From Candidatus Latescibacterota bacterium (GTDB taxonomy: Bacteria; Latescibacterota; CBDEFO01): a stretch of 64,000 nucleotides of DNA. The notes under the pieces are model-generated. The model was not told where the DNA came from, searched no databases, and was given only the letters and a program-made list of their open reading frames with translations. The position numbers and the translations under genes are program-made. The DNA is taken from contig OZ252149.1 of assembly GCA_965248755.1 (NCBI GenBank), forward strand, positions 480,001 through 544,000, in the 5' to 3' direction. Each line of letters starts with the position of its first letter. Positions within the stretch are counted from its first letter, which is position 1. Positions 1 to 64,000 of the stretch are shown here, piece by piece.

Positions 1-1031
1 AGTTCGACTTCCGCCTCCCTTAAGTACCTTGCGGCGTCCTCAGGCAGAGTGGGATTGATGTAAAATCCGGTTCCCCACTCAAAGCCTGCTACCTTTGTCA
101 GCCTCGGGATGATCTCAATATGCCAGTGGAAATCGAACTCCAGAGTTCCCCAGTAGCCGGGTCTTCTGGGTCCTGCCTCCGTGTTCGGAGCCGTATGCAG
201 CATAAAATTATACGGTGGATCTGAAAGACTTACCTTCAATTTGGCTAAAATATCCTTCAAACTCTCACATAGTGCCCCTATCTGGTCCTCTTGTATATCC
301 CCAAAATCATGAGAATGCCGGGTTGGAGCTAAAAAAACCTCAAACGGGAACCTGGATGCGTACGGAGCTATCGCCACAAAGTCTTCGTTTTCCATGATAA
401 CTCTCTCCCCCGACGAAATCTCCTGATTTATAACGTCGCAGAAGAGACATCTTTCCTTTAGCATATAATGATCCTTGGCCGAATTGAGCTCCTGAGCCAT
501 GATCTTAGGAGTAACTGGAGTTGCTATCAGTTGAGTGTGAGGGTGAGAAAGCGACGCGCCGGCAACTTCCCCGTAGTTTTTGAATATAAGGATATACCTG
601 AACCTTGGATCCTTCTTGAGGTCGTTCAATCGGTACTTATAAGCTTTCACCACGAGTTTTAGATCCTCTAAAGGCATATCTGCCATATTCACAGTGTGGT
701 CAGGTGTCTCGATCACCACCTCATGTGCACCAACGCCGTTCATAACATCGAATATACCGACGCCCCTTCGGTCCAAATCTCCTTCGATTCTCAAAGCTGC
801 AAACTTATTGGGAACTACCCTCACCTTCCACCCCGGAGAGTTAAGTTCTGTCCCTTTATCCCTGAAGGCGAATATCTCGGGAGGCGTCTTATCCTCATTT
901 CCACCGCAGAAGGGACAGAAATCCGGCATCGGTTCCTCGGCGGTTATATTGAAGTCTGAGGGTCTCCGTGCCCTTTCTGTAGATATTATAACCCATCTTC
1001 TCTGTATGGGGTCGTGCCTCAATTCTGGCAT
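1..1031 (-). CDS. galT: Galactose-1-phosphate uridylyltransferase (GalT/HIT family); stop lies outside the window
   Basis: Read manually from ATG 1031: MPELRHDPIQRRWVIISTERARRP, active-site AGASLSHPHTQL, C-terminal WHIEIIPRLTKVAGFEWGTG. Not in the ORF track because it runs off the edge. Confidence 0.92.
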   Translation of the reverse strand, partial: MPELRHDPIQRRWVIISTERARRPSDFNITAEEPMPDFCPFCGGNEDKTPPEIFAFRDKGTELNSPGWKVRVVPNKFAALRIEGDLDRRGVGIFDVMNGVGAHEVVIETPDHTVNMADMPLEDLKLVVKAYKYRLNDLKKDPRFRYILIFKNYGEVAGASLSHPHTQLIATPVTPKIMAQELNSAKDHYMLKERCLFCDVINQEISSGERVIMENEDFVAIAPYASRFPFEVFLAPTRHSHDFGDIQEDQIGALCESLKDILAKLKVSLSDPPYNFMLHTAPNTEAGPRRPGYWGTLEFDFHWHIEIIPRLTKVAGFEWGTGFYINPTLPEDAARYLREAEVE

Positions 1032-1072
1032 ATTAACACCTCAGATCCCCGACCCCTGATTTAATCGGGGGT

Positions 1073-3235
1073 TCAATCGGCGACCAAAACACAAAACTCA
1101 AAGTTGCATTCCCATCTATCTTCAGGACCTATCCCTATCTTCCAATTGGGAAACACAACGGAGCTTTGATATGTTCTTTCAAAGCCTTTTTCCGATTGCG
1201 AAACTGTCTCCACAGGAAAACGCCATACGTCTGTCTTTCTATCAAATTTTAACGACACAGTCAAATTCCGATCATCGTCGTCTAAATCTATCCTATCTAT
1301 TCCTTCAACAGCTCCTGTGCTTCCTAAACTGCTATCCTCTAAGTCCACTTGTAAATCCCGACTCCGGATCTCGTAGTGCCTTGCTGGTCCCTCTCCTGAT
1401 AGAAATGAAAAATTAAACTCCACGCCGAACCAGAGTTCTACATCCGTATCCAAAGGGTTTTCAATAACGTAGCGCACATCCACTTGGGCGTTAGATTTAG
1501 ACATCTTAAGCTTCTTGGACACCGTCAGAGGTTGTTTCTTTTGTCCGTATATCCCCCCATCTCTTCGCATTGACACCTCTTTGCCACCATTTTGATCCTT
1601 AATATCGTACAAATAAGGTTGATTCACAAAATCTCCCAACTCCGGGTACTCGCACGCCTTGAATCCTTCAAGTGAGGCCCCTTCTCCCAGGAAATGATCC
1701 AGAAAGCACACTCTGTTGTACCAGTCATATTTGAGATAACGCTCGATTCCCTCCTCCGTCACCTTAGCCAGGTCGTGAATACTGCCAGGCCCTTCATACT
1801 GTTTGCCCTCCACTTCTACCTCATACCTGCCCTCTGCGATATCCCTATGATAGCTTTCAGGCCTCCTTGACAGAGTGTTCACCAGATTGAAATCTCTCGG
1901 CTTGTAGTCCAATTCAAAGAGTGACCCGCCGTAGGAAGGATCAAGATACAGATTCATCAGGCCGTTGCTCAAGATAACCTCATCCTTTCCATCCCCGTCA
2001 AAATCCAGCTCCTCGGACTCAATCCAATCTCCTGAACCTTTTTCCTCTTCATCGGAGATCCTTTCGGCCCTTATAAGGTGTCTGTAAACGGCGTCCCTTA
2101 GATGAGGCAGATAGAGACCTCCGAACACGCCGTGCCAGTAAGCACAGTTACACTGCCCTTTCCATAGTTCCCTTATAGCTTCTCCCTCCCCTTTTAAATC
2201 GGCTTTCCTGCTCACAGAGAGCATCTTTTTGTGCATATTGTTGCTCTCATCGTACTTGGCCAGGAACCCCCTCCAGAATCCGCCCTTTAAGAACACCTTA
2301 TACTTTTCTATCTCTCCTTTGTCCTTCAAATCCTCCACAATATCCTCAAGCTCCGCTGCCTTTTGAGATGGGAGAGTCCATTGGCTCATCTCAAAATAAG
2401 AGGCTGTCGGGAGGTATGCCCTGCCTGAAGCTGGATGCTTATCGGTGAAGTCCGAAAAGGTAGTGGTATTAATCCAATCGCTGTTCTCCTCCAAAGCACA
2501 AAAGAACTTCTCCAGCCACTTCTCCTTATAGACCCAATCGTAAGTCTTGGGCCATAGGCCGAACTTCTCTCCGTCATCAACGATCACCGATAACCTGTCT
2601 CGATTCAGAGAGGCCGGATCGCTCTCAGTGGCCATCTCTCGTAGATAATCGACTGTAAATTCTGGCAACTTGAACGGAATTCCGTATCTCAGCCTTTCGC
2701 TTATCGGAAAGATAGAGAGCACATACCCCTGTTCTTCAGTATTGAAATATCCGTAGAGTTCCTCTTCGTTGAATCCGGCGCTTTTGAAGTGATAATCGTC
2801 GAGGGCTACATACTTTATCCCCGCCTCAGCCAGCGGCTTGGATAGGTGAGGCTCCCATACCCTTTCAGGCAGCCACATCCCCCTTGCCTCGTACCCGAAC
2901 CTATCCTTGATGTAATCAGTCAACATCTGTATTTGACCTATCTTATCTCTGTCGGGGATAATAGGCATAATAGGCTCGTAGAATCCCCCGGTCATCATCT
3001 CGACTTGTCCTCTATCTACTAACTCTTTCAGCATAGCGATAAACTCAGGTCTCTTTTGCTCTATCCATTCCAGAAGACAGCCGGAATAGTGCAGAACCAT
3101 CTTTATAGAGGGGTGCCTTGAAAGGATCTGGATAAAGGGCAGATACGACTTTTCGTAGGCCATTTGAAAGACAGAGTCAAAATTCCCCACTGGTTGATGG
3201 CAGTGTATCCCGAATATGAGATTTATCCTCTTCAT
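1073..3235 (-). CDS. GH57 4-alpha-glucanotransferase / alpha-amylase
   Basis: HCHQP, GMWLPERVW, DDGEKFG, CNCAYWHGVFGGLY motifs. Start at 3235 gives an ATGA overlap with the upstream stop. Confidence 0.9.
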   Translation of the reverse strand: MKRINLIFGIHCHQPVGNFDSVFQMAYEKSYLPFIQILSRHPSIKMVLHYSGCLLEWIEQKRPEFIAMLKELVDRGQVEMMTGGFYEPIMPIIPDRDKIGQIQMLTDYIKDRFGYEARGMWLPERVWEPHLSKPLAEAGIKYVALDDYHFKSAGFNEEELYGYFNTEEQGYVLSIFPISERLRYGIPFKLPEFTVDYLREMATESDPASLNRDRLSVIVDDGEKFGLWPKTYDWVYKEKWLEKFFCALEENSDWINTTTFSDFTDKHPASGRAYLPTASYFEMSQWTLPSQKAAELEDIVEDLKDKGEIEKYKVFLKGGFWRGFLAKYDESNNMHKKMLSVSRKADLKGEGEAIRELWKGQCNCAYWHGVFGGLYLPHLRDAVYRHLIRAERISDEEEKGSGDWIESEELDFDGDGKDEVILSNGLMNLYLDPSYGGSLFELDYKPRDFNLVNTLSRRPESYHRDIAEGRYEVEVEGKQYEGPGSIHDLAKVTEEGIERYLKYDWYNRVCFLDHFLGEGASLEGFKACEYPELGDFVNQPYLYDIKDQNGGKEVSMRRDGGIYGQKKQPLTVSKKLKMSKSNAQVDVRYVIENPLDTDVELWFGVEFNFSFLSGEGPARHYEIRSRDLQVDLEDSSLGSTGAVEGIDRIDLDDDDRNLTVSLKFDRKTDVWRFPVETVSQSEKGFERTYQSSVVFPNWKIGIGPEDRWECNFEFCVLVAD

Positions 3236-5436
3236 ACGTACCACATCGTCTCCAGAAAATCCTTCCCGGGGACCTCTACTGTCATGGCTCCGTGCAGAGG
3301 CCACACCTCCGTCTGTGAACCACCCTTCACAACGTATATCCTTACCCCAACGCTCTCTCCCTTCGACGCTCCTAGGGTGTCAAACGGCACCTTTACCTCG
3401 AACACCTTATCTACTCCTACTTCGATATCTGGGAAGTTCTTATTGTTATTCTCAAGGGACATATCGAGTCTCAATCTATCTTTCCCCACAACCTCTATCG
3501 CGACAGAGATGCCTTCATCTCTCATCTGGTCGGGACTTATTGTCGTATCCACTCTCAGATAGAGATTCTCTAGATCGAAGCCGTAATGCACGTTCTTCAA
3601 AATCGTTCCTCCTCGATGCATCGAACCCCTTTCGCCACCCACAGTTTGGCATCCTGCGCTCAACCACTCATAGTACCCTGTCACCTTCCCATCTATAACG
3701 GGGAATATGAAATCCACAGGCTCCTTGAAAGGGAGTCGCTTCTCCACCTTTGTAAGAGGAACATCCAGATATCCCGGGGGTTCTTCGCCTATCAACCGGT
3801 AGAAATTCTTCAGATGACCTCTGAAGAGACAGTCGAACTGCTCATCGTGTGATGACGAATGATCGGCCCCGTACCACCAGAACCAGTCGCTTCCCTGGGC
3901 GATATAGATCTCATCTTGCGCTCTTTTTACTGCACGAGATCCCCTCCGATTAAATCGGGGGGGATCCTCTTTCAGACTGTCCAGTTCATCACCAGCCATT
4001 TTCAGATACTCCCAGCCCCTATTCTCCTCTTCGTCGCCTATCCAGGTCCCGAAATTGGCGTCTATCCACGAACCCGGAAATATCCTGTTCAAACGCGTCC
4101 CTTCAGGGTGCATCTTTAGAAAAGAATTAAAAGTTATAGTCTTTAATCCTTGGGTGTTACTCAGCTTCTTGTACAGCGCCCTTAGAAACTCGGCTCCATT
4201 TTCCCTGTAATTCTCCCAGGCGTTCTCACCATCCAATATTATCGAAACTATGTGCGCTCCGCTGTCTGCCTCAATGCCGTCTCTTATATTCAAAAGCCGC
4301 CCCACGAAGTCCTCCGCCGCTTTTTTGGCATCCCATGTTTGATACACAAACCCTATAAGGTCGGACAATTTGTGGTCTCTGAAGAAGAGCTTTATGTCCC
4401 CGATTGACTCCCCCCCGATTAAATCGTGGGTTAAATCCGAGGCCGGGGATTTGTCTCCATCTCCGAAGCTGTACATCCGAAAGGGCGTTCCGCTTTTTCC
4501 GTTTAGCTTGAGAGACTCCCTCAAAACTCCGTCGTCACTTGCCATCCAATCTATCCCCAAACCGGCGGCGATATTCCCAACTTCCTGGCTTATCGAACCT
4601 TCAGATGGCCACATTCCAGAAGGAGTTTTTCCGAGAATCCTATTGTGAAACTCTAAAGCTTCCACAATCTGAGCCCTGGCATCCCCTGGCCTTTTTAACT
4701 TCAAGCGGGGGAGCTTCGCTTGCGGAAGACCCTCCCTTGCTGAATCAGTATCGCACAAAAGCGGCAATATGGGATGATAAAAGGGACTAGTAGATATTTC
4801 GATCCTTTCTTCATCCCACAATCTTCTGTAAATCTGGGTTATCTTGCCTATAATTTCTCTTTCCAACTCAAGGAGGCCCCTCTTATCGTCTTCAGAATAG
4901 CCCCTTCCCTTCCTCAAAAGTTCCACTATCTGATCTTTCTCTTTCAGACTATTCCCGCACCACGCCAGATTGAAGCAGACCTGAAGGTCCAGAAAATCCT
5001 CCTTCTTAAACCTCTGTACTGCCCTTTCCAGATTATCCACGTCCCTACGTCTCATCGCATAGAGTTCATAATATCTCTTAAAGGGTTTTATCATATTCTC
5101 AAAATTTGCGTGGAAGAAATTTTCCAAGATAAAGACCTTATCATCCAAAGAGAGTTCTTCGGCCTCCTTTTTCGTCAGCTCCAAGAATTTATCGCTGGCC
5201 TTTCCCTCAGCGTAATCCTTCAACTGGACTAAAAGCGATGGGACCAAATTAAACGTCACCCTCACCTCCTCGCATTCATCCACGATAGCTGCCATATCGT
5301 AATAATCCTTAATACCGTGCAGATACACCCATGGTAGAATGTACTCCCCTGAGGAAAGGTCCTTATAAAATGGCTGGTGCATGTGCCACAAAAACGCCAC
5401 ATAGAGCGGATCTCCCGATTTTGTCGAAGCATCCAC
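3232..5436 (-). CDS. GH57 amylopullulanase-type glycoside hydrolase
   Basis: WHMHQP, HPILPLL, GMWPSEG, LDGENAWE, GSDWFWW motifs. Confidence 0.9.
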   Translation of the reverse strand: MDASTKSGDPLYVAFLWHMHQPFYKDLSSGEYILPWVYLHGIKDYYDMAAIVDECEEVRVTFNLVPSLLVQLKDYAEGKASDKFLELTKKEAEELSLDDKVFILENFFHANFENMIKPFKRYYELYAMRRRDVDNLERAVQRFKKEDFLDLQVCFNLAWCGNSLKEKDQIVELLRKGRGYSEDDKRGLLELEREIIGKITQIYRRLWDEERIEISTSPFYHPILPLLCDTDSAREGLPQAKLPRLKLKRPGDARAQIVEALEFHNRILGKTPSGMWPSEGSISQEVGNIAAGLGIDWMASDDGVLRESLKLNGKSGTPFRMYSFGDGDKSPASDLTHDLIGGESIGDIKLFFRDHKLSDLIGFVYQTWDAKKAAEDFVGRLLNIRDGIEADSGAHIVSIILDGENAWENYRENGAEFLRALYKKLSNTQGLKTITFNSFLKMHPEGTRLNRIFPGSWIDANFGTWIGDEEENRGWEYLKMAGDELDSLKEDPPRFNRRGSRAVKRAQDEIYIAQGSDWFWWYGADHSSSHDEQFDCLFRGHLKNFYRLIGEEPPGYLDVPLTKVEKRLPFKEPVDFIFPVIDGKVTGYYEWLSAGCQTVGGERGSMHRGGTILKNVHYGFDLENLYLRVDTTISPDQMRDEGISVAIEVVGKDRLRLDMSLENNNKNFPDIEVGVDKVFEVKVPFDTLGASKGESVGVRIYVVKGGSQTEVWPLHGAMTVEVPGKDFLETMWYV

Positions 5437-5437
5437 T

Positions 5438-6670
5438 CTATTTCTCCCTCCTGACTTCCACCTTCAAAACCCTCCTGTCGGTCGCATTCACAACCCTGAA
5501 CCATACGCCCTCTTGTGACATAGTCTCCCCTACCTTGGGTATCCTTCCGAAAAACGAGATGAGCATTCCGCCTATCGTCTCGTAATCCTCCTTTTCAATC
5601 TTCAAGCCAAGTTTTTCGTTCAATTCATCTATCTCCATCCTACCTTCTACGACTACTGCATCCCTTGTGAGCTCAATTCCGCTTGATCTATCGTATTCAT
5701 CCTCTATTTCTCCCACGACTTCCTCTACAATATCTTCCAAGGTTACTATCCCGGAGATTCCCCCATACTCATCCACGACCGTACCCATATGCTTCCCGTT
5801 GGCCCTTAGATCGGCCAGAACTTCCTCGGCGCTTTTCGTCTCAGGTACGATATAGACGTCGTCCATGACCTCTTGAACAGGGGCATTTTCGTCCAACCCT
5901 ATTAGATCGACGGCGTGAACCATGCCCACCACATTATCCACTCTGTCTCTATAGACCGGAATCCTCGAATGTCCCGTCTGGATCATCAATTTTGCAGTAT
6001 GACCAACATTTTCAGCCACAGACACAGCCACAATATCTATCAGGGGGACCATAATCTCCCTAGTTCTGAGCTCCCCAAAGTGGAATATATGGTGGATCAT
6101 TCTTCTTTCATCTCTGTGCAGAGCTCCGTGCCTTTCACCCTCCCTTACGAGTATCTGAATCTCATCTCTGGTGACAAAAGGGCTTTTATTTTTGACATCG
6201 ACGCCAACTATCTTGGCAATAAGATTTGAAATAGAAGTAACAATCGCCACAATGGGGAGCATGGCAAAATACGACACCTTCAGAGGAAAGATTGTTACGA
6301 GGACCAACCTGTCGGCATACTGCCTTGCCAGGGACATCGGCACTATCTCGCCGAAGATAAGGATCAGAGGCCACATAATCGCTGCAGAGACTATAGCCAC
6401 AAGGTCGTTGCTCACCCATTCGACCGCCAGGCTCGCAGCGACTGCAGACCCTGCGACAATAGGCAAGTTCACTCCCACCATCGTAGCTGCCAAGAATTTC
6501 TGTGGCTCATCCAAAAAATCCACGGCAACCTTTGCCAGCCTGTTACCGCTTTCGGACAGATGGCGCAATTTTAGCCTGTTGCAGGAGAGCATAACCATCT
6601 CAACTCCGCTAAAAAACGCCTGTGTTACCAGGCACATAAGGATGATGATTATTCCTGTAAGTTCACTCAA
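5438..6670 (-). CDS. CorB/CNNM (HlyC/CorC) Mg2+/Co2+ transporter, DUF21-CBS-CorC
   Basis: [32 protein letters not shown] motifs. TTG 6670 follows an AAGGAG RBS. Confidence 0.88.
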
Positions 6671-6726
6671 AGTATCCGGCGCTCTCCTTTTTAACAATTA
6701 AGTGGCCAGGCGTGCCCCCGCCGCTA

Positions 6727-6810
6727 AGATTGCTTGGGTCTTAGGTCCCCTCGCAATGATCGAAGAGAAAGCCAAACGATGTCATCGCGAGCAACAGCAA
6801 AGCTATTTCT
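6727..6810. repeat. Palindromic repeat family A (AGATTGCTTCG..CCTCGCAATGAC / GTCATTGCGAG..CGAAGCAATCT), degenerate copy
   Basis: Arms AGATTGCTT..CCTCGCAATGAT and GTCATCGCGAG..AAGCTATTTCT match the copies at 13133 and 16299. Confidence 0.7.
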
Positions 6811-6848
6811 TAAACAGGACATCACCTCCCTGCGTACTTTCCACTTGT

Positions 6849-8123
6849 TTAATCTGTGTCCTCTGAAGAAAGTTCCCCCTGATCTTTTAGCTTTCTGACT
6901 TCAACCAAATGTATCCTGTTTGCCTCTGCCTCTGTAACCACAAACTCCATATTATCGTGCACTAACTTATACCCTACATCAGGTATCTTTCCCAGGCGAC
7001 CAATTATAAATCCTCCAATTGTCTTATGAGCCTCGTCCTGAAGATTCGTACCAAATACCTCGTTGAAGGCGTCAAGCTCTATTTGGCCGGCTACCCTCAC
7101 GGTCATCGAATCAATCCTTTCAAACAAAGTATCCGTTTCCTCTTTATCAGCTACCTTGCCGAATATTTCCTCCAAAAGGTCCTCCATAGTGACTAAACCC
7201 GACACAGAGCCGTACTCATCCACCGCCAGAGCGATGTGGATTCTATCCCGCCTGAATTCCCTCAGAATCTCTCCTGCCCGCTTTTGCTCAGGCACGAACG
7301 ACACAGAGCGCAGTCTCCTGCTCATCTCAAAGTCATCTTTGCCCTTAGCTCCTAAAAGGTCCTTAGCGTAGAGGATCCCGACCACATTGTCAAAATCACC
7401 CTTGTAGACCGGTATCCTGGAATATCTTTTCTCCCTTATCGAACTTATAACTTCATCTATAGGGGAGTCTATATCCAGCGTGAACATCTGAGTCTTGGGA
7501 CTCATCACGTCTGCGGCCCTTTTTTTTCCCAGGTCTATCACCCGTTGCATCATCTCTTTTTCCTTTAGATCGAGCACACCTTCCTGCCCTCCCGCCTCAA
7601 GAGCAACCTTCAATTCCTCCTCCGTAATTCCCGATTCAGGGGGAGGTTCCCCCATGCTTACCAGCCTGATTATAAGGTCCACAATCGCTCTTACCAATCT
7701 CCTCACCGGAAATATGACTTTCGACACCGTGCTTATGATGGGCGCCACTGTAAAAGAAATTCGCTCGGCGTTATGAATTGCTATTGTCTTGGGGGCGATC
7801 TCTCCGAACACTAATATCAAAAAGCCCATAACGACGATAGATATTTCCAGCCCCATCTCGCCTAAAACCCGCTCGGCTATACGCTCGGCTAGAGTTGAAG
7901 AATAGATATTCACAAACATGTTCACCGACAAGATAGAGATCAAGACTCTCCGTGGGTTCTTTAAAAGTTCCACTATGAGCTTACCCTTCTTATCCTCCTC
8001 CTGTTCAAACCTTTCTAATCTCACCTGGCTTAAAGAGAAAAGCGCGCACTCAGAACCTGAGAAGAACGCTGATAAAAAAAGCAGGATTACCAAGATCAAT
8101 AATTGAAGCCATAGATATTCCAT
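6849..8123 (-). CDS. CorB/CNNM (HlyC/CorC) transporter, second paralog
   Basis: FFSGSE, FGEIAPK, YSRIPV, VDEYG, TMEDLLEE motifs. Confidence 0.9.
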   Translation of the reverse strand: MEYLWLQLLILVILLFLSAFFSGSECALFSLSQVRLERFEQEEDKKGKLIVELLKNPRRVLISILSVNMFVNIYSSTLAERIAERVLGEMGLEISIVVMGFLILVFGEIAPKTIAIHNAERISFTVAPIISTVSKVIFPVRRLVRAIVDLIIRLVSMGEPPPESGITEEELKVALEAGGQEGVLDLKEKEMMQRVIDLGKKRAADVMSPKTQMFTLDIDSPIDEVISSIREKRYSRIPVYKGDFDNVVGILYAKDLLGAKGKDDFEMSRRLRSVSFVPEQKRAGEILREFRRDRIHIALAVDEYGSVSGLVTMEDLLEEIFGKVADKEETDTLFERIDSMTVRVAGQIELDAFNEVFGTNLQDEAHKTIGGFIIGRLGKIPDVGYKLVHDNMEFVVTEAEANRIHLVEVRKLKDQGELSSEDTD

Positions 8124-8223
8124 TTTCGGAACCTATGATAAAAAAAGGCGTTAAAAGGCCGACGGACTCTGTCAAAGATTATATCGACTCTTCAAACACC
8201 TCCACCAACAAGCGTTCAGCCCT

Positions 8224-9339
8224 TTAGAAAAATACGTGAAGTTCAAAGGTTAACCGATCTTCACTTTCCCGGGGTCTCTGAGGGATACTATCATTGATGC
8301 GGTAAAACACTCTCAACTGAAGAAACTGGGTTATGAAGGGTTCCAAGCCAATGGTTACCCTTTCGCTTTCGTCCTCATCAACTTCGGGATCTGCATCGAA
8401 AAATCGGTCCCAGAAATCGTAAGTCACCTTGAGGTTGATACCCTTTGTAATCAAAAAGTCAAGTTCCCCCAAAAGGACAAGCTCCTTTCCAAAACGGTCG
8501 TCTCTGTCACTATCTATAAAGTCTAACTCGCTTAAAAGAGTCAATCTTCCGAAATTTGCTCCCGCAAAGTGTCCATATACCTTCCTGGTCGTTCCGGGGA
8601 GCTTGTTCCTTGAAAACGATCCCCCGAACCTGAAATGTCTGAAAACAACAGAACCTATCAAGGACACCTGCTTACTCCTGTTGTCGTCAGATAATCCCCG
8701 TCCGGACCCGTTGCTTAGAGCTACGCTAAAAGAAAAAGGTCCGGGCTCTATGCCGCCTTCTATACCGAAATCTTGTTTTTTGTAGTTAAATCCTGTCTTT
8801 ATCCTTATAAATGCGTCATCGTCTAAAAGCCTTAATCCGAACGGGAGCAGCATCCTTCCCGCCTTGAAATAGCCCCTCAAGGGCAGATTGTATAAAATCC
8901 CGTATGCCTCCCTGTTGCTGGCACCCGACGGACCGAAGTTCTCATCCACATACAAAGTCAGAAAATCCTTTATAAGTTTCATCTCCACATAAGCGTTTGC
9001 GGTTCCGATCTCTATGCTGTTATCGTTTTCTCTATCCACTCCGAATATCGTCTGGTTATTAACCCTCAAGTCCGCGCCCAAGGATATATAATCGTTTAGC
9101 CTGTTGTCAAAAAGGGCCTCATTAGAGCGTTTGACAAATCTGTGGGGCAGACGAATGTAGCTGTAAATCAGGCCGAAATCGGTCCTTTTTCCTCCTCCCG
9201 TCGGATTCACATGGCACTGGCTGCACTTGTATCCCGTCCTTGCTGCCAGATAAGGCTCAGCGCGGCAGAACTTTGGAAGAACCCCGGCGCCCAAAACTAG
9301 TATCCAGATCAGACACACAGTCTTTAAGTTTTTTTTCAC
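8224..9339 (-). CDS. Predicted outer-membrane beta-barrel protein with an N-terminal c-type heme motif
   Basis: Signal peptide, CSQCH motif, alternating amphipathic beta-strands, C-terminal Phe (LHVFF). GTG start after GGAGGG. Confidence 0.75.
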   Translation of the reverse strand: MKKNLKTVCLIWILVLGAGVLPKFCRAEPYLAARTGYKCSQCHVNPTGGGKRTDFGLIYSYIRLPHRFVKRSNEALFDNRLNDYISLGADLRVNNQTIFGVDRENDNSIEIGTANAYVEMKLIKDFLTLYVDENFGPSGASNREAYGILYNLPLRGYFKAGRMLLPFGLRLLDDDAFIRIKTGFNYKKQDFGIEGGIEPGPFSFSVALSNGSGRGLSDDNRSKQVSLIGSVVFRHFRFGGSFSRNKLPGTTRKVYGHFAGANFGRLTLLSELDFIDSDRDDRFGKELVLLGELDFLITKGINLKVTYDFWDRFFDADPEVDEDESERVTIGLEPFITQFLQLRVFYRINDSIPQRPRESEDRLTFELHVFF

Positions 9340-9366
9340 CTTCCCTCCTGTGACTCGTAGAAGGGT

Positions 9367-10473
9367 TCAATCATTCTTAGCTCCTCTTAATATCCACTCC
9401 TTTATCACATCTATTTGCTCCTGGGGCAGGGGTCGCTCACCGGAAAAGAAAGGCGGCATCTGAACTCCCACGATTCCGTTCCTGCCTTCCAACTTCCAGA
9501 TTATATAGCTGTTCTCAGGGTCGCCCGGTACGACTCTCAGGACTTCCGGTTTTCCCTCGCTATCGACCCCGACCAAATTCTCGAAGGACTTGCCCTTCAG
9601 CAAGGTGGGCCTTTGGCCTCCTGCGAAGTGGCAAAATATACATATTGCGCTAAATACATTTTCCTGAATAGCTGACAGCGTAGGCGGGAAGGGTCCGGGA
9701 ATCTGGACGCTGACGCTGATGTTGACCACCACACTCGATTCGTCGCTGTCATTGCTTATGATCTCTAACGCACCCGCACCTGATGTATCTTGGAGGAGTA
9801 ATGTGTTGATCACCAGCTTAAGGAGCATCGACCCACCTGGTGGTACTGTCTCATCAGATGACGCCAGGGGGGTGATCCAGGCGACAGTGGGGACGAGACT
9901 TATCAACACCAGATCGGCAGTTCCCCTGTTCTGGATAGTCACAGTAAGAGTGTCCGACTCTCCTTCCACTATTTCTGCGATAAGGTCAAGGGGGGCAACA
10001 TTTATCTCCGGCAGCGGCATCTCTGTGACGGTCAGTACGATTGCGATTGTCTCAGATGGACTCTCTGCGTCGTCGCTCATGATAGTCAGCGCACCCTCTG
10101 ATGAGCCGAGGGGAATGTCTGTCGCATCAATAATAATGAGGATCTCCATCGACTCGTCTTGGCCCAGCGCTTTGGAGGTCACACCCGGCGTGGCCCACGG
10201 CACATCCGAGCTGACACTCAAGACAGTCAGCGGAAACCCTCCCACGTTTGTGACCGTCAACGAGACTGTGTCGACCGTTTCCTGAGTCAGTGAAAGGCTG
10301 ACCTGTCCGGGTGCCACCTGGATCTGAGGCGGACCGAGAGGATTCCCCTGCGGATCCAAAGTGCTGCCGTCTCCGGAACAGGACAGAGCAGAAATAGCGA
10401 ACCACAACAATAGACAAAAAATCCAAACTACCCTATTTTCCGCCTTGATAGTCCCCTTCCTTCGTCTTCTCAT
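9367..10473 (-). CDS. Lipoprotein with two Ig-like repeats and a C-terminal monoheme cytochrome c domain
   Basis: Lipobox ALSC; repeats TVTNVGGFPLTV..VPW..GALTIMSDD and TIQNRGTADLVL..VAW..GALEIISND; CIFCH, VVPGDPENS, QMPP, IKEWI. Confidence 0.75.
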   Translation of the reverse strand: MRRRRKGTIKAENRVVWIFCLLLWFAISALSCSGDGSTLDPQGNPLGPPQIQVAPGQVSLSLTQETVDTVSLTVTNVGGFPLTVLSVSSDVPWATPGVTSKALGQDESMEILIIIDATDIPLGSSEGALTIMSDDAESPSETIAIVLTVTEMPLPEINVAPLDLIAEIVEGESDTLTVTIQNRGTADLVLISLVPTVAWITPLASSDETVPPGGSMLLKLVINTLLLQDTSGAGALEIISNDSDESSVVVNISVSVQIPGPFPPTLSAIQENVFSAICIFCHFAGGQRPTLLKGKSFENLVGVDSEGKPEVLRVVPGDPENSYIIWKLEGRNGIVGVQMPPFFSGERPLPQEQIDVIKEWILRGAKND

Positions 10474-11401
10474 TATCCTCCCAGAACACCCTGTAAAAGA
10501 ATCCCTTTTTCTCTGTAAGCGACTGAACGTAGTGAACCAAAGACCACTTCCTACTCACCTCTAAAGCGGTCTCCTCCTCATCAGACATAGTGTCCCTTTC
10601 CTGCCTTGTAATCAGACTCTTTATGTACTCCTTAACCCCTTCGATTTCATCATCAGAGTAATAACCCTCAAAGGTCACAAGGTCCTGATAGCTTTCTCTC
10701 GTAAAGAGAAAACTCCTGGCGTAGGAGGGCATGGGAGTTCCGCTCAAGCCCGTATTAAACACCCTGTAGATGTCCTTATTCGCCCGACCGCCTTTGTACT
10801 CTCCCTTTGTAAAATCGTAAGCCTCTATCGGATTTCCCCAGCTATCTTTGAGATTATCGGAAGAGGGTCCATCCCCTTTTCCCCTCTTGCCGTGGCATTT
10901 CCAGCACTGCATGAGCATGTATATCTTTTCACCCTGGGCTATCGTCTCCTTGGTGACCGGAATCTCCGCTGGTATATCTATCGGCGCTTTAGGTCTTCTC
11001 TTTTCAAACTTACTTGAAAAGGTCTTGATGTACTGAATTACAAACATCCGCTCGCCCTCCGAGAGAATATCTCCCCAGGCGGGCATGGAAGTACCCGGAA
11101 CTCCCCTGGATATAGTCCTGAATATATCCTCATCTGCAGGAAGAGATCCCGATGGCGTAGAGCGGAACTTGTAAGCCCCCTTGGTAAAGTCTCTCGGCTT
11201 GGGATCAAGATACTTCGCAGCGGGTCCACTTCCGTTCCCGCTCTGGCTATGACACGCTGCGCACGCCTTTTTGTATATCCTCTCTCCCCTGAGGGCTGAG
11301 ACGCTCCATTCTTTTCTTGATGCGCTGTCAGATGAAGACACTGTGCAAGGAACACAAAGCCACAAGACACTGACGGTCCAGAAAAGCAGAAGCCATCTCA
11401 T
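10433..11401 (-). CDS. Periplasmic diheme cytochrome c
   Basis: Signal peptide; CAACH with distal GTSMP; CWKCH with distal GTPMP; PKPRDFT motif. Confidence 0.85.
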   Translation of the reverse strand: MRWLLLFWTVSVLWLCVPCTVSSSDSASRKEWSVSALRGERIYKKACAACHSQSGNGSGPAAKYLDPKPRDFTKGAYKFRSTPSGSLPADEDIFRTISRGVPGTSMPAWGDILSEGERMFVIQYIKTFSSKFEKRRPKAPIDIPAEIPVTKETIAQGEKIYMLMQCWKCHGKRGKGDGPSSDNLKDSWGNPIEAYDFTKGEYKGGRANKDIYRVFNTGLSGTPMPSYARSFLFTRESYQDLVTFEGYYSDDEIEGVKEYIKSLITRQERDTMSDEEETALEVSRKWSLVHYVQSLTEKKGFFYRVFWEDNEKTKEGDYQGGK

Positions 11402-11498
11402 TTTTATCTTTCTTAATCATCCTTCACAAATAAAAAGCGACAGACACTGCAACCCAGCGCCTGAACGTATTTTCTTCTGTGCCCTCGATAACACAAGC

Positions 11499-11527
11499 AA
11501 TTTAATATATAAGATATAAAATGTCAA
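11499..11527 (-). promoter_or_regulatory. Sigma70-type promoter for the cytochrome operon
   Basis: TTGACA-17 nt-TAAATT on the minus strand. Confidence 0.55.
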
Positions 11528-11579
11528 GGAAGATTTGACGCACATATAGATAGCCCTAAGCATAAGCTTAAGTTTATAG

Positions 11580-11608
11580 TTGACAATCATCTTTTGCCGT
11601 TTTATCTT
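11580..11608 (+). promoter_or_regulatory. Sigma70-type promoter for amrB/amrA (divergent)
   Basis: TTGACA-17 nt-TATCTT. Confidence 0.6.
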
Positions 11609-11692
11609 TTCTCATGAGTAGAACTTTAGTCATAGGCACAGCAAATCGCAGATTAAACTATCTTATGCGATAACCCAAAGAAGGGGATAAGA

Positions 11693-12541
11693 ATAAAAGT
11701 ATCAAAAGATAAAATCAGGAGGCCTGCAGTTGCGGGTCAGTTCTACTCTGGCGACCCTGAGGTCCTAAAAAGAGAGGTTGTGGAACTTTTAGAGCACGCC
11801 GATGACGCCGATATCAAGGGACAAATCACAGCCCTTGTGTGTCCACACGCGGGATACCCCTACTCAGGCAGGATAGCCGCATCAGCCTACAAACAGATCC
11901 AGGGACAGGACATAGACACAGTCGTGGTCACGGCCCCAAGCCACAGGGATTTCTTCCGGGGGGCCTCCATCTACAACGGAGGATCCTACCAGACCCCATT
12001 GGGGACTATTCCTGTGGATGTGGAACTTGCTTGTGCCATGGTCCAGCAAGATCCTGACATATTCCGTCTCGGAGACGACGGGCACAAGGATGAACACTCC
12101 TTAGAAGTTCAACTTCCCTTTTTGCAGGAAACCCTAAAAAACTTCAAGATCATCCCCATAGTCCTTTGCGAGCTTTCTCTTGATCTTGTAAAACGCCTCG
12201 CCGACGTTGTTGCCTCCGCTATAAAGGGCAGGAAACTCCTCATCGTCGCAAGCTCTGACCTCTATCACGGTTACTCATATAAAGAGTGCTTACGATCCGA
12301 TTCTAATACCCTCTCCAAGATCGAAGAGTTCGACCCTGAGGGCTTTTTTGAAGGAATCCAGAAAGAGGCCTACCATGCCTGTGGGGCAGGACCTATAACC
12401 ACAGCCCTTTTAGCCGCCCGGAAGATAGGAGCTGACAAGGCCCAAATAATCGCAAGGACTAACTCCAACGACGTGACGGGTCAAAAGTTCGGGTACGTCG
12501 TTGGCTACGGAGCCTCCGTCATCTATAAGTCCGATCTGTAA
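11693..12541 (+). CDS. amrB: AmmeMemoRadiSam system protein B (MEMO1 family)
   Basis: IRRPAVAGQFY upstream of the track start, PHAGYPYSG, EHSLEVQLPFLQ, SSDLYH, CGAGP, VVGYG. Start inferred at ATA 11693. Confidence 0.9.
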   Translation: MKVSKDKIRRPAVAGQFYSGDPEVLKREVVELLEHADDADIKGQITALVCPHAGYPYSGRIAASAYKQIQGQDIDTVVVTAPSHRDFFRGASIYNGGSYQTPLGTIPVDVELACAMVQQDPDIFRLGDDGHKDEHSLEVQLPFLQETLKNFKIIPIVLCELSLDLVKRLADVVASAIKGRKLLIVASSDLYHGYSYKECLRSDSNTLSKIEEFDPEGFFEGIQKEAYHACGAGPITTALLAARKIGADKAQIIARTNSNDVTGQKFGYVVGYGASVIYKSDL

Positions 12542-12562
12542 GCGAAAACCGGTGGAAAGAAA

Positions 12563-13108
12563 ATGGGATTTTCCGAAGATGAGAAGGAAAAACTGCTCAA
12601 AATCGCCAGAACCACTGTAGAGCAGGCCGCAAAGGGGAAAGGAATCCCCGACTTTGAAGTGGAATCGGAGGCGCTGAAAAAGGAGTGCGGCGCCTTCGTC
12701 AGCATCCACAAGGGCAAAGACTTAAGAGGATGCGTAGGCTTCATACGCGCCTGTGATCCCCTGTACATCACAGTCCGAAACGCCGCCGAAGCCGCAGCGA
12801 CACGAGACCACAGATTCTCCCCCCTGAAAAAGGGAGAACTTGGCAGAATAAAACTCGAAATCTCCGTCCTCTCCCCCCTAAAGAAGATAGAAAATGTAGA
12901 AGAGATCCAAGTCGGAAGAGACGGGATAGTGATAAGAAAAGGAGAAAACCAGGGGCTTCTTCTTCCTCAAGTTGCGACTGAGTTCGACTGGGATCTCACG
13001 ACGTTCCTGGAACACACGTGCCTTAAAACCAATCTCCCGAAAGACTCCTGGAAAGACCCCAAAGCAGAAATATGGATCTTTTCAGCCGATATAATCCAGG
13101 AGAAGTAG
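12563..13108 (+). CDS. amrA: AmmeMemoRadiSam system protein A (AMMECR1 family)
   Basis: GAFVS, LRGCVG, DHRF, EISVLS, GLLLPQVA motifs. Confidence 0.92.
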   Translation: MGFSEDEKEKLLKIARTTVEQAAKGKGIPDFEVESEALKKECGAFVSIHKGKDLRGCVGFIRACDPLYITVRNAAEAAATRDHRFSPLKKGELGRIKLEISVLSPLKKIENVEEIQVGRDGIVIRKGENQGLLLPQVATEFDWDLTTFLEHTCLKTNLPKDSWKDPKAEIWIFSADIIQEK

Positions 13109-13132
13109 AAGACAAGTAGACAAAAGTAAGGG

Positions 13133-13237
13133 AGATTGCTTCGGGATTTCATCCCTCGTAATGACCAAAGGACAAGCAACTTCATTGCGAGCGAAGCGAA
13201 GCAATCTGGTGGGATGGGAGGCAGTGCCCGTGTCTAC
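13133..13237. repeat. Composite repeat: family A palindrome (13133-13207) plus family C unit (13208-13237)
   Basis: AGATTGCTTCG..CCTCGTAATGAC / TCATTGCGAG..CGAAGCAATCT, then GGTGGGATGGGAGGCAGTGCCCGTGTCTAC. Lies between convergent genes. Confidence 0.8.
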
Positions 13238-13244
13238 TATCTTC

Positions 13245-14660
13245 TCAAAATTTATAATTTCCAGAGAAGAACAACCTCTTCGTCTCCTCGTCCCGGTCGA
13301 CTTCAGATCTTATCTGTCTGAAGACTGCGCGCGACCATGCAAAGTCCAACTGAAGCGACTGATCTATCAGGACTCCTGCTCCTAATGTGATAAAGTCCCT
13401 GTCGTCCCTTATATCGACAGGAAGCTCTCCGAGCACGGTCAAGGTCGGACCTATGAAAGATAGCGGATCTCTGTAGAATCCTCCCCGCAGTTTGACCTCG
13501 ATGGCCGGCAGTGAATATTCGGCTCCTATGTGGAATCTGGTGACTCCTTTGTACTGCTTATCGAAGTCAGCTTTTCCGTCCCCATCTATGTCCTCTACAA
13601 AGGAGATCTCTTCACGGAACTCATCCTGGAAGGTAAAGATAGGGTCCTCTTTGAACTCGGTCTCATCCCAGGATGCGAAGCTTACATCGGCGCTCAAAAG
13701 GAAATTGGAAAGAGACAGCGATCCTCCGAGTCCGAACTCGAAGGGGATGCGGATTTTGTACTCTCCCAAAAAAGGCGTAGGAGGCCTAAAATCTATTGTT
13801 AGGCTATCTGGGTCTTCCTCGAACCAAAGGGTATCCGCAAATTCACTCCTACCTTCCACCTTTATCTTATAGGTGACGGGACTGGAGACGGTAGCTCCGA
13901 GACGAATATGTTCTCCCCCTTTTATCAGCATCCCGAACTTGGCGTTGAATCCGCTGTATTCATCGGATCGGGATATTGTGTTAAAGAGACCGATTAAGTC
14001 TGGATTAGTGTCAGGGTCATTGGCTAATGATTTGGCAGAAAGATCGGCTCTTTGGGAAAATTCGTCGCCGCCGTCCCATATATTCAGACTTAATCCCAAA
14101 GAGACAGACGGCGAAATGTCCGTCGCGCCTGCTATGGAAAAGACCCCCAATCCTCCTTCATCTCTTTGCTGGACATCGTTCTCATATTCAAATATGGTGT
14201 CATCCACACCTTTATATCGGATCTTCGAATCGAAATCTTTGATCCTGTTATAGCCTATAGCGAAGACCAGGCTCCCCTGATATACGGGTACAGGATAAAC
14301 AAACCCCAAAGACCCGAGGGGCGTGTTGGAGATGTCAGCCGAACTTTTGGTCCCAAAGAAGCTCGTGTCCGTTTCGTGTCTGGTTTGGATGATAGCGCCA
14401 TATATTTCGGCTCTTTTTATCTGAGCCAATCCGGCGGGGTTCCAGTAGGTGGCGGAAAAGTCATCTGCGACTCCGATATAGGCTCCTCCCATCCCCATAG
14501 CCCTCGCCCCCACACCTGAGAAATTGTCTATAGACACCTCCTGACCCGACGCACTTCCTGAAGCTAAAAAGAATATAACCGCCCAGAGAGTTCTGATCCC
14601 GGACCCCCGATTTAATCGGCGCTTCACTCGGGGACAGGGTTGATCAATAGAACGATCCAT
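13245..14660 (-). CDS. OmpP1/FadL-like outer-membrane transport protein
   Basis: GARAMGMGGA, ADDFSATYWNPAGL hatch motif, C-terminal YKF. ATG 14660 follows AAGGA. Confidence 0.85.
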   Translation of the reverse strand: MDRSIDQPCPRVKRRLNRGSGIRTLWAVIFFLASGSASGQEVSIDNFSGVGARAMGMGGAYIGVADDFSATYWNPAGLAQIKRAEIYGAIIQTRHETDTSFFGTKSSADISNTPLGSLGFVYPVPVYQGSLVFAIGYNRIKDFDSKIRYKGVDDTIFEYENDVQQRDEGGLGVFSIAGATDISPSVSLGLSLNIWDGGDEFSQRADLSAKSLANDPDTNPDLIGLFNTISRSDEYSGFNAKFGMLIKGGEHIRLGATVSSPVTYKIKVEGRSEFADTLWFEEDPDSLTIDFRPPTPFLGEYKIRIPFEFGLGGSLSLSNFLLSADVSFASWDETEFKEDPIFTFQDEFREEISFVEDIDGDGKADFDKQYKGVTRFHIGAEYSLPAIEVKLRGGFYRDPLSFIGPTLTVLGELPVDIRDDRDFITLGAGVLIDQSLQLDFAWSRAVFRQIRSEVDRDEETKRLFFSGNYKF

Positions 14661-14953
14661 CTCCATTCCTTTCTATCCGTTGGTAGCTCAGACGACTTCG
14701 TGTGCTTATCACTTTCTTGCCACATCCTGCCTCCTGCAGGAGAGGGGTGGCAGCGATGCACGGAGTGCCCTCCCCCCCGATTGAATCTATTTGGGAGTCA
14801 GGGATCAATATGTTTGAAGGCGTCTGTTTGCCTTATGTTATGAACTAATCGAAGCTTTAAGTTAGACTAATCAGGCCTCGTTTGGTTTCCGAGCTTTTTT
14901 AAGTGCACAAAAAACAAGTCCCTGAAGTCAGCGCGCGATAGCAACGAGAAACT

Positions 14954-15464
14954 CTACTCTTTACCGTCTCTATGTATAATATGCTCTGTCACCTCAGGGA
15001 TCGAATTGAGGGATTCTTGCAGGAATGTCGGGTATAGTGGGATCTTGTCAAGTTCGGAAGGTTGAAACCACTTAAAGATCAGCATCATTCCTTCTTCATC
15101 TCCTCTAAACGGTTCATCTGTCTTATTAAGATGGCGATCATTTGGAAAGGTCATCAAAAAATAGAATCCTAACTCGTGATTGGATTTGCCGTCATGTTCA
15201 AAGAAGTTTTCGACAACCCAGACCAATCTCTCAACCTGGATCTCAACACCGAGTTCCTCTCGCATCTCCCTTCTCAGTGCACCTGTTGCGGGCTCCAGTA
15301 GCTCACATCTCCCTCCCGGCAGGCACCCAGGAGTCATCTATTCTTGTTCTGTGAAGCAGAACTCGATCGCCATTCAAGACGATCCCGGCTACTTGATAAG
15401 TGAACTTTATTTTATCTTTTTCAAATCTGATCATTTTCCTGGAGACCGCGATTTCATTTACCAT
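14954..15464 (-). pseudogene. NUDIX hydrolase with a +1 frameshift
   Basis: 5' frame MVNEIAVSRKMIRFEKDKIKFTYQVAGIVLNGDRVLLHRTRIDDSW joins CLPGGRCELLEPATGALRREMREELG (Nudix box) if one G is removed at 15326-15328. Confidence 0.75.
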
Positions 15465-15468
15465 CTAC

Positions 15469-16203
15469 CTATCGCGAGGCCGCCACCACACCGACCGGCT
15501 TTATATTGTCAACCACCACTTCCACGGTCACCGCCTTGGGGGACTGCACAGCCAAAAACAGAGCCGCATGGGCTATGTCTTCAGGGTCCATCCACTCGGA
15601 CCAATCCTCATCGGGGTAACCAGCTTTGGACATCTCAGTCGCCACCACTGCCGGACAGATCACGTTGACTTTTATGTCAAACTCTTTGACCTCCTCAGAT
15701 AGGGAATGTGTAAATCCTACAACAGCGAACTTGGAGGCACAGTACGCCGTCCGCTTTGGGAAACCTATTTTTCCAGCCAAAGACGAGATGTTAATTATAT
15801 GTCCGCTCTTCTGCTCCATCATAGCCTCTATCACAGCCTTTGAGCAGAGAAACGTCCCTCTTACATTCACAGCCATAGTTTCGTCCCACTGACTGACTGT
15901 AGTGTCCTTGAGAGTCTCCCTGAAGATCGCTCCAGCGCTGTTTACAAGGACGTCAATCCTGCCAAAGACATCCATCGTCCTTTCGACCATACCGTAAACG
16001 TCGCTTTCTTCCGACACATCGGCTGTCAACGGGAGCGCCTCGACTCCTAATGACTGTGCTTCTTTTGCCACCTTCTCTATTTCTGACTCGGTCCTTGCCA
16101 CAGGGACAATATTTGCACCTTCTCTGGCAAAAGCCAAGGCTATGGCTCTCCCGATTCCCCTTCCTCCTCCCGTTATGATAGCTGTTTTGTCTTTCATCTG
16201 CAT
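15469..16203 (-). CDS. Classical SDR family oxidoreductase
   Basis: TGGGRGIG, NSAG, YCASK motifs. Confidence 0.92.
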   Translation of the reverse strand: MQMKDKTAIITGGGRGIGRAIALAFAREGANIVPVARTESEIEKVAKEAQSLGVEALPLTADVSEESDVYGMVERTMDVFGRIDVLVNSAGAIFRETLKDTTVSQWDETMAVNVRGTFLCSKAVIEAMMEQKSGHIINISSLAGKIGFPKRTAYCASKFAVVGFTHSLSEEVKEFDIKVNVICPAVVATEMSKAGYPDEDWSEWMDPEDIAHAALFLAVQSPKAVTVEVVVDNIKPVGVVAASR

Positions 16204-16231
16204 GTGATATCTCCTCCATAAAGGCAGTAGA

Positions 16232-16384
16232 TCCCCGATTGAATCTATCGGGCATAACAGGGCACCGCCGTAAACAGGGCACCACCTCCCGTCCCACCAG
16301 ATTGTTTCGGGCCGGGCGTCCCTCGCAATGACACTAAAGAATAATCAACGCCATTACGAGCCGAAGCCCAGAGCGAAGCGATCT
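16232..16384. repeat. Mosaic of repeat families B (16232-16252), C (16270-16298) and A (16299-16384)
   Basis: CCCCGATTGAATCTATCGGG; GTAAACAGGGCACCACCTCCCGTCCCACC; AGATTGTTTCG..CCTCGCAATGAC..GCCATTACGAG..CGAAGCGATCT. Confidence 0.8.
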
Positions 16385-16431
16385 CAGAAGGGGGAAGATG
16401 TGCTCCCCGTATGCTATCTATTGTTTGGTGT

Positions 16432-17448
16432 CTACTTAATCTTGACCTCTTTCCCCGTCTTAGATGAGCGATAAATCCCGTCGATCATCTGCATCAGCAA
16501 AACCCCCTGCTCGGCTGACGGCATAGGTTCTTTACCCTTGGTGATGCAATCTATAAAGTGCTCGATCTCCAAGGCAAATGGGTTTAAGTCCTTCACATTG
16601 GGAGTGATGTCCAGAAACGTGCCCTTCCGCTCTGTGTATATCACAAGCGGGTCTAATCGCGCTCCACCTTTGGTTCCAGCGATAGTATTAAACGATCCGC
16701 TTTCATAGTTGACCGCCCAGGTAGCCTCTACGTAGAGCGTAGCGCCATTCTCGAACTTAATGAGTCCAAACGCCGAATCGTCCACGTCAAATTTGACCTT
16801 CCTGGGGAGGGTATGTCCGAACTCTGAATAGACCGATCCCGACACAGATACTGGCTTGGGATTTCCCATCATATACCATGCCCTGTCGAGCGCGTGAACC
16901 CCGATGTCAATCAGTGCTCCCCCTCCCGCTCTCGACTTGTCCAGAAACCAGCCTCCAGAACCTAAGGGGATATCTCTCCTCCTGACATAACCTGTCTTGG
17001 CGAAATATATCTTTCCTAAATCTCCTGACTCCACAAAATCCTTAACTATCTGGACGTCGGCCCTGAAGCGCTGCATCAGGGCGTACATGAGTATCTTGCC
17101 GTTCCCCAATGCCACATTTGCCATCTTTTGTGCCTCTCTGGCGTTCAGTGCGGGAGGCTTTTCACATAAGACGTGCTTGCTGGCTTTCAGGGCGTCAATA
17201 GTAACCGGGCTGTGCAGATAGTTCGGAAGACATACGCTCACAGCATCTATTTTCTCATTTCTCAACAGATCCTCGTGGTCGCTATAAACTTCCTTCACAT
17301 CATTTTCCGAAGCTATCCTTTCGGCAAGCTCTGCGTCAATATCGCACAGCGCCTCCACCTCAACTTGCTTTATAGCCTTATAGTGCTTCAGGTGTTCTTG
17401 TCCAGGCCAGCCTAAACCTAGTACCCCTATCCTCACTTTCCGGGGCAT
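16432..17448 (-). CDS. Gfo/Idh/MocA family oxidoreductase
   Basis: GVLGLG, HVLCEKP, GGGALIDIGVHALD motifs. Likely start MPRK. Confidence 0.92.
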   Translation of the reverse strand: MPRKVRIGVLGLGWPGQEHLKHYKAIKQVEVEALCDIDAELAERIASENDVKEVYSDHEDLLRNEKIDAVSVCLPNYLHSPVTIDALKASKHVLCEKPPALNAREAQKMANVALGNGKILMYALMQRFRADVQIVKDFVESGDLGKIYFAKTGYVRRRDIPLGSGGWFLDKSRAGGGALIDIGVHALDRAWYMMGNPKPVSVSGSVYSEFGHTLPRKVKFDVDDSAFGLIKFENGATLYVEATWAVNYESGSFNTIAGTKGGARLDPLVIYTERKGTFLDITPNVKDLNPFALEIEHFIDCITKGKEPMPSAEQGVLLMQMIDGIYRSSKTGKEVKIK

Positions 17449-17578
17449 TTTCAAGTCCTCCGCAGCATACGTGGTTACATCGTGATAAAATAAGCGACTC
17501 GGCACCATCGGAAAAGAGGACGGAGTCTATCTGAACACGATAAGCGTGCATTACAGCTCGCTCGGCAGAAGAAGCAGT

Positions 17579-17728
17579 TCAGACACATACACCCTGCAGC
17601 TCCTTTGGGCTCCGAGCAGCCAGCTCCACCTTCGCCTCTTCTTCTCCAACAGTTAAGGCGATAGCTTTGCCTATACCTATCCTGCTTCCCACGATAATCG
17701 CAGTTTTACCTTCTGGCAGCTTGCCCAA
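17579..17728 (-). pseudogene. N-terminal remnant of an SDR oxidoreductase
   Basis: Manual translation LGKLPEGKTAIIVGSRIGIGKAIALTVGEEEAKVELAARSPKELQGVCV*: a decayed Rossmann beta-alpha-beta only. Confidence 0.65.
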
Positions 17729-18012
17729 ACGACATGCTTTCCTATCATAACTCTACATTGCTATTTACGTCCAAACGATACATGGGCCAATATAGCCAAG
17801 ATCGATTTCAAAGTCAACCCCCGATTCAATCCATTTGGAGGAGAAGTTTCTCACAATTGAGTATAGCGTTCATAGAACTGTGTTTCCCCTTGCGCATTCT
17901 GTTGCAATGTCCTATTTTATCTTATATCGGATCAAATCAGCACAAAAGGTACCATAGAGAATAAAGATGGCTTAAAACTTGTCCTCACGAAAGTGGGGAA
18001 CGGAGGGAGATA

Positions 18013-18222
18013 ATGGTGAACGATACAACTTATGAAGATTTGACTGTGCAGAGGGAACAGGCCGTTCAGATCGTCCTTGCCACCATAAACAACGGAACGC
18101 TATCTATCGGATCGTTTCCCAAGGGACACCAGGCCAGACGCAATGAGATATGCAGATACATCGAGGTTATCGCTAAATCGGCGTACGAATCGGTCAGGAA
18201 CATGAGGCCGGAGGGTGAATAG
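18013..18222 (+). CDS. Small hypothetical protein (69 aa)
   Basis: Strong GGAGGG RBS before ATG; occupies an otherwise empty gap. Confidence 0.55.
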   Translation: MVNDTTYEDLTVQREQAVQIVLATINNGTLSIGSFPKGHQARRNEICRYIEVIAKSAYESVRNMRPEGE

Positions 18223-18262
18223 CCTTAAAGCTGAGTTCGGCAAGTGCAAGAACATCTTAGCA

Positions 18263-18943
18263 TTAACCCGGCCTCAAGACACACCTAAACCCTATAGTAT
18301 CGAGCCAGTAGGCAGGATTAAGCCTGTGACGGTAATAGCACAGACATTCGTTCTTGTAGCTTACCCACGAGCTGCCCCTTAAGATATACACGCCTGTTCC
18401 CGGCTCCTCTTCGCTTGAAGTCCATTCCAGGACATTTCCGACCATATCGTAACACCCGTACGGGCTAACCCCTGCTGGAAACTGATCTACTGGAGTAGTA
18501 TCCCCTGTTCCACGCTCCCAGGTGTTGCACTTGTACATGTCAAATTCATCACCCCAGGGATAAGTCCTTACATCAGTTCCTCGCGCTGCCTTTTCCCACT
18601 CCTCCTCAGTGGGAAGTTCTTTGCCAGCCCAATGGGCGTAAGCCGAGGCGTCCTCCCATCTGATGTGCGTGACCGGATGATTTTCCCTTTGGCCCGGATA
18701 TGCCCCCCCTTCCCAACCGTCAGGCGCAGGGTGTCCGGTGAAGTCAACGAATTTCCTATACTTCAGGTTTGTCACGGGATACTTATCTATATAAAAATCG
18801 CATTCTATATTTAACCCCTTCTTATCTTTCCCATAGAAGAACGCTCCCGAAGAAACCAAGACCATCTTCGCCTCATCTACAGAGGAAAATATCCTTTCAG
18901 GACTCTTTTTTTCAGGAGACATCCTATAGTCCTCCACCATCAT
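18263..18943 (-). CDS. FGE-sulfatase (SUMF1/EgtB/PvdO) domain protein
   Basis: YPVTN, HPVT..W.DA.AY..W, LPTEEEWEKAARG, YPWG, DMVGNVLEW, IGFRC motifs. Confidence 0.9.
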   Translation of the reverse strand: MMVEDYRMSPEKKSPERIFSSVDEAKMVLVSSGAFFYGKDKKGLNIECDFYIDKYPVTNLKYRKFVDFTGHPAPDGWEGGAYPGQRENHPVTHIRWEDASAYAHWAGKELPTEEEWEKAARGTDVRTYPWGDEFDMYKCNTWERGTGDTTPVDQFPAGVSPYGCYDMVGNVLEWTSSEEEPGTGVYILRGSSWVSYKNECLCYYRHRLNPAYWLDTIGFRCVLRPG

Positions 18944-19141
18944 CTAACAGTCCGCTCTTCTCCTCAATCTTGCTATATTGGCAGATGATTGTAAATAGCC
19001 GGATCTATTCGAGCTTTTATGACCTAACAACTTTTGAATATACTGATCTATAGCTAGGAATTCAAGAGGAATTTGAGAAATCACAGCAAGGGAAAAGATA
19101 GATACAACAGGAGGGATATCTTCTATCGAGTATATCACTTC

Positions 19142-19230
19142 TGGTGCCGAAGCCGGGAGTCGAACCCGGATGGACGTTAAAGCCCGCGGGATTTTGAGCC
19201 CCGTGTGTCTACCAGTTTCACCACTTCGGC
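19142..19230 (-). tRNA. tRNA-Leu (anticodon CAA), long variable arm, encoded CCA
   Basis: GCCGAAG acceptor stem, TGGTAGA D-loop, CT-CAA-AA anticodon loop, GGTTCGACTCC T-arm, ACCA end. Confidence 0.95.
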
Positions 19231-19305
19231 ACCTGTATTCAGATCGTCCAAATATGCGGGTAAGCAGCCAGCGCCAGACTGGAATGTCTGACGCGACACC
19301 TTGAA

Positions 19306-19797
19306 TCAAAAACTATCAGCCCGATCCAATCCAGGGGCGTTTGCCTTGCACGGTCCTATGATCTCTGAGAAGACGACCGCTTGTACGACAGATTTAGAGT
19401 TGAATCGAATCAGCAGACCCACAGGAGCTTTATATGCTTCTTTTTGAGCAACTTCCGTTTCAGGAGACTTGGAAGGTTTTGAAGGTGCAACGTGCACAGC
19501 GGGTGGAACGACCACTTCGGATTGTCCACTCGATTCTGGCTGAACATACCCTAAAGACTCTAACATTTCAGTCCTTTCCTGTGCTAAAGTCTCCCGCTCG
19601 TGTATCTGATCTTCAGCTTCAAAATCGTATTCTTCTTCCATTTCATCCGCCGGCATTGTATCCCGCAGCACCCTGGGAATAGGAACAGCAGGCGGCCCAG
19701 CTGTGGAATCTTCCTTCGCCTTTCTCTCCGCCTGCCGGATCTTGCTGAATATATAGGATATTACGACGAGAATGATGACAAACCAGAAACTATCCAT
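19306..19797 (-). CDS. Membrane-anchored hypothetical protein, YqfB-like by position
   Basis: N-terminal TM helix, acidic linker, C-terminal QAVVFSEIIGPCKA; third gene after nfeD-floA. Confidence 0.7.
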   Translation of the reverse strand: MDSFWFVIILVVISYIFSKIRQAERKAKEDSTAGPPAVPIPRVLRDTMPADEMEEEYDFEAEDQIHERETLAQERTEMLESLGYVQPESSGQSEVVVPPAVHVAPSKPSKSPETEVAQKEAYKAPVGLLIRFNSKSVVQAVVFSEIIGPCKANAPGLDRADSF

Positions 19798-19855
19798 TAC
19801 ACGATCTTCCTTTTTCGAACCTGCTTCTTACAGAGTCAACATGTTTTCCCTAAAT

Positions 19856-19881
19856 GTAGGGGCGAGATAATCTCGCCCCTA
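19856..19881. repeat. GTAG-family REP-like palindrome
   Basis: GTAGGGGCGAGA-TAA-TCTCGCCCCTAC perfect 12-bp inverted repeat; related half at 35205-35223. Confidence 0.75.
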
Positions 19882-19927
19882 CTTCGATACCCCATATCGC
19901 AACTATAGAACTCTATGAAGAACCGTC

Positions 19928-20935
19928 CTAATCTCCGCCAGGAGGAGTTGAATCAGACGCGCTCTCAGATATAGAGGTCCTCATATCTGAGTCCGACTCG
20001 ATATTCCTCATACGATAGTAGTCCATAATTCCCAGGTTGCCGCTCCTGAACGCCTCTGCCATAGCGAGAGGAACCTGGGCTTCGGCCTCCACCACCTTTG
20101 CCCTCATCTCCTGTACTCTCGCCAGCATCTCCTGCTCCTGGGCTACGGCAAGGGCGCGCCTTTCTTCTGCTTTGGCTCTGGCTATTTTAAGGTCCGCCTC
20201 CGCCTGATCCGTCTGAAGCTTGGCGCCGATATTATCTCCAACATCCACGTCCGCTATGTCTATGGAGAGTATATCGTAGGCCGTCCCCGCATCCAGCCCC
20301 TTCTCAAGCACTGTCCTGGAGATGAGATCTGGATTCTCCAGAACAGTCTTGTGGGTCTGAGACGAGCCTATAGTCGTGACTATGCCCTCTCCGACTCTGG
20401 CTATTATGGTCTCCTCCCCCGCTCCGCCTACCAGCCGGTCTATATTGGCTCTGACAGTTACCTTTGAAGTGGCTATAACCTGGATCCCGTCAACAGCCAC
20501 CGCGGCCACTCTGGGGGTAGTTATCACCTTGGGATTCACGCTTACCCTGACAGCCTCAAGCACGTCTCTGCCTGCAAGGTCTATGGCAGCGGCCCTTTCG
20601 AAGTTCAAGTTTATATTGGCTTTGTCAGCGGATATAAGGGCGTTGATTACGTCATTAACGTTGCCGCCTGCCAGATAGTGCGCCTCCATCTTGTCTATAT
20701 CCACACTTAATCCGGCCTTCGTGGCGCTGATCTTGGGTCTGATGATGCCCTGAGGGGGAACCTTGCGCAGCCTCATACCAAAAAGGTCTCCAAAGATCTT
20801 GACCTTCACGCCGGAAAAATAGGCTGTGATCCACAATCCTATCGGAACAAAATGTAGAAAGATAGACACTAATATTATGAGAACCACTATGAGAACCACT
20901 ATTAATATCGGACCTGTTGCTTCCATCGGTTCCAC
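19928..20935 (-). CDS. floA: Flotillin-like protein FloA (YqfA)
   Basis: [50 protein letters not shown] motifs. Confidence 0.95.
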
Positions 20936-20997
20936 CTCCTGGTGTGTAGTCCTGCAGTTAATGGCAAGTCCCCCGATTTAAGAAGGAGACCTGCAAT

Positions 20998-22353
20998 TTA
21001 CGCTTCTCTTACGACTATTTTGCTTCCCTCCACGGCTAAGATCTTTATCACCTTATGTTTCTCTATGTAGTCACCCTCCGAAACTACATCTAGCCGTCTT
21101 CCGCCGAAGGTCCCCGTTCCCGCCGGTCGAAGCATTGTTATGGCGAGGCCTGTAGCCCCCACCAAATGCTCGTACTCGGACGGAGAGGATCTAAAGCCTT
21201 CCTCTGTCTTCTCCTCAGCCTGAAGTATAAGCTTGTTCCATAAGCTGATTCTGGGAAGAGACCTGAGTACTAAGATAGAAACGATTATCGAAAGTAAAAA
21301 TGCAAGCCCCATAGAGGTTACAGCTCCTGACACGTCCTCCATTGTCCAGAACGTCCAGTACTCGATTCCGCCCATTAAACTTGCAAAGAGTCCCGCGAAT
21401 ATTGACACGATGCCCGCAAGCCCCACCAGTCCAAAGCCCGGAATATACAGAACCTCGATAAGGAGCATTATAGCTCCCGCTGCGAACAGCAAAGGTCCTT
21501 CCCACCCTGCCAGATGGACGAGATGTTGGCTCCAGAAGAAGAGTCCCAAAGAGATGAGACCTACACTCCCGCCGACCCCCCAACCAGGAGTTCTCAACTC
21601 GAACAGGAGTCCCAAGAAACCCAAACTCATCAGGAGCGAACTTACTATAGGGTGGGTAAAAAAACGCGCTAAAAGTTCCGCCCAGTTTGTCTGGAATCTG
21701 TTTATCCTTGCCCCCGACAGGTCATACAGACTCAGGACTTCCTGGAGCTTTTCGTCTTCATCCAACTTTTCAACTTTGTGGTCAGCTATTTTATACTGTA
21801 GTGCCTCCTCTGTGGTAAGGGTTAAGAGCTTTCCTTTCGGGGCAAGATCGGGAATATCCACATCTTCGTCCACCATCGCCTCAGCCAGGTCGGTAGGTCG
21901 GCCGGTCTTTTCGGCCGTGGCCTTCATCTCACTTCTGAAATAGGAGATGACCTTCTCGCTGGCTTTCTTGCCTTGAAGATCAACAGCAGTCGCCGCACCT
22001 ATGGTGCCTCCCTCGGACATAACTATATGATCTGCGGCTAACGATATTAGAGCGCCGGCGGAGATAGCTCTCGGGTTGATGAAGGCGATGGTCTTAGTCT
22101 CTGTATATAAAATAGCGTCCCTAATTATTAAGGCCGCATCTACTCTGCCTCCGGGCGTATCTATTTCGAAGATGATGGCATCAACCCCCAGTTTCTCACC
22201 TTCTTTGATCGCTCTTTCCACAAAGGCAGCCAAGCCCCTGTCAACTACATCCTTGATGGGAACTACAGAAACGCTCTTCCCCGAGGCATGAACGGGCAGC
22301 AGGAGCATAAGACTAAGGGCAAAAAAGGTGGCATATTTGGCTGCTGCTTTCAT
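20998..22353 (-). CDS. nfeD: NfeD family membrane-bound serine protease (ClpP-like domain, TM domain, OB-fold)
   Basis: IDTPGG, AISAGALI, GKLLTLT, LRPAG motifs. Start moved to 22353, downstream of the promoter. Confidence 0.9.
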   Translation of the reverse strand: MKAAAKYATFFALSLMLLLPVHASGKSVSVVPIKDVVDRGLAAFVERAIKEGEKLGVDAIIFEIDTPGGRVDAALIIRDAILYTETKTIAFINPRAISAGALISLAADHIVMSEGGTIGAATAVDLQGKKASEKVISYFRSEMKATAEKTGRPTDLAEAMVDEDVDIPDLAPKGKLLTLTTEEALQYKIADHKVEKLDEDEKLQEVLSLYDLSGARINRFQTNWAELLARFFTHPIVSSLLMSLGFLGLLFELRTPGWGVGGSVGLISLGLFFWSQHLVHLAGWEGPLLFAAGAIMLLIEVLYIPGFGLVGLAGIVSIFAGLFASLMGGIEYWTFWTMEDVSGAVTSMGLAFLLSIIVSILVLRSLPRISLWNKLILQAEEKTEEGFRSSPSEYEHLVGATGLAITMLRPAGTGTFGGRRLDVVSEGDYIEKHKVIKILAVEGSKIVVREA

Positions 22354-22396
22354 TGTGATCTTATCCAGGATTAAATTATTAGTATTCTCCACCGTA

Positions 22397-22425
22397 ATTT
22401 TACTACAATCCTCTGCATTTGTCAA
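22397..22425 (-). promoter_or_regulatory. Sigma70-type promoter of the nfeD-floA operon
   Basis: TTGACA-17 nt-TAAAAT. Confidence 0.7.
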
Positions 22426-22449
22426 CACCTTTTTCAAAAGCAGGAAGTC

Positions 22450-23055
22450 CTACTGATTCCTCCGGATAAAATCTCGGATAGCCTCCTTGCCGCCTTCGAG
22501 TATGGACGCGCCGTCAGCCGCTAAGACCGGCCCATATTCGTACTCTAAAAGCACCTTTATGCCCTCCTTGGCCTTCTCTATGTCCTTATATTTCTCTGCT
22601 GGAAGGAGATTAAGTTGACCTTGCGGCTTTCCTATCAGAGCGTCTCCCAATATCAGGCCCGGTTCTCCTCTCTCCAAAAGCAGGGCGGATTCCCCCGGGG
22701 ATTTGTTGTCCCGAACATGGATAACCACCAAGCCTCCGGGGAGTTTAGCTTTATGTTTGAAGGTTTTATCTGCCTCCACTTCCTCCAATAGTGGAGCGTC
22801 CAATTCGTTTATGTAGACCTGGGCATCGTACTTGAGCTTTGCGTGGGCCGCCTCCCTTTCGTGATCCCTGTTGGTAATGATAATATACTTCGGCGCGCCT
22901 ATCTTATCTATCTCCTCCTCATCCGAAGGCGTCATCTCAGTCGGATCTATAATAACGTTTCCGCCCTCAGACTTTATAAGAAAACCGTTGAAATCCATCC
23001 CCTTTTCCTGGGAATACCACGACCATGTATATATGTCTTTAAGTATCTCTTTCAT
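22450..23055 (-). CDS. MBL-fold protein with a degenerate metal motif
   Basis: VIIDP, TNRDHER, KSPGE, LGDAL; no HxHxDH. Confidence 0.7.
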   Translation of the reverse strand: MKEILKDIYTWSWYSQEKGMDFNGFLIKSEGGNVIIDPTEMTPSDEEEIDKIGAPKYIIITNRDHEREAAHAKLKYDAQVYINELDAPLLEEVEADKTFKHKAKLPGGLVVIHVRDNKSPGESALLLERGEPGLILGDALIGKPQGQLNLLPAEKYKDIEKAKEGIKVLLEYEYGPVLAADGASILEGGKEAIRDFIRRNQ

Positions 23056-23254
23056 GCTCAGACTCCTCCTGCATCTATATTAATGCATAGTTAAGTAACA
23101 TTTCCGTTTTTATGAAGCTTTTCACCATATTTTGCATCTGAGCTGTATAGTATGACTCATAGGCTTCAAACTCCCGCTCCGACTGCTGGACTGTCTCCTT
23201 TCGATGATGTACTCACCTATCAGCTTGTAGTCATCACCGACCCTTTAAAATGCT

Positions 23255-23962
23255 TTATTTCCCCTTTCTCTTCCACTCTTCATATTCCCTTAAGGTCGCC
23301 TCATCGGGAGGATATGTCTCGAAGATCTTCCGCTGCCCGTCCTCCTTGAGCTTGGCTTTCAGGAAACTCTCCCTGTGTTCTAACTCAAGGGCCTCTTGGG
23401 CCACTTGGGGGGACAATTCCTGAGGAATTACAATCACTCCCTGCGCATCGCCCAACAGCACATCCCCGGGAACTACAGCGACTCCTCCGCAGCTTACGGT
23501 CACGTTCATCTCTATCCCCACTATTCTTCTGGCGCTTCCAGACGCATGTGCTCCTTTGATGTACAGGGGAAGATCCATGTTGCTGAGCGCAGAAAGATCC
23601 CTGATTGCTGCATCTACCACTAAACCTCCGCCGCCTCTTACTACAAATCGCGTCATAATTACGTCTCCCACAAATCCCGCCTCCGTACAGCCACCGGCGT
23701 CCACAACTAAAATATCACCCGGGTTAGCTGCCTCCACAGCCTGTTGATGGACGGGATAGCCATTTTTCTGCAACTTTTCCTGGATGTCCTTACGCACAGG
23801 GACGTATCTGACAGTTGTCGCCTGTCCGACCATCATCAGCTCGGGACGTATTACTTCAAGCCCAGTCATAAACGTGTCCGGGTAACCCAGGTCGTCTAAG
23901 ATGCTCCATACAGAGTCCGTGCTGACCTTCTTCAGAGCTTCCATTATCTTTTTGTCTACCAC
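23255..23962 (-). CDS. RraA / HMG-aldolase family protein
   Basis: PGDILVVD, GDV, VVDAAIRD, GGVAVVPGDVLLGDAQGVIVIP motifs. Confidence 0.88.
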   Translation of the reverse strand: MVDKKIMEALKKVSTDSVWSILDDLGYPDTFMTGLEVIRPELMMVGQATTVRYVPVRKDIQEKLQKNGYPVHQQAVEAANPGDILVVDAGGCTEAGFVGDVIMTRFVVRGGGGLVVDAAIRDLSALSNMDLPLYIKGAHASGSARRIVGIEMNVTVSCGGVAVVPGDVLLGDAQGVIVIPQELSPQVAQEALELEHRESFLKAKLKEDGQRKIFETYPPDEATLREYEEWKRKGK

Positions 23963-24041
23963 GTATCTCCGGCCATAGATATAAGCCTCGATATGCTCGC
24001 GTAGCGGCGGCAGGACGATAGGAACGACGTTAAGGCATAAG

Positions 24042-25669
24042 AACCGACATTCCCCATATCACATTCATGAGGGATTATATTTCGATACATTCTTGTTTCT
24101 GAATTAATATTACCACTTTTACATTTTTCAACAAGTACTTTTTTCAATTAAAATAGTATTTTCCTCTGAATTATCACTTTCTTTGTGTTTAAATCCTCCA
24201 ATTAGAGACACCTCTCCATCGACTCACAAAAAAATGTGGCAGTTTAAACAGAATAACATCGCAATCGTTCAATCCGGGATAATATTTCGGCAAATAACCT
24301 CTTGTCTATCCCAACCTCAGCCATTTGAAACGTAATATATCCGCTGTGTCTGACAATCTTCGCTCCGATTTTGATAAATTTCACGAGGAGGCTGCGTAGT
24401 GACCAGTGTTTGATTTTCTTCGGAAGAACAAAACGTCGCAGGAAGTTGCCCAAGTTGTAAGCCAGAACAAACAGCCAGAGCCTCACCTGATTGGAGACGA
24501 AACGCTTGCATGAGAGTCGGGTCCAGTTCAGAGCATACTTGCCCTCCTTAATCCACTGCTCAGCTCTGCCACGGCCATTGTAGAAGTGTACCACGCCTTC
24601 TGGCTTGGCGCTCATGTTGGTCACGATAAATCCCACTCTTGGGAATAACTCCCCTTGGTGCCATTCAACCTTGGCGACCACTCGCCTCGATTGATCCCAA
24701 CTGGCCGCTTTATATTGAAATTCATATAACGATACAATCGGTTTCCTCGGCGGTCGTCCAACTGGCCGAGTCAGCAGGTATCGTATCTTTTCATAGAGTA
24801 TCTCATTTGCGGGAAGCCGAATGGCATACAAATAGCCGTTTCCCTCCAGATAATCATAAATCTCAGGCTTTGCGAATGCAGCATCGCCTCGAAAGTATTT
24901 CCTATTCTTCTTGCTCTCGTATCTCTTGACGATCGGTTCCAGAACTTCCTTCCAACGATCAGCACTGTGAACATTACCAGAGCGAAGTAGGACTCCTTCA
25001 CAATCCCCGAACTGATTGAAGCAGAACACTGGATGAAAACAGGTACATCCGAAATGACCGTTGTAAGCTGATCCTTCCTGCTGGCCATGTACCGGACTCT
25101 CCGAACTGTCCATGTCCAGAATGATTCGTTGATGCTGTGTTTTACTCATCGCTTTTTGAACCCACTTGCCATTGATATCTGACAAGTTTCTGAGATTGTC
25201 ATGCTGAGTCAGTATATCAGTTTCAAAACGTCCTATCGTGTTGGAGCTGGCAGCTTGCCTGCCTTTGTCCTTCTTTCCGGTAATCGCTCGCATGACGGGA
25301 TCAACGGATAATCGCTCGGCGTCATTTACATCTTCATATCCTGCAAGACGGCTGTATATCGATTGACGCAGGAGAGTAGATATATCATGTTGGATATTAC
25401 GGCCTGTGCGTTTATCGGTAAAAACCGCTGATACCGAATCAAATAATCCCAGTGCGTAATCAAGGTCACGATACGCAAGAAGTCCACCGTTTGATGTCAC
25501 CTTTGCACCATGAAATTCAAGCTTTATTCCTCCATCAAAACCTACTTTCATTCTTTCACCCTCTGGATGATCAATATTTATCCGCCATTTATGAGTCTTA
25601 TTTATTGTAATATAACATGTTCTGGCGACTTTGACAACCATTTTTCGGGTCTAATATGGCGAATGGGGG
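24042..25669 (-). mobile_element. IS1380-family insertion sequence (about 1.63 kb)
   Basis: Terminal IRs CCGACATTCCCCATAT (24044-24059) and ATATGGCGAATGGGGG (25654-25669), 13/16 match; ATAAG direct repeat at 24037-24041 and 25670-25674. Confidence 0.8.
24244..25641 (-). CDS. IS1380-family DDE transposase
   Basis: GYEDVNDA, LDMDSS..HGQQEG..YNGHF, RGDAAF, FYNGRGRAEQWIKEGK motifs. Frame open; true start uncertain. Confidence 0.93.
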   Translation of the reverse strand: MVVKVARTCYITINKTHKWRINIDHPEGERMKVGFDGGIKLEFHGAKVTSNGGLLAYRDLDYALGLFDSVSAVFTDKRTGRNIQHDISTLLRQSIYSRLAGYEDVNDAERLSVDPVMRAITGKKDKGRQAASSNTIGRFETDILTQHDNLRNLSDINGKWVQKAMSKTQHQRIILDMDSSESPVHGQQEGSAYNGHFGCTCFHPVFCFNQFGDCEGVLLRSGNVHSADRWKEVLEPIVKRYESKKNRKYFRGDAAFAKPEIYDYLEGNGYLYAIRLPANEILYEKIRYLLTRPVGRPPRKPIVSLYEFQYKAASWDQSRRVVAKVEWHQGELFPRVGFIVTNMSAKPEGVVHFYNGRGRAEQWIKEGKYALNWTRLSCKRFVSNQVRLWLFVLAYNLGNFLRRFVLPKKIKHWSLRSLLVKFIKIGAKIVRHSGYITFQMAEVGIDKRLFAEILSRIERLRCYSV

Positions 25670-26814
25670 ATAAGGTTCTTCTCTGTTAGATAACTCCCTA
25701 TAATCTCCGCTGCGAGTTTGTGTCCTTCCGGGCTCCAGTGAGTGTTGGGATAGAAGAGATGTGCTCCGATTTTGGCGCGTTTTGAGAACTCCGGGAGGAG
25801 GTCCATAAGCGGTATCCCGGCTTTTCGACAGTATTCTGATATTATTCTGTTAGGCCTATATAGATCGTACTTTCCCTCCATTCCTAACTCCCGTTTTCTC
25901 TTCTCCCATTCATCTGTATGAACCTGTAGTTTAGCCGGAACGGTGACCACAAGCATCTTCGCCCCTGCTTTTCCCACCTCATCGGAGAACCTGCCGATGA
26001 GAGTCTTGGTCAGCATCCAGGTATTATATAATTTAGGACGATACACATCCGAATACAGCAGATCGTAGTATCTGACGGACAAATCTGTTATCTTCTGCGA
26101 TGTGAACTGTGAGCGTACCAGGTTATAAAGATGGCATCTATCCCAGAGAAACTGGTCTACTTGTCGCACCATCTCTTGAGGCTTTGGCCGAGCTTCATCC
26201 CAGAAGAGGGACCTCGGAACAGGGATGCCCCGAAGGTCAAGGTTCCCATTTCTCAAACGGAAATAAGGTTTGAAGCCCTTTTCCCTGCCTATGCCTACCT
26301 TTGAGGCGTTGTTCCCCACGTCATTTAGGTAGAAGAATACGATCACAAGATCGGGCGAATACTTTAGGCCCTCTCTTCGAAAGAACAAAAGCTCCTGATC
26401 TGTCCCGTATCCCGCCACACTGCAGTTTACAACTTCGTACTTTTTATCGCCTGTTTCAAGGTTCAGGATCTTTTCGAGCCTCCGTGTCACAGAATCCTCA
26501 AGCTCCACTCCCCATCCCTCAACGAAGGAATCTCCAAAGGCTAATATGCGAAATGTATTATCTTTCTTGGCGTAGTCCCTCTCGACGTCCCTTAGTCCCT
26601 TGGAGTTGATCTTGATACTCACATCAAAGTCCCTGTGAAGCCATCTATCTTCGGCTCCCGGAATGTGCTCCCATCCCAGATTCGCCTCGTATCTCCAGAC
26701 CTTGGGAGTGGGGAATATTTGAGGGGCAACAATACGAGTCCCGATCTCCAATACGCCTACGCTCAACAAGATTCCGATAAGTATAATAACTACATTTGAA
26801 AGAAACTTTTTCAT
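25651..26814 (-). CDS. Membrane-anchored SGNH/GDSL hydrolase (AlgX/AlgJ-like)
   Basis: INSKGLRD, GDSFVEG, GYGTDQE, ND, THWSPEGH motifs. Confidence 0.85.
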   Translation of the reverse strand: MKKFLSNVVIILIGILLSVGVLEIGTRIVAPQIFPTPKVWRYEANLGWEHIPGAEDRWLHRDFDVSIKINSKGLRDVERDYAKKDNTFRILAFGDSFVEGWGVELEDSVTRRLEKILNLETGDKKYEVVNCSVAGYGTDQELLFFRREGLKYSPDLVIVFFYLNDVGNNASKVGIGREKGFKPYFRLRNGNLDLRGIPVPRSLFWDEARPKPQEMVRQVDQFLWDRCHLYNLVRSQFTSQKITDLSVRYYDLLYSDVYRPKLYNTWMLTKTLIGRFSDEVGKAGAKMLVVTVPAKLQVHTDEWEKRKRELGMEGKYDLYRPNRIISEYCRKAGIPLMDLLPEFSKRAKIGAHLFYPNTHWSPEGHKLAAEIIGSYLTEKNLIPHSPY

Positions 26815-28145
26815 CTGTAAGCACTTTTTGAAAGATACACCTTATTAAGATAATGACGCCCTTGTGCGTTTTCTGGATCCCACTCCAAAAGATCTTTTAG
26901 CACTCTTTCGGCATCATCTGATCTGTTTTCCTTCATATAAGCGTGAGCGAGGAAAACATATACCTTCTTATCCTGCCTGGGATAGATATTTATCCCCTTA
27001 GATAGGTGTTCAATTGCCTTTTTATAGTCCTCTTTCACGAGAAAATATTTTCCAGAATCTCTATACTGTACCCCCTCTAAAGTCTTTAATCTTGAAAAGC
27101 TCGATACTCCTATGAGCACAACCAAAACTGCCGTCAGTGCTTTCAGAGACACTCTTTCCCTGTTCCATAGCGCATAGGGAAACACACAGGCAAGTATCCA
27201 GACTATCCAGAACGACACTTTGGGTTTTGCCTTCCACAAGAAGAAGATCAAAACCCCTAAAAGAACGTAGCCCAACTTCCACATCCAGTGTAAAGATTCC
27301 TTCGAGCCGATAAGATTCCAGTGAGCTTCCGTTAAGAGCCAAAAGAGATAACTTGAGTAGTTTTGGAGGACATGGAGTCCCATTTCGTACGTCTCATTGC
27401 TCGAGAAGGGGCTTTTGTACACAAATCTATCGGCCGACCAGAAAACAATTGCTGACAGTATAAAGGGGAGGACGGACTTGAAGAACCTATTCCCCCTCAA
27501 TTTGCCTATCCAGAAAAGATAAGCAAAAAGAGGAACTATCGCTATCCCCATAGACTGATGCATGAACATCGAGACCAAAAATGAGACCCCAGAAAGGACG
27601 ATCCAGCGCGTTTTCTTCTGATTTACGTAATACTGTGCAAATATAAACGATGTGAGGACAAAGGTGGTTCCCAAAAGTATCGATACCGCTGAAATCCAAT
27701 AGGTCGCCCTGTAGTGAGAGCAGTTAAGGAGAAAGAGGAATCCCGACAGTAATCCCATCTGGGTGCCGCACGGGTAGGACCTCGCTGGCAGGCCACTACG
27801 TGGGTGGTTGAAGAAAACACTCACAAGATATGCAAAAACGAGGGCGTTGACTGTATGCACAAAGACGTTGAAGAGGTGGTACGGCTTCGCGTCTTCCTTG
27901 AAGGGTTTGTAGAGAAAATAAAATAGCGTGTGGACTCCGAGCCTGCTCGCCCAGGGTTTGGAGAAAGATGGAGAGAATATATACTTGGGATCGCTCTGGG
28001 CCAGCCGGGCATTTTTTACGTAGTCTTCATCATCGAATGTAAACGAGTGAAACCCCATATTGTAGAACGTCGCCGACGATACGAAGACCGTAAAAAGGGC
28101 ATAAATCGCCCATAGTTTCACATTCGCGGCTGCACTACGGCCCAT
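26811..28145 (-). CDS. Polytopic GT-C-like glycosyltransferase with C-terminal TPRs
   Basis: DDEDY loop after TM1, YHLFNVFVH, many TM helices, TPR-like tail. Confidence 0.7.
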   Translation of the reverse strand: MGRSAAANVKLWAIYALFTVFVSSATFYNMGFHSFTFDDEDYVKNARLAQSDPKYIFSPSFSKPWASRLGVHTLFYFLYKPFKEDAKPYHLFNVFVHTVNALVFAYLVSVFFNHPRSGLPARSYPCGTQMGLLSGFLFLLNCSHYRATYWISAVSILLGTTFVLTSFIFAQYYVNQKKTRWIVLSGVSFLVSMFMHQSMGIAIVPLFAYLFWIGKLRGNRFFKSVLPFILSAIVFWSADRFVYKSPFSSNETYEMGLHVLQNYSSYLFWLLTEAHWNLIGSKESLHWMWKLGYVLLGVLIFFLWKAKPKVSFWIVWILACVFPYALWNRERVSLKALTAVLVVLIGVSSFSRLKTLEGVQYRDSGKYFLVKEDYKKAIEHLSKGINIYPRQDKKVYVFLAHAYMKENRSDDAERVLKDLLEWDPENAQGRHYLNKVYLSKSAYR

Positions 28146-28208
28146 ATCGGCGCTGTCTCGGTTAAGTGTGTCATTTGACAGTCCTTGTCTAAAATTCTTC
28201 GCTCTGTC

Positions 28209-29034
28209 TCAGGCCTGTTTTCTCTTTGCCTTTATCGCAGCAATACAGGAAGACCCGCTCCCGCAGAAAGGATCTAACACAACTTCATCTTTGAAGGTAT
28301 AAAGATGAATCAGCCGACGTGGAAGCTCAACCGGAAAAGGGGCGGGATGTCCGATCCTTTGCGCAGATTCGGCGGAGAATGTCCACACACTCTTTGTCAA
28401 CTCCAGGAATTCTGCCTTATTGATTGTATCTTCCCTACCTTTCTTCTTTCGACTGAAGGAATCCTTTGAAAAAAACTAGGATATACTCATGAATATCCCT
28501 TAAAGTCGGATTCGCTGCCGATTGCCAGCTTCCCCATGCCGTTGATGGACTGGAACTTGTCGCCTTGTTCCAGATCATTTCACCCCGCATCAGGAAGCCA
28601 ATCTCGTGCATATCCTGAATAATATAACTGTGAAGAGGAATGTAAGGCTTTCGTCCCAGATTCGCTATGTTCACACATGCCCTGCCCCCGGTGACAAGAA
28701 CGCGATAGGTCTCCCTGAAAACCCGTTTCAGCAAATCCCTGCATTCATCCAATATCAGATCCTCGTCATACTCTTTAGTTACATTGTAGGGCGGAGATGT
28801 CACCATGAGGTGTATGCTGTAGTCAGGGATCTCCTCCATCACCTCGCTACTTTTGCAGTATACCTTTTCCAGAAGCGACTCATCTATAGGATTTTCAATA
28901 TGCGTTACATCGCTCGGAACTGTTTGCCCTTTGTATAATTTACTGCTATAAAACTTGGTCGAGTCGTGGCCGATTCTACCGGGTGAACCAAAGGAACTCG
29001 TTGAAGTACTGTTCTTCTTACTTTTAGGCTTCAT
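28209..29034 (-). pseudogene. Site-specific DNA methyltransferase (N4C/N6A, beta class), frameshifted and 3' truncated
   Basis: TSPPY in the 5' frame; HPAPFP and DPFCGSGS in the 3' frame; frames join on removing one T from the T7 run at 28469-28475. Confidence 0.85.
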
Positions 29035-29428
29035 AATGTTATTACTTTCACACACATCTCTGGCCCGGCACATCGATACGGGAAATCTTACACATCAATA
29101 AAATATGAAAAAGACAGACTAATGTAAAGGGATTTTTGTCCACACCGAGTCGATCTCTTGGCAAGCCTCCTCATATACATAGCCCCTTGGCTGACATAAG
29201 TTCGATACTGCACTTTATGCCTGTGGGCTATGTTACAGATCCGGATCGTCCGGACTTTTCAAACTAATAGTGAGGTAGAGATAGCATACATAAAACATCT
29301 GTAAAGAACAGACAACGAAAAAATATTTCATATCACAAAAAGGGAAATTGCCATTTACCCGGTTGATCCATTCATCTACGAGGTCCTGCTGTTCTAAATG
29401 CAAGAAATACTCATCTGTAAAATTATCC

Positions 29429-29457
29429 TTTACATTCGAGGATCTTTTTTGTATCTT
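29429..29457 (+). promoter_or_regulatory. Possible sigma70 promoter for the lipoprotein operon
   Basis: TTTACA-17 nt-TATCTT. Confidence 0.45.
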
Positions 29458-29637
29458 GTGTTAGCAATAGATATTTACAAGATCAAGAAATTTAAGAAAT
29501 TAGGTAGGTGATGTCTATGTACTTCTGATGAGAGGCTCCAGAAACTCTCTTTCAAAAGAGAGATTACAAAGGCGTGGTCACAGCAGCAGCTTGCATCTGT
29601 CAGCAGGATGGTTTTCCTGTATAAGGGGGGATAAGCA

Positions 29638-30129
29638 ATGAAAGGAATGAAAACAGCAATAGTTCTTCTAGGTGTTTTGTCCCTGTACGGGTGCGGGGTA
29701 AGTGAAAAAGACGACCTGATTGAGTATATGAATCAGGTGACCAAGTTGGATGAGTACAACGGGGAGCTTCAGCAGTATGCTGAACTCCTTGAGGCTCAGA
29801 AGGATACCATCACCATAGAGAGTTTAGAGCCGATATATAAGCTGTTCAAGGATTACAAGGAGGTTCTCTCTCAGATAACGGTTCCCAAAACTACCAAGAT
29901 CAGGTCAATTCACAACAGTTATGAGAGGTTCCTATCGAACGCCCAAAAGTCCTTTATGCTATCTCCTGAACCGACCGAGAATAACATCTATAAAGCGGGA
30001 ATCGCACTATCGCGAGCCAGAAAGAGCGTAGAAGGCAGGATACATCTTCAGCTTCAAACGCTCTTGGGGGTGCACGGTCTTCAGGATCAGTATCCGCTCA
30101 AATGGCCGTCCGCACAAACAGCGGGATAA
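29638..30129 (+). CDS. Hypothetical helical lipoprotein (paralog 1)
   Basis: Lipobox LYGC, GGGGG RBS, aligns with the next ORF. Confidence 0.75.
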   Translation: MKGMKTAIVLLGVLSLYGCGVSEKDDLIEYMNQVTKLDEYNGELQQYAELLEAQKDTITIESLEPIYKLFKDYKEVLSQITVPKTTKIRSIHNSYERFLSNAQKSFMLSPEPTENNIYKAGIALSRARKSVEGRIHLQLQTLLGVHGLQDQYPLKWPSAQTAG

Positions 30130-30178
30130 TTGCCTAGCAAGTTATACCAAAATTGCCAAGTTTTCAGGGGGATCAGCT

Positions 30179-30703
30179 ATGACAGGAAACAAAATCTTGA
30201 CGTTCGGTCTGTTCGTTCTGGCTCTCAATGGAAGCATCATTACAGGCTGTAGCAAGGGTGAGGACATAGACCTTATAGCGTATCTGGAAGAGCTTTCCAG
30301 GATAGAAAAATATCCCAGGCAGTTGGAGGAGTACGATAAGATGTTGAAGGAGACGCCTGACTCTATAGCTACTTTGGAGCCGATGTACAAATTTATTGAC
30401 GAGTACGAAACGGCCGTAAAGAGCATAGTGTCCCCCCAGACCAACAGAGTAAGAGCCATCAACGGCCTATATGAACGGTGCTTTAAAGAGGCTAAAAGAC
30501 AGCTTACAAATGCCACAAAGCCGGATCAATACAGCATTTTAAGGACGGGAGACGCCTTCAGTAAAATAAGGGACGTGGTAGTTGAAAAGGTCCATCCTAA
30601 TATCAGGGGAATGCTGGAGGAGTTTAATCTTCAGGATAAGTATTCTGTGGAGTGGCCCAAGATAGAAAAGGAGGTTATAGCCGACATTCAGGAGGAACTA
30701 TAA
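30179..30703 (+). CDS. Hypothetical helical lipoprotein (paralog 2)
   Basis: Lipobox ITGC; shares DLI.Y, LEP.YK, YER, LQD.Y...WP with paralog 1. Confidence 0.75.
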   Translation: MTGNKILTFGLFVLALNGSIITGCSKGEDIDLIAYLEELSRIEKYPRQLEEYDKMLKETPDSIATLEPMYKFIDEYETAVKSIVSPQTNRVRAINGLYERCFKEAKRQLTNATKPDQYSILRTGDAFSKIRDVVVEKVHPNIRGMLEEFNLQDKYSVEWPKIEKEVIADIQEEL

Positions 30704-30963
30704 TGAGAGTGGATGTAAGGCTTTTCTCTTACTTTAGGGACTATCTTCCACAGGGAAGTAATGGGGGAAAAGCAAGGTTAGATCTGCCCGATAACTCAGA
30801 TGTAAGGGGTATCTTCAAAAAACTGAGCTTGCCCGTTCCACTGATAGATAACGATACAAATCTCCCGTTTATCATACTCATAAACGGTCAAAAGTCTTCT
30901 TTGGATCACACGCTCGAAGAGGGGGACGCGGTGAGTTTGTACCCCCCGATAGCAGGGGGCTAG
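30703..30963 (+). CDS. MoaD/ThiS-family sulfur carrier protein
   Basis: MRVDVRLF..ILING..LEEGDAVSLYPPIAGG with C-terminal GG; TAATG overlap with the upstream stop. Confidence 0.88.
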   Translation: MRVDVRLFSYFRDYLPQGSNGGKARLDLPDNSDVRGIFKKLSLPVPLIDNDTNLPFIILINGQKSSLDHTLEEGDAVSLYPPIAGG

Positions 30964-30996
30964 AAGTGGCTCTTAGCACTAAATTTCCCTCTCTTC

Positions 30997-31165
30997 TGGT
31001 CTTGGATTTAGGCTGGAGATCAGGAAAGGGCAAGAATCTCTTGCCGCTAGAGTTGTCTTCTAAAAAGGGAGCGGATCAGCTCCTATGAATGGCAACGCGG
31101 GTTGCGTCAGGCGAACCGATGGCTCAGGGACCAACATTAGCTCTTCCCAATTTCCCCACATGCTA
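30997..31165. ncRNA. Structured non-coding element of unknown family
   Basis: Hairpins GGCAAGA/TCTTGCC, GGAGC/GCTCC, GCAAC/GTTGC inside an outer TGGTC/GACCA stem; between convergent genes. Confidence 0.35.
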
Positions 31166-31180
31166 CAACAGCAGATTCAT

Positions 31181-32527
31181 CTAAACCCGTACAAGTTTCG
31201 CTACTACTTCAATGTGCGGTGTGTGGGGAAACATATCCACAGGCTGAACTATTTCAACTTTATAACCTGAAAAACTGAGTATCCTCAAGTCGGTAGCTAG
31301 GGATTCTGGGTTGCATGAAACACAGACGATCTTGGCGGGAGACAGTCTCGAAAGTTCCCTGCACGCCTTCTTATGCATCCCTTCTCTGGGAGGGTTAACT
31401 ACTGCCACATCGAAGAACTCTCCCGTCTGCAAGAATCGGGGCAGAATCTCCTTAACGTCGCCATATATGAACTCGCAATTAGAGATTTCGTTCAGCGTTG
31501 CATTCTGACTTGCATCCTCAACAGCACTTTCTACAAGTTCCACTCCGACCACACTCTTTGCCTTCCTCGAAAGGAATAGGGAGATAGCCCCAGTCCCGCA
31601 ATAGAGGTCCAATACATCCTCGTCCCCCTTCAAATCGGCGAATTCCAGAACGATATCGTATAACTCTTCAGACTGAAACGAGTTGGTCTGGAAGAAAGAG
31701 TTCGCCGAAATCTGGAACGATAGTCCCCCGATATTTTCAACGATATAACCTCGTCCGTCCAAGATCTCCTCCCTCAATCCCACAGCGATCTGCGACTTCT
31801 CAGGATTGACGTTCCAAAGCAGGCTCTTTACGTCGTGTCGCTTTGTAATGTAACGCGCCCAATCTTCCTTATCCTTGAACTCCTCATCAGACGTTACGAG
31901 ATTTACCATCACCTCGCCTGACCCCTTCCCCTCCCTTATAGTCACAAATCTTAGAAGGCCTTCGTGGCTCTTAAGGTCATATATGGAAAGTTTCTTGCTT
32001 TCGACAAAATTTCTTATGTCTTCGACTATAGAGTTCGATTCCTCCGACTGGAGATAGCATTTATCCAGATTAAAGACCAAGTCGTACCTTCCCTGGACGT
32101 GCAGTCCTAAAACAAGTCGGTTCTCCTTGTCTGACCCAAACGAGAATTCCATCTTATTGCGGTAGAAAAATATATTCTTGCTTCCTATAGGCTCGGCCAC
32201 ATCCAACCCATCGAAACCTGCTCTCTTCAGGGCGTTTTTCACTATCCTGCTTTTGAGCTTTAACTGCTCCTGGTATTCAATATCCTGCCACTTACATCCG
32301 CCGCATTGATGGAAATGTCCGCATCTGGGTTCTATACGGGGGATGCCCTCCTTCAATATAGTTACAGTCTCAGCCTCTACAAAGCCCTTTCTTCTCCTTT
32401 TGATTTTAGCTCTTACCACGTCCCCCGGCAGAGCCCCTTTCACCCTGAAGATCTGCGAATCTATAATTCCTATTCCATCACCCTTTGTAGATATATCCTC
32501 GATTGTTAGTTCTACCAATCTTTCCAT
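31181..32527 (-). CDS. rlmD: 23S rRNA (uracil-C5)-methyltransferase RlmD/RumA
   Basis: TRAM domain, C..F.QCGGC.WQ Fe-S motif, YRNK, SFFQTN, DLYCGTG, VSCNP, DMFPHTPHIE. Confidence 0.93.
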   Translation of the reverse strand: MERLVELTIEDISTKGDGIGIIDSQIFRVKGALPGDVVRAKIKRRRKGFVEAETVTILKEGIPRIEPRCGHFHQCGGCKWQDIEYQEQLKLKSRIVKNALKRAGFDGLDVAEPIGSKNIFFYRNKMEFSFGSDKENRLVLGLHVQGRYDLVFNLDKCYLQSEESNSIVEDIRNFVESKKLSIYDLKSHEGLLRFVTIREGKGSGEVMVNLVTSDEEFKDKEDWARYITKRHDVKSLLWNVNPEKSQIAVGLREEILDGRGYIVENIGGLSFQISANSFFQTNSFQSEELYDIVLEFADLKGDEDVLDLYCGTGAISLFLSRKAKSVVGVELVESAVEDASQNATLNEISNCEFIYGDVKEILPRFLQTGEFFDVAVVNPPREGMHKKACRELSRLSPAKIVCVSCNPESLATDLRILSFSGYKVEIVQPVDMFPHTPHIEVVAKLVRV

Positions 32528-32541
32528 ATGGCATCAAATGT

Positions 32542-32578
32542 AGAAGGGCAACTCGAACGATGTCCGCTTTGCCCTTCT
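32542..32578. terminator. Hairpin downstream of rplQ, possible terminator
   Basis: AGAAGGGCAA / TTGCCCTTCT perfect 10-bp stem. Confidence 0.45.
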
Positions 32579-32633
32579 TTGCTAAGTTTAGAGGTTTTTT
32601 GCCCTTAGGATATTTTCTCCTTGAAGAACTGAG

Positions 32634-33320
32634 CTAATCTTTGTCAGAAGAATTATCGGAATCGTCTAGGGTAGTGGACCTTTCACTCCCAGCAGATTCT
32701 CTTCCGCTCGAAACGGATGCTCTATTTTGCTTTTTCTTCTCCTCGGCTTCAACTGGAGCTTTTTCCTTGCTTTCATCTACTTTCTCTATTTCATCGGTTT
32801 CCTGTTCTTTGGTTTCCTCTGGGACAGAGGCCACTTTACTCTCCTTTTCTTCCCCCTCTACCGCCTCGACATCCCCTTTTTCCGTCTCCTTTTTAACCTG
32901 TTTGACTGTTTCAACTTCCTCCACTGCTTTGGTTTTCTGGACTGCCTCCTCTCCATCTCCCACCTTGCTCTCTACGAACTCTATTATTGAGAGCTTTGCC
33001 CCATCCCCCTTGCGCTGACCTAATTTGACAATCCTGAGATACCCTCCGTTTCGATCGTCAAATCTTGTGGCTATGTCATCGAACAGTTTTGCCACCAAAG
33101 ATTTGTCCTTGATGACCTTTAGAACTTGTCTTCTGGCGTGCAGATCACCTCTTTTTGCCAAGGTTATCAATCGCTCCACAACCGGCCTTAGTTCCTTTGC
33201 TTTGGCGTCCGTAGTCCTTATTGACTCTTTGTTCACCAAAGACGTGGCCGTATTTGATAACATAGCCTTCTTATGACTGGCGGTCCTATTCAGTCTATTT
33301 CCTTTATTGCGATGTCTCAT
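32634..33320 (-). CDS. rplQ: 50S ribosomal protein L17 with long acidic C-terminal extension
   Basis: [28 protein letters not shown]. Confidence 0.97.
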
Positions 33321-33348
33321 CTATAGTTTACCAAGTCTGTATATCGTG

Positions 33349-34341
33349 TTAATCTGCCTTGTCTGTTGACTCCAGTTGGTACTTGGACACATCCATGCCG
33401 AGGCTCAGACTCAACTCGTCCAGAGTGGAGGCCAGCTCGTTGAGAGATTTCCTGCCGAAGTTCCTGTATTTGAGCATGTCCTGTTCTGACTTGTGGACCA
33501 GATCCCCTAAAGTCTCTATCCCCGCAGCTCTCAGACAGTTAGCCGACCGAACCGAAAGTTCCAGTTCATCTACAGACATCCGCAAAAGATTCCGTATCTT
33601 TTCATCCTCTTCGTCTATTTCTTCCTCTTCTATCTCCTCCGGTTCCTCCTCAAAATTGATGAACAGTTCCAGATGATCTTTCAATATCTTGGCCGCGAAC
33701 GCTAAAGCGTCGTCCGGCTGCATGGTTCCATTCGTCCAGATCTCCAAGATCAGCTTATCGTAATCTGTCCTTTGGCCTACCCTTGCATTTTCCACATGGT
33801 AGTTGACCTTCTGTATCGGGGAGAAGAGAGAGTCCACGGTTATAGTTCCTACGGGATCATCTTCAATTTTGTTCTCCTCTGCAAAGACGTACCCTCTACC
33901 GCTTCCTATCACGATCTCCGCCTCGAAGTAAGCGTCCTTCCCCAACGTTGCTATATGAAGGTCGGGATTTAATATCTCTACTTCGGGATCTACCTGAAGA
34001 TCTACGGCTTTAAGATCGGCCGGACCGCCCTTTTCGACTATTATCGCCTTATCCTCGTCTGAGTGTAGCTTAACGTTTACCTGTTTCAGGTTCAATATGA
34101 TCTCAGGTACATCTTCAACGATGTTCTGCATAACGGAGAATTCGTGTTGAACACTATCTAATCTCACGGACTTGATTGCGGCTCCCTGGATCGATGAAAG
34201 AAGAGTGCGCCTAAGGGCGTTTCCCAGAGTAATTCCGAATCCTCTTTCGAGCGGCTGAACCACGAACTTGCCGTAATTATTGGAAAAATCGGACTCATCA
34301 AACTCAACTGCCTTGGGCATCTGAATACTTTTCAATTTCAT
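33349..34341 (-). CDS. rpoA: RNA polymerase alpha subunit
   Basis: PLERGFGITLGNALRR, LELSVRSANCL, NFGRKSL. Confidence 0.98.
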   Translation of the reverse strand: MKLKSIQMPKAVEFDESDFSNNYGKFVVQPLERGFGITLGNALRRTLLSSIQGAAIKSVRLDSVQHEFSVMQNIVEDVPEIILNLKQVNVKLHSDEDKAIIVEKGGPADLKAVDLQVDPEVEILNPDLHIATLGKDAYFEAEIVIGSGRGYVFAEENKIEDDPVGTITVDSLFSPIQKVNYHVENARVGQRTDYDKLILEIWTNGTMQPDDALAFAAKILKDHLELFINFEEEPEEIEEEEIDEEDEKIRNLLRMSVDELELSVRSANCLRAAGIETLGDLVHKSEQDMLKYRNFGRKSLNELASTLDELSLSLGMDVSKYQLESTDKAD

Positions 34342-34507
34342 ACGGATCTATCTCCCGGAAATTCAGTACCTCTATCTAGCATCGATCTTTGTGCAAAAAC
34401 GCTGTATCCACTCAAGCTTTGTAGTTTGGTTCTGCAGCTTTTCGCGCCTCCGTGGTCGATGTGGTAAGATTCTGTTACATCTATGATATTAACCCGATCA
34501 AAGATCG

Positions 34508-35137
34508 CTACCTTGAATAGAACTCCACAATCAGCTGTTCTTCGGCCGGAGTTGGGATGTCCTCCCTGGTGGGTATCGCAAGCAAAGTGCCTGTCAGATT
34601 CGCCTTATCTACAGAAAACCATGAAAGTTCCTGTTCCGGAACCATCCTACTCAAAGAGGCATGGATCATATCCATCTGTCTGCTTTTCTGTTGTACCTTG
34701 ATCGTATCCTCTACACAGACCAGATAAGATGGAATGTCAACCAACTTGTCGTTTACCAGAATATGCCTGTGTCTCACTAATTGCCTAGCAGCCTTCCGGG
34801 AAGGCGCGAATCCAACTCTATAGACGATGTTATCCAGACGTCTCTCAAGCAGTCTCAACAGATTCTCTCCCGACTCTCCCTTCTGTCTGGACGCCTTTTG
34901 GAAATACTTCTTGAATTGCTTCTCCAATATCCCGTAGGTTCTTTTGACCTTCTGCTTTTCCCTCAGTCTGATTCCGTATTCGGAAAGTTTTCTCCCGTGA
35001 CGTTGACCATGCTGGCCCGGACTGTAGGCTCTCTTTTGGATAGCGCACTTGTCCGAGAAACATCGCTCTCCCTTCAAGAAGAGCTTGGTTCCCTCACGTC
35101 TGCACAACCTGCAGTTGGCATCAGTGTATCTTGCCAT
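34508..35137 (-). CDS. rpsD: 30S ribosomal protein S4 (zinc-binding type)
   Basis: [29 protein letters not shown]. Confidence 0.98.
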
Positions 35138-35155
35138 TTAAGATCCCCTAATTAA

Positions 35156-35290
35156 GTAGACAGCATACAGGAACTACCCCGCCCTGACTACCTACTGCGC
35201 GAATACACGGGTTCGCCCCTACTGTCTTTTGGTGGGCGGGTGAATGTGCCCCCTGTCTACTGTCTACTGTCTACTGTTTGCTGTCTACTC
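35156..35290. repeat. Mosaic: GTAGACAG arm, REP half, family C unit and tandem CTGTCTA heptamers
   Basis: GTAGACAGCATACAG..GGTTCGCCCCTAC..GGTGGGCGGG..CCCTGTCTACTGTCTACTGTCTACTG. Confidence 0.75.
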
Positions 35291-35293
35291 ATT

Positions 35294-35680
35294 CTACACC
35301 CTCCGTCTTTTGGGGGGACGACATCCGTTATGAGGAATAGGTGTTACGTCCCTTATTGCTGTGATTTCAAGGCCGGCGGTCTGAAGCGCTCTAACTGCCG
35401 ATTCTCTGCCTACACCTGGACCCTTCACCCAGACCTCTACTCTCCTTAAGCCTAAGGCCATAGCTTCCTTAGCAGAAGCATCCGCTGCCAGTGAAGCTGC
35501 GTAAGGTGTGCTCTTCCTTGAGCCCTTAAAGCCCACCTTACCGGTGGATGCCCACGCTATCACATGGCCGTCCCGGTCTGTTAGAGTGACTATGGTATTG
35601 TTAAAGGTCGCCTTTATGTGAGCGATCCCATCGGCATCCACCTTCTTGGCTTTCTTTGATCTCCTCTCAGGCGGTGACAA
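35294..35680 (-). CDS. rpsK: 30S ribosomal protein S11
   Basis: [38 protein letters not shown]. Confidence 0.98.
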
Positions 35681-35692
35681 ATCGCATTCTCC

Positions 35693-36061
35693 TCATCTTT
35701 TCCCCTTTATAATCGGGCGTCTTGGACCCTTGCGCGTCCTGGCATTTGTATGTGTCCTTTGACCTCTGGCCGGCAATCCCCTGCGGTGCCGCAAACCCCG
35801 ATAGGTACCGATGTCCATAAGCCTCTTTACATCCATGTCCACATCGGCCCGCAGGCTCCCTTCGACCTTATAATTGGACTCAATAGCCGTCCTGAGCTTA
35901 TTAATCTCCTCCTCCGTAAGGTTTACGATTCGGGTATCTGGATTTAGACCTGCCTGGCCTAAAATCTTATTGGAACTGGATCTGCCTATACCGTATATAT
36001 AGGTCAAAGCTATCTCCACCCTCTTATCCCTGGGCAAATCAACACCCGCGATCCTTGCCAA
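35693..36061 (-). CDS. rpsM: 30S ribosomal protein S13
   Basis: [33 protein letters not shown]. Confidence 0.98.
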
Positions 36062-36217
36062 GATGAATCCCCTCCTTAAAGTTGAAGTTCAACCTGCTTA
36101 ACAACCCGCTGCAAAGTTGCCAATCGCTCTATAACCTGGCGGGCTATTCAGTTTCCGCAAAAGCGTCTCTACGCCTACGCTTCGACAGGTTCAATGTGGT
36201 GTTTAAACAACACTCAC

Positions 36218-36367
36218 TTACTTCTTTCTCTGCGCAGAGCTGAATGACCCTGGGCCCTGTCTCTGCTTATGCCTTGGATTGGCGCTGCATATAACCCTTA
36301 AGACACCTTTCCTTTTTATTATTTTGCAGGAGGTACATCTCCTCCTTATAGACGCCTTAACCTTCAT
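36218..36367 (-). CDS. rpmJ: 50S ribosomal protein L36 (zinc ribbon) with 11-aa C-terminal extension
   Basis: Manual translation [49 protein letters not shown]. Confidence 0.95.
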
Positions 36368-36529
36368 AGATTTTTATCTTTCCTATAGGACCCCAAAGAG
36401 GCAGCATACGCGCTGCGTGAATTCCTCCATTCGTCCTTGCAAGGAGCACGAAGTACCAGCAACATTGTCAACAGCCCACGAAATGGAGAAGTGGTCGGAG
36501 AACTTTTTCGGGAAAACTTGTCATAGACG

Positions 36530-36748
36530 TCACTTGTAGCGATACACAATCCTGCCTCTCTCCAGGTCGTAAGGAGACAGTTCTACAGTCACCTTGTCCC
36601 CTGGAAGGACACGGATAAACCTTATTTTCATCTTCCCGGATGTGTATGCCAGGACGGTGTGTCCATTTTCTAACTCCACCTTGAACATATCGTTTGGGAG
36701 CGCCTCCATAGCTGTTCCTTCAACCTTGATTGCCTCTTCCTTTGGCAT
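36530..36748 (-). CDS. infA: Translation initiation factor IF-1
   Basis: [36 protein letters not shown]. Confidence 0.97.
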
Positions 36749-36762
36749 CAAAAACGCCTCCG

Positions 36763-37404
36763 TTATCGAACAGAAAGACTCTTTAAGATCCTATCGTGAA
36801 CCTGTTCTACAGTGCCTTCACCATCAATGTCCAGAAGATTTCCCCTGTCTCTGTAGAACACATTTAAAGGCTCGGTTTTCTCGTGATATACCTTCAGTCT
36901 GGTTACCACTGCTTCTTTTGTGTCATCCGTTCTGGACGTCACCTTTCCCCCGCATAGATCGCATACATCTGCAGATTTAGGATCTTTGAAGGTGTATTCT
37001 TGGCGGCAGACCTCGCACTGCCTGCGACAGGCAAGTCTCTCTACCAGTATGTCCTCAGCGACAGAGATATTGAGAACTAACTCTATTTTCGACCCCAAAT
37101 CATTTAAGATACGCTCCAGGCCCTGGGCTTGATTGATGGTTCTGGGGAAGCCATCTAACACAAATCCATCCTTACAGTCAGCGTTCAGGAGCCTTTCTCT
37201 TACAATATCTAGCATAACATCGTCGGGGACCAGTTCCCCTTTATCTGCGTAAAAACGTGCTTTAAGACCCAATATTGTCCCTATTCTGGCAGCTTCCCTT
37301 AGAATATCTCCTGTGGATATCTGGGGTATACCCAGAACCTTGCACACTTTCTTAGCCTGAGTTCCCTTTCCGGAGCCAGGCGGTCCCAACAGAACAAGAA
37401 TCAA
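36763..37404 (-). CDS. adk: Adenylate kinase (zinc-LID type)
   Basis: [33 protein letters not shown]. Confidence 0.97.
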
Positions 37405-37407
37405 ACC

Positions 37408-38715
37408 CTATCTCCTGCCCTTCAGTCTGCCCTTTTTCATAAAGCCGTCGTAGTGGCGCATAAGCAGATGAGATTCCACCTGCTGAAGGGTGTCCAGCGC
37501 CACTCCCACTATGATCAAAAGACCCGTACCGCCGAAAAACTGTGCAAATTTTTGGGCGACATTCATAGACTTTGTTACAAAGAATGGGAAAATGGCTATA
37601 GCGGCTAAAAAGAGCGCCCCTGGTAGCGTAATCCTCGTTAAAATTTGGTCTATGTACTCGGCTGTCCTCTTGCCGGGTCTTATGCCCGGAATAAAACCGC
37701 TCCGGCTTTTCAGGTTGTCCGCCGTATCCACAGGATTAAAAACGATAGCGGCGTAAAAATAGGTGAAAAAGACTATCATCAGTCCGTAGACGAACCAGTA
37801 GAAGGGCGAATCAGTCTCAAAAAAGGTCATCAGCCAGCTTATAAATTCGTTTCCCTGGAAGAAGGTTCCGACAGTAGAAGGCAAGAACATAATAGCCTGG
37901 GCAAAGATTATGGGTATTACCCCGGCTACATTTATCTTCATAGGAAGATGCGTGCTCTGTCCGCCATATATTCTTCTCCCCACGATCTTCTTGGCGAACT
38001 GGATCGGGATTCTCCTTTGACCCTGGGTCAGCAGCACCACCATAGCAACTACGCCTACCAACAAAGCGCAAAGAAGTAGCTCAGGGATAATGCCCTTATC
38101 GTTTATTCGGAAATAGTTGAATTCCTCCTTCAGCGCATAGGGAAAATCTGCCACGATACCTATGAATATGATCAGAGATATGCCGTTTCCTATGCCTCTT
38201 TCTGTGATCTGCTCTCCCAACCACATGATAAGTACGGTCCCTGCCGTGATAGTCAACATCGTCAAAAGCGTAAACACGGGACCCGAATGCGGTACTACCC
38301 GTCCTTCTCCAATATTCTGCCAGTAGACAGCCAGTCCCAGAGACTGTGCCGCCGCCAACAACACTGTGCCATATCTGCTGTACTGATTTATCTTATTTTG
38401 TCCCTCTCTTCCCTCCTTTTGAAGCCTCTGGAAATAGGGCATCACGGATCCCAAAAGTTGCAATATAATCTGAGCGCTGATATAGGGCATTATCCCAAGG
38501 GCAAATATAGTCGCCTTGGAGAAATTTCCCCCTGCGAACATGTCGTAAAGCCCGAATATCCCCGACGTTGGCGCAAACTCCAAAAGAGCACCAGAATCGA
38601 TCCCCGGAATTATCACTAATCCCCCGGACCTATATATTACCAGTATAGATAGGGTAAACAGGATCCTCTTTCTCAACTCTGGGATTTTGAAGCTATTTTG
38701 AAAGCTCTTCAGCAA
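37408..38715 (-). CDS. secY: Preprotein translocase SecY
   Basis: IFALGIMPYI, WLGEQITERGIGNGISL, AGVIPIIFA, IPGIRPG, GGTGLLI. Confidence 0.98.
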   Translation of the reverse strand: MLKSFQNSFKIPELRKRILFTLSILVIYRSGGLVIIPGIDSGALLEFAPTSGIFGLYDMFAGGNFSKATIFALGIMPYISAQIILQLLGSVMPYFQRLQKEGREGQNKINQYSRYGTVLLAAAQSLGLAVYWQNIGEGRVVPHSGPVFTLLTMLTITAGTVLIMWLGEQITERGIGNGISLIIFIGIVADFPYALKEEFNYFRINDKGIIPELLLCALLVGVVAMVVLLTQGQRRIPIQFAKKIVGRRIYGGQSTHLPMKINVAGVIPIIFAQAIMFLPSTVGTFFQGNEFISWLMTFFETDSPFYWFVYGLMIVFFTYFYAAIVFNPVDTADNLKSRSGFIPGIRPGKRTAEYIDQILTRITLPGALFLAAIAIFPFFVTKSMNVAQKFAQFFGGTGLLIIVGVALDTLQQVESHLLMRHYDGFMKKGRLKGRR

Positions 38716-39150
38716 CTATATCACCTCAATGCTTCCGCCAGCTTGGGTTATCTTCTTCTGAGCTGACTCTGAAAAGGCATTGGCTTTGACGTTTAAGGCC
38801 TTATCTATCTTTCCGTCTCCCAGTATCTTGACGGGTTTGTTGAGACTGCGTATCAACCCTGCCATCTTCATAGTCTGGGGAGTAACGTCCCCGTCCAGGC
38901 GCGACATATCCTGCACGTTGACTATCTGAAAAACCACCTTAAATCTGTTGTTAAAGCCCCTCTTGGGCAGTCGCCTTTGAAGTGGCATCTGGCCGCCTTC
39001 AAACCAATTTCTTGATTTGGATCCAGACCGGGATTTTTGGCCTTTTTCACCTCTTCCAGCAGTTTTTCCGTGACCCGACCCTACTCCCCTTCCGACCCTT
39101 TTTCTATTCTTGACTGCACCTTTGGGTGGCTTCAGACTGTCCAATTTCAT
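38716..39150 (-). CDS. rplO: 50S ribosomal protein L15
   Basis: RVGRGVGSGHGKT, FEGGQMPL.RRLPKRGF. Confidence 0.98.
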   Translation of the reverse strand: MKLDSLKPPKGAVKNRKRVGRGVGSGHGKTAGRGEKGQKSRSGSKSRNWFEGGQMPLQRRLPKRGFNNRFKVVFQIVNVQDMSRLDGDVTPQTMKMAGLIRSLNKPVKILGDGKIDKALNVKANAFSESAQKKITQAGGSIEVI

Positions 39151-39158
39151 TTTTGGCT

Positions 39159-39341
39159 TTACCCTTTGACTTCTAGGACTTCGACTAGATGGGACACCTT
39201 ACTTATCATTCCCCTTATCTGGGGAGTATCTTCTTTCAGTACCGTTCCCCTCAACTTCTTTATCCCCAGAGCCCGCATCGTTCGCTTTTGGGTCTGATTC
39301 CTTCCGATTGTGCTTCTTTTCTGTGTTATTCTTAATTTCAA
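39159..39341 (-). CDS. rpmD: 50S ribosomal protein L30
   Basis: [22 protein letters not shown]. Confidence 0.95.
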
Positions 39342-39353
39342 GGGCTACGTTCC

Positions 39354-39869
39354 TTATGCTCTATGATGCAATGTACTCAGGTCAATGTCGCGCTCAAGGG
39401 CAACGCTTTCCGGGTCTCTTAGCACCTTCAATGCCTCCATAGTCGCTTTGGCTGCGTTGTGCGGATTCTTCGACCCCAAAGATTTGCTCAGCACGTTTTG
39501 AATCCCTGCAGCTTCCAGGACAGCTCTTATTGATCCTCCTGCTATCACGCCCGTACCTGGGGAAGCTGGCTTCAAAAACACCTTTCCGGCTCCGAACTTC
39601 CCAACGATCCAGTGTGGAATAGTACCGTTCACCAGGGGTATGATGTACATATTCTTCTTTGCCGTCTCTGTACCTTTTCTGATCGCCTCTGAAACCTCAC
39701 CTGCTTTTCCCAATCCCAGGCCTATGTGTCCGTTCTTATCCCCTACGACAATTAAAGTGTTGAAGCAGAACCTGCGTCCCCCTTTCCTTACGTGAGCCAC
39801 CCTATGGATAGGAGGAACTACAGCCTCAACCAATTCTCCCAAATCATCTGATTTTACGCGACGCGCCAA
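39354..39869 (-). CDS. rpsE: 30S ribosomal protein S5
   Basis: [34 protein letters not shown]. Confidence 0.97.
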
Positions 39870-40001
39870 AACTATTCTCCTTTAGAAGAAAATGAAGTGT
39901 TGGGTCAAGATAGTATGGACAAGATTATACACGCCAGAAAGGGAGAAGGCGTCCTGCTCACTGTCTGACTAGAAAGAATATCTGTTCTAGCGTCTACCTC
40001 T

Positions 40002-40376
40002 TTAGAACTCCAAACCGCCTTCCTTTGCACCTTCTGCCAACTCCTTGACCCTGCCGTGATACAGATATCCACCCCTGTCAAACACAACTTGGGTGATGTT
40101 TTGTTCTTGGGCCTTTTCGGCCAGAAGTCTTCCTACTTCTTTACTTATTCCACATTTTCCGTTCTCTATTTTATTCATATTCCTGATCTGGGCACACAGG
40201 CTCGACACTCCCAAAATCGATCTTCCTTTTGTATCATCTATTAACTGAGCCTGGATATTCTTCAGGCTCCTGCTGACTGAGAGCCTCGGCCTTTCAGTTG
40301 TCCCGGAAACCTTCCTTCTGATGCGCTTGTGCCTCTTTAGCCTTCCTAGCATCCTTTTGATATTCTTATCCTTCAA
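40002..40376 (-). CDS. rplR: 50S ribosomal protein L18
   Basis: [28 protein letters not shown]. Confidence 0.97.
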
Positions 40377-40387
40377 TCCTATCTCCT

Positions 40388-40972
40388 TTATATTGCAGTC
40401 TTGCCAGCTTTCCGTCGTACGAACTCACCGTCGTACCTGATTCCCTTCCCTTTGTACGGCTCAGGTGGTCTCAAGAATCGGATATTCGCTGCCGTTTGAC
40501 CTACTACCTCTTTGTCTATACCACGGACGGTGATAATTGTGACTGTGCCCTCCACCTCACCGCCCACTATATTCAGCTGACTGGGACTTGCTGTTTGGAC
40601 CTCAAATTCGATGTCGTCAGGGGCGGGAACTGTGACCGGGTGGGAAAACCCTAATAGGAGCCTCAAGTTTTTTTCCTCTACATCGGCTCTATATCCTATT
40701 CCTATCACATGGAGTTTCCTTTCAAATCCCTGAGTGACCCCAAAGACAGCGTTTGCCACCAAGGAGCGAGTCAGTCCCTGGAGCGCCTTCCCTTCTCTAT
40801 CGTCAGAACGAGGGTAAACCTCGACTCGACCGTCCTTAAGCTTAAGCTCCACTTTGCTGTTCAACTTTACGGTCAACTCACCCTTTGGTCCCCTGACCAT
40901 AGCCCGATCTTTATCTACGTTTAAACTCACTCCCTGGGGAATATCGACAGGTTTTTTGCCTATCCGCGACAC
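40388..40972 (-). CDS. rplF: 50S ribosomal protein L6 (true start GTG 40972; internal insertion)
   Basis: [43 protein letters not shown] before GTG. Confidence 0.96.
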
Positions 40973-40988
40973 TGAAATATCCTTTCTC

Positions 40989-41112
40989 GGGGTCCCCCAA
41001 AAGTCGGCGTGGGCACTGCGTGCATTTCTACTACCCCTTTCCGTGTGTAGTGACGAGTACGCGATGACAAAGCGCGGAGCGCACGAAGTAAGCGAAGAAC
41101 TTTCTGGGGGGA
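40989..41112. repeat. MITE/REP-like insert between rpsH and rplF
   Basis: Inverted ends CCCCCAAAAGT / ACTTTCTGGGGG with internal GAGCGCACGAAGTAAGCGAAG. Confidence 0.55.
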
Positions 41113-41121
41113 AAACTAATA

Positions 41122-41526
41122 TCACCAGACAAAGCAGAGGACCTCCCCCCCCACTTTGGCCAATCTCGCCTCCCTGTCCGTCATCAGACCCTTAGAAGTA
41201 GACAGAATAGCTATTCCCAGTCCGTCTAAGACTCTGGGTATCTCTCTCCTTGTGACGTACTTTCTCAGCCCCGGCTTGCTAATCCTTTCAATTCCTCTTA
41301 TTATGCTTTCGCCCTCGGAGTTGTACCTAAGATATATCCTCAAAACGCCCTGCTTCTTGTCCTCAGCGTAAATGTAATTTTCGATAAACTTATTATCTTT
41401 TAGTGTCCTGGCTATCTCTCTTTTCAGCTTGGACGCAGGCATGTCCACCTTGTTGTATCCAGCTCTCCATGCGTTCCTTATGCGGGTCAACATATCGGCG
41501 ATAGGGTCCGTCATAGACATAGACAT
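41122..41526 (-). CDS. rpsH: 30S ribosomal protein S8
   Basis: TDPIADMLTRIRNA, SKPGLR.Y, GLGIAILSTSKG, GGEVLC.VW. Confidence 0.98.
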   Translation of the reverse strand: MSMSMTDPIADMLTRIRNAWRAGYNKVDMPASKLKREIARTLKDNKFIENYIYAEDKKQGVLRIYLRYNSEGESIIRGIERISKPGLRKYVTRREIPRVLDGLGIAILSTSKGLMTDREARLAKVGGEVLCFVW

Positions 41527-41599
41527 CGTCCTCTATTTGAGAAGTTCCGGTTTAAGCTTACCTACAGTGTTGACTATTTCTGCATCTGTCTACATAAAC

Positions 41600-41785
41600 T
41601 TACCAGCTTGCTTTGGTAACTCCAGGGATTTCCCCCTGCAGGGCGAGTTCCCTGAAGCATATGCGGCATATCTTAAACTTCCTCATATAGCCCCTTGGCC
41701 TGCCGCATCTTATGCATCTGTTTCGATGCCGCGTGCTGAACTTGGGCTTTCTTTTTGCTTTGACTATGAAAGCCTTACTTGCCAT
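41600..41785 (-). CDS. rpsN: 30S ribosomal protein S14, zinc-binding type Z
   Basis: 61 aa; [23 protein letters not shown]. Confidence 0.97.
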
Positions 41786-41800
41786 AAGAAACCCTCTATT

Positions 41801-42343
41801 CTAAGCCCTAAAGGGCATTTTGAATTCTTTTAAGAGCGCGAACGCTTCCTCATCGATCCGAGCCGTGGTCACAATAGTAATGTCCATGCCGCGGATCTTA
41901 TCTATCTTATCGTAGTCTATTTCGGGAAAGATGATCTGCTCTAATATTCCTATGGAGTAGTTTCCTCTTCCGTCCAAAGAGCGAGAAGACACACCTCTAA
42001 AGTCCCTTATCCTCGGGATAGTGAAAGTCAAAAGACGGTCCAGGAACTCATACATCCTATCTCCCCTTAAAGTCACTTTACATCCTATGTTCGTGCCTTT
42101 TCTCAGCTTGAAATTGGATACTGACTTTTTGGCTTTCCGTAGAATAGGCTTCTGACCGCTGATGATCGTCATATCTGTCACTGCTTTTTCTAAGGCTTTT
42201 GAATTTCCAATTGCCTCTCCCACGCCCATATTCAAGACAATCTTCTCTATCCGGGGAACTTGCATTCTATTCTTGAAACCGAACCTTTCCATCAGAGCTG
42301 GAACTATCTGATTATCATAGAACTCTTTCAGTCTTACTGACAC
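41801..42343 (-). CDS. rplE: 50S ribosomal protein L5
   Basis: [32 protein letters not shown]. Confidence 0.98.
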
Positions 42344-42360
42344 AGTCTATACCCTCTCCT

Positions 42361-42678
42361 TTAGGCTGAACTGATCATCTCACCACACTTTCTGCATGCC
42401 CTGGCCCTCTTTCCACCGCTCAAAACCGAAACTCTGGGACTTACCCTACTGTCACACTTGGGACACACCAACATCAGATTTGAAACCTGCACAGATGCCT
42501 CTCTTTCCAATATTCCTCCCTGCTGAGTCCCCCTGGCTTTGGTGTGCCGCTTTATAAAGTTTACTCCTTCAACTATAGCTCTTCCTTTTTTGGGAAAGAC
42601 CTTAAGGATAGTTCCTCTTTTACCTATATCTTCCCCTGCTATCACTTCGACCCTGTCGTCTTTTCTGATCTTAATCAC
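42361..42678 (-). CDS. rplX: 50S ribosomal protein L24
   Basis: D.VEVIAG.D.GK.G, VEGVN, SNL; CPKC/CRKC. Confidence 0.96.
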   Translation of the reverse strand: MIKIRKDDRVEVIAGEDIGKRGTILKVFPKKGRAIVEGVNFIKRHTKARGTQQGGILEREASVQVSNLMLVCPKCDSRVSPRVSVLSGGKRARACRKCGEMISSA

Positions 42679-42699
42679 CTTTGAAGACCTCCAGAATCC

Positions 42700-43068
42700 T
42701 TAGATGACCTCCGACGCCAAAGATATGATCCTCATATAGCGCTTCTCCCTGAGCTCTCTTGCAACAGGTCCAAATATTCTTGTTCCTCTCGGTTCCCCCT
42801 GACCGTCTATCAAAACAGCGGCGTTGTCGTCGAACCTTATATACGATCCGTCGTTCCTTCTTGTCTCTTTTCGGGTTCTAACCACCACAGCCCTCCCGAC
42901 TTCTCCACTTTTGACTGTCCCATCTGGTATGGCGTCCTTGACTACCACTACAACGACGTCTCCGACACGCGCATAGCGCTTTTTAGATCCACCCAATACC
43001 CTTATGCACATGGCTGTCCTTGCACCGGTGTTATCCGCAATCCTTAATCTTGTGTACTCACGTATCAT
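42700..43068 (-). CDS. rplN: 50S ribosomal protein L14
   Basis: [28 protein letters not shown]. Confidence 0.98.
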
Positions 43069-43095
43069 TCTTTAGGGCCCCGACAAAAAGACGCG

Positions 43096-43350
43096 CTATT
43101 TCGACTTTACGACAATATCTAGCAAGCGCCACCTTTTAGTCTTGCTCAAAGGTCGCGTTTCCATTACGCGTACAGTATCTCCAACTTTCGCTGAGTTTTC
43201 CTCATCGTGCACGTTCAGCTTTTTGCGACGTCTTATGACTTTCTCATAGACAGGATGCCTTATGGTCCTTTCTACCTCAACCATAATTGTCTTATCGGCT
43301 TTGTCGCCCAGTACTTTTCCTACTGCAGTTTTCCTGTGTCCTCGCTCCAA
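43096..43350 (-). CDS. rpsQ: 30S ribosomal protein S17
   Basis: [23 protein letters not shown]. Confidence 0.97.
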
Positions 43351-43353
43351 ACT

Positions 43354-43602
43354 TTAGCCCTCCTCTCCCACGACAGGTTCAGATTGGGAGGATGAAGATG
43401 CAAATTTCCTTATTCCCAGCTTATGCTCGTGGATAATAGTCGTAAGCCTTGCCACATCGCGTCTGACCTGTCTAATCCTTAAGGGGTTGTCCAGCTGTTT
43501 CGTCACTAACTGAAACTTCAAATTGGTAAGCTCCTCCTGAGAGTCTTGGAGTTGTCTTTCTGCCTCATCCACGGTCATATCTCTGATTTGGGAAGCTTTC
43601 AT
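43354..43602 (-). CDS. rpmC: 50S ribosomal protein L29 with C-terminal tail
   Basis: EL.NLKFQ, QLDNP, VRRDVAR; TGATG overlap with rplP. Confidence 0.95.
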   Translation of the reverse strand: MKASQIRDMTVDEAERQLQDSQEELTNLKFQLVTKQLDNPLRIRQVRRDVARLTTIIHEHKLGIRKFASSSSQSEPVVGEEG

Positions 43603-44018
43603 CAGTCCCATTCACCTCTTTCGACGAACTTAGTCTTAATAGGAAGCTTGTGCCCGGCAAGTCTTACTGCTTCTTTGGCTAATTCTCTTTCCACTCCTTC
43701 GATCTCAAACATAATTCTTCCGGGCTTTACGACGGCCACCCAGTGTTCAGGCGATCCTTTGCCTTTTCCCATTCTTGTCTCAGCTGGCTTGACCGTCACA
43801 GGCTTATCGGGGAATATCCTTCTCCACACCTTGCCGCCCCTGCTCATATGCCTTGTTATGGCTACCCTTGCCGCCTCTATCTGGCGGTTGGTGATCCACC
43901 CCGGTTCTATGGCCTGGATCCCGTACTCTCCGAAGGAGATATTTACACCCCTTGACTCTTTACCCTTCATCCTGCCCCTTTGGTGCTTTCTCCATTTCAC
44001 TCTTTTAGGCATTAACAT
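43602..44018 (-). CDS. rplP: 50S ribosomal protein L16
   Basis: PKRVK.RK, QIEAAR, IFPDKP, RMGKGKG, KLP. Confidence 0.98.
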
Positions 44019-44082
44019 ATTTTAGTCCTCAAAGAATCACGAAGTGCCGAAGATCACTTCCAACAGAACTGATCTTAAAGAA

Positions 44083-44748
44083 TTAAGAAGCCCCGCTGCT
44101 TTCGGGAACTGGGGAGGGTTTTAAGATCTCACCGTGACATATCCATACCTTCACACCGGTGGTTCCCGATTTTGTAAATGCCGTGGATCTGGAGAAATCT
44201 ATATCTGCCCTCAGCGTGTGGAGAGGGACCCTTCCCTCCAATTCCTGTTCCCTACGCGCTATCTCTATGTTCCCCAAACGCCCAGCGCATTCGATCCTGA
44301 TCCCTTCGGCTCCCATACGCATAGCTGATAGAATAGCCCTTTTCATAGCCCTTTTCACAGACACCCTCTGTTCGAGCTGACGGGCTATGTTGTCTGCTAC
44401 CAACTTTGCGTCTAACTCAGGCGACTTTATCTCCTGAATGACTATATATATATCTTTATCTGTGATGTGCCTAAGCTCATCCCGGAGCTTGTCCACCTCA
44501 GCCCCTTTCCTGCCTATCACGATCCCCGGCCTTGCGGTGTGAATGTTTATTGTGACTCTTTTAGGTGCCCTTTCGATCTCGATAGTCGAAATCCCCGCCC
44601 TTTGAAGTCTGCTCTGTACGTACTTTCTGAGCATTATATCTTCCTCAAGAAGATCTCCAAAGTTCCCCTCTTCTGACGGAAACCATCTGGACTTCCAGTC
44701 CTTAACTATCCCGAGTCTTAATCCTATAGGATTTGTCTTTTGTCCCAA
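44083..44748 (-). CDS. rpsC: 30S ribosomal protein S3
   Basis: [39 protein letters not shown]. Confidence 0.98.
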
Positions 44749-44770
44749 TGTGCATCTCCTTATAAAGCTA

Positions 44771-44988
44771 GTAGACAGGCCATCTCATCCCCTCCCCTAT
44801 GCCCGACCCCAATAGAGTTAATTGTGGGCTCAATCGGGGGTTACTTCGGTTTTCCCTCCTGGCAATGAAATGGCCAAAGGCAAGAGCAGGTCATAACTGT
44901 AGGTCTCACCAGCCAGCAGACTGTCAGTTTTAACCAAGGTCCAGAGCCTTCATCCCAGAGTGCAGCGATGGGTCTGCGAAGCAATCTC
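44771..44988. repeat. Mosaic of repeat families C, B and A filling the rplV-rpsC spacer
   Basis: GTAGACAGGCC..TCCCCTCCCC; CCCGACCCC..TCAATCGGGGG; TTACTTCG..GGCAATGA..CGAAGCAATCTC. Confidence 0.65.
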
Positions 44989-45067
44989 ACTATAGACTGC
45001 GTTGGCCTGTATGTTATCTTCTTTTTTGGATTTCTATAATTTTGTCCAGACTATTTTGATCCGCTAC

Positions 45068-45418
45068 TTAATCATCAACCTTATCTGATATTACCACAGT
45101 AATATGACTAGATCTTTTCCTTATTCTTGTTGACATTCCTCTGGCCCTTGGGCGTATCCTTTTGAGCGTTACGCCTGCGTCCACGTATGCTTCTTTAATT
45201 ACAAGGTCTTCCAGATTCACGTCAACCTCCCTGTCGCTTTGCATGGCGTTTCCTATAGCACTCCTTATTACCTTCTCTATTAGTTTTGCTGCGCGTTTAG
45301 GTGAAAAGTGAAGGATGTTTAAAGCGTCCTCCACCCTTTCCCCGTGGACTAAGTCCATCACCCGTCTGACTTTTCTTGGTGATATGCGTATAAATCTTTC
45401 TTTGGCCTTTGCCTCCAT
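45068..45418 (-). CDS. rplV: 50S ribosomal protein L22
   Basis: RISPRKVR, SAIGNA, RPRARG, KRSSHITV. Confidence 0.97.
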   Translation of the reverse strand: MEAKAKERFIRISPRKVRRVMDLVHGERVEDALNILHFSPKRAAKLIEKVIRSAIGNAMQSDREVDVNLEDLVIKEAYVDAGVTLKRIRPRARGMSTRIRKRSSHITVVISDKVDD

Positions 45419-45521
45419 CTGATATACCCTCACCGCCTAAACTGCAGTAGAAGGAGGCGTTGCCTCTCGTCCTTGTGTGTCGTCTACTTGCAGTTGTCTT
45501 TCGCTTTTGTTGTCCACTTGT

Positions 45522-45809
45522 TTATTTGAGGGACGTGGACCTTTCGGTTATTCTCCCTGTATGTCCCCGGTAGGTCCTTGTGGGAGCAAATTCCCCCAAC
45601 TTATATCCAACCATACTCTCGGTTATATAAACAGGCATAAACTTATTACCATTGTACACTCCAAGGGTATGTCCCACAAAGTCAGGAGATATAGTGGATC
45701 TTCTGGACCACGTTTTGATAACTCTTTTTGCTCCTATCCTGTTCATTTCATCTATCTTCTTTTTCAGGCTGTCATCTATAAAGGGACCCTTCTTGACCGA
45801 TCTGGGCAT
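45522..45809 (-). CDS. rpsS: 30S ribosomal protein S19
   Basis: [26 protein letters not shown]. Confidence 0.98.
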
Positions 45810-45812
45810 AAT

Positions 45813-46637
45813 CTATTTCCTTCTCCTAACGATAAGATCATCTGACTTCTTGTTAGGTTTTCTTGTTTTATAACCCTTGGTAGGTTTACCCCACGGCGTC
45901 ATCGGAGGACGCCCTCCTTTGCTCTTACCTTCGCCTCCTCCTTGGGGATGATCTATGGGGTTCATGGCCGCACCCCTTACTTTGGGCCGCTTTCCGAGCC
46001 AGCGCGACCTTCCAGCCTTGCCAATGGTAATAATCTCGTGATCTACGTTGCCGACCTGTCCCACAGTTGCATAGCACGTTACATCCACCACCCTTATTTC
46101 TCCGGAAGGCAGCTTCAGGTGCGCCCATCTTCCCTCTTTAGCCATCAATTGAACCTGCGACCCTGCCCCCCTTGCTATCTGTCCTCCTTTGCCCCTTGCT
46201 AGTTCAATGTTGTGAAGTGCCATTCCCAGGGGGATGTTCTGTAGAGGTAGGGCGTTTCCCGGGCTTATTGGAGCGTCAGGGCCCGACATTATCCTATCTC
46301 CTACCTTCAAGTCTAAGGGGGCCAGGATATATCTTTTCTCTCCATCAGCATACGCTAAGAGGGCTATCCTTGCCGAGCGATTCGGATCGTATTCAATCGC
46401 CTGCACACAAGCAGGAACTCCGTCCTTATCCCTTTTGAAATCTATAATCCGATAGTGCCTTTTGTGGCCTCCTCCTCTCCTCCTCATAGTTATCTTGCCC
46501 CTGTTGTTCCTGCCTGCTGAACTCTTCAAGGGCGAACATAGCCGTCTTTCTGGATTAGTCTTTGTGATTTCCTCAAAGGAAGATACAGTTGCGAACCTCT
46601 GTGTCGGTGTTGTTGGCCTTAAAGTTCTGATTGCCAA
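45813..46637 (-). CDS. rplB: 50S ribosomal protein L2
   Basis: [34 protein letters not shown] 46637 follows GGAGG. Confidence 0.98.
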
Positions 46638-46638
46638 T

Positions 46639-46932
46639 TTATACTCCTCCAAAAATTTCTATAGTATTTCCGCCTTGGAGCGTCACTACGGCCTTTTTCC
46701 AATTCGGTCTCCTGCCTTCGGCCTTCATCCCTAACCTCTTCAACTTCCCTCTCATAGACATAGTCCTAACTCTTGTCACTTTCACATCGAATATCTCTTC
46801 CACCGCCTGTTTGATCTGTAGCTTATTTGCTTTTTTGTCCACTTCGAACAGATATTTATTCTCTTCCGTCCTCAGAGCCGTCCCCTTCTCTGTTATCAGA
46901 GGGCGACGAATTACCCATCTCAGATCGTTCAT
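46639..46932 (-). CDS. rplW: 50S ribosomal protein L23
   Basis: [28 protein letters not shown]. Confidence 0.97.
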
Positions 46933-47560
46933 CAGATAGGATCTCCCGTAGCTTTTCAAGTCCCTTTTGTGTAAATACTACTAAATCGGCCTGTAAGACA
47001 TCCCACGTGCAGAGGCTATCTGCCTGTTTTAGTTTCAAGCCCTGTATGTTCCTGCAGGACTTTACCAACTCAGAAGAGGCCATATCCTCTAAGAGGAGCA
47101 CCTTTTGACGCTCAGAAAGCCCCATAGCATTCAACAACCCTATCACTATCTTCGTCTTGGGCCCGGAAAGCACAATATCCTCTATGATCGAGATCTTGTC
47201 CTCCTGGACTTTCAGCGACAGGGCTGACTTGAGGGCCAGCCTCCTGACCTTCTTTGGTACTCTTTGTCTGTATGACCGTGGGCCAGGCCCGAAGATAGTC
47301 CCTCCGCCTACACGGATCGGAGACCTTGCGCTGCCTGTCCTTGCCCTTCCTGTGCCTTTCTGTCTGTAGAGCTTCTTGCCTGAAGCGGTTACTCTTGCCC
47401 TGTTCTTCGTGGAGGCTGTCCCCTGCCTTTGATTGGCAAGATAGGCTACCACAGACTGATAGATAGCTGGCTCTGAGGCCTTTATGTTAAAGATGCCATC
47501 TGAGACCTTGGCGGTTCCCGAAAGAGTCCCATCTTTAGTGTAAGTTTTTATTTCTGCCAT
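46856..47560 (-). CDS. rplD: 50S ribosomal protein L4 (reads 77 nt into rplW)
   Basis: [37 protein letters not shown]. Confidence 0.96.
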
Positions 47561-47579
47561 GTAGGATCTCCATCTAACT

Positions 47580-48197
47580 CTATTTCCTTATAGAGACATA
47601 ACTGTTTCTGGCCCCCGGCACAGCGCCAGAAAGAAAGAGCAGATTCGTCCCCTCATCCACCCCAATAACCTCTACATTCTTCACAGTCACCTTTTGGTTT
47701 CCCATTCTCCCGGGCATCCTTGTGCCTTTAAAAACTCTCGCCGGGAAGGAACTTCCGCCTACAGATCCTGGCGCCCTCCATCTGTCCGATTGACCGTGAG
47801 TTTTAGGACCTCCTTTGAATCCATGTCTCTTGACAACTCCTGCAAATCCTTTACCCTTGGAAGTCCCTGTCACCTTTACCTTATCTCCAGCCTTGAAGAT
47901 GTCCACCTTCAGTTCTCCTCCGACATCGTACTTATCCCCGTCCTCAATCGGGAACTCCTGAAGGACTCTCAAAGGATCAAGACGAGCTGCACGGAAGATG
48001 CCGTTCAAAGGCTTATTTACCTTCCTTTCAGGTATCTTCTCAAAACCCAGTTGTACAGCATCATATCCATCCCTTTTTGCATTCTTGACCTGAACCACAT
48101 AGCAGGGACCCGCCCGGACAACGGTTATGGGCACGAGGTTACCCTTTAAATCGAATATCTGAGTCATCCCGATCTTTTTTCCTATGATGCCGTTCAT
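47580..48197 (-). CDS. rplC: 50S ribosomal protein L3
   Basis: GKKIGMTQ, DGY.AVQ, SKGKGFAG, MPGRMG, GAVPG. Confidence 0.98.
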   Translation of the reverse strand: MNGIIGKKIGMTQIFDLKGNLVPITVVRAGPCYVVQVKNAKRDGYDAVQLGFEKIPERKVNKPLNGIFRAARLDPLRVLQEFPIEDGDKYDVGGELKVDIFKAGDKVKVTGTSKGKGFAGVVKRHGFKGGPKTHGQSDRWRAPGSVGGSSFPARVFKGTRMPGRMGNQKVTVKNVEVIGVDEGTNLLFLSGAVPGARNSYVSIRK

Positions 48198-48212
48198 TCA
48201 TCCTCCGTAATA

Positions 48213-48527
48213 TCAGTTGATCACCTTAATACCTATGTCCACACCTGCAGGAAGGTCCAGCTTCATCAAGGCATCCACAGTCTGAGGTGTGGAGTCGTAG
48301 ATGTCGATCAATCTTTTGTGCACCTTGATCTCAAACTGCTCGCGGGACTTTTTATCTATATGAGGACTCCTTAGTACGGTGTAAAGGGTCCTCTTTGTGG
48401 GAAGCGGAATGGGTCCCGCAAGCGTAGAACCGCTCCTTTTTACCGTCCTTGCTATCTCATCAGCCGAACGATCCAGGGTCACATGATCGTAAGCCTTCAG
48501 CCTTATCCGTATCTTCTGAGTTGGCAC
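48213..48527 (-). CDS. rpsJ: 30S ribosomal protein S10
   Basis: [33 protein letters not shown]. Confidence 0.98.
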
Positions 48528-48537
48528 TCGGATCTCC

Positions 48538-49731
48538 TTACTCTAAAACCTTTGTTACCACGCCTGCGCCTATGGTTCTCCCGCCCTCGCGGATAGCAAA
48601 CCTGAGTTCCTGCTCCATAGCGATGGGCTTCTCCTCCAGATCCACAGACATCGTGACGTCGTCTCCAGGCATGATCATCTCAACACCCTCAGGGAGCTGG
48701 ACAACTCCGGTCACGTCGGTTGTTCTGAAGTAGAACTGCGGGCGGTATCCGGAAAAGAAGGGCTTTTCCCTTCCACCTTCTTTTGCGTTCAATATGTACA
48801 CCGAAGCTTCGAAACTCGTGTGAGGTGTTATGCTTCCCGGATCCGCGATCACCATACCTCTTTCTAGTTCTTCCTTATCCACGCCCCTTAAAAGGAGACC
48901 GACGTTATCTCCGGCGATGCCTTGATCCAGAATCTTTCTGAACATCTCTACACCCGTCACTACCGATTTTCTCGTCTCCCTCAGCCCTACAATTTCCACC
49001 TCATCTTGAACATTAATCGTGCCTCTTTCTACCCTTCCTGTTCCGACAGTTCCCCTACCTGTGATGCTGAAGACATCCTCAACAGGCATCAAGAATGGTA
49101 GATCCACGTCCCTTTCTGGAACCGGGATATATTCATCCACAGCAGCCAACAGCTCGTCTATGCACTGTGTATTATCATCGTCCTCTTCCGCCTCCACGGC
49201 CAAAAGCGCAGAGCCTCTTATCACGGGGATATCGTCTCCTGGAAACTCGTACTCGCTCAAAAGTTCCCTTGTCTCCAGTTCCACCAGCTCTAAAAGGTCA
49301 GGATCATCGACCATATCTACCTTATTGAGGAACACTACGATATACGGCACGTTCACCTGGCGTGCCAGAAGGATATGCTCCCTTGTCTGAATCATGGGCC
49401 CATCTGCTGCTGATACGACCACGATAGCTCCGTCCATTTGAGCGGCACCGGTGATCATGTTCTTGATATAATCCCTGTGGCCAGGACAGTCAACGTGGGC
49501 GTAGTGCCTCTTTTCTGTCTGGTACTCCACGTGGGATATTGCGATAGTGATGCCTCTTTCCTTCTCCTCCGGAGCCTTGTCAATCTCTTCGAAGGGGGTG
49601 TAATCGGCAAGACCCTTTCTGTCCAAGACCTTCGTGATAGCAGCCGTTAAGGTCGTCTTTCCGTGGTCTATGTGGCCGATTGTGCCGATATTCAGATGGG
49701 GCTTTGTCCTTTCAAACTTTTCCTTTGCCAT
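48538..49731 (-). CDS. tuf: Elongation factor Tu
   Basis: [36 protein letters not shown]. Confidence 0.99.
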
Positions 49732-49929
49732 CCTTAACCCTCCTTAAGGAAGTAGCCAATAGTCAGCAGACTGGGACACCAAGTCTCCTCCCTGCATGCT
49801 GTCTACCTGTCTTTGCCTTCGCTTAGCCTGCTTGCTGTCCACTGTTCTGTTTCCTTGTCCTTTATTGTTTTCAAACTTCTGTTCTAGTCCCCGACAGATT
49901 CCACGATTGAATCTATCGGGGATCGCGTA

Positions 49930-52017
49930 CTATACTGCTACACCGTGAACTGTGGCTATGATTTCCTCTGCTATATCTTTGGGAACTTCCTGATACTTTG
50001 AAAATTCCATAGAATAGATAGCCCGTCCCTGTGTGAGTGATCTGAGACTGGTGGCATAGCCAAACATCTCGGATAGCGGAACAACAGCGCTTATGATCTG
50101 AGCATCTTGTCTCGGTATTATACCTAGGATGTCGGCTCTCCTTGAATTTAAGTCCCCCAGGACCCCACCCAGGTACTGTTCAGGCACTACCACTTCCACA
50201 TCCATTACGGGCTCTAACAGATACGGATCTGCCCGTTTGACAGCATCTTTAAAAGCCATGCTCGCCGCTATCTTGAACGCCACCTCTGACGAATCCACCT
50301 CATGATAGGAGCCATCGCGCAGCGTAACCCTGATATCCTCCAGCGGGTACCCCGCAAGCACACCTCCTGTCATAGCCTCTTTGACGCCCTCTCTAACAGG
50401 CGGGATATATTCCTTAGGAATAGTACCCCCTCTGATTTTATTTTCGAATATCAAACCGCTTCCCGATTCGACTGGACCCACCTCAAGCTTTACGTGCCCG
50501 TATTGGCCTCTTCCACCCGACTGGCGGACGAATCTGCCCTCGCTTTTAACAGTTTCTTTTATAGATTCCTTATATGCAACTTGAGGTTTTCCTATGGTGG
50601 CTCCCACCTTGAACTCTCTTAGGAGGCGATCTACGATAATTTCTAATTGTAGCTCGCCCATCCCTCGGATGATGGTCTGTCCTGTTTCTTCATCTAACTC
50701 TACCTTCAGGGCCGGATCTTCAGCCGTAAACTTGGCCAGGGAAACCCCCATTTGATCCTGATCCGCCTTGGTCTTCGGTTCTATTGCCACAGACACAAGA
50801 GGCTCGGCAAATTGTATGGATTCCAATATGATAGGGTGATCCTCAGAGCACATGGTCTCGCCTGTGCTTGTGTTCTTAAGACCTACAGCTGCAACTATGT
50901 CCCCCACGTGAATCTCTTCTATGGCCTTTCTCTTATTGGCGTGCATCTGAAGCACCCGTCCGATCCTCTCCTTTTTCCCTGTATTGGCATTGAGTACCCA
51001 AGATCTTGCCTTCAAGAGGCCAGAGTAGACTCTAAAAAACGTCAGAGTACCCACATGTGGATCAGTTTGAACCTTGAAAGCCAGAGCAGAGAAAGGTTCT
51101 TCTTCAGATGGACCTCTGACCTCCTGCTGACCTGTAAAGGGATTAAGCCCCTTAACAGATGGTATATCCGAAGGCGAGGGAAGGTAGTCCAGCACGGCGT
51201 CTAGGAGCCTGTGCATTCCCTTGTTCCTTTTGGCCGAGCCGCATAAGACGGGAACAACCCGAATCTCTAAAGTGGCCTTTCTCAGGGCCTCTCTTATCTC
51301 TCTGGGGTTTATTTCGTCTCCATCAAGAAACTTTTCCAGAAGGTGATCGTCGCATTCTGCTACTGTCTCCATGAGCCTTGTGCGGTAGAAGAGCGCTTCA
51401 TCCATAAGATCAGAGGGGATCTCGTTTTCCGTATAGACAGCGTCCAGGTTCTCTTCATTGTAAGTTATGGCTTTCATCGTCACAAGGTCCAAAAGCCCCG
51501 TAAACATATCCCCTGCGCCTATCGGGATCTGAACCGGAACGAACTTTGCTCCCAACCTTTGGCTCATCATATCCGTAACTCTGAAGAAATCAGCTCCTGT
51601 CCGATCCATCTTATTCACAAAAGCGATCCTCGGAACGCTGTACTTATCTGCCTGGCGCCACACTGTCTCAGACTGCGGCTCAACGCCTCCAACGGCGCAG
51701 AATATCGCTATAGCTCCGTCCAGCACCCTAAGAGAACGCTCCACCTCAGTGGTAAAATCCACATGACCCGGAGTGTCAATAATATTTATCCTGTGTTCTC
51801 TCCATAAACACGTGATCGCAGCCGAAGTGATGGTTATACCGCGTTCTCTCTCCTGATCCATCCAATCCGTCACAGTCGTCCCCTCGTCCACCTCACCTAT
51901 GCGATGCGTCCGGCCCGTATAGAACAAAATCCGTTCGGTAGTCGTAGTTTTCCCCGCATCTATATGTGCCATTATGCCTATATTACGCGTATTATATAAA
52001 AAGCAATCTTTTGACAT
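49930..52017 (-). CDS. fusA: Elongation factor G
   Basis: [42 protein letters not shown]. Confidence 0.99.
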
Positions 52018-52067
52018 AGTCTACATCTATCTCAAAGTGTTAAGTGTTCAAACTTGCTATATCGGAC

Positions 52068-52538
52068 CTACAATCTATAATGAGCAAATGCCCTGTTGGC
52101 TTCTGCCATTCTATGGATTTCTTCTCTCCTTCTCATTGACGCCCCTTCGCCTTTGGAAGCGCCCATAAGCTCAGCGGCTAACCGTTCTACCATAGTCTTT
52201 TCTGGGCGCTCCTTAGCGTACGTGATCAGCCATCTTATCGAAAGGGCTGTTTTCCTGTCGGGTGAGAGCTCCGTAGGAATCTGATATGTTTGTCCTCCCA
52301 CCCTTCGGGATCTTACTTCTATTGCAGGCTTGACGTTCTCCACGGCCTTTTGAAAGACCTCTAATCCATTTTGATCTGTTTCCCGTTCGATAATATCCAA
52401 AGCACTGTACAGAATTCTTTCTGCTCGGCTCCTCTTGCCTTTCCGCAAAATACAATTGACAAAACGCGTCACCAAGACACTGCCCCACTTGGGGTCAGGT
52501 GAGAGTTCTTTTTTTTCGGGTCTTCTCCTTCTCGACAT
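52068..52538 (-). CDS. rpsG: 30S ribosomal protein S7
   Basis: MSRRRR, EVRSRRVGG.TYQ.P, HRMAEANRAFAHYR. Confidence 0.98.
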   Translation of the reverse strand: MSRRRRPEKKELSPDPKWGSVLVTRFVNCILRKGKRSRAERILYSALDIIERETDQNGLEVFQKAVENVKPAIEVRSRRVGGQTYQIPTELSPDRKTALSIRWLITYAKERPEKTMVERLAAELMGASKGEGASMRRREEIHRMAEANRAFAHYRL

Positions 52539-52649
52539 CAGATTCTCCTTGTGAGGTTGCTTGACTTTGCTGGCAATATGGTGTGGCACATTGCGCAACA
52601 AGGACAAGCATCCAATAGACAGGAACGCTCGAAGGCAGCACTCTTAAGT

Positions 52650-53021
52650 TCAGCTGGGCTTCTTTGTGCCATATTTGGATCTCGCCTGCTTCCTGTCAGT
52701 AACGCCCATAGTATCCAGAACACCACGTACTATGTGATACCTCACACCCGCAAGATCCTTAACGTGTCCGCCTCTTATAAGAACAATAGAGTGTTCCTGA
52801 AGATTATGACCTTCGCCTGGTATATAAGCTGTCACCTCGATACCGTTAGTCAACCGCACCCTTGCTGTCTTCCTAAGTGCAGAGTTCGGTTTTCTAGGAG
52901 TTGACACCCTTACCTGAACGCACACACCTCTTTTTTGAGGCGATCCACCAAGTGCTGGTGTGGACGTCTTGTTGGAGGCCTTCTTGCGGCCCTTTCTGAT
53001 CAATTGATTTATAGTGGGCAA
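52650..53021 (-). CDS. rpsL: 30S ribosomal protein S12
   Basis: [35 protein letters not shown]. Confidence 0.99.
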
Positions 53022-53040
53022 ACCTAACTCCCTTCTTAAA

Positions 53041-53190
53041 GACAGTAGGTAGTAGACAGGGCACCGCTTCCCTTCCCCATTTACGGTCTCCTGTCTTTAT
53101 GTTGCTTGCCGATTACTATCGGGTACAGAGAAGGGAGGTTGCCTGTATGCTGTCTATTGTTTGCTATCTACTTGTTTATGCTATCCACTT
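53041..53190. repeat. Family C repeat with heptamer arms in the rpoC-rpsL spacer
   Basis: GTAGACAGGGCACCGCTTCCCTTCCCCAT and inverted GAAGGGAGG..CCTGTATGCTGTCTATTG. Confidence 0.7.
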
Positions 53191-53194
53191 ATTT

Positions 53195-56100
53195 TCAGTC
53201 GTTTATCGTCAATGATTCTGGCTGTTTGTCCTTCCCTTCGTCGCCAAGAGCCTCTACCTCCGGAACTGTCGTCTCATCTTCTTGGGCAGCTTCGCCGTCA
53301 GGCTCTGTCAGGGCCTCTATCTTAATTCCCTCGCCTTCTGCGGCTCTGTAGTAAGCGCTTCGGTAATGTGGGGACCCGGTCCCGGCAGGGATCAGGTGTC
53401 CGATGATCACGTTTTCCTTGAGTCCTAAAAGTTTATCCACCTTGCCCTGGATTGCAGCTTCGGTCAGTACTCTGGTCGTCTCTTGGAACGAGGCAGCCGA
53501 AATGAAGCTGTTAGTCCTCAAAGATGCCTTAGTTATCCCGAATAAAATAGGCTCAAATGTCGCCGGCTCTCCGCCTTCTTCCCCCACCTTGTTATTTTCA
53601 TCTGCGAATTTGAATCTATCGGCCTCATCACCTTCCAAAAATTCTGTATCACCGGGATCTATCACCCTGACCTTTTGAAGCATCTGACGCACGATCACTT
53701 CTACATGCTTATCGTCTATCTTCACGCCCTGGATCCTATAGACTGCCTGGATCTCGTTCACTAGATATTCCTGAACCTTATATATGCCTTGAATACTTAA
53801 GATATCGTGGGGATTTATTGGGCCTTCGTTGAGTCCTTCTCCTGCTGTAACCCTGTCTTCTTCTCTCACCTTGAGGTGTTTGCCATAGGGGATCACATAT
53901 TTTCTCTCTTCGCCGTCATCTCCTACCACGATTAGCTCTCTGGAGCCCCCTACCATTTCCCCCAACTTTACAATACCATCTATTTCGGTCACGATGGCAG
54001 GGTTTTTGGGTTTTCTGGCTTCAAATAGCTCGGCTACCCTTGGGAGTCCCCCAGTAATATCTCTTGTCTTACTTCTTTCCCTGGGTATTTTGACCAGAAG
54101 ACTTCCGGCAGAAACCTCCTGTTCATCGTGCACGAACAGATGGGCGCCCACAGGGATGATGTAGTTTCTGATCCTGTTGCTATTTTCGTCTATTATTTCG
54201 ATTCTGGGACTCAGGGATCTATCTCTTTGCTCTATGATCACTCTTTCCTTCAGACCCGACGTCTCATCCAATTCCTCGCGGAAGGTCACGTTCGTCACTA
54301 TATCGGCGAACATGGCTTTCCCCTTAACGTCTGTCAGGATAATATTGTTGTACGGATCCCATTCATACAGGAGCTGATTTTCCTTGACAGAATCCCCGTC
54401 CTTCACCTTCAACAGCGCGCCGTAGGCAATATCATGTCTTTCTCTCGATCGCTTATAGTCGTCCAGGATCTCTATCTTTCCTTTGCGACTTAAAACCCTC
54501 AGGCCTTCTCCTTCTTCTTGGCTTAAGTACTCTACGCATTCAATATCCTTAAAGCGTATTGTCCCTTCCCTTTTTGTCTCTATCTTAGACTGCTCGGCGA
54601 TCCTGCTGGCCGTTCCGCCGATGTGGAACGTCCTCAGCGTCAACTGTGTCCCCGGTTCTCCTATGCTTTGAGCCGCTATTACCCCAACTGCATCGCCTAT
54701 TTCGACGGGCCTGGCTGTGGCCAGGTTTCTCCCATAGCACTTGACACATACACCTCTTCTGGACTCGCATGTAAGGACAGAGCGAATGTGCACCGACTCT
54801 ATCCCGGCGTCCGAGATGGAAGCTGCGATTTCCTCATCTACAAGCTCATCGGCAGAGGCGATCAGTTCATCTGTCGATGGGTCATAGACATCGTACAAAA
54901 GCGTCCTGCCGACGATCCGGTCTGAAAGAGGTTCTACAACTTCTTCCCCTTCCTTTAGTTCTACAATTTCGATACCAAGTATAGTATTGCAGCCTTCCAC
55001 CGTGACGACAATATCTTGAGCCACATCCACCATCTTTCTGGTCAGATACCCAGCCTCTGCAGTCTTTAAGGCTGTATCTGCAAGTCCCTTTCTGGCACCG
55101 TGAGTGGAGATAAAATACTCCAGCACAGATAGTCCCTCTTTGAAATTTGCTATAATAGGGGTCTCGATAATCTCACCAACTGCTCCTGTTACCTTTCTTT
55201 GAGGCTTTGTCATTGGACCCCTCATTCCGCCTAACTGATTGATCTGATCGCTGCTGCCCCTTGCTCCCGAATCCCACATCATATACACAGGATTGAATCC
55301 CTCATCTATCTCTTGAAGAGCCTCAAGCATAGCCTCAGATACGTCGCCGGTAGTGTGCTGCCAGACATCAATTATCTTATTATATCTCTCACCGTCTGTG
55401 ATGATGCCTCTTGAATACTGATCCTGTATGGTCTTAACCTCTGAAAGCGCCGCATCTATGAGCTTATCCTTAACCTCCGGAATCACAACGTCGTCTATGC
55501 CTATGGTCACCCCTGATTTGGTCACATAGTTAAATCCCAGATCCTTGAGCCTGTCCGCAAATAGGGCGGTCTGTTTACCTCCATACTTTCGGTAGACCTG
55601 GGATGTGACTTCCGTGATCTTGCTGTTATTCACAAGCTCGTTTACGAACGGATAACCCTGAGGCAGGATCTCGTTGAAGATAATCCTACCCACAGTGGTC
55701 TCTACAAGCTCTCCATCTATCCTTACTTTGATCTCGCTGTTTAGAGCGATCTTCCCGTGGCTATGAGCTGCCAGGGCCTCGTCCTTATCTGAGAACACTT
55801 TCCCTTCGCCCAGATCCTTAGGCCTAACCTTCGTCAGATAGTAGCATCCCAAAGCTATATCCTGGGGCTTGTCTATCACAACTGGAGAACCGTCCGAAGG
55901 CTTCAACAGGTTATTCGACGAAAGCATCAGAACTTTCGCCTCTGTCTGTGATTCAAAAGACAGCGGGACGTGCACCGCCATCTGATCTCCGTCGAAGTCA
56001 GCGTTAAACGCCGCACATACTAAAGGATGGATTTTGATAGCCTTCCCTTCAACCAGCACGGGCTGAAACGCCTGAATTCCAAGTCTGTGCAGAGTAGGAG

Positions 56101-57358
56101 CCCTGTTTAGGAGCACGCAGTGCTCGGCTATGATCTCCTCTAAAATGTCCCATACTTCGGACTTTTCCTGCTCGACCATCTTCTTGGCACTCTTGACTGT
56201 CTGGACCAAGCCCTTCTCCTGGAGTCTCTTGATGATAAAGGGCTTAAAGAGTTCCACCGCCATGCTCTTGGGCAGACCGCATTGATGCAGCTTCATTTCT
56301 GGACCTACTACGATCACAGACCTTCCGGAATAATCAACTCTCTTTCCCAGAAGGTTCTGTCTGAATCTGCCCTGTTTGCCCTTCAAAAGATCAGAAAGGG
56401 ATTTTAAGGCTCTGTTGCCATTGCCCCTTACGGCTTTTGATCTTCTCCCATTGTCAAAGAGGGTATCCACAGCTTCCTGGAGCATCCTCTTTTCGTTTCT
56501 CAGGATCACTTCGGGGGCCTTAATCTCTATCAGCTTCTTCAGGCGGTTGTTTCTATTGATTACACGCTTGTACAGATCGTTTAGATCAGAAGTTGCAAAT
56601 CTTCCACCATCCAGTGGAACCAGCGGCCTCAAATCCGGCGGAATAACCGGTATCGCGTCCATAATCATCCATTCTGGTCTATTATTGGACTGCCTGAATG
56701 CCTCTACTACTTTCAGTCTCTTTAGGGCATCCTGCTTCCTCTGCACAGAGGTCTCCATTCTGGCCTGAGTCCGCAAGCTAGCCGAAAGTTCCTCTATATC
56801 TATGTTTTGGAAGAGTTTCTTCACGGCGGGCGCCCCTATACCCACCTCGAAGTGACACCTTTGTTCCTCCAGGTCGATCACCTCATCCTCAGAAAGGAGA
56901 TCCTTTTCATTTATCGGGGCATCTCCTTTGTCGATCACTACGTACGACTCGTAGTAAAGGATCCTTTCCAAATTTCGTACTGAAATATCCAGAAGATGGC
57001 TCATCCTGGAGGGGAGAGATTTGAAATACCATATATGAGATACAGGAACAGCCAACTTGACATGCCCGAGCCTTTCTCTTCTGACCTTACTCTGAGTTAC
57101 TTCCACCCCGCACCTGTCGCATATAACGCCTTTGTACCTTATCCTCTTGTACTTTCCGCAGTGACACTCCCAATCTTTTACAGGTCCGAATATCCGCTCG
57201 CAAAAGAGTCCATCTCTTTCGGGCTTGAACGAACGGTAGTTGATAGTCTCGGGTTTGGTCACCTCTCCATGTGACCACTTCAATATACTCTCAGGAGACG
57301 CCAACTGAACCCTAATAGAATTAAAACCCCTGGACTTCCTTAGATTAGAATCGATCAC
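53195..57358 (-). CDS. rpoC: RNA polymerase beta' subunit
   Basis: [42 protein letters not shown]. Confidence 0.99.
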
Positions 57359-57424
57359 TTAAGATACCCCCTAAATAAGTACGTAGTAGGCAGCGCGCGT
57401 TCTCCCTTGTTCACTGAGTACTCT

Positions 57425-60400
57425 CTACTCTTGTAAAGCTTCGCTGTTTTCCAGACGGATATCTAAACCTAAACTCTGAAGTTCCTTTACCAAAACGTTA
57501 AACGACTCCGGTATCCCCGGCTCAGGAGAGTTTTCACCCTTGACTATGGCCTCGTAGATTTTGGATCTTCCCACCACATCATCCGACTTGACTGTCAGCA
57601 TTTCCTGTAAAAGATGGGCCGCGCCGTAAGCCTCCAGAGCCCAGACCTCCATCTCTCCAATGCGCTGACCGCCAAACTGAGCTTTCCCTCCCAGTGGCTG
57701 CTGAGTTACGAGTGAATACGGCCCGATAGATCGTGCGTGTATCTTATCTGCCACAAGGTGTGAGAGCTTCATCATATAAAGATAGCCAACTGTAACCTCT
57801 TTGTCAAACGGTTCTCCCGTTCTTCCGTCGACAAGGACAGTCTTTCCGCTTTCAGGGAGTCCCGCCTCCTTCAGAGTTGATTTGACTTCATCCAAAGTTG
57901 CCCCGTCGAATACAGGAGTCGCTACATACCTGTTCAGCTCTTTTGCCGCCCACCCCAGGTGAGTCTCTAATATTTGGCCCAAGTTCATCCTACCTGGAAC
58001 TCCGAGGGGATTCAGTATAACATCCACAGGCGTTCCATTCGGAAGACAGGGCATATCCTCCTCGGGCACGATCTTAGACACGACCCCTTTATTACCGTGT
58101 CTTCCTGCCACCTTATCTCCTACCGAGAGTCTCCCCTTCCTTGCCACGTAAACCTTTATAAGCTGCACGATCCCTGGGGGTAGCTCATCTCCCCTTGTGA
58201 TCTTATCTATGTCGCGGTCCAAACGTTCCTTCACCGACTCGATCTCGTCTTGGGCAATCTTTATCAATTGCTCTGCCATCCGATTCACTTCATCGTCGGC
58301 CGTCCATCCATCCTCTGGCCGAGCTCGGTCAAAATCGATGCTTGTGAGTAGCTTTTCAGTAAAAACCCGACCTTTATTAACCACCACAGAGTCATCTTCC
58401 TTGTTCCAAAGAGTCCTAGTTCTTCTGTGTTGCAGGATTCCTCTTATCTGTTCATCCCTCAGCGATTTGATGTTTTTTATCATACTTTCTGCTTCTACTC
58501 TCAGCCCCTCTATCTTTTCTTTATCCACCTTTTTAGTGTTTTCATCTCTTTCCTTCCTTGAAAAGACTACTCTTCCCATAACCACGCCGTCCATTCCTGC
58601 GGTAGCTCTCAGTGAAGCATCTCTTACGTCCCCCGCCTTCTCACCGAAGATAGCCCTTAAGAGTCTTTCTTCGGGTGAAAGCTCAGTTTCACCTTTGGGG
58701 GTAACTTTCCCAACCAAGATATCGTTTGGGCCTACTTCTGCCCCAACACGAATGATCCCCCTTTCATCGAGATTTCTGACGAACTGTTCGTTTACATTGG
58801 GGATCTCTCTTGTTATTTCCTCCACACCCCTTTTTGTATCCCGCACCTGAATCTCGAACTCTTCAATATGTATTGAAGTAAGCACATCGTCTTTTAACAG
58901 CCTTTCGCTTACCACTATAGCATCCTCGAAATTACATCCGCTCCAGGACATAAAAGCCACCAGGACGTTTGCTCCAAGCGCAAGGTCTCCTCTGTCTGTG
59001 GATGGACCGTCCGCTAAAACGTCTCCCTTTTGCACCTTATCCTTTACTCTTACGATGGGCCTTTGATTTACACAGCAGTCGTGATTAGACCTTTTGAACT
59101 TAGTCAGGCGGTATCTGTCGCAATCGGAGAACCCCAATGAGGGCGATTCGTCTTTACCTGATTTATCTTTCTTTACTGTGATCCTATCTGCCGTCACCTC
59201 TATTACCTGTCCGGAGTTTTTGGCCATAATCATAACTCCGGAGTCCATCGCAGTCTTGCGCTCGATTCCTGTGCCTACGTATGGAGCATCTGTCTTCAAA
59301 AGTGGGACGCCCTGACGCTGCATATTCGACCCCATTAAGGCTCTATTTGCATCGTCGTGCTCCAAGAAGGGGATCAGTGCTGCAGCCACGCTTACCAACT
59401 GCTTGGGGGACACATCCATATAGTCTATCTCTTTTGGTGACACGATGGGGAAATCTCCTCTCTTTCTGGCCTTAACCAAAGAATCAGAAAACCTCCCGTT
59501 TTTATCTAATTTCGATTTAGCTTGAGCTATAGTGTACCTATCCTCGGCATCTGCAGACAGATACTCTATCTTTGAGGTCACTTTTCCGTTTTTCACCACC
59601 CTGTAGGGAGTCTCCAAGAACCCCAGCGAGTTTACCCTTGTATAGGTGCTCAACGAGGCAATAAGACCGATGTTAGGACCCTCTGGCGTCTCTATAGGAC
59701 ATATCCTCCCGTAGTGGGTGTGATGGACGTCCCTGACCTCAAATCCTGCTCGATCCTTTGTCAAGCCTCCCGGTCCAAGAGCGGAAAGCCTCCTTTTGTG
59801 CGTCATCCCATCCAAAGGGTTTATCTGCGCCATAAACTGAGAAAGCTGGCCGCTTCCAAAGAACGACATTATGGCTGTCGAGACTGTCCTTGCATTCACA
59901 AGTGCTTGAGGTGTTAGAGAATCGCTGTCTCTTAAGCTCATTCGCTCTCTTATAGTCTTTGCCATTCTGGAGAGCCCAGCTGAAAACTGTTTTGATGCGA
60001 GTTCTCCGACCGATCTCACCCTCCGATTGCCCAGATGATCTATATCGTCTGTGTAGCCGCCGCCGCTGTGAAGTTCCGAGAGATAGCCTATGATGCTGAT
60101 AAAATCCTTCTTATGAAGAACTGTGCTCTTGAGGGGTATGTCCAGTTGCAGACGCTGATTTATCCTGTAGCGCCCCACTTCTCCAAGATTATAGCGCTTA
60201 GGGTTAAAAAATAGCTTCTCCAAGTGACTTTTAGCTGTCTCAACGTTAGGAGGATCACCCGGCCTCAGAAGGCTATATATCCTGGACAGGGCCTCCTCTT
60301 GGCTGTCGCACGTATCCTTATTTAACGTATTCTTTATGACCCCATTTTCTACCTCTTCTGGATCCATACTGACGACTTCTATGCTCTTGATACCGGACTT

Positions 60401-61372
60401 TTGGAGAGATATTACGGAATTCTCTGTTACGACCTCGAATTCTTGGAGAGTAAGCTCCCCGTTCGACTCGTCCACGATATCCTCAAGGCAGATATGCCCG
60501 ATTATGTCTTCATCTACAGTCCTTCTTTGGCGGGAGAGCACCTGAACTCCCTTTACCCCGACGCTTTTGAGAATCTCAAGGTGTTCTGTATCCAGCTTTG
60601 TGAGCCAGTCTATCAGGACCTCTCCGGAATCCTTGTCTACTACCTCATCCATCAAGATTTGGTTCGCCAAATTCTTATCTATCTTCTTTGACTTCCTTGA
60701 TCCATGGAACACAGCAAGGATGTGTCCCTCAGTTGGGAATCCTAAAGCCCTCAGAAGGACTGTTACGGGGATCTTTCTTTTTCGTTCGATCTGGACATAC
60801 ATAAGGTCGTTTATGTCCATGCTGAACTCGAACCACGTGCCTCTGTCGGGTATAACCCTCGCTGAGTAGAGGTTCTTTCCGTTGGGGTGAGTCGTTTCGT
60901 CGAAGAAGCAGCCGGGAGAGCGATGAAGCTGACTTACTATCACCTTTTCGACCCCATTAATTACAAATGTCCCGTTTGGGGTCATTAGTGGAAGCTCACC
61001 TAAAAAGACAGATTGTTCTATAATATCCTTTATCTTTTCCTTATCCTGACGGTCCCTGGAAATAAGCCTCAAAGTCGCCTTCAGGGGCGCTGCATAGGTC
61101 GAATCTCTTTCCTGGCACTCCTCGATGCTGTATTTGGGTTTGCCCATAGAGTAGTTGACAAACTCCAAAGTATATGCATTGTGAATATCGGAGATCGGAA
61201 AAATAGCCCTGAATACCGACTGAAGGCCCTTATTTTCTCTCTTTTCAGGCGGTACATCAGCTTGAAGAAACAAATCATAAGAATTGATCTGGATTTCCAA
61301 AAGATCGGGTATTTCGATAATCTCAGGCGTCTTGGCGTAGGACTTACGCGCTAAAATTCCTATCTCGTCCAA
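57425..61372 (-). CDS. rpoB: RNA polymerase beta subunit
   Basis: [48 protein letters not shown]. Confidence 0.99.
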
Positions 61373-61507
61373 ATCAGCTCACGCTCCTTAAGTTAGAATA
61401 TGACGAACCATAAACGACCGTTAAGGGCTTCAAGGGTCACCTCTTTTCACCGTTCACATCTTTAGAGGCAGAAGGCATTTCTAACTGATACTTGACTTTT
61501 TAGATTC

Positions 61508-61906
61508 CTACTTTATCTCAACTGTAGCGCCGACCTCTTCGAGTTTGGCCTTAATATCTTCGACTTCTTCTTTGGATGCGCCTTCCTTAACGGAGTTGGG
61601 GGCAGAATCCACCAGAGCCTTAGCCTCCTTGAGTCCTAAATCTGTCAGCGATCTTACCACCTTTATAACCTGAATCTTCTTTTCTCCGATCTCGGTCAGG
61701 ATCGCATCAAACTCTGTCTGTTCCTCCTCCTGGGGAGCCTCAGCCTCTGCACTGGGGGCCGCGGGTCCAGACAATACGGCGGGAGCAGCCGCAGTTACGC
61801 CGAACTCGTCCTCCAAAGACTTCACAAGGTCTGTCAACTCCAAGACGGATAACTCCTTGATAGATTTCATAATTTCTTCAACGCCGCTCTTGCTTTTAAC
61901 AGCCAT
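61508..61906 (-). CDS. rplL: 50S ribosomal protein L7/L12
   Basis: FGVTAAA, KI.VIK.VR, LGLKEAK.LV. Confidence 0.98.
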
Positions 61907-61952
61907 ATTTACTACCCTCCAATGCTACTGTCGTTAAGAACATGGATAATTA

Positions 61953-62486
61953 TCATCCCGAGTTGTCTTCTTCTTGTCTTTTCTTGGCTACAGCATCCAA
62001 GGTGCGCACTAATTTTAAGGAGATCCCAGCCAAAGCCCAGACTAATCTGAAGATCGGAGACTTCACCCCTTGGACCACCTTGGCTAAAATCTCATCCCTT
62101 GGCAAAACCTTCGACAGAGCATCTATTTGATCCTCATTGAAGAAGTTTCCCTCTACAAGTCCGCTCTTGATAGTTGGCTTTCCAGTGTCCGTGGCAAACT
62201 TTTTTAACAGTCTTGCAGGTGCCACAGGGTCACCTTCTGTATAAGCAATAGCAATAGGGCCTGTTAAGAATTCTTTTAACTGGGGAAGCCCTGCCTTATC
62301 TGCCGCCAGCCTCGTCAGAGAATCCTTTACGACCCGATAAGAGATTGAGGATTCCTTCAACGTCCTCCTCATGTCCGTCATAGACTGCACATTTATGCCC
62401 GTAAAGTCCGTCAGGAATATGCCGCTGGACGAAGAAAGAATATTCGTCAGCTCTTCCACAATCGCTTCTTTTTCAGGCGCAGGCAT
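61953..62486 (-). CDS. rplJ: 50S ribosomal protein L10
   Basis: DFTGI, VVKD.L, L.GP.AIA; between rplA and rplL. Confidence 0.95.
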   Translation of the reverse strand: MPAPEKEAIVEELTNILSSSSGIFLTDFTGINVQSMTDMRRTLKESSISYRVVKDSLTRLAADKAGLPQLKEFLTGPIAIAYTEGDPVAPARLLKKFATDTGKPTIKSGLVEGNFFNEDQIDALSKVLPRDEILAKVVQGVKSPIFRLVWALAGISLKLVRTLDAVAKKRQEEDNSG

Positions 62487-62581
62487 GATCCTTATATCCT
62501 TGTGGGTTATCCTAGTGAGTAGACCACATACAGAGAATGGAGTAGGTACCCCCTGTCTGCTGACTAACGTCCATCGAATGC

Positions 62582-63277
62582 TTATCTGTTGGTCAGGACC
62601 GACTCACTCAGTTTGATTCCCGGACTCATTGTAGATGAAATCGTAATAGACCTTACATACTGTCCTTTTGCCGCAGGAGGTCTTGCTCTCAGAATAGCGG
62701 TAAAGAGGGCCTTCGAGTTTTCCTTTAATTCTTCATCCTCAAACGATATTTTGCCCACAGGGACGTGGACATTCCCTGTGTTGTCCACCCTAAACTCTAC
62801 TCGACCAGCTTTGGACTCTTTCACGGCCTTTCCTACTTCCTGGGTAACCGTACCGCTCTTAGGGTTCGGCATAAGTCCACGGGGACCCAATATTCTTCCG
62901 AGCTTTCCCACCTTGCTCATCATCGCGGGCACAGCTATAGCTAAATCGAAATCCGTCCATCCGCCTGATATTCTCTGGACTAACTCGTCCGCCCCTACGT
63001 AATCTGCTCCAGACTCTTTGGCTTCCTGGGCCAATTCACCCTCAGCAAATACCAAAACTACTGTCTGCCTTCCCGTACCGTGAGGTAACACCAGCGTTTC
63101 CCTTACTATTTGATCGGCATGCCTTGGATCTACTCCCAGCCGCATAGAAACTTCCACGGTCTCATCAAACTTGCTCTTATGCATTCCCTTTAATAGTTTC
63201 AATCCCTCCTCTAGGCCGTAGCGTTCTTTCCGGTCTAAAGTCGAAACATTTTCTTTGTAATTTTTGCCCCTGAACAT
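62582..63277 (-). CDS. rplA: 50S ribosomal protein L1
   Basis: [32 protein letters not shown]. Confidence 0.98.
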
Positions 63278-63367
63278 ACGAAGTTCCTCATTTACTGTTA
63301 AAGCATAAGCTCTTGTATTGTTAAAGCATAAGCTCTGGCAACCATACCTCAAAGTTTTGCTGTAGCT

Positions 63368-63796
63368 CTATTCTCCCTCAACCGTAATCCCCATATTCTT
63401 TGCAGTTCCAATAACTATTTTCATAGCAGCATCTATACTTGTAGCATTTAGATCGGGTATCTTGACTTCTGCTATTTCCCTTATTTGATCGATCGTTATA
63501 GTTCCCACCTTTTGCTTATTTGGCTCAGGTGATCCTTTTTCGATATTCAAAGTCTTTTTCAGAAGGAACGACACAGGAGGTTTCTTAGTTACAAACGAAA
63601 AGGATCGGTCGGCATAGATCGTAATCACCACGGGAATAAGGAGTCCAGCATCGCTCTGGGTCCTTGCGTTAAACTCCTTGCAAAACTCCATCATATTCAC
63701 GCCGTGAGGCCCCAAAGCCGGAGCTATAGGAGGTTCTGGCTTTGCGCTCCCCCCTGAAATTTGAAGTTTGACTGTTGCAATAACTTTCTTAGCCAA
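63368..63796 (-). CDS. rplK: 50S ribosomal protein L11
   Basis: KLQI, PALG..GVN..EFCK.FNA, GTA..MG. Confidence 0.98.
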
Positions 63797-63814
63797 TTTG
63801 AAGGACCTCTCCGG

Positions 63815-64000
63815 TTACTTTTGCTCTTCTTCTGGCATACTTTCCACCTGGAGGATGTCTAACTCTACAGGTGTCTGTCTTCCGAAGATGCTCACCATCA
63901 CCTTGATCTTGTTCTTTTCAAGATTCATCTCCCGAACAATCCCGAAAAAGTCATTAAACGGCCCGTCGATCACCTTGACTCTGTCGCCTAACAAATACGG
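63815..64000 (-). CDS. nusG: Transcription factor NusG, C-terminal KOW part (5' partial)
   Basis: Manual translation [30 protein letters not shown]. Confidence 0.95.

Follow-up and report, generated by a model that had tools for sequence, protein, structure and literature searches.

Three co-oriented genes lie on the reverse strand of the window, the 64,000-nucleotide stretch of DNA that was analysed. Gene 1 (positions 11401-10433, 322 aa) carries the haem motifs CAACH (residues 47-51) and CWKCH (166-170), gene 2 (10473-9367, 368 aa) has a lipobox cysteine, Cys32, and one CIFCH motif (278-282), and gene 3 (9339-8224, 371 aa, GTG start) contains CSQCH (39-43). Genes 1 and 2 overlap by 41 nt (10433-10473), and a gap of 27 nt (9340-9366) separates genes 2 and 3. 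Both this layout and the total of four CxxCH motifs (2 + 1 + 1 in the translations) are as stated in the original prediction, which had also given the genes a promoter of their own. A sigma-70-like candidate, TTGACA-17-TAAATT (11527-11499, reverse strand, 10/12 matches), is indeed present ~100 nt upstream of gene 1, and both boxes are identical at the corresponding locus of the sister genome (L001), with which the region shares 94% overall identity. However, sites of this type occur 9 times in 7 kb compared to 6.4 ± 2.7 expected by chance, and because the count is this close to expectation the promoter is no more than plausible. A CNNM/CorC gene of the same orientation lies 100 bp downstream of gene 3, and the interval holds no terminator-like site, so the end of the transcript is not defined. 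A leader hairpin (11463-11441) was rejected as a conserved attenuator, since 2 of its 9 pairs cannot form with the sister-genome sequence, and an Rfam scan of positions 7900-12000 gave no matches.

Gene 1 is predicted from its sequence to encode a secreted dihaem class I cytochrome c that serves as an accessory part of the module. The Pfam models PF13442 and PF00034 each match two stretches, and the secretion signal consists of an N-terminal hydrophobic stretch only. The cysteines and histidines of the haem sites are invariant in 17/17 aligned homologues, as are Met106 and Met224, which are the likely distal ligands, in agreement with the two Met-ligated haems proposed earlier. Both haem domains are covered by a match to PDB entry 6H5L chain B (E 4.6e-66), which we take to be Kustc0457 of Kuenenia. 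The text of PMC8042395 describes Kustc0457 as a dihaem subunit that transfers electrons within an HAO complex that reduces nitrite. Unlike in that complex, an octahaem HAO partner is absent near gene 1, and gene 1 differs from 6H5L chain B in its second domain, which has an insert of 50 residues, and at its C-terminus, which ends in a short amphipathic tail that is conserved.

Gene 2 encodes a predicted lipoprotein in which the lipidated cysteine opens the motif C-x-G-D-G-x-x-L-[DN]-x-x-G-x-P (residues 32-45; 10339..10380, reverse strand), a candidate docking or sorting signal. The core of this motif was found in 44/72 domain matches, and C1, G3, and G5 are invariant in 45 lipoprotein rows that were picked for a Cys-Gly start. 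Next come two tandem Ig-like repeats of the PapD/choice-of-anchor-D type (residues 49-256; 9706..10329, reverse strand), which are very acidic (28 D/E versus 3 K/R). The presence of these repeats in the lipoprotein, as proposed, is well supported, since their local alignment scores 116 while none of 1000 shuffles exceeded 70, and Pfam PF22544 matches with E 1.7e-7. Structural relatives of the repeats include 2qsv and PapD-type chaperone folds, and Foldseek with the gene 2 model, a query that includes the repeats, returned Ig-type matches only, with low TM-scores. Among 130 loci the two-Ig stalk was matched in the own and the sister genome only, and a search with the stalk protein, limited to proteins of 185-590 aa, gave 4 matches, two of them spanning the stalk. 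In its place, most relatives carry a linker that is short and flexible. Judged from these sequences the stalk is a spacer and not the core of the module. With so narrow a distribution, confined in these searches to a single genus, it cannot be central to the mechanism, and the idea of the stalk as the key part was abandoned.

The C-terminal part of gene 2 is a monohaem cytochrome c domain (residues 260-368; 9370..9696, reverse strand), modelled with pLDDT 76-98, in which Met339 is the likely distal ligand. The residues C, C, H, and M are invariant in the 45 lipoprotein rows. The best solved relative is FoxE of Rhodobacter ferrooxidans SW2 (5mab, E 6.6e-7), a weak match in which the domain aligns to both FoxE halves, followed by a weak match to hydrazine synthase alpha (E 3.4e-5). 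The Pfam model PSCyt1 (PF07635) scored 16.7 bits (E 0.012), below its gathering threshold of 22 bits, and the Atlas neighbours of the sister-genome protein were PSCyt1 clusters at 0.89-0.91. His/Met ligation is likely, as in FoxE and PSCyt1, but the relatives of gene 2 differ from both in their variable CX1-5CH spacing. FoxE, described in the text of PMC10654088 as taking electrons from Fe(II), is moreover dihaem, whereas gene 2 is monohaem and lipid-anchored with an N-terminal motif of its own. Also unlike FoxEYZ, the locus has no foxY (PQQ-propeller) or foxZ (transporter); the genes flanking the operon encode CNNM, Memo, and AMMECR1 instead. Domains of the FoxE/hydrazine-synthase type serve many contexts, which counts against assigning gene 2 to an electron conduit.

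The structure prediction for gene 3 gave a 16-strand barrel (pLDDT 90.7) with CxxCH on an N-terminal segment of three short helices, so that both the predicted barrel and the position of CSQCH in a plug-like segment were upheld. The best structural match is OprP (2o4v, Z 26.2, rmsd 2.8 over 293 residues), and an OprP-like L3 motif is present; MtrB (6r2q_B) matches poorly (Z 11.7, rmsd 9.4). The protein has a signal peptide, and alignment places the mature start at EPY. CSQCH is kept in homologues: C, C, and H are invariant in 121 aligned barrel rows, and the flanking Gly/Asn and the GGG are invariant or nearly so, giving the family signature EPY[LIF]A.R.G.KC..CH.N.TGGG.R. Conserved charged residues are numerous in the predicted pore. 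His368 on the last strand (mature His341; 8236..8238, reverse strand) lies at -4 from the C-terminus, where 120/121 rows have His, and the distant relatives L045 and L047-L050 have this His too. From this conservation it is a likely candidate for the sixth haem ligand, and strand alternation suggests that it faces the lumen. The barrel family comprises at least 1,823 proteins from multiple phyla, a lower bound from one word-index search, and neither NCBIfam nor Pfam has a model for it. The barrel profile had no matches among PDB sequences at E 10, and tblastn against 72,556 plasmids found none.

The nearest known kind of protein is Cyc2 (A. ferrooxidans Cyc2, M. ferrooxydans Cyc2PV-1, G. bivora Cyc2TAG1, and Leptospirillum Cyt572). 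Like Cyc2, gene 3 has a signal peptide, one CxxCH within a short, helical N-terminal domain, and a predicted 16-strand barrel nearest to OprP/OprO, which the text of 10.1101/228056 reports as templates for modelling Cyc2. The mature N-terminus has the same spacing (A-x-P ... G-x-x-C-x-x-C-H), the family has [TN]-x-F-G after the haem site, and the length of 371 aa satisfies the FeGenie Cyc2 filter (>= 365 aa). The register of the haem domain was the same as in motif-defined Cyc2 in 4/5 profile comparisons. Because the barrel has the Cyc2 architecture and haem-domain register, gene 3 is a variant of the Cyc2 idea, and its family is probably a divergent sister of Cyc2. The claim of an undescribed combination thus stands in that no characterised complex was matched, but not in the sense of a new kind of conduit. 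In the literature searched, with most subscription journals and the supplements of Cyc2 papers outside its scope, no description of the gene 3 family was found. Direct similarity to Cyc2 is weak, both in hhalign (21-77%, over 17-30 haem-motif columns or one 87-column barrel stretch) and in hmmsearch (best E 4e-4 among 25 sequences), the comparison set being a surrogate of 25 motif-defined Pseudomonadota proteins with Cyt572-type sequences left out. Part of this similarity could reflect the shared CxxCH and generic porin strands, which would weaken the case for a conduit.

Several features set the family apart from Cyc2. The motif AXPXFAR[Q/K][T/Y], given in the text of 10.1101/228056 as lying 5 residues before CxxCH, and PXL, 4 residues after it, were each found in 0/240 family sequences, a partly redundant set. 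In gene 3, AEPYLAARTG stands in the register of the first motif and VNPTGGGKR replaces the PXL region, while the intermediates L047-L050 have P-Q-[FY]-A before CxxCH and GGG-x-R after it. No canonical Cyc2 motif was found in the ORFs of the own genome. The conserved His at -4 contrasts with Cyc2, since no His occurs in the last 8 residues of 25/25 motif-defined Cyc2 proteins. Family members agree well along the barrel (mean column identity 41%), in contrast to the poor conservation reported for the barrels of Cyc2. Finally, unlike Cyc2, the family has a dedicated haem lipoprotein partner, and its hosts are not known iron oxidisers. According to the text of 10.1101/228056, even a true Cyc2 homologue should not be presumed to oxidise iron, a further caution against the conduit reading.

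With MtrCAB, MtoAB/PioAB, Geobacter Pcc, and PCC3/PCC4 the module shares the clustering of a barrel, a lipoprotein cytochrome, and a periplasmic cytochrome. It differs from MtrAB, MtoAB, PioAB, and Pcc in that the barrel has 16 instead of ~26 strands, the haem site is fused to the barrel rather than separate, and the cluster, with its four CxxCH in all, has no multihaem cytochrome (8-10 haems or more). The defining features of the Mtr, Mto, Pio, Pcc, and FoxEYZ systems are thus absent, in line with the view that the locus corresponds to no characterised complex.

Barrels were clustered at 70% identity. In 40 of the 56 clusters with >= 900 bp of upstream sequence, the haem lipoprotein domain adjoins the barrel. 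The dihaem cytochrome gene accompanies the barrel in 12 of the 36 clusters with wide flanks, and all three genes are present in 10 of these 36. The conserved unit, as far as gene order tells, is therefore the barrel plus the haem lipoprotein, with the dihaem cytochrome optional; the co-occurrence expected by the original prediction holds across phyla, with the dihaem gene included in about a third of clusters, and an obligatory three-gene unit was rejected. In a quick IQ-TREE phylogeny with SH-aLRT support only, paired loci are scattered over the tree, and the 9 stand-alone barrels sampled from f14 Latescibacterota form one branch (support 100). In f14 the barrel lies alone among housekeeping genes; 20/22 barrel-bearing f14 genomes encode an unlinked lipoprotein that matches the profile from position 1, and in 9 of these lipoproteins the N-terminal motif was read directly. 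Two counts speak against the conduit reading: the lipoprotein haem domain occurs in 105/168 genomes of the phylum compared to 24 with a full barrel, and 13 genomes with motif-like lipoproteins have no detected barrel. Since it turns up in many more genomes than the barrel does, the domain was rejected as a marker for the barrel.

As in the cyc2-cyc1-cox rus operon outlined in PMC10654088, dihaem cytochrome genes are close by, and an oxidase in some genomes. Marinimicrobia loci have the three genes immediately upstream of COX1/COX2 genes (L002 and L004) or between two coxB genes (L111). Two relatives, L015 and L017, combine a barrel with a second CxxCH and a following 10-CxxCH lipoprotein, which in L015 is MtrC/MtrF-like (E 1e-55), so that, like MtrCAB, they gain an MtrC-like decahaem; L015 also has an NrfD-family gene. 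The recurrent additions beside the barrel are electron carriers, namely a dihaem cytochrome, a cupredoxin, or a decahaem. Against a conduit, most barrel loci have unrelated neighbours, and when 65 flanking proteins of 26 loci were scanned at E 1e-25, the two CoxB of L111 were the only respiratory ones. The own genome encodes CcmA/B/C/E/F/H, COX1/2/3 (an A-type haem-copper oxidase), and a cytochrome b/multihaem cluster, with few multihaem cytochromes; that the operon lies ~680 kb from the oxidase cluster likewise counts against the conduit reading.

Given the conserved haem motifs and the barrel-lipoprotein pairing across phyla, the probable role is to carry electrons across the outer membrane, and the module is likely an outer-membrane electron conduit, as predicted. 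The proposed minimal low-haem wire does not survive as a static chain: at the distances over which electrons tunnel, four haems are too few to span the whole envelope, and a mobile or tethered carrier is needed because of this. For a more specific prediction, that the three proteins form a Cyc2-style relay carrying electrons from a small outside reductant into the respiratory chain, we find the balance even. In such a relay, a reductant in solution, Fe2+ or some other small donor, would enter the pore, or an outer decahaem partner would supply electrons to the barrel in some lineages. The haem domain would close the barrel on its periplasmic side, and His368 in the last strand would supply the sixth ligand. 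The lipoprotein would dock on the barrel by its conserved N-terminal motif and accept the electron on a tethered His/Met haem, the tether being the two-Ig spacer in this genus and a short one in most species, and the dihaem cytochrome may then shuttle electrons to an oxidase. More tentatively, the family may be a second monohaem cytochrome-porin lineage, with a bis-His haem between N-terminal plug and last strand and a FoxE-like lipoprotein docked by its N-terminal peptide. This would be a modular electron gate, wired to cytochrome c oxidase, a bd-like oxidase, cupredoxins, or MtrC-like decahaems, that gives uncultured bacteria of sea and sediment, among them Marinimicrobia, Latescibacterota, Entotheonella, and SAR324-type bacteria, a way to oxidise Fe(II) or further donors outside the cell.

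Electrons might instead flow outward, from the dihaem cytochrome and lipoprotein to the barrel haem and on to an external acceptor (chelated Fe(III), humic quinones, or another oxidant) or an outer multihaem partner. The decahaem beside the barrel in L015 and L017 and the NrfD-family gene in L015 would fit this, and if His368 ligates, so would the tendency of bis-His haems to have lower potentials than His/Met haems. One Cyc2 is reported in the text of PMC13692758 at -130 mV, so such haems can be low-potential. However, a lower-potential barrel haem with His/Met partners inside would make inward flow downhill, oxygen reductase genes stand out most clearly among the respiratory neighbours, and the host has few multihaem cytochromes, and we regard the outward direction as unlikely.

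The pair might also act outside energy conservation, as an outer-membrane sensor of redox state or small ligands or as a channel gated by redox state. Such a role would suit the absence of respiratory neighbours at most loci, the many conserved charged pore residues, the solitary f14 barrels, and the multi-PAS protein or kinase that follows the barrel in the related loci L069, L075, L083, and L085. The latter are confined to one tree branch, and synteny therefore accounts for them; no transmembrane signalling partner is kept family-wide, and the recurrent added genes are electron carriers, making a sensor or channel improbable.

A surface-exposed lipoprotein is a third alternative, in which the motif engages the barrel at its outer face, by threading or docking, the FoxE-like haem is raised above the surface on the acidic stalk to touch minerals or cells, and the barrel haem passes the electron inward. 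The anchor-D/PapD-type fold and acidity of the stalk point this way, as do CHRD, Big, or Fn3-type domains in members or neighbours at L006, L009, and L051. Gene 2 also has no Asp at +2, which by the E. coli rule is compatible with outer-membrane sorting. But the stalk is restricted to this genus, a spacer of ~8 nm would oblige the lipoprotein haem to swing back to reach the pore, and the haem of the barrel, probably periplasmic behind an L3-like loop, would be too far for direct tunnelling; we give this arrangement little weight. That the barrel CxxCH is haem-free (a structural disulfide or metal site) and gene 3 an ordinary OprP-like solute porin near cytochromes by chance would agree with the OprP-like fold, the L3 motif, and the weak sequence links to Cyc2, but is very improbable in view of the invariant CxxCH, His included, on a helix in the register of Cyc2, the persistent pairing with cytochromes, the second CxxCH gained in L015 and L017, and the Ccm genes of the host.

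Surveys of iron oxidation and extracellular electron transfer take Cyc2 motifs or HMMs, together with multihaem counts, as their basis, and motif-based curation would discard this barrel family because both Cyc2 motifs are absent. If the barrel-lipoprotein pair is a true electron gate, abundant uncultured groups would reach external electron donors by a route so far hidden. The family also offers testable candidates for two points that the cited Cyc2 papers leave open, the His on the last strand for the second axial ligand and the lipoprotein encoded alongside for the periplasmic acceptor. All three proteins are small, and their expression with a Ccm system should be feasible.

The three genes lie on the minus strand: gene 1 (11401-10433; 322 aa, with CAACH47 and CWKCH166), gene 2 (10473-9367; 368 aa, CIFCH278) and gene 3 (9339-8224; 371 aa, CSQCH39). 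The first two overlap by 41 nt and the last two are 27 nt apart, so that the co-orientation, spacing and four CxxCH motifs are all as originally predicted. The host genome is a single contig of 4.54 Mb (98% complete), and the nearest relative of gene 3, from the sister Candidatus Latescibacterota genome (L001), is 94% identical and has the three genes in the same order. The three-gene module is real. As to its own promoter, a motif scan did find a promoter-like site (11527-11499, minus strand), but such sites are barely above chance (9 versus 6.4 +/- 2.7 expected). At 11499-11608, promoter-like sites are arranged back to back, the minus one leading into this operon and the plus one into Memo/AMMECR1 genes, and a TGTCAA-N7-TTGAC inverted repeat lies among them. 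A tandem pair of CNNM/CBS/CorC-type genes (5438-8123) follows in the same orientation 100 bp past gene 3, with no terminator-like site in between; this order is common to the sister genome, and its conservation was not seen elsewhere. At 13245-14666 a FadL/Toluene_X-type outer-membrane barrel is encoded, which matches the PorV and BamG models below threshold.

A word-index search (4,219 candidates) gave 1,823 relatives of gene 3 at E <= 0.001; two of the 120 listed have a Pfam assignment (Porin_4), and those with a name are called 'hypothetical'. CxxCH, the preceding Gly and the following Asn/Gly are invariant in 121 aligned rows, confirming that CSQCH is conserved in homologues. The predicted barrel fold was recovered in an AlphaFold2 model (mean pLDDT 90.7, pTM 0.88), in which three helices (mature residues 2-8, 12-15 and 27-36) precede 16 strands and a loop helix folds inward at 150-155. 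Foldseek matches were 16-strand porins, with the highest query TM-scores for OprP/OprO (0.70-0.71), and in a wide structural search OprP was the top match (Z 26.2, rmsd 2.8, 293 aligned), with MtrB much further down (Z 11.7, rmsd 9.4). An Atlas query with the homologue P0036 returned unnamed clusters (0.99) and a Porin_O_P cluster (0.97). His368, four residues from the C-terminus, is matched in 120 of the 121 rows and is also kept in the distant relatives L045 and L047-L050. Judging by strand alternation, this His probably points into the lumen on the periplasmic side, close to the haem domain at the N-terminus, and is a candidate sixth haem ligand.

Several relatives depart from this plan. 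L045 (1495-3380) encodes a distant Latescibacterota haem-porin with two N-terminal CxxCH and a monohaem lipoprotein upstream, and L047-L050 form a distant group from the same phylum with PQ[FY]A...CxxCH.N..GGG.R; given these, the haem-porin superfamily extends beyond the family studied here. L015 (5353-9336) and L017 (5371-10532) hold family barrels in which an additional CxxCH is inserted near strand 2. The next gene in each encodes a lipoprotein with 10 CxxCH, MtrC/MtrF-like in L015, the one scanned; this may be a porin with two haems that connects to an outer decahaem and lacks MtrA/MtrB. The homologues in L018 (43-1797) and L019 (5248-6999) are ~584 aa long; that of L018 has a cysteine-rich insert of ~200 aa separating the haem domain from the first strand.

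In Keffer et al. (10.1101/228056), Cyc2 has a signal peptide, a single CxxCH and a barrel of 16 strands for which OprO/OprP served as templates; its defining motifs are AXPXFAR[Q/K][T/Y] before the haem site and PXL after it. Neither motif occurs in 240 gene 3 family sequences (121 rows of the alignment and 119 proteins from the loci, with some redundancy), and by these published motifs gene 3 is not a member; G..C..CH.N..G.G.R is present in 233 of the 240. Homology was assessed with 25 complete Cyc2-motif proteins drawn from 31 Pseudomonadota loci. Profile-profile probabilities were 69% for all 25 and 77%, 21%, 57% and 30% for four subgroups; four of the five alignments span the haem motif region only, in identical register, and the remaining one is an 87-column barrel stretch. 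The best HMM match between the two sets had E 4e-4. The L047-L050 proteins, with P-Q-[FY]-A before CxxCH and GGG-x-R after, fall between the two patterns. None of the 25 Cyc2-motif proteins has a His in its last eight residues, and the His at -4 thus sets the gene 3 family apart. Cyc2 models show one axial His (excerpt of PMC13741234), and Cyc2 EPR points to two haem ligands (excerpt of PMC13692758). On these sequence comparisons, we read the relation as distant kinship or as convergence towards a common architecture, rather than as membership. Nor is the module one of Mtr, Pio, Pcc, PCC3 or PCC4 as presented in the consulted portions of PMC5566968 and PMC10734462. In line with the original prediction, in which the combination was not recognised as a described system, literature searches gave no description of the gene 3 family, members of which may be present in supplements of the Cyc2 papers; the consulted portions of PMC8114936, PMC10654088 and PMC13488337 do not describe it.

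Gene 1 encodes a dihaem class I cytochrome in which both CxxCH, Met106 and Met224 are invariant (17 rows), in agreement with the distal Met proposed for each site. It matches PDB 6h5l_B (E 4.6e-66; 'conserved hypothetical cytochrome protein'), an entry we take to be the Kuenenia Kustc0458/0457 complex. The dihaem subunit of that complex is described in PMC8042395, in the available text of which the PDB code is absent.

In the gene 2 product, a hydrophobic signal and Cys32 are followed by a 14-residue motif, a pair of Ig-like repeats and, last, a monohaem domain. The predicted repeats are significant (alignment score 116 versus a shuffled maximum of 70), acidic (28 D/E, 3 K/R) and PapD/choice-of-anchor-D-like; they were modelled with low to moderate confidence and the haem domain with pLDDT 76-98. 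Among 130 loci the stalk was matched in the own and sister genomes only, and a protein search gave four matches, two covering it. Relatives mostly measure 140-200 aa and have a short linker, and those of Marinimicrobia carry another insert of ~110 aa. Both Cys, the His and the distal Met of the haem domain are invariant (45 rows), and the solved structures that its profile matches best are those of FoxE (E 6.6e-7) and hydrazine synthase alpha (E 3.4e-5). Haem site spacing in 81 domains was CX4CH in 43, CX2CH in 25, CX3CH in two and CX5CH in one, and the other 10, missed by the pattern, were CXCH when read; CxxCH scans therefore miss most partners. The N-terminal core pattern recurs in 44 of 72 domain matches and, being unusual for a tether, is suggestive of a docking site.

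Full barrel matches were present in 119 loci, which fall into 67 clusters when grouped at 70% identity. Of 413 confirmed metagenome loci the best 80 were used, and the sample thus leans to close relatives. The predicted co-occurrence held for barrel and lipoprotein, which lie within 1.5 kb in 40 of 56 cluster representatives with >=900 bp upstream, but not generally for the trio: among 36 wide-flank representatives, 22 have the lipoprotein, 12 the dihaem gene and 10 both. Named hosts include Marinimicrobia, Planctomycetota, Steroidobacteraceae, Lambdaproteobacteria, Desulfobacterota, Entotheonella and Dehalococcoidia, the last resting on a 3.7-kb contig that may be misbinned. Within the phylum, a full-length barrel is encoded by 24 of 168 genomes: the own, the sister and 22 of one family, f14. 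In the 19 f14 regions among the matches listed, the barrel stands alone beside ychF/valS-like genes, with no adjoining lipoprotein or dihaem partner in any. In a quick tree of 70 rows, the nine f14 barrels included group with two metagenome rows on a single branch (support 100), and loci with a paired partner are spread across the tree. A listed lipoprotein match starting at profile position 1 was found in 20 of the 22 f14 genomes (79 weaker matches lie beyond those listed), and an intact motif was read in nine of these; in f14 the lipoprotein with this motif is encoded away from the barrel. Counting against a strict partnership, the haem domain was matched in 105 of the 168 genomes, and 14 barrel-negative genomes had the motif intact or near-intact in two (84-85% complete), altered in 11 and absent in one. 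The regions L182-L186 and L187-L206 show the unlinked f14 lipoproteins and also barrel-negative relatives, which often retain altered-motif paralogues, with up to 4-5 domain copies per genome.

In the Marinimicrobia loci L002 and L004, another dihaem lipoprotein and COX1/COX2 genes come after the trio, and L111 is a further locus with oxidase genes. A bd-oxidase-I-like gene is present in L019, and a multi-cupredoxin in L005. An NCBIfam scan of 65 flanking proteins (of 110 called, 26 loci) gave two CoxB as the only respiratory matches. The host encodes CcmB, C, E, F and H with an ABC ATPase; its other c-type cytochromes are few, and a canonical Cyc2 motif is absent. About 680 kb from the operon are the genes for a split cytochrome b, an accompanying 8-CxxCH protein and COX1/2/3.

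The low-haem wire of the original prediction survives in part. Electrons are probably conducted across the outer membrane in one way or another; tunnelling limits make four haems too few for a continuous wire across a periplasm many nanometres wide, and therefore the necessary motion would come from the tether of the lipoprotein and from the soluble dihaem protein. The likeliest order would be from barrel haem to the His/Met haem of the lipoprotein, the dihaem carrier and an oxidase, with the Ig pair as a local spacer; the module may function like Cyc2 plus its periplasmic cytochromes. The donor could be Fe(II), the best-known one for a Cyc2-type architecture, or another substrate. We give inward flow with a periplasm-facing lipoprotein an even chance. 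The same route with the lipoprotein exposed at the surface is unlikely, outward flow is equally doubtful in a module that precedes oxidase genes in Marinimicrobia, and a sensing role is improbable to the same degree. A barrel without haem, in a family with invariant CxxCH, is very unlikely indeed.

In the host respiratory cluster (G000:C1:1165611-1179464, L207), the split cytochrome b and COX2/1/3 are encoded together with an 8-CxxCH membrane protein of 888 aa, a dihaem lipoprotein and a pair of carboxypeptidase-regulatory-like proteins; Marinimicrobia have a similar oxidase cluster after the haem-porin module. Elsewhere on the host contig, one cluster (G000:C1:1566617-1569523, L209) encodes a di-haem oxidoreductase (DHOR) lipoprotein, a small Rieske protein and an unassigned secreted protein of 391 aa.
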